This document shows, in pieces, positions 1 through 27,103 of a stretch of DNA of 27,103 bases. Made by a program: the position numbers and the translations under genes. Numbering within the stretch: position 1 is the stretch's first letter; the number at the start of each line of letters is the position of its first letter. This DNA comes from Promethearchaeati archaeon. Lineage in GTDB: Archaea > Asgardarchaeota > Heimdallarchaeia > JABLTI01. The DNA lies in NCBI GenBank assembly GCA_013166835.1, contig JABLTI010000065.1, positions 1 through 27,103 on the forward strand. Direction: 5' to 3'. The notes under the pieces were generated by a model. It was given only the letters and a program-made list of their open reading frames with translations, searched no databases and was not told where the DNA came from.

Positions 1-110
1 TTTAATTCTTTATAATTCTCTATTTTTGCACCGCACTTGAAGCAGAACCCGTCGGCAGTTGTTACCGCTGTTCCGCAACTCACACAATATTTTTTGTCCA
101 AATCAATCAC
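1..110 (-). CDS. Zinc-ribbon domain protein, 5' part (runs off the window edge)
   Basis: Manual translation from GTG at 110 (or TTG at 101): MIDLDKKYCVSCGTAVTTADGFCFKCGAKIENYKEL..., two CxxC pairs typical of an N-terminal zinc ribbon. Not in the ORF track. Confidence 0.8.
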   Translation of the reverse strand, partial: MIDLDKKYCVSCGTAVTTADGFCFKCGAKIENYKEL

Positions 111-237
111 ATTCTCGTTTTAGTTACCACCGTAGTGGTGTATAGACATAGTCTAATCTCCTATTTAAACCATTTAAAATAAAAAAAAAGGAGAAATTAA
201 GAGTAAGAAAAGACAATTCTACTGAAAAAGAATTGAT

Positions 238-1226
238 CTAATTCCAAATAATATCTGTCTGTGTTCCACAGTTTTTACATAGGAAATCTTTTGTTAGGTT
301 TGTTGTGTTGGTAACATACCCGCTTCTTTTTACTACCAATGTTCCACAATTTTTACAGTGAGTATCATTACCTCGCTCGCCACGAATATTTCCTAAATAA
401 ACATACTGAACACCGGAACGAAGAGCCATATCTCTAGCTTTGAAAAGAGTATCAACAGGAGTTGCTGGGAGATCCACGTTATAATTCGGAAAGTATCGAG
501 AAAAGTGCAGAGGAACATCTGAACCAAGTTCAGTAACGACGAAATCGATTAGTTCTTGCAATTGTTCATCGGAATCATTCTTTGAGGTAACAATTAGATT
601 TGTTATTTCAAGGTGTACTTTTTGTTCTTTCATAATTTTGCAGGTTCTCAGAACGGCTTCTTGACGGGTAACACCACACATTTCCTTATAGAATCCCTTG
701 TCACCTTTCAAATCAACATTCGCACCGTCAATAAAAGGGAGTAGTTCTCTCAATGGTTCTTCTTCAATGTACCCATTTGTTACTAGGACATTTTTCAGTC
801 CTTTTTGATGAACGATTTTTGCAGTATCCAACACCCACTCATACCAAATCAAAGGTTCATTGTAAGTATAAGCAACAGTAGCACATCCAGATTGCACTGC
901 TTCCTTGGCAGCTTCTTTTGGCGATAGTTTTTTTAGACCATACAATTTTGACAGAATTGACAAAACAAATTACATCCAACCGTTCCATAACTATAAGCAC
1001 AACTACCTGGAAGAAAATGATACAGAGGTTTCTTCTCTATTGGATCCCTTGCCCCAGAAGTAGTTAACCCATAATTCGTAGAGTAGAGTTTTCCATCTGT
1101 ATTTATCCGAACATTGCATTTTCCTTTTTCACCTGGTTTTATTAGACAAAGATTCGGACATAATCTGCATTTCACTTTCGAATTTTTTTCTTCAGTGTAA
1201 TACATGGCATTGTGCAGATTAATCAT
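238..1226 (-). pseudogene. amrS: AmmeMemoRadiSam-type radical SAM enzyme, split by a frameshifting deletion near 942/943
   Basis: ORF 933..1232 carries CRLCPNLC...C, DPIEKKPLYHF and GCNLFCQFCQN. ORF 238..963 carries YTYNEP, LVTNGY, NVDLK, HFSRYFP, YVYLGN and C-terminal CxxC motifs. The usual WxISQ segment after CQN is missing. Likely start is ATG 1226. Confidence 0.85.
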
Positions 1227-1339
1227 ATACAAATTCCTCTAAGAGTACAAACATCGAAGTTGTTAATTAGTTAAACGGTTAGAAAATAAAAAGAAAAAAA
1301 GTTAGAATCCTTGAAGAAAATTTTTAAGAAGACAAAAAC

Positions 1340-3295
1340 CTAATTTCTGCGGTTTTTCTTGAGTTCTTTCTTTAATTTTTCATCAAGTTTCATTTCATAA
1401 TCTGTTATTCCTGCTTTGAACTTTTCAACAATACCTGAGTCATCCTTCACAAGTGCTGTTTCAAGAACTTCCCAGAATCTAGTAACGGGAACAATTTTTA
1501 CTTGGTCTTTCTTGTCCGCACCAAGGACAATGTCGCTGTAGTTTGCTAAGGGAACAATAACAGTTTTTATGCCAGCTTCGATTGCTGCTTCTGTTTTGAA
1601 AGTAGCACCACCAATTGGTAATACTTCTCCTCGAATAGATAGAGAACCAGTCATTGCTATATCCTGTCGAACTGGAATATTTGTTAGAGCTGAAACGACT
1701 GCAGTAGCAACAGACACACTTGCACTATCACCTTCAATTCCTTCGTAAGATTGCAGAAATTGAACGTGAACATCATGCCGAGAAAGATCAATACCAGTGT
1801 ATTTTTTAATAATTGCACTAACATTTAGAACAGATTCTTGGGCAATTTCACCCAATTTACCTGTAGCAATAATCTTTCCTTCTTGGCTACTGAGGGCGGG
1901 AGTTACTTCTGCTTCAACATTCATAACAATACCACTACGGTCACCCATGACTGCTAAAGCATTAACTCTACCAGTAATGGCTCCTTCATTTAGAATAATT
2001 TGATAGGATCGCCTATCAGCTATGAATTTTTCAGCAAGCTGTTGTTCTAATGGTCCTGCAAGAGTTTTAGCAGCAGTAACATGATCAACATTTACAACAG
2101 TTGCATTTTTTTCTCTAGCAACATCGCCAGCTGCACGAATTAATCCACCCATATCTCTAAACATTAAGGTTAAACCGTGTTTCCTTTTTGCTCGACGTCT
2201 AAATTCTCGGATAATTTCCTCAACTGCTTCTTTTGTAAAGTGTGGGATTCTGCCATCCTTTGATACTTCTTGAGCAACAAATCTCACTATTTTGTTTCGG
2301 TTTTCAAGGGTGTCAGGCATGTCTAAGTCCATATATACTTCATATCCATACCCACGAATTCGTGATCGAAGAGCTGGATGCATATTTGCCATAGTCGGCA
2401 AATTACCAGCGGCAATAAGTATGAAATCACAAGGAACAGGATCTGTTCGTACCATTGCACCACTGCTGAGCTCGCTTTGACCGGTTATTTGGAATTCTTT
2501 TTCTTGCATTGCTGTGAGTAATTGTTGTTGGGTTCTCATACCAAGAGTGCTAATTTCATCACAAAAGAGAACACCTTTGTGGGATTTATGAATAAGTCCG
2601 GATTCCACCCGTTCATGTGCAGGAGTTCCTAAACCACCAGATTGGAAAGGATCATGGCGTACGTCTCCTAAGAGAGCTCCAGCATGAGCACCAGTAGCAT
2701 CATTGAAAGGTGCATGAGTTTGTTGACTTGTATCAACAAGTAACTTCGGTACCAGGTTTTCAGACCGACTCCGTAATTGATTCATTATAAGGAATGAGAA
2801 GAACGAAACAAAGAGTCCCATTAAAACCAGTGTTGGTCGGCTATCAGGGTCGCTTAAAGGAACAAAAATTACATACAACATAACAGCTAATGGAATAATT
2901 AAACTAATGATCATTCGCAAGTTCTGCCCTTTAGCTGATTTCTCAGTATAACGATCAATAATACGTCGACCTTCTCCAGAACCAATAGTAACTATTTTTG
3001 GAGTATTTGGATCTTTTCGATTAGGAACACAAAGAATGTCTTCAAGATCCTCTCGAGGTAACAACTCTGCCATAGCTGCTCCAAGCATACTCTTTCCAGT
3101 TCCGGGTTCCCCAATTAAAAGCACATTCCTTCTTTGAATGGCTGCTTTCTTCACCAAGTCAACAGCTCGCTGTTGCCCCAAAACTTGATCAATGAGACGA
3201 GTTGGAACCGGAATCTCTGCAGTAGTTTTAATGCTAACATCAATTAATGGTTCATCTTTTGCTGTGTCAACTTTTTTTGTAGCAGATTTGGTCAT
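1340..3295 (-). CDS. lonB: Archaeal membrane-anchored ATP-dependent Lon protease (LonB)
   Basis: Walker A GEPGTGKS, two TM segments inserted in the AAA+ domain, DVRHDPFQSGG, Walker B LFCDEI, catalytic Ser in EGDSAS and Lys in GGATFK. Confidence 0.96.
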   Translation of the reverse strand: MTKSATKKVDTAKDEPLIDVSIKTTAEIPVPTRLIDQVLGQQRAVDLVKKAAIQRRNVLLIGEPGTGKSMLGAAMAELLPREDLEDILCVPNRKDPNTPKIVTIGSGEGRRIIDRYTEKSAKGQNLRMIISLIIPLAVMLYVIFVPLSDPDSRPTLVLMGLFVSFFSFLIMNQLRSRSENLVPKLLVDTSQQTHAPFNDATGAHAGALLGDVRHDPFQSGGLGTPAHERVESGLIHKSHKGVLFCDEISTLGMRTQQQLLTAMQEKEFQITGQSELSSGAMVRTDPVPCDFILIAAGNLPTMANMHPALRSRIRGYGYEVYMDLDMPDTLENRNKIVRFVAQEVSKDGRIPHFTKEAVEEIIREFRRRAKRKHGLTLMFRDMGGLIRAAGDVAREKNATVVNVDHVTAAKTLAGPLEQQLAEKFIADRRSYQIILNEGAITGRVNALAVMGDRSGIVMNVEAEVTPALSSQEGKIIATGKLGEIAQESVLNVSAIIKKYTGIDLSRHDVHVQFLQSYEGIEGDSASVSVATAVVSALTNIPVRQDIAMTGSLSIRGEVLPIGGATFKTEAAIEAGIKTVIVPLANYSDIVLGADKKDQVKIVPVTRFWEVLETALVKDDSGIVEKFKAGITDYEMKLDEKLKKELKKNRRN

Positions 3296-3601
3296 TTTAA
3301 TCTCTCAATTATAATAATAATTTACTGTGCGATCGCTTCTTTCTTTTGAAAGAATAAAGACAATGTCATTTCTCTAATGATTATTAGAGCCCTTTTCTTT
3401 TAAAGACTAACAATCACTTTGATTTTCCATTTGCCTATTTTCTTGTTCTCTTAATGGTATTCTGCTGAGTATAATAAAAACTCTACTAAAATGATGATTA
3501 TTCTTCTTAGTAATTGCTTTCTTTTTATCCCTTTCTTCCTGTAAAGGGGAAATTCAAGACTAATGTAAACCTTTTAAGTTGATATCGATAAACCGTTGAG
3601 T

Positions 3602-3622
3602 TGAGCACTGCAGTTGTGCTCA
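3602..3622. promoter_or_regulatory. Inverted repeat TGAGCAC-N7-GTGCTCA upstream of the solute-binding protein gene
   Basis: Perfect 7-bp arms, about 25 nt downstream of a TATA-like TTTTAAG (3572-3578). Confidence 0.45.
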
Positions 3623-3676
3623 TATTAGGAAAAAAACCAATTCAATTATGTATATATGAATTTTTTGGTGACTAAG

Positions 3677-5551
3677 ATGAAAATTACAAAAAGTAAAACA
3701 TTAATCCTTGTAGGGGTTTTTATTACTCTTTTTGTTTTTAGCTCCGTAGGAGTACAACCAATAAAGACTGATGCAGCAGAGCCTGTGTTTTCTTTAGTGG
3801 CAAAGACAAATGGAGGAGGAGTTAGACCAGATTATCTTAACTTCCTCAAACAACACCTAGCAAGAATTAGAATAAATTTAGATGTAATCGTACAAGATTG
3901 GCCAACCTTTGTTGGTGAATTAATTGCTTTTAGGGACTTCGACGTTTGTTATGTTAGTCTAACTGGTGGCGGTGCAGACCCAGATTTCACTGGTGTCTAC
4001 GATGAAAACGCCTCACTCAACCTGTTTGGTTATCATACCAGTATGGACTGGGATGATGATAAAGATACTGGCCTTAATGAATGGTATATGAAGGAAGGCA
4101 CCTTAATTATGCCTCCAGACTCAGAAGAACGTGTACAACACTACTGGGCATGGCAACAATATTTCATGGATAAAATATGTCCTATGGCTCCAACATTTTC
4201 TCCAACAGGATATGGTGCACAATGGGCAAATTTGGTAGGGTATAATTATACTGATGGTATAGTTCCATCTTGGGGCAAAATGGATTTCGTTGGAACCCAC
4301 GCTGGTCAAGTTAATGCTGACGAATTAGTTAGAGTAGATGCTGCTTGGTCAGATTTCAATCCATTATTCCAAGATGATACTTCCTCAAGTTTCATTAGTA
4401 ATGCAGCACTAGACACTTTGATTACTTATGATGCAGATCTCAGCGTCTGGCCTAACTTAGCAGAGAGCTACACAATGTTAAACGATACTTGGTTAAGAAT
4501 AACAGCAAGACAAGGCATTCCTTGGGGAGATGATCCCGACGGATTGTTCCTCAGTGAAGAATTCGATATTTATGACGTTTACTTCACATTATATGCTTGG
4601 AAACACGTATCAAATGACCAACACTTATGGAATTGGGTTGAAGATATGGAAATCATCGATCAATGGACTATGGATATTTTCATTGATGGTGATGATTCAA
4701 CTCCTGAGAATGAACCATTCGCTCCGTTCCTACCAAGCCTTTGGACAAATATTCTTCCTGAACACTATTTGAATCAAACTCAATTAGCAGATGGAGTAAC
4801 TCCAGATATCACACATCCATCTTGGAATACTTTTGCAACTAACGTATTCGGTACTGATCTCTTCGAGATAAGCTCCTTTACAGAAGGTGTAGAAACTGTA
4901 CTCTCTCTAAAGACTGATTGTTGGAAATTCGATCCCGTTGTAACAGCTGATCCAGATTTGAACTGGGATGAAAGATTCGGTATCGTTACTGGTTGGGATG
5001 GTTTACATACCATAAGAATCAGAATTATGCCTGACCAACAAACCCAACTACTCGAATTTGAGGCAGGTAAGATTGATCTTATTCCTATTACCTGGAACCC
5101 AGACAAAAGAGACGAATATTTGGCAGATCCAGACTTTTCAGTACAATCTGATACACTATACGGTTTTGGTTTCTTCGGATTCAATATGCGAGAAGTGAGA
5201 CCAGTTATTGGCAGTCGTGCAGAAGCTCCACTTGATCCAACACTCACAGTTGGTCTTTGTGTAAGAAAAGCAATTGCTTTTGCTATTGACAGATTCGAAA
5301 TCAACAATGTTATTCATAGAGGTGAATACACAATCAGTGATACACCAATGTATCCAAAAATGGGTGTTTGGAATAATCCAAATATCATTCGCTACAACCA
5401 CGATATAGACAAAGCAAGATACTATATGACAGTAGCCGGTTATGATGTGGATTATACAATTGAAACCCCAGGCTTTGGCTTATGGATAACACTCTCTTCA
5501 TTAGTCGCAGTGGCAACTATTTCTTTGATCTTTATTAGAAAGAAAAAATAG
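3677..5551 (+). CDS. ABC transporter family-5 (OppA/DppA-like) solute-binding protein, circularly permuted, with N-terminal signal and PGF-CTERM-like C-terminal anchor
   Basis: Family-5 motifs FNPL, PNLAESY, DVYFT, EAGKID, VRKAIAFAIDR, DIDKAR..AGY, RDFD, DPD, EERV. C-terminus is TPGF + TM + RKKK. Start set at ATG 3677, which follows GGTG. Confidence 0.88.
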   Translation: MKITKSKTLILVGVFITLFVFSSVGVQPIKTDAAEPVFSLVAKTNGGGVRPDYLNFLKQHLARIRINLDVIVQDWPTFVGELIAFRDFDVCYVSLTGGGADPDFTGVYDENASLNLFGYHTSMDWDDDKDTGLNEWYMKEGTLIMPPDSEERVQHYWAWQQYFMDKICPMAPTFSPTGYGAQWANLVGYNYTDGIVPSWGKMDFVGTHAGQVNADELVRVDAAWSDFNPLFQDDTSSSFISNAALDTLITYDADLSVWPNLAESYTMLNDTWLRITARQGIPWGDDPDGLFLSEEFDIYDVYFTLYAWKHVSNDQHLWNWVEDMEIIDQWTMDIFIDGDDSTPENEPFAPFLPSLWTNILPEHYLNQTQLADGVTPDITHPSWNTFATNVFGTDLFEISSFTEGVETVLSLKTDCWKFDPVVTADPDLNWDERFGIVTGWDGLHTIRIRIMPDQQTQLLEFEAGKIDLIPITWNPDKRDEYLADPDFSVQSDTLYGFGFFGFNMREVRPVIGSRAEAPLDPTLTVGLCVRKAIAFAIDRFEINNVIHRGEYTISDTPMYPKMGVWNNPNIIRYNHDIDKARYYMTVAGYDVDYTIETPGFGLWITLSSLVAVATISLIFIRKKK

Positions 5552-5570
5552 CCCCAAAGTGTAATCGTAA

Positions 5571-5610
5571 AGCAGGGAGTCCTCTCCCTGCTGCTCTTTC
5601 TCTTTTTTCT
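5571..5610 (+). terminator. GC-rich hairpin followed by a pyrimidine/T tract
   Basis: AGCAGGGAG-TCCT-CTCCCTGCT (5571-5592), then gctctttctctttttt, 20 nt after the stop codon. Confidence 0.65.
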
Positions 5611-5757
5611 TAGTTAATTCTTCTTTTTGTTAGATTTGAGGGAATCTTTAGAATATTTTCGCCTATCTCTCTAACAAAAACTAAAAGGAAGAAATTTATG
5701 AAGTCGAATTAAACTATATTATTAAATCACAAGAAGAAGAACAATAACTAGGCTTAG

Positions 5758-5778
5758 TTTCTCGAGAGTCTCGAGAAA
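5758..5778. promoter_or_regulatory. 21-bp palindrome TTTCTCGAGA-G-TCTCGAGAAA upstream of nreA
   Basis: Perfect 10-bp arms, each containing the self-complementary TCTCGAGA. Confidence 0.5.
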
Positions 5779-5822
5779 AATATGAAATTACTGTTAACAG
5801 TGTGTTTTGCTTGTCAAATGGT

Positions 5823-7076
5823 ATGAATATGTCCACTTCTCCTTCCGAGGTCAATCGTAATCTTTGTCAGCGATGTCAAGGGTTTAGAAATCTGTGCGAC
5901 AAGGGGATATGTCCTATTCTTGTGAAAGCAAAGTCCATAGCTGATATCCAGAAAACTTTCTCTAAAACTGATTTTTTTGGTGCCTCTCCACCAGGATTTT
6001 TTGTGGGAGAATATGGCTATCCAAAAGTTTCTATTGGGCCATTAGTACCACCTATTGCTTCTGAAGACACTTCAATCTATGATGCTGAAGAAAAATGGAT
6101 CTTCAAAACTATGGATGAAATAATCGGTTACCGAACATCACTTGTTAGAGGAAAAAAGAGATTCAGTGTGAAGAACGCTCGTGAACCTGATAAGATGCTA
6201 GAATTAACTCAAGAATTAGTGATGTCGAGTAAACCTGTTGATACTGAAATGTCTTTTATTAAAAGACCTAAACTTGATATTGACTTTTCTCCTCGTATTG
6301 CCCCTTCTGGTCCATCAGGGAATATTAAGAAAGCGAGATTAACTGAAAATCCGAAAATACCACGTATTGTTGATAAAATAGTAAGTGATACTGATTTGAA
6401 AGCAGTTGGGGGAATCACCAAACTCCATGATGATAAACTGAATCAAAGACACATCACTCGCTTACTCTCTGCAGGTTTATTTGGAGTGAAAAAGAATCGT
6501 CGATTAGTTCCTACAACCTGGTCGATCACAGCAGTTGATGACATTCTTGGGAAAAGGTATTGGAAACAAATTTTGAAACAAAAATGGCTTGAAGAAGTTC
6601 GTGTTTTCAGTCATAAAGCATTAGGCAATCTTGTGCTTATTCTCATGTATCCATCCGCTTGGATGTATGAGGTTTTTGAATATTGGTTAATTGGAACTAG
6701 TGATGCTATGGCAATTGACTGGGAAACTTGGAGGGGGAGAAAAACGTATGCAAAAGATGTTGCTGGAGCATACTACTGCACCAGATTACAAGTTTTAGAG
6801 TACCTTGATTATATTCAAAGACAAGCGGGATGCTTTGTTTACCTTCAAGTGGATAAGGAATGGATACCAACTGGTGTTTGGCGATTCCGAGAAATAGCGA
6901 AAGAAGCTCTGAAGCAAGTCCCCTTGAAGTTTGAAACTTTAGAACAAGCATTTGTACAAGTTAAGAAAATGTTAGATTATCCTCTCGAGAAGATTATGGA
7001 AAGAAGTAACACGCTAAAAATCATTAAATCACAAAGAACTCTCGAGGATTTCTTCCCCAAAGATATTCACGGTTAA
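5823..7076 (+). CDS. nreA: Nre-family archaeal DNA repair protein
   Basis: N-terminal CxxC..C..C zinc site, GASPPGFFVG.YGYPKV, RRLVPTTWSITAVD and a C-terminal PCNA-binding PIP box QRTLEDFF. Start likely ATG 5823 or 5829. Confidence 0.92.
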   Translation: MNMSTSPSEVNRNLCQRCQGFRNLCDKGICPILVKAKSIADIQKTFSKTDFFGASPPGFFVGEYGYPKVSIGPLVPPIASEDTSIYDAEEKWIFKTMDEIIGYRTSLVRGKKRFSVKNAREPDKMLELTQELVMSSKPVDTEMSFIKRPKLDIDFSPRIAPSGPSGNIKKARLTENPKIPRIVDKIVSDTDLKAVGGITKLHDDKLNQRHITRLLSAGLFGVKKNRRLVPTTWSITAVDDILGKRYWKQILKQKWLEEVRVFSHKALGNLVLILMYPSAWMYEVFEYWLIGTSDAMAIDWETWRGRKTYAKDVAGAYYCTRLQVLEYLDYIQRQAGCFVYLQVDKEWIPTGVWRFREIAKEALKQVPLKFETLEQAFVQVKKMLDYPLEKIMERSNTLKIIKSQRTLEDFFPKDIHG

Positions 7077-7098
7077 AAAAAGAAAAAGATAAGGAAGA

Positions 7099-8673
7099 TT
7101 ATTTCTTCCTCTTCTTACTCATTCTGTAAGATTTCGCTTGAACCATATCAGCTGAACGAGTAGCACCTGCTTCTTCCTCAGCCATGATTTCATCCATCTC
7201 TTCTAATTCATCGTCAAGATAGGCTTGTGCTGCTTTAGCTGCGGGAGCAGCTCTTGCTAAAGTTTGTCGCATATCAGCCATCATTTCTTTGCTTTTCTTA
7301 CGATCATTTTGCATGACTTGTGCTGCACGCTGAACAGTATATCCTGCGATTAAATCAGCATCGAGACTCTTTTCAAGCTCTTCTTTTATTTCAGATACTT
7401 CTAGTTCTTCTTCAATAACCCTAATTCGCTCATTATCGTCTTCGTCTTTGTAACGAATTTGGACTTGAACTGGAACTTTCTTGCGATCCTTGACACTCTT
7501 CTTTGGTTTGAATTCAAACGCTATAGAACGTGATTTAGTTAAACCACCGAGAGAGATATCATCTCCTCGTTTATAATCCAATTCTCTTGTTCCTGCTCCA
7601 CTTACTGTGGATAATTCGATTTCATCTGGAACAATAAGTTTGATTCGAGCATTGCGTCCAATGATTTCATCACCAGCAATCATACCAAAGCTGTCTTGAA
7701 GTTCCGATAAATCAGCATAGAATAAGTCTCCACCAGTAATTTCTGGCATGAGAGCCAAGGTCTTTAATTCAAGTGATCCTTGACCGGCTATTCCAACAAT
7801 ATCTAGAACGATACCGCTATCCTTCAATGCATTGCCAATCATTGTGTAGAATTTCTTCCCTTCTGGAGATGCTCCGGAAAGACTTCCGATTCCCTCATTA
7901 GCCATTCCATCTGTAAGAAGCAATACTCTACCTGTGCCAGCTACTAATGACATAATTCTTGCAGCTACGACTGCAGGGCCTAAGGCAGTAGAACTTAAGG
8001 CTTGCATTTTTTGAATGGTTCTTTGCCATTCCTTACCAGTAGATTTGATGGTCATCTTTGGTAACTGTTTCTTTACCCAGCTATTATTTGTAACTTCTTT
8101 CTCAATGGCTTTTACATCATATAGGATGTCGCCACCCAACACTAGAACTACTTCCCCATCTGGAGAATAAATTCGTAAGTTGCTTTCAAAAGTTACAAGA
8201 CCAAATAAAGCATCAGCTTTTGTTTTACCATATGCTTTGAGTGTTGATACAAGACTTTGTTTTACACCCTCAATCTTTGCACCACCCATTGAACCTGAGA
8301 CATCAAGAGCAGCAATCAAGGAATTACCTTTCTGAATTCCTTTGCCAAAGTCAGGTTTGGTAGTATCAGGAGGTATCAACCACCCGGAATAGGCATTTAT
8401 GTTGTGCGGTAAGTCTTTTGGATCGACCACATTGACTGTCCCACAGAATTGACAGTTAAAAAATGTGCCAACTTTTGCATCAGTTTGTACATCTTTGACG
8501 TTTGTTAAGATTGCTCCGCAATTGGAGCAGATAATAGGTTTCCCCTTTATCTCGTCTTTCGTTTCCTCAAATTCACTAAAGGAAACTTCACCAACAAGAG
8601 GAATATCCTTCAATAGTTTCTCCGACGCGGGAATTTTGTCTCCGGTGGAGAATTTCATGTGTTTATTCATCAT
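7099..8673 (-). CDS. Zn-finger + vWA protein of Sec23/Sec24-like architecture
   Basis: CSNCGA...CQFCGTVN Zn finger, vWA domain with DVSGS, TALGPA, LLTDG and TGG, then a beta-rich region and helical tail. Start uncertain (8673/8670/8658). Confidence 0.8.
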   Translation of the reverse strand: MMNKHMKFSTGDKIPASEKLLKDIPLVGEVSFSEFEETKDEIKGKPIICSNCGAILTNVKDVQTDAKVGTFFNCQFCGTVNVVDPKDLPHNINAYSGWLIPPDTTKPDFGKGIQKGNSLIAALDVSGSMGGAKIEGVKQSLVSTLKAYGKTKADALFGLVTFESNLRIYSPDGEVVLVLGGDILYDVKAIEKEVTNNSWVKKQLPKMTIKSTGKEWQRTIQKMQALSSTALGPAVVAARIMSLVAGTGRVLLLTDGMANEGIGSLSGASPEGKKFYTMIGNALKDSGIVLDIVGIAGQGSLELKTLALMPEITGGDLFYADLSELQDSFGMIAGDEIIGRNARIKLIVPDEIELSTVSGAGTRELDYKRGDDISLGGLTKSRSIAFEFKPKKSVKDRKKVPVQVQIRYKDEDDNERIRVIEEELEVSEIKEELEKSLDADLIAGYTVQRAAQVMQNDRKKSKEMMADMRQTLARAAPAAKAAQAYLDDELEEMDEIMAEEEAGATRSADMVQAKSYRMSKKRKK

Positions 8674-8772
8674 AATCACTGACCCTTTACTTTTCTCTTC
8701 ATATATAAAGACATTCAAATTGGATTTCCACTAAAAAAATGATTTTAAGAGGGTAAAAGCAGAAAAAGTAAA

Positions 8773-9828
8773 CTAATCCTCACCTGGCTTTAATTCACCG
8801 ATAATACGAAGTAGTCTTGTTATTATTTTGAGAAGTTCAGCTTTTTTCGCAGTAATCGGTATTTGCTCATTTCGTGCTGCGATAATGAGTTCATTGAAAG
8901 CATTCCTCAAGAATTTTTTTGAAGCTATAGATCCTGAAATATTTAATAAACGAGATCGAATTGTTTGAATAATCTCATAGGTTTTTAGGGAAAGAATACC
9001 TTGTTCGCGCTTCAAGGCATAGAGCTCTTTTCCAGTATCAAAACTTAGTGCTTCTTGCTGTTTCAATTTTACTTTTAATTCTTCAAAAGGTGTTTCTAAA
9101 ACTTCAAACAAGAATGCCCCAGGAATCTTTGTAATAAGCAGATTGTAATCTTTTGTTAGGGGGTTCAATTGTTGATAATGCTTTTTGCTTAGGAGAATAG
9201 TAATTTTTTCTTTAGCTAATTCTTCGCTTGGAATTAATTCATCTAGAGTTTCTTCATGAATTTCTAGATCTAATCGATCCTGATCAGGAATGAATTCGTC
9301 TTTTAATTCTTCATCCTCTTCCTGTTCTTTTTGCATAAGAAATCTTGTTCGATAATAATCCAAATCTTCTTCCCATTCGTCAGTGTCTACAAAAACAATC
9401 TCAGTAAGAAGATTTTGGACCAAATCGCGCATATCACTTACAGCATCGCTTAATAGTTGCTCTTTAAAGCTTAAAAATTTCAAAGCTAAATCTTCTTTTT
9501 CTCGAATTAAGATATCCATCTTTTCTTTTAGATAAGCCAAAGCGTCGCCAGAAGTTTGATCTGTTTCTCGTAAACTAAAGACTACCCTCTTTGTTTCAGT
9601 AAGTTGTCTTCCCCTTTTCTTAGTGGTTAAGAGCTCCTCATGAAACTTTGTACGAATTTCTAGTTCTTTCGAAAAGACCTCTAAATATTGCTTAAGAGCT
9701 TCTGCTTGCTTGTTGGTTAGTGGTGTTTGTTCTTGTTGTGATTCAGATAATATTGCCTTAATTTTGGAGGACGTGAATAAGATAATTCGATGGGAATCCT
9801 GTCCCTTTTTCTGGGTTCGTTTGAACAA
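8773..9828 (-). CDS. Hypothetical alpha-helical/coiled-coil protein
   Basis: 351-codon ORF with TTG start preceded by GGTGG, 15 nt downstream of the permease stop. No recognised motif. Confidence 0.75.
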   Translation of the reverse strand: MFKRTQKKGQDSHRIILFTSSKIKAILSESQQEQTPLTNKQAEALKQYLEVFSKELEIRTKFHEELLTTKKRGRQLTETKRVVFSLRETDQTSGDALAYLKEKMDILIREKEDLALKFLSFKEQLLSDAVSDMRDLVQNLLTEIVFVDTDEWEEDLDYYRTRFLMQKEQEEDEELKDEFIPDQDRLDLEIHEETLDELIPSEELAKEKITILLSKKHYQQLNPLTKDYNLLITKIPGAFLFEVLETPFEELKVKLKQQEALSFDTGKELYALKREQGILSLKTYEIIQTIRSRLLNISGSIASKKFLRNAFNELIIAARNEQIPITAKKAELLKIITRLLRIIGELKPGED

Positions 9829-9843
9829 ATTAGACCACCAACT

Positions 9844-11334
9844 TTAAGCACTGACCTTCTTCGATCTCTCTTGGAGTTTAATTGTAACTATACTACCGAT
9901 AATCATTACAACAATAAGTATTGGTAAAAGAATGAGAGTTACTCGGGCATTTGTATCGTCTTGTTTTACTTGGTTTATCAAATGCCAAATAAAGATCCCA
10001 AGAAGTGATAAGGCCATAATAAAACCTAGAAGTGGGATTATGAAATTCGCTTTTATCTTCTTTCTGAGAACCAGACTTGACAATGAAATTATTGCAAATA
10101 ATATTAGAAAGATGGAGCTCGCTAGTTGAGCAATTTGAGCAAGATCTAAAACAAGTGTAAATATTAATGTTATGCCACTTATAGTTAAGATGCTAATAAA
10201 AGGAACTCTACTCTTTTTTGAAACGGTTTGAAAGAATTGTGGGAAGATTCGATCTCGAGCCATCACATAAGTCATTCGTGAAGAACCGAAAAGTGAGGCA
10301 TTAAAAGCACTTGCAGTTGAAAATAGTGCTCCTATTGAGACAATTATGAATCCTGCAGCTCCAAGGATTGGTGTCGCAGCAATTGCTAGAGCATATTCCG
10401 CTTTTTCTGGATCACTAGCAAATATCGTGTAATCAGTGCCACCTAATGCTGTAAATGCAACTAGAATGTAAATGATAGTTGCAATAATCACAGTACCATA
10501 GATTGATCGTGGAATGTTTTTTTCTGGATTTTGGATTTCTTCTGAAGCATTAGGAATGAGTTCCATCCCCTCAAATGCAACAAATAATATTGATGTTCCT
10601 ACGACAGCCATTGCTAAACCAGTAACTATATTGAGTTTATTTCCTTCAGCATCTGCAAAAAATGGTTTGAGATAGGTAATGTCTGGATCTATTATGTTCT
10701 TTATTACAGCTGGTATAGTGATCGCTACAAATCCAACTAGAATTATTACTTTAATTAAAACAATAATATTCTGTGATTTTCCCGTCTCCTTTACTCCAAC
10801 TAAATTTATGATTGTGGAGAGGATTATTAGAACTGCTGCGAAAACAGCCGATACTAGATTGGCGTGTGGTGAACCTTCAGGAAGAACCATATGAGCAAAA
10901 AACGCTCCAAAAGTGTAAGCATAAAGAGAACAAGATGTGAGATATCCTGTCCAGAGTAACCAACCAAAAGCTCCTCCAAAATATCTTCCAAACGCTTCTT
11001 TTGCAAAGGTATAACTTCCACCAGCGGATTGGAAACGTAAGGCAAGCTTTGCGTAAGAATAACCAATAAGAAGAGCTAAGACACCGCCAAAAGCAAAAGA
11101 GAGTATTGCTGCTGGACCTGCAAAACCTGCGGCAATCCCTAGAACACTGAAAACCCCTCCACCTATAGTTCCACCTAAACCAATGCTTAATGCTTCCTTA
11201 AACCCAAGTTCTCGAGATAATTCTCTTTCAGAGACAATGCTGGTTTCAGTGACTCCATGAGAATGAGAACTACTTTGGTCTTCTTTTCGTTTTAATTCGA
11301 GTTGACCAGTTGACTCATGGGGTGATTCGTCCAT
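9844..11334 (-). CDS. APC-superfamily amino acid permease
   Basis: About 12 TM segments, GGTIGGGVF, AGGSY, AFEGME, EEIQNPEKNIPR. Confidence 0.93.
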   Translation of the reverse strand: MDESPHESTGQLELKRKEDQSSSHSHGVTETSIVSERELSRELGFKEALSIGLGGTIGGGVFSVLGIAAGFAGPAAILSFAFGGVLALLIGYSYAKLALRFQSAGGSYTFAKEAFGRYFGGAFGWLLWTGYLTSCSLYAYTFGAFFAHMVLPEGSPHANLVSAVFAAVLIILSTIINLVGVKETGKSQNIIVLIKVIILVGFVAITIPAVIKNIIDPDITYLKPFFADAEGNKLNIVTGLAMAVVGTSILFVAFEGMELIPNASEEIQNPEKNIPRSIYGTVIIATIIYILVAFTALGGTDYTIFASDPEKAEYALAIAATPILGAAGFIIVSIGALFSTASAFNASLFGSSRMTYVMARDRIFPQFFQTVSKKSRVPFISILTISGITLIFTLVLDLAQIAQLASSIFLILFAIISLSSLVLRKKIKANFIIPLLGFIMALSLLGIFIWHLINQVKQDDTNARVTLILLPILIVVMIIGSIVTIKLQERSKKVSA

Positions 11335-11427
11335 TGTTTTAACCTTCCTTTTAATTTTGAGTTCGGCATTAAATCTTCTTTTTATTTTTTCTTTATTGTT
11401 AAAAATCTACGCTTCAGTTGAATTGAC

Positions 11428-12336
11428 TCAACACGCTTCCTTATGAAAAATAACTACCACCGGGCATTTACTTCTCTGATAGATTATATTTGTATCAGTT
11501 CCAAACAAACCAAAGAGTCTCCTAGGAACATAGGGAACACCCATAATGGATAAATCAGCATTCTCTTTGTTAAGATAATAACTGACAGATCGACCAACAT
11601 CACGACCGATAATTGCTTTTGTTTTCATAGGCCAAAGTAACATTGTGCTATACATACCCGCCTGCTTCACAAAATCCTTCTCTTCTTGAATGATCAATCT
11701 ATCATCATCAGGAATGATTGGTACGGTTTCAGGAACAGTAATAACATGAAGCAAAGTTATATCTGCATCTCGAGTTTCACCAGCATTAGCAATAGCAATG
11801 GCTATTTGGACTGCGGATACTTCACAGGGATTATTGGATCCGATGGGAACGACGATTTTTCTTGGTGACACATGAGAACCATAGGTCACCCAATCCTTTA
11901 TCGGTGAACGAATAATCATAACTGAAACTCTACTTCTTCGAGCAACACGTTCAGCAATACTACCTGCAAATCTTTGGAAAAGCCCTTTCCTTCTGCTCAT
12001 CATAATTACGAGTTTGGGAGATAATGCTCGAATTTCCTTAATAATAACATTATCAGGTCTTGATCTAGGATTATGATCTTTAATGTCGATATCTAATTTC
12101 ACGTTTAATTCTTGGGATTTCTCTTTTAACCACTCAATCTCTTTGAGAAAGAACTCTTCGGATCTCTTAGATTTATTTGCAATATGAAAAACATGCAAGT
12201 TGGTTCCAAAATACTCAGCTGTTACTAGAGCAATAAACATTGCATCACGTTCAGAGGGATACCCCATTAATGGGAGGAATATCTTATCACCTGGAGCACT
12301 AAATAATCCAGAATCTAATGAAATTTCACTACTCAT
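11428..12336 (-). CDS. Tandem universal stress protein (2x USP)
   Basis: Two USP repeats (KIFLP...GSIAERVARRSRVSVMII; KIVVP...GTDTNIIYQRSKCPVVV), upstream of the APC permease, a common archaeal pairing. Confidence 0.88.
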   Translation of the reverse strand: MSSEISLDSGLFSAPGDKIFLPLMGYPSERDAMFIALVTAEYFGTNLHVFHIANKSKRSEEFFLKEIEWLKEKSQELNVKLDIDIKDHNPRSRPDNVIIKEIRALSPKLVIMMSRRKGLFQRFAGSIAERVARRSRVSVMIIRSPIKDWVTYGSHVSPRKIVVPIGSNNPCEVSAVQIAIAIANAGETRDADITLLHVITVPETVPIIPDDDRLIIQEEKDFVKQAGMYSTMLLWPMKTKAIIGRDVGRSVSYYLNKENADLSIMGVPYVPRRLFGLFGTDTNIIYQRSKCPVVVIFHKEAC

Positions 12337-12519
12337 CGTGTCTTTTATCTCCTTTACAGCTTTCCAAATTAGAACCTACGCAAGGGCGCAGACGGATGTA
12401 AATTAATCTTCCTACACTAAAATATATTTACCTCATAGAAATAATATTTTATGACCATAAAAGTCACATAAGCAAAGGTTTTTTATTGAAAATTCTTAAC
12501 TTTAGATAATTTCAAAAGA

Positions 12520-13143
12520 ATGCTAGTAGAAGGAAGGAAACTTTTGGCAGACACAACCGCAACATCAAGCTTCGATTTTCTTTTTAAAACCATAGTTGTA
12601 GGTGATGGTGCTGTTGGGAAAACTGCAATTACTTTTCGGTATGCTGTTGGCAAATTCCAAGAAAACTACAAAATGACCATTGGAGTAGATTTCACTATCA
12701 AACGAGAAAAAGTAAATGATAAGGATGTAAAAGTACAGGTCTGGGATACTGGTGGTCAAGAAAAATTCTCGAAAATACGTCCATTGTATTATCGAGGGGC
12801 TCTCGGAGGATTAGTAGTTTTTGATGTCACCTCAAGAGAATCATTTGATAATTTGGATGGTTGGATGGAGGAAATTCAAAAGAATTGTACGAAAATACCG
12901 ATTATTTTAGTGGGAAATAAAATCGATCTAAAGAATCGTAAAGTTACAAAGGAAGAAGGGAAGAAATACGCAGTAAAGCAATCAAAAGCAATGGGTTATA
13001 AAATCCCATATCTAGAAACCTCTGCAAAAACAGGTGAAACCATTAAGAAAGTCTTTCGTAAATTGATTGAATCAATGGTCGGTGGGGCAGAGGAATCTAT
13101 GAGAAGGAAAGAAGAAGCTAAAAAAGAAAAGAAGAAAAAATAA
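12520..13143 (+). CDS. Rab-like small GTPase
   Basis: GDGAVGKT, TIGVDF, WDTGGQEKF, YYRGA, GNKID, ETSAK. Real start may be TTG 12544, after GGAAGG. Confidence 0.95.
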   Translation: MLVEGRKLLADTTATSSFDFLFKTIVVGDGAVGKTAITFRYAVGKFQENYKMTIGVDFTIKREKVNDKDVKVQVWDTGGQEKFSKIRPLYYRGALGGLVVFDVTSRESFDNLDGWMEEIQKNCTKIPIILVGNKIDLKNRKVTKEEGKKYAVKQSKAMGYKIPYLETSAKTGETIKKVFRKLIESMVGGAEESMRRKEEAKKEKKKK

Positions 13144-13216
13144 TCAAAAGAAGCGTTCTTGCAATAAGAACCCTTCCACCAAGTTTCCCTCGGCTTTTGA
13201 ATATTGAACGAAATTT

Positions 13217-13360
13217 CTATGGACCAGAATCTAGTAGTGGTGGAGCTTCATCTGGGGGTCCAATAGTTAATGTGGTTGTTACCCAGAGAATCATCATTGC
13301 ACCGAAAAGCAAGATCGCACTCAATCGTTTGTTTTTGAAGAGTTTTTTCATTTTATTCAT
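13217..13360 (-). CDS. Putative 47-aa secreted or membrane-anchored peptide
   Basis: MNKMKKLFKNKRLSAILLFGAMMILWVTTTLTIGPPDEAPPLLDSGP. GGAGGT lies directly upstream and a TATA-like TTTTAAATA about 50 nt upstream. Below the ORF-track cutoff. Confidence 0.65.
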   Translation of the reverse strand: MNKMKKLFKNKRLSAILLFGAMMILWVTTTLTIGPPDEAPPLLDSGP

Positions 13361-13526
13361 TGACCTCCGCAAGGAGAAATTTTCTCAAGTGAACCCCTAG
13401 GATTTTTTATTTAAAAAGATACAAATCTCAAAATTCTGAGGTAAAAAGAAGGAAAGAAAAAAAAATTAGCGTAAGAAAAAAGGCTTTATCCTTTTCTCTT
13501 AAACTTCGATTGATTTTTTTGAAATG

Positions 13527-14513
13527 TTATGACATATTAACTAGTTTTAGAAGATGGGCCCATTCTTTGTCGACTTCTTCTTGGAATCTAGCGATTAAGT
13601 CTTCACGTTTTTTTGGTCGGAATAAGTGTCTAAATCTACCTTGTCCCTTCAAGTATTCTTCAACTGGAAGTTTTCTTTCGGGCTTATTAGCAATAGCTTT
13701 GCTTTTCGGATTAAGGACATATTCTTTACCATTGTAAACTTCGTAGATTGGGAAGTAACAAGAATCAATTGCTTGTTGTGCTATTTTGATTGATAATTCC
13801 TCTGGGAATCTCCAACCTCTAGGACAAGGCATATCAATCAATATGAACGCTGGTCCATCGACATCAAGTGCTCTTCTCACTTTAGTCATCATATCACGAT
13901 GAGCTGCGGGAGAAGCGGTTGCAACATAAGGTACTTTGTGTGCAGCAGCGATTGCTACTAGGTCTTTTCTCCACTGGATTTTTCCAGGGATAACTTTTCC
14001 AGCAGGGGAAGTTGTAGTTGAGGCGTACATTGGGGTTCCACCAGAACGCTGAATACCGGTGTTCATGTAAGCACCATTAGTGTAGCAGATGTAAACAAAA
14101 TCGTGTCCTCGTTCTAAAGCTCCGCTGAGTGATTGTAACCCAATATCATAAGTTCCACCATCACCAGCGAAAGCAATGATGTCTGGTACTTTCTTTAGTT
14201 TGCCTTTCTTTACCATCACTTTGTATGCTGCTTCTGCTCCGGAAGCGGTTGCAGCAACGTTTTCAAATGCGTTGTGGAACCAAGGAAGTCTCCAAGCGGT
14301 AAATGGATAAATAGTTGTCGCGACTTCCATACAACCAGTTGCATGGAAAATACAAACATCATCAGGTTCGGTAACAAGAGTTGCACATCGAGCGATAGTT
14401 CCTGCGGTACAACCAGCACAAAGTCTGTGACCAGGAGCTAAGCGATTTTCTTTTCTCATTAGTTCCTTTGCTTTTGGGATTCTTACTTTCTTTAATTCTT
14501 CAGTAGTAACCAT
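13527..14513 (-). CDS. porB: Pyruvate/2-oxoacid:ferredoxin oxidoreductase beta subunit
   Basis: GHRLCAGC, ATGC, GDGGTYDIG TPP motif, YMNTGIQRS, PCPRGW. Confidence 0.94.
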   Translation of the reverse strand: MVTTEELKKVRIPKAKELMRKENRLAPGHRLCAGCTAGTIARCATLVTEPDDVCIFHATGCMEVATTIYPFTAWRLPWFHNAFENVAATASGAEAAYKVMVKKGKLKKVPDIIAFAGDGGTYDIGLQSLSGALERGHDFVYICYTNGAYMNTGIQRSGGTPMYASTTTSPAGKVIPGKIQWRKDLVAIAAAHKVPYVATASPAAHRDMMTKVRRALDVDGPAFILIDMPCPRGWRFPEELSIKIAQQAIDSCYFPIYEVYNGKEYVLNPKSKAIANKPERKLPVEEYLKGQGRFRHLFRPKKREDLIARFQEEVDKEWAHLLKLVNMS

Positions 14514-14526
14514 TTGTTTTAACCTC

Positions 14527-15723
14527 CTACTTTCTCAAACCAATCCATTCAACTGGTACAGCTTTTTCTGTACCTTTGTTCTTGAGTACTTGTTTGTAGA
14601 TGTACTCATAGTCTTTAACAAGGACATCTCTTCCACCGATTCCAGCTATAAAACCGAAGACCTGTGGTCTTTCCTTATAATCGTATAATGCAGTCTTGAG
14701 GTCAGTGTAGAGAGCTGCTCCTGGGGCTCCAAAGGTTAAGTCTCGGTCAATAACTCCAACTGCATCAATATCTTTCAATGCTTTTGCTAGGTCATCAGCT
14801 GGGAATGGTCGATAGGTTTTCACCTTAAGCATACCAACTTTCTCACCTTCTTTTCGGAGTTTATCAACGACGAATTTTGTGGTGCCAGATAATGCACCCA
14901 TGGTAATAAGAGCTGTTTCAGCATCTTCCATTTGGTATTCTTCAACTTGATCGTAATAACGACCAGTCTTCTCACCAAACTCCTCAAAAGCTTTTGGAAT
15001 GACTTTTCGGGCAGCATCCATAGCTAATTCTTGCTGATACTTGACTTCCACATAATAATCAGGAAGAGCAAGTAAACCAGAAGAAACTGGATTGCCAGGT
15101 ATTGTTGGATGCTTCATTTCACGCTCAGGTAAGAAATCCTTAGCGAATTTCCTGTCAAGTGGAAAAACTCCTTCGAGAGCATGAGTAAGAATAAAACCAT
15201 CTAATCCATACATAGCAGGGAGTGAGACGTCTGGGTGTTCTCCAACCTTGAAGGCCAAGAAGGTATTATCATAAGCTTCTTGTGCGGATTCAGAGAACAT
15301 AGAAATCCAACCTGTGTCTCGACAGATTGTTTGGTCAGTTAATTCTCCATGAATGTTAATTGGTCCACTGAGAGCACGGTTTGCAACTGCCATAACAATT
15401 GGAAGCCTTGAAGCAGCAGCGATGAAGAGAATTTCATACATCAAAGCAACTCCTTGACTAGCAGAAGCTGTAAAGACTCTTGCACCTGTAGCGCTAGCAC
15501 CAACACAAGCACTCATAGCACTGTGTTCAGATTCAACACAAACAAACTCAGTATCTACTTCGCCATCGTGAACAAAATCACTGAAATGTTCTACAATGAT
15601 AGTTTGTGGGGTGATCGGATACGCAGCAACAACATCAGGATTGATAACTGCAGCAGCATTTGCAACAGCTTCGTCCCCAGTCATGCCGATTCTTTTACCT
15701 TTAGTAACTTTAGCTTTAGTCAT
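14527..15723 (-). CDS. porA: Pyruvate/2-oxoacid:ferredoxin oxidoreductase alpha subunit
   Basis: AYPITPQT, VESEHSA, NRALSGPINI, RPFP, GIGGRD. Confidence 0.94.
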   Translation of the reverse strand: MTKAKVTKGKRIGMTGDEAVANAAAVINPDVVAAYPITPQTIIVEHFSDFVHDGEVDTEFVCVESEHSAMSACVGASATGARVFTASASQGVALMYEILFIAAASRLPIVMAVANRALSGPINIHGELTDQTICRDTGWISMFSESAQEAYDNTFLAFKVGEHPDVSLPAMYGLDGFILTHALEGVFPLDRKFAKDFLPEREMKHPTIPGNPVSSGLLALPDYYVEVKYQQELAMDAARKVIPKAFEEFGEKTGRYYDQVEEYQMEDAETALITMGALSGTTKFVVDKLRKEGEKVGMLKVKTYRPFPADDLAKALKDIDAVGVIDRDLTFGAPGAALYTDLKTALYDYKERPQVFGFIAGIGGRDVLVKDYEYIYKQVLKNKGTEKAVPVEWIGLRK

Positions 15724-15733
15724 GTGTGATCAC

Positions 15734-16060
15734 CTATTGAGATAAATCCTTCATTTCAATAGCATCTGAAGGACATTCTTCTGCACAGATGCCGCAGCCT
15801 TTACAATAATCAAAATCCATCACGGGGATTTCTTCATCATCCATTGTAATGGCTGAATCAGGGCAAAGGAAGAAACAAGTAGTACATTTTGTGCATGCTT
15901 CGCGGTCAACGACTGCTTTGAATGCACTCCAATCTCCTGTTTTAAAGAATTTAGAGGATCCGGGATAAGGAACAGATCCACCCATGGGGAGTTTTTCGTA
16001 ACCCCACTTCTCCTTTATCCATTCTTGCATTTCTTCATCGGAAAGGGTATTCTTGGTCAT
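15734..16060 (-). CDS. porD: Oxidoreductase delta subunit (2x[4Fe-4S] ferredoxin)
   Basis: KTGDW, CTKCTTCFFLCP, YCKGCGICAEECP. Confidence 0.93.
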   Translation of the reverse strand: MTKNTLSDEEMQEWIKEKWGYEKLPMGGSVPYPGSSKFFKTGDWSAFKAVVDREACTKCTTCFFLCPDSAITMDDEEIPVMDFDYCKGCGICAEECPSDAIEMKDLSQ

Positions 16061-16586
16061 TCACTTTCGACCTCCGTATGGGCTCTTCTAATAGCCTTTA
16101 CGTTTTTCTCGCCAACTACACCTGGAAAACGAGTAGCAGTAGCTTCACAGACATTGTCTAATTCGACGATCTTTGTGATTTTTACTAAAGCTCCTAGCAT
16201 AACAGTGTTGCATCAACTTTGTAATACGCAACTTTTTGCTTGATACCAATCTTGCTTTTCAGCTCGTCCATTGAACCAGCGAAATTTGCAATAACTATTC
16301 CTCCATCCTTCAAGCCTTTACCAAGGTCAACAGTCCCAATTAAAGTGGGATCAAGAATCACAATAATATCGGGGTAGTGAATCTCTGTTTTAATGGTAAA
16401 CGCTGCCGGAGAAATACGAGTGAACCCTTCAATGGGTGCACCGGCTCGTTCAGGACCAAAAGCTGGAAACGCGTGGACATATTTGTCTTCGACGAGGGCG
16501 GCTTCTGCAGCAATACGAGATGCAGTAACTACTCCTTGTCCTCCACGTCCATGGAATCGTATATCAGTTATGTTATCTCCAACCAA
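16057..16586 (-). pseudogene. porG: Oxidoreductase gamma subunit, frameshifted by a deletion near 16207-16209
   Basis: IRFHGRGGQG, FGPERAGAP ... VDAT in one frame. NTVMLGALVKITKIVELDNVCEATATRFPGVVGEKNVKAIRRAHTEVESE* in another frame, ending in an ATGA overlap with porD. Likely start TTG 16586. Confidence 0.88.
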
Positions 16587-16635
16587 TTTTGGTTCACACT
16601 CTGAGTGTATTTTTTCTTTATTATGCATAATATAG

Positions 16636-16726
16636 AAAGAACGCATTAACGCTTCGTTTCTTGCATCATAAAAAATGCTTACTGTTTTTTAATATTGTTC
16701 TACCATCGTTATTTGTCAAATATTAC
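16636..16726. repeat. Diverged ~90-bp direct repeat, copy 1
   Basis: Aligns by eye with 17948..18037; shared blocks include AAAAAATGCTTAC and TTGTTCTACCATCGT. Confidence 0.85.
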
Positions 16727-16751
16727 CTTTCATTTTTGTGTTTCAATTTTA

Positions 16752-17726
16752 CTACCAAATCCCAGTAAAACTAAGGACAGTCCTAGTTAAGCTGAATATA
16801 CCCAATATTAGTGTAGCAATTCCAACAAAAATCTTGAGCCATTTATTATCCACAGCTTTCGTAGTAAGCGCAGCTAGAGGAGCAGATAACACAGCACCAG
16901 TAATTAAGAATGGGGCCAAACCTAAATAACTCCAATCTACTGGAACACCGCTAATTGAACCTTTTATAACTGCAGTTAGAATATATGCTAAAGCTCCTAC
17001 AAAACATATAATTCCTTCAGACAAAGAAGTAGATGCAATGGCATTTTTCCCTTCTCTACCAGAAAGAATCTGACCTGAAACAGCCAAAGGACCATACCCT
17101 CCTCCTGAAATGCCTTTATTGAAACCAGCAACGGCTCCAATTGTGATGATTCTTTTTATTGAGTATTTAATTTGTTTTCTTCTCAAAGCTAAAATCAAAA
17201 TACCCATGCTAAAAACCATTACACCAATGTATATTTTTACACCAAATTTAAAATTAGGATCATAGCCATAAGAAGCCGAGACGATAGAAGAGATTAAAGT
17301 ACCAATAATACCAAAAATTACTAGAATGTAGATTACTTGGGTGTCAAGAGTGAGAGCTTGTATTCGTTCTTTCAAACTTTGTTTTTCAGGAATTGAAATC
17401 CCACCATTTACTGCAGATAGTAAATCATTGGTTGAATTTGGCTTAACGCTTTCAGTATTCTTACTTATTTTCTTCTTTGATTGTCTTTTATAACCTAAGG
17501 TCATATTCTTAAACCATACATGAAATATCGCAGAAACTATACCAGTCACAAATTCAGAGATAAGTACAGCAGGAACAATTTGAACCGCTTCATAACCCAT
17601 CAATAATAATACTGGAGTAAGAGTAGTGCCATACCCCATACCCAAGGATGAGTCCATAAATTCAAATACAAATGCCAAAACCACTATTATTATTATTATC
17701 CAATTTAATTCGATTGGGTAAGCCAT
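16752..17726 (-). CDS. TSUP (TauE/SafE sulfite exporter family) membrane protein
   Basis: DSSLGMGYGTTLTP and KGISGGGYGP repeats, multiple TMs. Start likely ATG 17726. Confidence 0.88.
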   Translation of the reverse strand: MAYPIELNWIIIIIVVLAFVFEFMDSSLGMGYGTTLTPVLLLMGYEAVQIVPAVLISEFVTGIVSAIFHVWFKNMTLGYKRQSKKKISKNTESVKPNSTNDLLSAVNGGISIPEKQSLKERIQALTLDTQVIYILVIFGIIGTLISSIVSASYGYDPNFKFGVKIYIGVMVFSMGILILALRRKQIKYSIKRIITIGAVAGFNKGISGGGYGPLAVSGQILSGREGKNAIASTSLSEGIICFVGALAYILTAVIKGSISGVPVDWSYLGLAPFLITGAVLSAPLAALTTKAVDNKWLKIFVGIATLILGIFSLTRTVLSFTGIW

Positions 17727-17947
17727 GTTACAAACCACAATATGTAATAACAGTTTTTTTCCTATGACGAGATATAATTCGTAAAAGGAAATCAAAGGGT
17801 CTAGAATTAAGAACTTATATATGCCAATTTCTGAGATAATTAGTTTTGATTTTCTTAAATAAATTACTTATATAAAATCATGGAAAATGCACCTCTAGAA
17901 TGTTAGTGGGTATAGACTAAATAAATTAAAAAATTTAAAACTAGACA

Positions 17948-18037
17948 AAAGAATACACTAATGCTTCATTTTTTGTGTTTAAAAAAATGCTTACCGTTTC
18001 AAATTTTGTTCTACCATCGTATTTATACAAAAATTAC
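17948..18037. repeat. Diverged ~90-bp direct repeat, copy 2
   Basis: Aligns with 16636..16726. Confidence 0.85.
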
Positions 18038-18162
18038 GCAAAATATGAAAAATATAACTATTTCAATAAAGTAAGCAAAAACATTTAAGACTCCTTTTTG
18101 CAAAGCTGATTAAATCATTAAATGAACTCAAAAATTAATAGGCAATTTTAAAGTGAGTAACT

Positions 18163-20337
18163 TTGTCAAAAGAAGATATTGATAAAATAAAAGAAATAGA
18201 AATGCAATTGTATAAAGGATTCTACAAAGAAGCTTATCATTCCTTAGATGTAGCTATAAAGGATAAGAAAAAACCCTTGGAATACTGCTTAAAATTCATG
18301 CTTTTGAAATCCAAGCTTTTGATTAAGTTGGGAGAATTTGATGAGTGCTTATCACTCGTAAATGAGGTAATAGATAAAATAATCCCTGAAACAGATTTGT
18401 TTGGGAAAATTGATTTCCTTATTCAAAAAGCAGAAGCTTTGGAGCAGTTAGCTGATTTTGATGAGGAATTTAAGATTATTACTAGAATAGAAGAATTGAT
18501 ATCTGAAGTTGAGGGAAAACCGGAGAAAATCGATAATTGGTTAGGGCATCTACATAGATTAAAAGGATGGTATAACGTAAATAAAACAAAATTTGATGAA
18601 GCCTTTGATCACCTCCGACTTAGTCTAGAGATTTTTGAAAGAAATAATGATAAAGAAAATATGGCACAAGTAATTGTCTTATTGGGTAGTCTACACTTGA
18701 GGAAGGGAGAACGAAACAAAGGCTTAGAACTCTATCAGATAAATCTGAAGATGAGAGAGGAAATAGGTAATCAAGAGGATATTGCATTAGCTTTACGATA
18801 CATTGGTGTTTACTATTCCTTTACTCGAGATTTTTCAGAAGCGCTTTCTTATTATGACAGATGTTTACCCATCTTAGAGAAAAGTGAAAATAAGCGTCAT
18901 CGAGGAAACTTGTATAATTCCCTAGGACTTACATATTATCATCTAGGAGATATAAACCAAGCAATTGAGTTTTATGAATTAGCATTATTCTATTTGCAAC
19001 AAGTTGGAAGTAAATTACAAATTGCTTATCTTCTGTCAAATATAGGATCAGTGGAACAGCTGCGAGGTAATCTAGATAAAGCTCTGGGAGCGCATTTACA
19101 ATGTTTAAAAATTTTTGATGAAGTCAATAGTATCCAAAATATTGGTGCTCAACTCCTCTATATTGGAAGAACTTATCTGAGAATGGGTGAACATAAAAAA
19201 GCGCTTTTATTTCTTGATCAAGCAGTGAAATATCGAAGAAAGACAGGAAACAACACATTCATAGCTAATGGGTTATATTCATTGATAAATTACTACACAT
19301 TCATTAATAATGTTGAAGAAGCAAAGAAACATTTCCAAGAATTAAAACAAATAAATAAATTAGAAGAGAATCCGTTAATTGTTCAACGAACAAAAATAGC
19401 TGAAGCACTAATTTTGAAACTTGATAAGCGAAGCAAGAGTAGAGTAAGAGCTGAAGAACTTCTTGAACAAGTTATTGACATGGAATTAATCGATTTCAAC
19501 ATGTATTTGGATGCTATGCTTAATTTATGCGAATTATATGTAATTGAAATTAAACTGACAGGGAATCAGGAAGTTCTCAAAGAGATAAAGATTCTTTTAG
19601 AAAAATTGTTTGTTATTTCAATGCAACAACAATCGTTTTGGGTGCTCGCACAAGTTCATTGGATTCAAGCACATCTCGCTCTAATTGATTGGGATATTAA
19701 TAAAGCTCAGAGATCTTTGACAGAAGCTCAAATTATTGCTGAAGAAAAAGGGTTCAATCATCTAGCAAAACGAATCTCTCAAGAATTTGATAAAACATTA
19801 AATCAAATGGGTTTGTGGGAGCAATTACGGGAAAGCAATGCCTCTATAATTCAGAGAATTGAAGTAACACAATTAGACGATCTCCTAGGTAAATTAAAAC
19901 AACAAATCTTTGATCTCGATGATTTACCTTCAGAACAACCTGTTATGCTCCTTATTTTAAAACAAACTGGTCAACCAATATACAATAAAAATTTCATACC
20001 AAGTAAGTTTAGCAAAGATGAATCATTGTTCAGTGGCTTTATTAGTTCCATTAATGCCTTTTTCAAAGAAGTTTTTGAAACATCGGGTTCAATTGAAAGA
20101 ATAAAGCACCAAGATTTGACTGTTCTCTTAAAACCAGTTGATTCTGTTCTCTTTTGCTATGTTTTCAAAGGGCAATCATATTCAGCTATAAAGAAGCTGG
20201 AAGAGTTCATTCTAATGCTACAAAATAAAAATGTAAGAGTATGGAAAGCACTTCAGAAACAGATTGAGACAACAGCTCCATTAGAGGACCACATTTTTCA
20301 GATTTTAGACGATGAAATATCTGATGTATTTGCGTAA
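18163..20337 (+). CDS. TPR-repeat protein with C-terminal longin-like domain
   Basis: Multiple ~40-aa TPRs (e.g. LYNSLGLTYYHLGDINQAIEFYELAL). C-terminal LLILKQTGQPIY...LFSGFISSINAFFKEV...IERIKH pattern resembles Asgard longin-like domains. Confidence 0.8.
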   Translation: MSKEDIDKIKEIEMQLYKGFYKEAYHSLDVAIKDKKKPLEYCLKFMLLKSKLLIKLGEFDECLSLVNEVIDKIIPETDLFGKIDFLIQKAEALEQLADFDEEFKIITRIEELISEVEGKPEKIDNWLGHLHRLKGWYNVNKTKFDEAFDHLRLSLEIFERNNDKENMAQVIVLLGSLHLRKGERNKGLELYQINLKMREEIGNQEDIALALRYIGVYYSFTRDFSEALSYYDRCLPILEKSENKRHRGNLYNSLGLTYYHLGDINQAIEFYELALFYLQQVGSKLQIAYLLSNIGSVEQLRGNLDKALGAHLQCLKIFDEVNSIQNIGAQLLYIGRTYLRMGEHKKALLFLDQAVKYRRKTGNNTFIANGLYSLINYYTFINNVEEAKKHFQELKQINKLEENPLIVQRTKIAEALILKLDKRSKSRVRAEELLEQVIDMELIDFNMYLDAMLNLCELYVIEIKLTGNQEVLKEIKILLEKLFVISMQQQSFWVLAQVHWIQAHLALIDWDINKAQRSLTEAQIIAEEKGFNHLAKRISQEFDKTLNQMGLWEQLRESNASIIQRIEVTQLDDLLGKLKQQIFDLDDLPSEQPVMLLILKQTGQPIYNKNFIPSKFSKDESLFSGFISSINAFFKEVFETSGSIERIKHQDLTVLLKPVDSVLFCYVFKGQSYSAIKKLEEFILMLQNKNVRVWKALQKQIETTAPLEDHIFQILDDEISDVFA

Positions 20338-20368
20338 AACTAATGATGGAAAATTAATAATTATTTTT

Positions 20369-21211
20369 TCAAGACAGTAAGAATAAATATTCATCAAGAA
20401 AATTAGGATTCTTGTAGAAATTTTTTCGGATTTCAAAGTGACAGATTTCTTTGAGATAAATAAGAAATTGTTGTATCTGATTTGATGGTATGGTTTGTAA
20501 TTGACCAATAGGCAGTCTTAGAACCATTTCTTTGATTATTTTACCTTTAGTTTTTTGTTCGTCAACACTATTTTGAGCTAACTGAATTGCTTCTGTACGC
20601 ATGCGATTATCTTCGGATGTCACTTTATTTATCAAATCGATTTTCTCTGCTTTTGAGAGTTTTTTCTCAATTCTGGGTATAACAAGAAATTCAGTATATT
20701 TCTTAAGTGGTACATGAAGACGTAATAATTCATCTGGTAATTGGCTAATTTCTTTTCTTATTTTCTCAATATGAGGACGTTCTTCAGAAGATTTGCAATT
20801 AATTTCTTTGCCCTCAAAAGGATGAATTACTGTTCTAAGCATTGTTACTTTATCAATTATTTTTCCTACAACGAGACTGAAAATAGTATTTGGATCGGAA
20901 AATCCTCTAATAAAGCTATAAGTTCCTCGATACTTAGCTTCAGGATCATATCGATATATTCGCTTATCCACAATCTCGGTTACTATTTGTTTACGTTTTG
21001 CTTTCAAAAGATCAGATGCTTTTTGTTCTTTTGATTCCGATGGTTGTATAATATATTCAGCCTCAATTATTAATCCCATATCTTCAGCATTTATTCTCAA
21101 ATCCTCTTCAGAAACTTGACAAATAGTAGCCACCCAACTAATTTTAGCTTTCTTCTGAGCTAGAACTAGATCTTTTATTTCATCTTTTTTCGTATCATCT
21201 AATTTAGATAT
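20369..21211 (-). CDS. Hypothetical protein, possible N-terminal helix-turn-helix-like segment
   Basis: The ORF track starts at GTG 21133, but the frame is open 26 codons further to ATA 21211, which follows GGGGGA. Start uncertain. Confidence 0.65.
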   Translation of the reverse strand: MSKLDDTKKDEIKDLVLAQKKAKISWVATICQVSEEDLRINAEDMGLIIEAEYIIQPSESKEQKASDLLKAKRKQIVTEIVDKRIYRYDPEAKYRGTYSFIRGFSDPNTIFSLVVGKIIDKVTMLRTVIHPFEGKEINCKSSEERPHIEKIRKEISQLPDELLRLHVPLKKYTEFLVIPRIEKKLSKAEKIDLINKVTSEDNRMRTEAIQLAQNSVDEQKTKGKIIKEMVLRLPIGQLQTIPSNQIQQFLIYLKEICHFEIRKNFYKNPNFLDEYLFLLS

Positions 21212-21316
21212 ACTATATCCCCCGATTACAATTCAGAAATTTAGCTCTTGTTAAGAGACCCATATTTTGAATTAAATATTTTTCCAACTAATTAGCTAAC
21301 TTCTCCTATTAGTTCT

Positions 21317-23098
21317 TTAATCTACAAGGGTATACACATAGCTACTCCAATAGATGCTTTTCGTGGTTTCATCATAAGTCATAGTTTCTCCGACAAAAGC
21401 ACCACTAAGGATTATAATTTCTGTTTCGCTTATGGGTTTTAGAATGAAGTTAGAACCTAGCTTTAGAACTCCGTTTTCCATCTTAAGCTCATATCTACCT
21501 AAGGTATCACCTGTAAAGTAAATTGAAGAATTGCTAGGATAACTATCGTATTCACCTAGAAAATTTTGGGCTAAAGATGATATTTCAGTTTCTTTGGGAT
21601 AAATGGGAGCGTAGATTCCCGAAATGTTTTCTATAGTTGCAATTAGAAATTTCTCTTCAATTTCATTTCCAGAAAAGAATTCAACATCAAAGCGTCCCAC
21701 ATCAAATAACCAATGTTTTATTCTGAATTTCGAATTTGTAATCGGTATTAGGTTCATATCTAATCCTAATGCTTTTACCTTTAGTTTGCCTGTTCCTTTC
21801 AAATAAACTTCTATAACATCATTTTCAATGACATATTTCCCAGTATAATTAGCCAAAAGTGAAGGATCAATACTTTTTGGTGTATAGGAGGAATCATCTT
21901 GTAATGTTATCCCATATTTTGTTTCCAAAATTATCTCGAGCATTTCCCATCCAAAGAAATTGATTGGCTCCCCGAATTCTACTGAATTACCAATTAAGAC
22001 TACTCCAAGTTTCCTCTCAGGCAATAAAGCAACTAATGAATGAGCCCCATCACCATCTCCACCATGATAGACAATTTTTTCTGAATTCTTGAGTTTTCCT
22101 GTAAACCAACCCAATCCCATTGTTTGAGTATCCCAAGGAGTTGAAGGGTGTTCTTCAAACATCATTTGAAGAGTTTCATTTGCGATGATCTGAGTGCTTC
22201 CAGTTTTCCCTCCTCTAAATACGAACTGAACAAATTCGGCCATATCTTGTAGAGATGAATAAAGATTTCCCGAAGCTAAACTAATTATATCAGAAAGTTC
22301 GATTGGGTGATTTTCGCCTTTCTCGTTGTAATACCCAACTGCAATGTCATCCGATGGTGAAACGTCTTGTGCTAAGAAACTGCTTTGATTCATTCCGATT
22401 TCCCTTAGTAATTCATCTCTCATATAGAATGGAAAAACATTAGGTCTTAGGAGCTCGATTATTCTGCCAAGAATGTTGTAAGCTACATTGGAATACTTGA
22501 ATCTGTATCCTGTTGGAAAAGCGAGATAAGAGTTTTTAAGAGACCCAACTAAATCTCGTAAAATATTGGAACCGGAATCAAAATACCAGTATGGTAGGTT
22601 ACCGTTACGTGGAAGACCAGAACGATGAGTTAATAACGATCGAATAGTTATCGAGGTATTATCTTGGAAGCGACTTTTAATAGAGAAATCAGGAATATAA
22701 TCAGTTATTGGGGCATCTAAATCGACCAATCCTTCATTGTAAAGACGCATGATCTCTAATGCAGTGAAAACCTTCGCAACAGAACCCATTCGATAAACCG
22801 TTTCTGGCGTTGCGAGAATATTCTCTTCCAGGTTAGCATAGCCATATGATTTTTGCATTATAATATCTTGATCATCAATTAGAGCAACAGAAATACTCGG
22901 TAGATCATTTTTCTTCATAATTTCTTTTACTTTATATTCAGCATAATCAATCGCATAAGAGTAATCGTCTAATGAGATGGTTTTCGGTTTAATAGGTGGA
23001 TAAGGTCGCATTGCAACTGATGGTACAATTACAATTATGGGAATTAATATAGAGGTTATAATTAGTGATAGTTTTTTCTTTGTAATACGGTTTGAAAT
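21317..23098 (-). CDS. Serine hydrolase of the beta-lactamase/peptidase S12 family, with N-terminal membrane anchor
   Basis: SxxK (GSVAK), LLTHRSG, YSN, HGG. The frame extends upstream of ATG 23011 to ATT 23098, adding a basic plus hydrophobic signal anchor. Confidence 0.88.
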   Translation of the reverse strand: MSNRITKKKLSLIITSILIPIIVIVPSVAMRPYPPIKPKTISLDDYSYAIDYAEYKVKEIMKKNDLPSISVALIDDQDIIMQKSYGYANLEENILATPETVYRMGSVAKVFTALEIMRLYNEGLVDLDAPITDYIPDFSIKSRFQDNTSITIRSLLTHRSGLPRNGNLPYWYFDSGSNILRDLVGSLKNSYLAFPTGYRFKYSNVAYNILGRIIELLRPNVFPFYMRDELLREIGMNQSSFLAQDVSPSDDIAVGYYNEKGENHPIELSDIISLASGNLYSSLQDMAEFVQFVFRGGKTGSTQIIANETLQMMFEEHPSTPWDTQTMGLGWFTGKLKNSEKIVYHGGDGDGAHSLVALLPERKLGVVLIGNSVEFGEPINFFGWEMLEIILETKYGITLQDDSSYTPKSIDPSLLANYTGKYVIENDVIEVYLKGTGKLKVKALGLDMNLIPITNSKFRIKHWLFDVGRFDVEFFSGNEIEEKFLIATIENISGIYAPIYPKETEISSLAQNFLGEYDSYPSNSSIYFTGDTLGRYELKMENGVLKLGSNFILKPISETEIIILSGAFVGETMTYDETTKSIYWSSYVYTLVD

Positions 23099-23231
23099 TT
23101 ATAATCCCGCCTTTAAAGGGGAAAGGGGGGATAGATATGTAATACCTAACCATAGGTCTTGAAATTCAATTGTTATATAAGAAATTTCTCAGCTAATAGT
23201 TCTCTTTGAATCTCAAGAAACTCTGATTTAG

Positions 23232-24341
23232 CTATTTAATTAATTCATTAATTGGTTGATAATCTAAATCGAAACCAAAATGCCTAGGACCAAATATATT
23301 GAGCCCTTTCTTTGTGTACCAAATAGGAGCATTTGTTCCTCCGAGAACAACAACCTCTCTGTCTTTTGTGAAATCATCACCCCATGGTGTCAATCCTTCA
23401 CCTGTTTGTTTATCCACAATACAAATCAAATCCGGAGAGGTAACGAAAGGTCTCTCATTTTTCCAAGTGACGAGGTATTCATTCTTGAACCATACTTTGA
23501 ATTGGTCTTTTTCCTCATTTGTTATTATCACATCACCTATTACAAATCCCCCTTCATCTTTAACATTAAATTGCTTGATTTTTCCATCAAATAAAATGGA
23601 ACCATCTAATGCTTGTTTTATTGGTATTATTGGATCATTCCCTGAAGCCCTTGCTTCCCTTAGTGCAGTACCTAGATTCTTTGACTTACTCAAAGTATTA
23701 GGTATAGCTGCTTTCTTGTATTTACTCCATCTATGAGGACAACGGGCAACGCCAACAGATCCACCAGATTGAACAGCCATTGTTCTCGCAAGCGTTTCAG
23801 CTCTTTGATCAGTAATTGCATCTTTCAGAATTATTTCATCTCCAAATCTAGAGGAAATAGCTAAGGGGGTTATAGAAAGACCTGCAACATTACTAGTGGA
23901 AATACTAATTTCTGGTTTCGCTCGACCACAAAGATCACCATCAAGCATATTAATCCCAAATTGGGCTGAAACCATAATTGGAACAAGGAAATTTCCAGCA
24001 CCAATTTCAGTTGAAATGAGTGTGTGTAGAGGAACTTCTAAGTAATCTTGGAGAAGTTTTGTTGCAGCAACCATTGGATGACGAGTTACAGGATCTAAAT
24101 GTTCCACTAGATGTAAGCATTCGGGGGAAGCTCGACCGCCTACCATTCCGGAAACACACAGAAAAGCTTCATCAGGAACGTCTTTTGGATCAATGACTTT
24201 TACCTTCATTCCATGTTCCAGAATGAAATTAACTCGTACACGAGCGATAGATTCCTCCCCTCCACCACCACATCCTAGGATTTTTGCTCCAATAATAACA
24301 TCTTCGAAGTCTTCTTCTGTTTTAAGTTGCAACACTAACAC
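23232..24341 (-). CDS. DUF917 family protein
   Basis: GAKILGCGGGG, EIGAGN, DGDLCGRAKPE, FKNEYL, PDLIC, FGPRHFG. Confidence 0.9.
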   Translation of the reverse strand: MLVLQLKTEEDFEDVIIGAKILGCGGGGEESIARVRVNFILEHGMKVKVIDPKDVPDEAFLCVSGMVGGRASPECLHLVEHLDPVTRHPMVAATKLLQDYLEVPLHTLISTEIGAGNFLVPIMVSAQFGINMLDGDLCGRAKPEISISTSNVAGLSITPLAISSRFGDEIILKDAITDQRAETLARTMAVQSGGSVGVARCPHRWSKYKKAAIPNTLSKSKNLGTALREARASGNDPIIPIKQALDGSILFDGKIKQFNVKDEGGFVIGDVIITNEEKDQFKVWFKNEYLVTWKNERPFVTSPDLICIVDKQTGEGLTPWGDDFTKDREVVVLGGTNAPIWYTKKGLNIFGPRHFGFDLDYQPINELIK

Positions 24342-24618
24342 CCATTGTTGTAGTTATTATTACTAAAGAAGCACATTTGTAGCTTTCTCAAAAACTAGAA
24401 AAAAATACTCAATTATTCGGAGTAATTCACTAGTACACTTGGATGTACCTACTAGAACGCTTTTATTAAACAAAGATAACATGATTGCGGAAATGGGATT
24501 ATGTCGGGAACTCCCGATCACTGACAACAACGTTAACATCGATTGCAGTGTTTTATTGGAGAACAATACACAAAAAACTGGAAACTAAGAAAACAAAAAA
24601 TAGTGGAACAAAAAACAA

Positions 24619-25152
24619 ATGGCATTCTTTCTAAGACTATTCAGAAAAAAGAAACAAGCAAACATGACAATATGTGGGTTGGATAAAGCCGGAAAAACAT
24701 CTGTAGTTAATTACTTGATGCATGGAGAGAATAGAGAAACAATCCCAACAATGGGCGTAAATGTAAATACAGTAAACCTACCAAAACTTGATATTCACAT
24801 ATATGATCTCGGAGGACAGGAAGGATTCCGCCCACTCTGGTCGGATATTAATGAGAGATCACAAGCAATTGTTTACATTGTAGATTGTACTGACTTCGAG
24901 CGATTTGAATTAACAAAAAACATCTTTCATGACATCATTGATGCTCAAATTGATGACAATGTTCCAGTGTTGATTTTATTAAATAAAATAGATTTGCCTA
25001 ACAGAATGTCTCGAGCAGATTTCATTTACCACTTTGGATTATTGGATCTCAAGAATACTACCTGGTCTTGTTATGAAACTTCAGCCATGACCGGGGGAGG
25101 ATTAATTGAAGCATTCACTAGTTTTATTCATAAATTAGAAGACGAAGCATGA
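24619..25152 (+). CDS. Arf/Arl-like small GTPase
   Basis: N-terminal amphipathic MAFFLRLF, GLDKAGKT, TIPTMG, DLGGQ, RPLW, NKID, TSA. Confidence 0.93.
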   Translation: MAFFLRLFRKKKQANMTICGLDKAGKTSVVNYLMHGENRETIPTMGVNVNTVNLPKLDIHIYDLGGQEGFRPLWSDINERSQAIVYIVDCTDFERFELTKNIFHDIIDAQIDDNVPVLILLNKIDLPNRMSRADFIYHFGLLDLKNTTWSCYETSAMTGGGLIEAFTSFIHKLEDEA

Positions 25153-25259
25153 AGCTGCTTGCTTTCTGTCTTCATATTTCACCTATTTTTTTCAAACTTT
25201 TTTTTCATTAATTATTGTTTATTTTGTAAGTTAAAGGAAGAATGTTAGAAAAATAGGGC

Positions 25260-25297
25260 ATATTTCTAATATAGTAATATGACCATTTTGGTTATAT
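25260..25297. promoter_or_regulatory. Tandem overlapping palindromic operator ATAT-N2-CYA-N3-TRG-N2-ATAT
   Basis: ATATttCTAataTAGtaATAT (25260-25280) and ATATgaCCAtttTGGttATAT (25277-25297), abutting TTTATATA. Matches 26507-26527. Confidence 0.7.
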
Positions 25298-25339
25298 TTA
25301 TATACTAGTTAGACCTATAATAATACAAGTGATAAAAAC

Positions 25340-25711
25340 ATGCACCAGAAGAAACATAAAAGATACAGACCACATGGGCCGTTCATGCACAGAAGAGCAT
25401 ATTTCCCACCAATGGGAATGATGCCACACATGTTTAAAGGAATGAACAAATTACCCATGAATTTCCTGGAAGAGATCGAATCAAAAGAAGATGCGATTGA
25501 ACACATGGAAATAATGATTAAAGGCGTTAATAAACGCAGAAAACATCTTGAGAAGAAAATGAAGAAACTAGACATCCTAGAAGATGAAATAGAAACAGTA
25601 ATCAAAGAAACAGGCAAAATGAAGGAATTCACAATCGAGGAATTCAAGAAGATCGTCAAGAAAGGATACAAAGAATTTGCCAAAAAGATGATCGATGAAG
25701 ACGACTTCTAA
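25340..25711 (+). CDS. PadR paralog lacking the winged-helix domain (His/Pro/Met-rich leader plus coiled coil)
   Basis: Aligns by eye with the N-terminal leader and C-terminal helices of the PadR protein at 26563. Confidence 0.75.
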   Translation: MHQKKHKRYRPHGPFMHRRAYFPPMGMMPHMFKGMNKLPMNFLEEIESKEDAIEHMEIMIKGVNKRRKHLEKKMKKLDILEDEIETVIKETGKMKEFTIEEFKKIVKKGYKEFAKKMIDEDDF

Positions 25712-25814
25712 GATACTTTTTTCAATGTACAAAACAAGGAACTCAAGATGATTCACTTATTTTTTTAGAATAAAAAAAAAGCAGCAATAAGAAGATAATT
25801 TCTTATTACCAATA

Positions 25815-26393
25815 TTATACATACTCATGTTTTGGTTGTTTCATAACTTTCTTTCCAAGGATGCCTTCCCCAATCCTTATTAGTCCAATAATTACTATTA
25901 TAACTCCAAGAATTAGGATTTTGAATTTATCTTGTATTGTATCTAGTCCAAGACTAAGTATAGCTAATCCAACTATCAAATAACCTATTGTAATGATAAC
26001 AAGTCTATACACATCTTTTCGTTTGTGATTTCTACAACCTCGAGCGATGTTTTGAATTCCGAGTAATATTAATGCTGTTGCTAATAAGACAATTATTACT
26101 CCAATGGTAATAGTAAGACTGCCTGCAATTGCTACGATAGCAAATGGGAGTATTAATAGCCCAATTGCTATGTTACTTATTCTTCCTTCTTTGTTCATTT
26201 TGAAATCAAAGTTGCCTATTATAAACCTATTAATACTAATCAAAAGCAAAGCTATACCTAATAGGAGAACCAAAATTGCTTCAGTAAATACATTGATCAT
26301 AACGATAAATCCAAAAATGACGGTAATTGAACCCAGTACTATATAGAAGATCTGTAACCACTTTGGAAAATTATCAGCAATATTTTTTGTCAT
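25815..26393 (-). CDS. HdeD/DUF308-like six-TM membrane protein
   Basis: Three repeated TM hairpins with the LLLGIALLLISI / LILLGI / LGVIIVIIGLIRI pattern. Confidence 0.75.
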   Translation of the reverse strand: MTKNIADNFPKWLQIFYIVLGSITVIFGFIVMINVFTEAILVLLLGIALLLISINRFIIGNFDFKMNKEGRISNIAIGLLILPFAIVAIAGSLTITIGVIIVLLATALILLGIQNIARGCRNHKRKDVYRLVIITIGYLIVGLAILSLGLDTIQDKFKILILGVIIVIIGLIRIGEGILGKKVMKQPKHEYV

Positions 26394-26506
26394 AAATTAC
26401 ATCAAACCATAGAAAATTTAAAGTTTATTGAGGTTTTATAGATTATTTCTAAGTCCCTGGTGATCTATACAAAGTTCAGTATAAATATCAACATTACCAA
26501 CTGAGC

Positions 26507-26527
26507 ATATATCCAAACTGGAGATAT
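26507..26527. promoter_or_regulatory. Palindromic operator ATATatCCAaacTGGagATAT upstream of PadR
   Basis: About 20 nt downstream of TATAAATA (26480-26487). A degenerate overlapping copy lies at 26491-26510. Confidence 0.7.
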
Positions 26528-26562
26528 TTTTTTATTTATAGGAACAGAATACCTAGCTGGTA

Positions 26563-27103
26563 ATGAAAATGGATAGAAAGCACCACCGAAGACCAATGCC
26601 ACCCTTCAGACCACATTTACCGTTCGGCCCCAAATTAGTGAAAGAAATGAGTCGCTTAGTTTTTCTCTGGACGATTTCAGAGGAGTCCGAAGGTATTACA
26701 GGTTATGAATTACAGAAAAACTACAAAGCTAAGCAAACCACTGTTTACAGAGTTCTAAAAGAGATGGAAGAAAAAGAGCTTCTAACTTCGGAAGAAACGA
26801 TAATTAAAGGCAGAGCTCAAAGGTTGTATAAAATTACTGAGAAGGGAAAAGAACACTTAGTAGAATTACGTGAAAAGTGGACTGCCAGGATTGCTTTCCT
26901 TACTGATATAGCTCCTGTAGGCATGCGTCCTCCACCAATTTTTAGAAGAAAATCCAGGATTCATGATTATTTGAATAAAGTTGAAACGAAAGAGGAAATG
27001 CTTGAATTTCTCGATGGATATAAGGAACACATTAATCGAAGAAAAACACAACTCGAGAATCGATTAAAGCATTATGATAATAATTTGGATAAACTTGATG
27101 AAA
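26563..27103 (+). CDS. PadR-family winged-helix transcriptional regulator (3' end beyond the window)
   Basis: Manual translation: MKMDRKHHRRPMPPFRPHLPF...ITGYELQK...TTVYRVLKEMEEKELL...RAQRLYKITEKGKEHL...; frame stays open to the window end. Not in the ORF track. Confidence 0.9.
   Translation, partial: MKMDRKHHRRPMPPFRPHLPFGPKLVKEMSRLVFLWTISEESEGITGYELQKNYKAKQTTVYRVLKEMEEKELLTSEETIIKGRAQRLYKITEKGKEHLVELREKWTARIAFLTDIAPVGMRPPPIFRRKSRIHDYLNKVETKEEMLEFLDGYKEHINRRKTQLENRLKHYDNNLDKLDE

Follow-up and report, generated by a model that had tools for sequence, protein, structure and literature searches.

The DNA between porB and a Ras-family GTPase gene in a Heimdallarchaeia contig (JABLTI010000065.1, assembly GCA_013166835.1; the window referred to below is the whole 27,103-nt stretch analysed) holds a short minus-strand ORF, and the locus raises two questions: whether this ORF is a gene at all and, if it is, whether its product is released as a signal or stays in the membrane. 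An earlier note, made from the sequence alone, had described an unannotated exported peptide of 47 residues, likened its layout to that of Phr/PapR-like signalling precursors, and named a small membrane protein as the alternative. No part of archaeal genomes is less well understood than their microproteins, and here is one that no genome of a Heimdallarchaeia family has lost; its gene offers a cheap, well-defined handle for Asgard cell biology.

The ORF extends over positions 13217-13372 and reads 51 residues from a TTG, or 47 from the ATG at 13360. The ORF of the earlier note thus exists, and it lies on the minus strand; the start shared by all relatives is a different one, the ATG at 13351, which leaves 44 residues. 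The ATG at 13360 is not common to all relatives and stands just 2 nt from the GGAGGT that precedes it. One relative (G008) has an in-frame TGA immediately before the codon aligned to ATG 13351, two others (G009 and G006) lack any ATG earlier than the aligned one, and a fourth (G011) has GTG at the aligned position; together these relatives fix the start at ATG 13351. The features discussed below are collected in Table 1.

Table 1. Positions of the small gene, its putative signals and other genes in the window (strand given as + or -; a dot where no strand applies).
Feature	Position	Strand	Remarks
44-aa microprotein CDS	13217-13351	-	codons 13351-13220, stop TAG 13219-13217; sequence MKKLFKNKRLSAILLFGAMMILWVTTTLTIGPPDEAPPLLDSGP
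In-frame ATG further upstream	13358-13360	-	47-aa start of the earlier note and of some gene callers
Shine-Dalgarno-like GGAGGT	13363-13368	-	11 nt before ATG 13351
TATA/BRE-like A/T-rich block	13402-13426	-	core TTTAAATA at 13415-13408, about 60 nt 5' of ATG 13351
Hairpin, stem GTTCTT/AAGAAC	13155-13171	.	in the 73-nt spacer separating the convergent genes
porB	13527-14513	-	closes porGDAB (16646-13527); same strand as the small gene and 175 nt upstream of it
Ras-family small GTPase gene	12520-13143	+	Pfam Ras E 4.4e-55; convergent, downstream of the small gene
APC amino-acid permease gene	9844-11334	-	
Double-USP protein gene	11428-12336	-	adjoins the permease gene
Sec23/24-like protein gene	7099-8718	-	Sec23_BS E 1.3e-8, trunk E 3e-6
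Arf-family GTPase gene	24619-25152	+	
Family-5 SBP gene (SBP_bac_5)	3656-5551	+	7.7 kb from the small gene
TPR gene	18163-20337	+	4.8 kb from the small gene

By the way its sequence has been preserved, the small ORF is a real and strongly conserved gene of one Heimdall-type Asgard family. It is intact in 12/12 genomes of that family (f1, made up of the window's genome, ten others from its genus and one from a sister genus, with completeness of 64-92%); when 41 close-relative genomes were searched, all 12 matched at E 3.8e-8 or better and without stops, and matches outside the family reached E 0.08 or worse. Pairwise comparison of the 12 coding sequences gives 635, 281 and 1430 differences at codon positions 1, 2 and 3, and dN/dS (Nei-Gojobori) is 0.03-0.33 where dS is computable, synonymous sites being saturated in many pairs. 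Residues G31-P38 of the tail are fixed save for one D-to-E change while their codons vary (four for Gly, four for Ala, up to three for Pro), which argues for selection at the level of the peptide rather than of DNA or RNA. On the plus strand, the overlapping frame (13197-13400) is broken by a stop in two of the 12 genomes. The shortness of the ORF, and the fact that metatranscriptome contigs (runs X9 and X19) include porB, porA and a stretch of the GTPase gene but not the ORF, would fit a chance ORF inside a conserved non-coding spacer; one 257-nt contig does span 13106-13362, but its source library is probably DNA. Against that reading stand the third-position bias, the low dN/dS and a frame left intact in all 20 loci known to us despite saturated synonymous change, and its probability is in our judgement close to negligible.

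The position between a Rab-like gene and porB, as first described, was recovered wherever the gene was found. The small ORF is flanked by porB and by the convergent GTPase gene, whose product has a polybasic C-terminus, in 20/20 loci, 12 from genomes and eight from metagenomes. The latter came from a motif scan that returned ten loci, eight of them true, each with porB upstream and the GTPase gene downstream; the other two, in DNA of 68-70% G+C, were set aside as chance hits. The longer metagenome loci go on with a USP-domain gene, an APC permease, an unknown gene and a Sec23-like gene, matching the window, and the permease is the sole membrane protein encoded in this conserved block. Since all 20 loci belong to one lineage, the linkage may reflect mere descent, and the synteny is uninformative. 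Of the 19 porB loci belonging to other families in the class, none had a membrane-type small ORF or a GTPase gene downstream. As separate observations on the window, eukaryote-like genes are clustered in it (Sec23/24-like, Ras-family and Arf-family), and it also encodes archaeal Nre and LonB. The permease and the adjoining double-USP protein look like a split form: of the permease's more distant archaeal homologs (identity about 30-38%), many are one protein of 740-790 residues with a fused USP domain.

Within the collections searched, the microprotein is confined to, and universal in, one Heimdallarchaeia family. A class-wide profile search of 83 genomes matched 12/12 f1 genomes, and the best match in the other 71 (E 0.02) involved the hydrophobic part only, such matches lying mostly within long frames. 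Extended to 400 genomes of the phylum, the profile recovered the same 12 and gave no credible match in the other 388; one weak match (E 1.5e-4, positions 1-28) was not counted, as it sits within a 582-aa frame. The orthologs with a conserved tail that the earlier note had called for thus exist (12/12 family genomes and the 22 protein clusters described below, all with GPP[D/E]EAPP), and paralogs do not appear in the genome itself: a protein search there returned the ORF alone, with the next match at E 1.8, and a six-frame translation holds no second copy of the tail motif.

Among 1.84 billion representative proteins, five were hit by the profile at E 0.001 or better, four of them 44-53 residues long with the layout of the microprotein. 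The fifth, a 2100-aa repeat protein (P0005), is covered at profile positions 26-44 only, and we regard it as a chance or convergent short motif; it is an Ala/Gly-rich, surface-type protein whose repeats hold DLDEAAPVITSGP-like strings resembling the tail. Likeness to the linkers of cadherin-type repeats consists in these strings, the sole match outside the family in the 1.84 billion representatives. A collection of 5.8 billion proteins yielded 22 clusters (43-53 aa, E 1.3e-22 to 5.1e-15), named 'hypothetical protein' wherever a name is given and labelled Heimdallarchaeota or 'Asgard group', plus one Thorarchaeota and one Bathyarchaeia. No longer or fused form scored among 8000 candidates, which counts as weak evidence. 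No relative was found in Pfam, NCBIfam or the PDB sequences, nor any structure match above a score of 0.78 in the ESM Atlas; the best of these weak family and structure results were E 0.0058 (for one member), E 0.03, E 0.24 and that score of 0.78. Two of the 22 members touched the synaptobrevin profile at E 0.18, which we read as membrane-anchor likeness. The string PPDEAPP did not occur in the literature searched, and a search on small transmembrane proteins of Heimdallarchaeia brought up nothing that looked related, as judged by titles and the beginnings of abstracts. On these comparisons we would place the microprotein as a new family within a known kind, presumably closest in its working to bacterial one-helix microproteins and tail-anchored proteins, and related to none of them by sequence. 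The exact 47-aa and 44-aa sequences are already public, and cluster members are entered as 'hypothetical protein' of Candidatus Heimdallarchaeota MAGs, so that the gene is better called unnamed than, as in the earlier note, unannotated. As matters stand, its product counts as a hypothetical protein that is specific to one family and uncharacterised, rather than as a proven new system.

The signals expected of an independently expressed gene can be recognised around the ORF. Both the strong GGAGGT and the TATA-like box attributed to it are present and conserved in relatives: GGAGG is found upstream of the start in 12/12 genomes, and the TATA-like block is the best-conserved part of the spacer between porB and the small ORF in the same 12. 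Given the usual archaeal distance from TATA to start, the gene seems to be transcribed from a promoter of its own, with a 5' UTR of some 30-35 nt. The hairpin between the convergent genes is likely a terminator; a T-rich run comes next on the minus strand, and the hairpins of relatives differ in sequence and not in place. A second candidate structure, in which UCUCC-N4-GGAGG (13363-13377, minus strand) would mask the Shine-Dalgarno element, was rejected: it folds no better than shuffled sequences in five of six cases tested (z of -2.5 in one, -1.1 to +0.45 in the others), and its sequence is kept within the genus and absent in the sister genus.

The tripartite layout first described, a basic N-region, a hydrophobic core and an acidic Pro-rich tail, is common to 22/22 clusters. 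In the window's protein, residues 1-9 are basic (+5), 10-30 hydrophobic and 31-44 form the tail, GPPDEAPPLLDSGP. Over all 22 clusters the net charge of the N-region is +2 to +7 and that of the tail -2 to -3, and the core is uncharged, 18-21 residues long, with a mean Kyte-Doolittle hydropathy of 2.0-3.1. The helix is conserved in character and not in sequence; in the tail G31, P32, P33, E35, A36, P37 and P38 are invariant and D34 is present in over 90%, with a C-end that is mostly FITPGP and, in the window's clade, LLDSGP. AlphaFold2, run on the 22-row alignment, predicted a helix at 8-29 with pLDDT of about 90 (blocks of 92 and 89) and a tail of non-regular coil (pLDDT 56-69). Both a membrane-spanning helical segment and a charge bias that would fix its orientation, as sought in a small single-pass membrane protein, are thus present, and the uncharged helix of 18-21 residues together with the bias in 22/22 clusters favours the membrane-protein alternative of the earlier note. 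The product is most likely a tiny single-pass membrane protein with an unvarying Pro-rich outer tail.

More specifically, we hold it somewhat more probable than its negation that the microprotein is uncleaved, lies N-in/C-out and uses its outer tail to dock onto a conserved partner; we infer the topology from the positive-inside rule, and the absence of cleavage and the docking role from the patterns of conservation. The basic N-end would remain cytoplasmic, residues from about 8 to 30 would form the one membrane helix, and the 14-residue acidic Pro-rich tail (GPP[D/E]EAPP, then mostly FITPGP) would be a stiff, extended segment at the outer face. Given the length of the ribosomal tunnel, a 44-residue chain is complete and released before its helix can emerge, so that insertion would have to follow translation, as it does for tail-anchored proteins and the small membrane proteins of bacteria. 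The clearest signal in these data is that the helix drifts while the Pro-rich tail is frozen, as would be expected if a specific reader recognised the tail on the outer side of the membrane, and the eight-residue surface motif has stayed unchanged while synonymous sites are saturated, so that something specific must read it. We therefore favour a role in which the tail docks onto a conserved protein of the membrane or cell surface, the microprotein serving as an accessory or regulatory subunit.

There is precedent for proteins of this kind. MgrB and AcrZ are bacterial small membrane proteins with a single helix. With these, with YohP and with tail-anchored proteins the microprotein shares a length of fewer than 50 residues, one hydrophobic helix, a basic and presumably cytoplasmic end, a short conserved tail that would lie outside, a chain too short for co-translational targeting and, as a proposal, the role of accessory subunit. 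Unlike them it is archaeal and occurs in a single family; searches showed no relation in sequence, and its invariant Pro-rich tail found no counterpart among them. Small one-helix proteins inserted post-translationally are treated as an established class in work on such proteins (PMC7549839, PMC12648545), which includes YohP as a bacterial small single-helix membrane protein (PMC7549839).

The same layout can be read as a secretory precursor, in which a Sec signal peptide would be removed by signal peptidase and a Pro-rich extracellular peptide of 14-17 residues released to act as a signal, as a ligand of a binding protein or otherwise. The positive n-region, present in 22/22 clusters, the hydrophobic region and the short tail all look like those of pro-peptides, the part set free would be the most conserved part, and the best PDB match, itself weak (E 0.24), is to a signal peptide. 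A surface-anchored family-5 SBP is encoded in the window, with a paralog within about 8-12 kb in three of five relatives, but the window has no ABC permease genes flanking it. Signal-peptide h-regions usually span about 7-15 residues, with small residues at -1 and -3, and the core of 18-21 residues is long by this measure. The A-x-A site is absent, and no consistent cleavage site recurs across the 22 clusters. A cut directly ahead of GPP is unlikely, since I, V or M occupies the position before it in 21/22 clusters, and a cut one residue further on, behind the Gly, would leave Pro at +1, a residue that blocks signal peptidase I there. In 20/22 clusters a weak T-x-T/A pattern at -3 relative to GPP could be a signal-peptidase site, and for this reason a released 17-mer is kept in consideration, although Thr at -1 makes a poor site. 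A class III (pilin-type) signal, cleaved at [KR][GA], was also considered and set aside, the residues after the basic cluster not being conserved as that motif. The known peptide-signal families of bacteria diversify, whereas this tail is invariant across the family and without paralogs. Taking both sides together, we regard release of the tail as unlikely. Its most far-reaching form, a cleavable helix from which an invariant (LTI)GPPDEAPPFITPGP peptide is freed as an extracellular signal or ligand, seems to us decidedly improbable; if it were true, it would mean peptide-based communication or surface recognition in an Asgard archaeon, through a receptor unrelated to bacterial RRNPP proteins.

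The particular likeness to Phr/PapR-like precursors is not supported by these comparisons. RRNPP pro-peptides (Phr, PapR, AloP) do share with the microprotein an n-region, a hydrophobic region and a short tail, and they differ from it in that the latter has no adjoining TPR receptor gene, an invariant tail, a single copy, a long hydrophobic core and an archaeal host. Pro-peptides of this type are also exported, cleaved and taken up again by an oligopeptide permease; the window offers a lone SBP_bac_5 gene with no permease genes next to it. RRNPP receptors are described as having a C-terminal TPR domain, with the pro-peptide gene immediately downstream in a two-gene operon (PMC7425212); the neighbours here are porB and the GTPase gene in 20/20 loci. 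The SBP and TPR genes that had been pointed out do occur in the window, the TPR gene on the other strand, past the por genes and a TauE gene. Co-occurrence with TPR genes, which the earlier note had proposed to look for, did not emerge: the best match to the TPR gene shares a contig with the small gene in one of the five relatives checked (G005), and a TPR match adjoins porG in one of eight metagenome loci (L065). By eye the TPR protein has neither a signal sequence nor a membrane segment and would be cytoplasmic, and so could not meet an outward-facing tail.

Two further readings take the conserved tail as their starting point. If a dedicated enzyme (a protease, or a glycosyl- or lipid-transferase) and not a stable partner recognised GPP[D/E]EAPP, the microprotein would be a membrane-anchored substrate or sorting tag, for which speak the invariance of the motif at the membrane boundary while codons vary and the use of C-terminal sorting signals in this genome, as in the SBP with its PGF-type motif, membrane segment and RKKK. 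An archaeosortase (PGF-CTERM) signal forms the C-end of a larger protein, with motif, helix and basic cluster following one another in that order. The microprotein resembles such signals in its Pro/Gly motif, single membrane helix and basic cluster, but here the elements run the other way round (basic, helix, motif) and make up the entire protein, no longer form having been found among 8000 scored candidates, and the motif is unique in the genome, so that an enzyme reading the tag would have a single substrate; an archaeosortase signal proper was rejected on these grounds. With no candidate enzyme linked to the gene either, a substrate or tag appears improbable. It has also to be asked whether the act of translation, and not its product, might matter, the GPP-D and A-PP runs stalling ribosomes in an aIF5A-dependent manner. 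Pro-Pro runs of this kind stall ribosomes in bacteria, and the tail has two. However, no gene follows on the same strand, the next one being convergent, and the basic N-end and hydrophobic helix, which a stall element would not need, are conserved as well, which leaves this explanation very improbable. A ribosome-arrest monitoring peptide of the SecM/MifM type, in which the regulated gene lies directly downstream on the same strand, was rejected in view of the convergent downstream gene. The uncleaved membrane protein with a docking tail remains the reading we prefer.

Some features of the other genes named above may be recorded in their own right. The SBP is, by eye, exported and membrane-anchored, with an N-terminal signal-like segment and a C-end of TPGFG, a hydrophobic segment and RKKK, which presumably resembles a PGF-CTERM archaeosortase signal; it is multi-copy, with up to 18 matches. 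The TPR protein, of 724 residues, ends in a stretch of about 150 residues outside the TPR domain, and its paralogs form a large family: one relative has as many as 16 matches, several of which contain internal stops. At seven porB loci of another family in the class (L043, L044, L045, L048, L049, L054 and L056), which are among the best-matching porB loci, porB is followed on the same strand, after 54-200 nt, by a soluble and well-conserved ORF of 54-74 codons whose sequence is unrelated to the microprotein. In porB homologs of another family in the class, the window's porB matches in two pieces within one frame of about 690-700 residues. At one such locus (L062; G061:C74:6500-9100, ORF 251-2335, minus strand) an intein, absent from the window's porB, lies in the TPP-binding domain (Pfam Intein_splicing E 6.4e-16, LAGLIDADG_3 E 3.8e-5), and the two-piece match is seen also in G012, G024, G028, G040, G047, G050 and G054.

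Follow-up and report, generated by a model that had tools for sequence, protein, structure and literature searches.

A PadR-family regulator and an adjacent relative of its C-terminal domain with a common operator in a Heimdall-group archaeon

Truncated paralogues that titrate a full-length factor are known from the eukaryotic microProteins Id and LITTLE ZIPPER, and TrlR and TraR form a LuxR-type pair in which the antagonist lacks the HTH. SinI is similar to the C-terminal region through which SinR oligomerises, and SlrA and SlrR are grouped with SinI and SinR as a like pair. The usual targets of PadR regulators are adjacent genes and their own gene. In Asgard archaea, to our knowledge, the regulation of transcription is almost unstudied at the bench.

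In the sinIR operon of Bacillus subtilis, as described in PMC6123443, the gene directly upstream of the repressor encodes SinI, a small protein that has no DNA-binding domain; by forming a heterodimer with SinR, SinI breaks up the multimerisation of the repressor and its binding to DNA, from which SinR is displaced. CerN, which has no HTH, is likewise described as antagonising CerM; it is a truncated paralogue in which the interaction domain is retained, and it titrates the full-length protein (PMC11655674). Small proteins of about three helices are also encoded beside PadR-like regulators and have been proposed to modulate them, namely in the HAAS-PadR dyads and in LftR/LftS (DUF1048) of Listeria (PMC11237479, PMC4517056). 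The PadR proteins are divided in PMC5728393 into subfamily 1, with a wHTH, a loop and a C-terminal domain (CTD) of one short and two longer helices, and subfamily 2, which dimerises through α1 and α4. In B. subtilis PadR, the CTD makes about 70% of the dimer interface, single mutations there produce monomers, and Tyr20, Tyr42 and Lys67 contact DNA (PMC5728393). The subfamily-1 proteins B. subtilis PadR, AphA, LadR and VanR are described there as two-domain proteins that bind a palindromic operator of about 20 bp and regulate themselves.

We analysed a stretch of 27,103 nucleotides (the window; contig JABLTI010000065.1), in which the following two genes lie near the downstream end.

25340..25711, plus strand, short gene: 123 aa, with a disordered leader (1-38) and then a three-helix domain (H40-45, H49-92, H99-120), without a wHTH
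26563..27103, plus strand, PadR-family regulator: first 180 of 205 aa; the ORF runs off the contig end

The arrangement resembles SinI/SinR in that the short protein has the interaction domain of the regulator without its DNA-binding domain. No sequence relation between the two systems was seen; SinR has an Xre-type HTH, whereas the PadR protein is a wHTH regulator, and the host is an archaeon. Additionally, the short protein has a long His/Met/Pro-rich leader, and its gene bears the regulator's own operator, so that the regulator would control its putative antagonist. The difference from the HAAS dyads is that the PadR partner there is a stand-alone wHTH, whereas the PadR protein here carries the partner's domain, which would make the partner a paralogue of the regulator's own CTD. 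The LuxR-type antagonists and the eukaryotic microProteins belong to unrelated families, and the eukaryotic cases are an analogy only, with no descent suggested. The first-pass annotation had compared the short protein with Id-type microproteins; the principle of a truncated paralogue is retained, but the closest analogues are bacterial (SinI/SinR, CerN/CerM and HAAS/LftS-PadR). Our searches found no stand-alone CTD paralogue of a PadR protein. The principle is thus a known one, and what is new here is a pair made up of a PadR and, as judged from sequence, a paralogue of its CTD, with a common operator, in a Heimdall-group archaeon.

The domain common to the two proteins

The last 25 residues of the regulator were found on contig C159, which overlaps the end of the window by 52 nt at 100% identity, and the completed protein of 205 aa compares with 203-207 aa in its homologues. 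It matched Pfam PF03551 with 34.3 bits (cut-off 27, E 2.3e-8), and a profile of 25 PadR homologues retrieved solved PadR proteins with E down to 3.4e-8. The fold was taken from the AF2 model of a 90%-identical homologue (P0018, pLDDT 80.6), in which α1, the wHTH with a β wing, and α4 were present. Foldseek matched the PadR model to 5zi8, 6abq, 4esb, 3hhh, 7wjp and others, with E down to 1.6e-5 and target TM values of 0.70-0.84. In particular, a disordered Pro/Arg/Phe-rich leader (1-22) and the wHTH domain (23-116) are followed by a low-confidence linker (117-131) and a predicted CTD (H132-139, H143-187 and H193-204). This plan of a short helix, a long helix and a further helix behind a linker fits the description of subfamily 1 in PMC5728393. 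The N-terminal 100 residues resemble the single-domain PadR proteins of subfamily 2. At E up to 1, the 180-aa piece had no match to the C-terminal Pfam family of subfamily 1, which we looked for under the name that we presume it to carry. The precomputed Pfam lists of 28 PadR homologues held wHTH families only, the CTD had no match to a solved structure, and the whole-chain fit to 5x11 was poor (rmsd 13.8). The protein therefore differs from the subfamily-1 members in having a CTD without a Pfam family and in fitting 5x11 poorly as a whole chain.

Residues 23-115 of the short protein were found to be homologous to the linker and CTD of this regulator. BLASTP aligned the two proteins with an E of 3e-6, and the Smith-Waterman score of 81 was reached by none of 2000 shuffles (35.5 ± 5.9). 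When shuffling was confined to 10-residue windows, the score of the C-domain alone was again reached by 0/2000; when the whole short protein was compared with the 180-aa PadR piece, 3/2000 (15-residue windows) and 25/2000 (10-residue windows) reached it. Profile-profile alignments with hhalign gave 97.9% (E 3.9e-13) and 98.8% (E 4.7e-17, score 104.2), against 11.8 ± 1.8 in 100 column shuffles and at most 17.8 among the column-shuffled and reversed profiles, so that the CTD similarity stands far above the composition controls. In a scan of the organism's own genome with the short-family profile, the PadR CTD was the best second match (E 8.1e-9).

The first-pass annotation had reported resemblance on both sides of the winged helix. 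All of the strings quoted there were found (RPHGPF and RPHLPF, cagaccacat-NNN-ccgttc in both DNAs, PMGMMP and PVGMRP), and a hand recount of the ungapped 45-aa block returned the same 12/45 identities. The C-terminal part of that observation was borne out (E 4.7e-17), but the leader similarity was weak; it was reached by 30/5000 shuffles in the pairwise comparison, and the 18/200 shuffles that reached the score at the profile level made it not significant there. Judged by these alignments, the short protein is a paralogue of PadR's own CTD without the DNA-binding domain. In a tree of the CTDs, 21/23 short proteins grouped together, with weak support and separately from the PadR CTDs; at 84 columns, this tree is too short for placing the origin of the short family.

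The short gene is under purifying selection, with a sense-frame dN/dS of 0.18-0.19. In two comparisons with the window, the antisense frame gave 0.35-0.41, above the sense value of 0.18, and in the L006-L007 pair, which has few changes, the sense and antisense values were equal (0.19 and 0.17). A 122-aa antisense ORF overlaps the short gene. A database search with the short protein returned 17 matches, of which 11 were full-length at 73-94% identity, and the family comprised 23 diverged cluster representatives (21 stand-alone proteins of 69-166 aa and two PadR fusions) with a common motif pattern. The earlier description of the short protein as a wHTH-less relative of the neighbouring PadR C-terminal domain therefore agrees with the profile-profile alignments, the family and the dN/dS values, and the ORF is conserved. 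The leader is rich in His, Met, Pro, Gly and Arg. As evident from the 23 members pooled, the leaders contain 11.3% His, 10.8% Met and 12.8% Pro, compared with 1.7%, 2.3% and 3.8%, respectively, in the ORFs of the genome, and the individual positions are poorly conserved.

No Pfam or NCBIfam family matched the short protein over its cut-off, the NCBIfam results being sub-threshold noise. A Foldseek search of the PDB with the short-protein model found nothing at E up to 0.001, the wide VIA search gave unspecific helical-hairpin matches (best Z 8.3), a search of PDB sequences with the short-family profile brought up only coiled-coil noise (best E 0.049), and the ESM Atlas search yielded no usable match. 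With regard to the HAAS-like proteins, DUF1700, DUF1129 and DUF1048 were absent, at E up to 0.1, from the families listed for the 23 short members (25 of 51, with each of the remaining families matching at most 2 of the 23). No conserved GxP was found in the third-helix columns of the short-family alignment, and the solved structure of DUF1048 was absent among the Foldseek and VIA matches listed, in which the helical-hairpin matches were unspecific.

Conservation of the pair and of its operator

In 10/10 genomes of the family in which the pair occurs, the short gene and the PadR gene were adjacent, an arrangement like that of the HAAS dyads. Among the 11 other genomes of the family (f1), nine hold both genes and two hold neither. 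The order is constant, with the short gene followed by PadR on one strand. In eight of the nine other pair-bearing genomes, both genes are on one contig, and seven measured spacers span 97-168 nt; in genome G073, a contig end cuts the short gene down to its tail, which lies about 100 nt from PadR. The genes flanking the pair vary between species, so that only the pair itself is conserved. Two other families were found to include 10 genomes with a PadR that carries the CTD but with no short gene.

We also found a common 21-bp palindrome, ATATnnCCA-N3-TGGnnATAT, abutting the TATA boxes of both genes, as listed below.

25277..25297, no strand, operator O1: 21-bp palindrome ATATGACCATTTTGGTTATAT preceding the short gene, sharing 1 nt with the start of the TATA box
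25297..25304, plus strand, candidate TATA box of the short gene: TTTATATA, 35 nt upstream of the ATG
26507..26527, no strand, operator O2: 21-bp palindrome ATATATCCAAACTGGAGATAT preceding the PadR gene
about 26533-26540, TATA-like TATTTATA, a few nt downstream of O2

The TATA box at 25297..25304 is presumed from the archaeal consensus. The strict pattern ATATNNCCANNNTGGNNATAT occurred twice in the 3.56-Mb genome, at O1 and O2. A matrix trained on 13 sites, all from other genomes, ranked O2 first (28.1 bits) and O1 second (21.4 bits) genome-wide. The next-best sites (on C206, C143 and C63) all lie inside ORFs and were therefore set aside as chance. Equivalent sites were present upstream of the short gene in 10/10 pair-bearing genomes of the family and upstream of PadR in 9/10; in the remaining genome, G082, the operator upstream of PadR was not found. 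Additionally, ATATTTATATACT was kept upstream of the short gene in 8/9 loci (the window, L006-L010, L012 and L013), with L014 differing. The operator common to the two genes, which had been proposed from the window alone, is thus seen across the family.

In the window, the spacer between the two genes is enlarged by the following insertion.

25758..26485 (boundaries approximate), no strand, species-specific insertion of about 730 bp: a DUF308-like gene and its own promoter region
25815-26393, minus strand, DUF308-like membrane protein gene inside the insertion

The DUF308 (PF03729) match was below the cut-off (22.6 bits against 25, in two stretches), and the gene had no NCBIfam match. L006 and L007, both of the same genus, have the homologous spacer without the insertion, and no gene was seen between the pair in the nine other pair-bearing genomes (in G073, the comparison covers the tail at the contig end). 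The insertion was present in the contigs of runs X2, X4 and X5. The contigs of run X1 leave 25840-26479 uncovered, which carries no weight. Paralogues of the DUF308-like gene were found elsewhere in G000 and G081. The gene is outside the conserved module. The feedback loop that the first-pass annotation had drawn around this HdeD-like gene is accordingly not supported, as the insertion has its own promoter region and was seen in this species only, with no gene seen in the spacer elsewhere. Control of the DUF308-like gene by the PadR operator was considered and rejected; the centre of the operator is about 124 nt from the ATG and about 90 nt from the likely TATA box, and the gene is absent at the locus in other genomes.

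Possible action of the short protein on PadR

A complex model of PadR and the short protein gave an ipSAE of 0.62 (0.61-0.64 between runs), while the best of three controls gave 0.00; contact agreement in the runs was at least 55% and the partner pLDDT at least 62. The modelled contacts run from CTD to CTD in an antiparallel and pseudo-symmetric manner, with PadR residues 150, 161, 164 and 168 opposite residues 88, 77, 74 and 70 of the short protein. The ipSAE is the model's own confidence in the modelled hetero pair, and the calibration of this mark, which 116/157 solved complexes and 2/215 mismatched pairs reached, serves only as a rough guide here because our own alignments were used. Two homologous coiled-coil-like domains may pair in such models even if they do not favour each other over self-pairing, and no consistent pattern of CTD-CTD charge complementarity was observed in three pairs. 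The heterodimerisation that had been suggested for the two proteins thus gains support, rather than proof, from the predicted pairing of their CTDs.

With the same operator before both genes, the short protein probably attaches to the repressor and adjusts its activity, much as SinI does with SinR. We read the locus, with a probability of about 0.45, as a self-regulated two-gene module in which the CTD-only paralogue would bind the PadR CTD and modulate repression, most likely as an antagonist. In this scheme, a PadR dimer would bind the 21-bp palindrome touching the BRE/TATA region of both promoters and repress its own gene and the short gene. The CTD of the short protein would pair antiparallel with the PadR CTD, replacing that of the second PadR subunit, and this pairing would alter PadR's hold on the operator. 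The direction of the effect, antagonism or co-repression, is drawn by analogy, and antagonism of the SinI type would be the likeliest; PadR would then repress its own antagonist, which would form a double-negative (positive-feedback) switch. The short protein is without α1 and α4, so PadR might remain a DNA-binding dimer with the short protein bound. This reading is also weakened by the 10 genomes of other families in which the PadR and its CTD occur with no short partner, by the failure to find an operator upstream of PadR in G082, and by a CTD that matches neither a known PadR C-terminal family nor a solved structure.

A different role, somewhat unlikely in our estimate, is that of a regulated output without any action on PadR. 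The short protein would then be homodimeric, with the CTD as its own dimerisation module, and its disordered His/Met-rich tail would do the work, for example by binding a metal, another ligand or a partner. Such an arrangement would follow the typical control of neighbouring genes and of themselves by PadR regulators. The genome has the operator at these two genes only, which leaves the short gene as the sole visible target. The leader, enriched in His, Met and Pro while its positions are poorly conserved, is consistent with this role, as is the weakly supported grouping of 21/23 short proteins away from the PadR CTDs, which hints at a long evolution of their own; a precedent may be LftS, a small protein that accompanies the PadR-type LftR and for which an LftR-independent effect has been argued (PMC4517056). 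However, an output of this kind leaves unexplained why it copies the interaction domain of its regulator and why the pair never separates in 10/10 genomes, and the CTD-CTD contact favoured in the complex model points away from it.

The same structural and genomic evidence that underlies the antagonist reading could also be taken for a co-repressor or signal-transducing subunit, which we judge improbable. Here, the short protein would join the PadR dimer via the CTD (for example as 2:2) and would be needed for repression, strengthen it, or relay a signal sensed by the leader to PadR; the loop would then be a negative feedback, possibly set by the ratio of the two proteins. The three-helix HAAS proteins, described as always lying beside PadR-like wHTH genes, have been proposed as signal transmitters (PMC11237479), and a PadR dimer held by α1 and α4 may persist with the short protein bound. 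In contrast, the 10 genomes of other families with a PadR and CTD but no short partner indicate that this type of regulator can work alone, and the characterised paralogues without a DNA-binding domain that are known to us are antagonists.

An extended form of the antagonist reading is a long shot. It would make the locus a closed archaeal toggle with memory and the first microProtein- or SinI-type antagonist in archaea, with the His/Met/Pro-rich leaders of both proteins sensing the input; a soft metal (Cu, Ni or Zn) or the redox state would shift the balance between homodimer and heterodimer. On this view, the leaders on both proteins are kept in composition and not in sequence. The only strong operator matches in the genome precede the PadR gene and the gene for the CTD-only relative.

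An artefact of chance or of coiled-coil composition, or a short ORF that is no gene, is largely refuted, as the Lys/Glu-rich helices of both regions, the overlapping antisense ORF and the 25/2000 of the harshest control (the 10-residue-window shuffle of the whole short protein) are set against profile controls of at most 17.8 versus 104.2, the 0/2000 of the C-domain window shuffle, 23 diverged representatives with a common motif pattern and a sense dN/dS of 0.18 below the antisense 0.35-0.41 when the window was one of the two sequences compared (two comparisons).

With a single regulator, a 21-bp operator at both promoters and a candidate modulator, the locus makes up a small and fully defined circuit. 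Even if regulated output were the only role of the short protein, the locus would establish a PadR operator and a new family of His/Met-rich proteins. If, as in the preferred antagonist reading, the short protein titrates PadR, regulation by paralogues without a DNA-binding domain would extend to archaea and to the PadR family, and a family of about 120 aa that lacks a Pfam or NCBIfam model would gain a function.

Gene layout and the divided PadR gene

The window is the entire contig C165 of a genome that is 85% complete, and it revealed four genes from 24.6 kb to the contig end, together with an antisense frame and two putative operators, O1 and O2.

Features between 24.6 kb and the end of contig C165
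24619-25152, + strand: Arf-family small GTPase gene (PF00025, E 9.5e-44)
25277-25297: operator O1, a palindrome before the short gene
25315-25683, - strand: antisense ORF of 122 aa, overlapping the short gene
25340-25711, + strand: short gene, a 123-aa ORF
25815-26393, - strand: membrane protein gene, 192 aa (DUF308 match of 22.6 bits, below the cut-off of 25)
26507-26527: operator O2, before the PadR gene
26563 to beyond the contig end, + strand: PadR-family gene

The GTPase gene precedes the short gene, which has the same orientation, by 187 nt; the arrangement was retained in two same-genus loci (L006 and L007) and not in other species. One end of contig C159 from the same genome (G000:C159; locus L002, 1501-1552) overlapped window positions 27052-27103 by 52 nt with 100% identity, and it added 25 residues and a stop codon to PadR, giving a protein of 205 aa (homologues, 203-207 aa). 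This join was supported by the gene downstream of PadR on C159, which resembled the post-PadR gene of L007; C165 and C159 are probably neighbors, with an assembly break splitting the PadR gene. The two pieces were kept unjoined, and a 90%-identical homologue (P0018) and the PadR alignment A2 stood in for the full-length protein. In another genome, G075, a second PadR C-terminal half was present at a contig start (G075:C70:1-363, locus L019), while the short-PadR pair was on C66; the extra half may represent either a further copy of the gene or a duplicate from the assembly.

Similarity of the short protein to the PadR C-terminal domain

The initial database search matched 17 proteins, 11 of which were 119-123 aa long with 73-94% identity. 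A profile search against 1.84 billion representatives revealed 23 proteins; 21 were stand-alone proteins of 69-166 aa, and two (229 and 254 aa) were PadR-like proteins with the domain at the C-terminus. Neither Pfam nor NCBIfam has a model for these proteins, and the short protein falls outside every described family. The sense-frame dN/dS was 0.18 between the window gene and two close orthologues. Together with the conservation of the family, this value indicates that the ORF is a real gene under purifying selection. The antisense ORF was open in the window and L007 and contained one stop in L006. Its dN/dS (0.35-0.41 in two comparisons with the window) exceeded that of the sense frame, and it therefore appears to be a shadow frame in a gene rich in Lys and Glu; between L006 and L007, which differ by few changes, the sense and antisense values were about equal (0.19 and 0.17).

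The AF2 model of the short protein (pLDDT 72) contained a disordered region (residues 1-38) followed by helices at 40-45, 49-92 and 99-120. The PadR model (P0018, pLDDT 80.6) contained a disordered region (1-22), a winged helix-turn-helix (wHTH) domain (23-116) that matched solved PadR proteins upon structure comparison, a weak linker (117-131) and a C-terminal helical domain (CTD) with helices at 132-139, 143-187 and 193-204. The three-helix pattern was common to both models. In PadR subfamily-1, the CTD is described as a short helix and two longer helices after a loop and as forming ~70% of the dimer interface (PMC5728393); the helix pattern predicted here corresponds to that description.

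Every string quoted in the first-pass annotation was found in the window, and a hand count confirmed the 12 identities in the 45-residue block shared by the two proteins. The C-terminal similarity went far beyond composition in BLASTP (E 3e-6), in Smith-Waterman shuffles and in hhalign column shuffles. In particular, the Smith-Waterman score of 81 compared with 35.5 +/- 5.9 for shuffled sequences and was reached by none of 2000, nor by any of 2000 when the C-domain was shuffled within 10-residue windows. In the harshest control, where the entire short protein was window-shuffled and scored against the entire PadR piece, 3/2000 (15-residue windows) and 25/2000 (10-residue windows) reached it. 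The hhalign profile-profile comparison gave 97.9% (E 3.9e-13) with close orthologues and 98.8% (E 4.7e-17, score 104.2 over 85 columns) with the diverse family, as against 11.8 +/- 1.8 (maximum 17.8) for 100 column-shuffled profiles and 17.7 for the reversed profile. The aligned region covered the PadR linker and the complete CTD, including the 25 residues past the window end. The N-terminal RPHxPF strings were also present, but their match had weaker statistical support than the C-terminal one (30/5000 pairwise and 18/200 profile-level shuffles reached the score). An origin of the short gene from a PadR copy through wHTH loss would fit its layout of leader, linker and CTD.

The short-protein leaders, pooled over all 23 members, were enriched in His (11.3%), Met (10.8%) and Pro (12.8%) compared with the long ORFs of the genome (1.7%, 2.3% and 3.8%, respectively), and their positional conservation was low. 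The PadR leader was rich in Pro, Arg, Phe, Met and His. That these tails sense metal or redox state is an idea only.

We modeled PadR (alignment A2) together with the short protein (alignment A3, 23 members). The complex showed an ipSAE of 0.62 (runs 0.61-0.64), whereas none of three controls exceeded 0.00; at least 55% of contacts were common to the runs, and the partner pLDDT was at least 62. In the calibration of the tool, 116 of 157 complexes of known structure reached that mark, as did 2 of 215 mismatched pairs; these counts are a rough guide here, because our own alignments were used. The modeled interface was CTD-CTD with antiparallel long helices, in which PadR residues 150, 157, 161, 164 and 168 contacted short-protein residues 88, 81, 77, 74 and 70. 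Adding 94 converts the latter by homology to PadR numbering, and every contact pair then sums to 332; therefore, the short protein was modeled at the place of the second PadR CTD in a symmetric dimer. The model supports binding of the short protein to PadR, as the first-pass annotation had proposed; homologous helical domains may also be modeled as a pair whatever their actual binding preference, and the modeling covered the hetero pair.

Conservation of the pair and its shared operator

We searched 83 genomes of the class, including 11 others of the window's family and 71 of six other families. Stand-alone short genes were confined to the window's family (9/11 other genomes) and absent from the 71 genomes, where the short-profile matches fell within PadR frames, bar one weak match in a 650-aa frame. 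The gene for PadR with the CTD was present in the same nine genomes, and the remaining two family genomes contained neither gene; in two other families, it was present without the short gene in 4/31 and 6/22 genomes. The order was short gene then PadR on one strand in all ten genomes with the pair, with spacers of 97-168 nt (seven measured); in G073, the PadR contig terminated within the short gene, of which the tail remained. The flanking genes varied among species. The short gene and PadR form a conserved module that does not include the gene between them.

In the window alone, 851 nt and one gene separated the pair. Relative to the two same-genus loci, this corresponded to a ~730-bp insertion at about 25758-26485, which is considered real because contigs from public sequencing runs of three studies bridged it or lay within it. 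The inserted gene belonged to a small multi-copy family, with two further copies on G000:C93 (37-41% identity) and four in G081 (up to 71% identity, with the best copy at an unrelated locus). This DUF308-like gene, which separates the short gene from the PadR operator in this species only, had its own promoter region. The suggested feedback loop around an HdeD-like gene was unsupported, because that gene is the insertion found only in this window and the pair otherwise adjoins.

Alignment of the upstream regions across loci revealed the palindrome ATATnnCCA-N3-TGGnnATAT before both genes, which confirmed the proposed shared operator. O1 overlapped by one base a TTTATATA box located 35 nt before the short-gene ATG. 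O2 was separated by a few bases from a TATA-like box farther downstream, which itself preceded the PadR ATG by about 25 nt; we infer that both boxes are TATA boxes. The strict palindrome had two matches in the 3.56-Mb genome, both at this locus, where ~0.05 would be expected by chance (an estimate from base composition). A weight matrix trained on 13 sites, all from other genomes, ranked O2 (28.1 bits) and O1 (21.4 bits) first genome-wide; the following matches reached at most 18.7 bits, and the three inspected were inside ORFs. The visible regulon in this 85%-complete genome would accordingly be these two genes. The operator preceded the short gene in 10/10 genomes and PadR in 9/10 (G082 lacked the second), and no such palindrome was found at three PadR loci of another family.

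In L014 (G082:C237), whose genome is the sole representative of the sister genus, the palindrome preceded the short gene and none was found in the short-PadR spacer. Because the TTG start called for this short gene overlapped the operator, translation probably begins at the downstream Met, as in protein P0057. Just upstream of O1, the stretch 25242-25280 contained an imperfect inverted repeat (ATGTTAGAAAAAT / ATATTTCTAATAT, 13 nt, 85% complementary) and a weak operator-like site (25260-25280, 11.5 bits). Part of this stretch was retained in L006 and L007, and it may serve as an additional, degenerate binding site.

Proposed regulation by the module

The operator position on the BRE/TATA region suggests, from general knowledge of archaeal promoters, repression by blocking TBP/TFB. 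PadR would repress both promoters through the palindrome, and the short protein would compete for the PadR CTD, altering operator occupancy. Other paralogues without a DNA-binding domain make antagonism, by analogy, the more likely direction: SinI heterodimerizes with SinR and removes it from DNA (PMC6123443), and CerN, which lacks an HTH, antagonizes CerM (PMC11655674). Since PadR would then repress its own antagonist, such a loop would be double-negative. The short protein is like SinI in layout and unrelated in sequence, and the regulator here is a PadR family member.

Alternatively, the short protein could be a co-repressor or signal carrier with PadR remaining a dimer, because the PadR N-terminal domain resembles single-domain PadR proteins, which dimerize through α1 and α4, and the short protein has neither helix. 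Such a role was proposed for HAAS-PadR dyads (PMC11237479); the short protein shares their genomic habit, although it had no HAAS Pfam match and no GxP motif. The short protein may also be merely the regulated output of PadR.

Among the top-listed papers of full-text literature searches, none was found to describe a free-standing CTD paralogue of a PadR protein, or a pair of this kind in an Asgard archaeon. The bioinformatic case for a co-regulated module of a regulator and its paralogue is strong, and the proposed mechanism would be easily testable.
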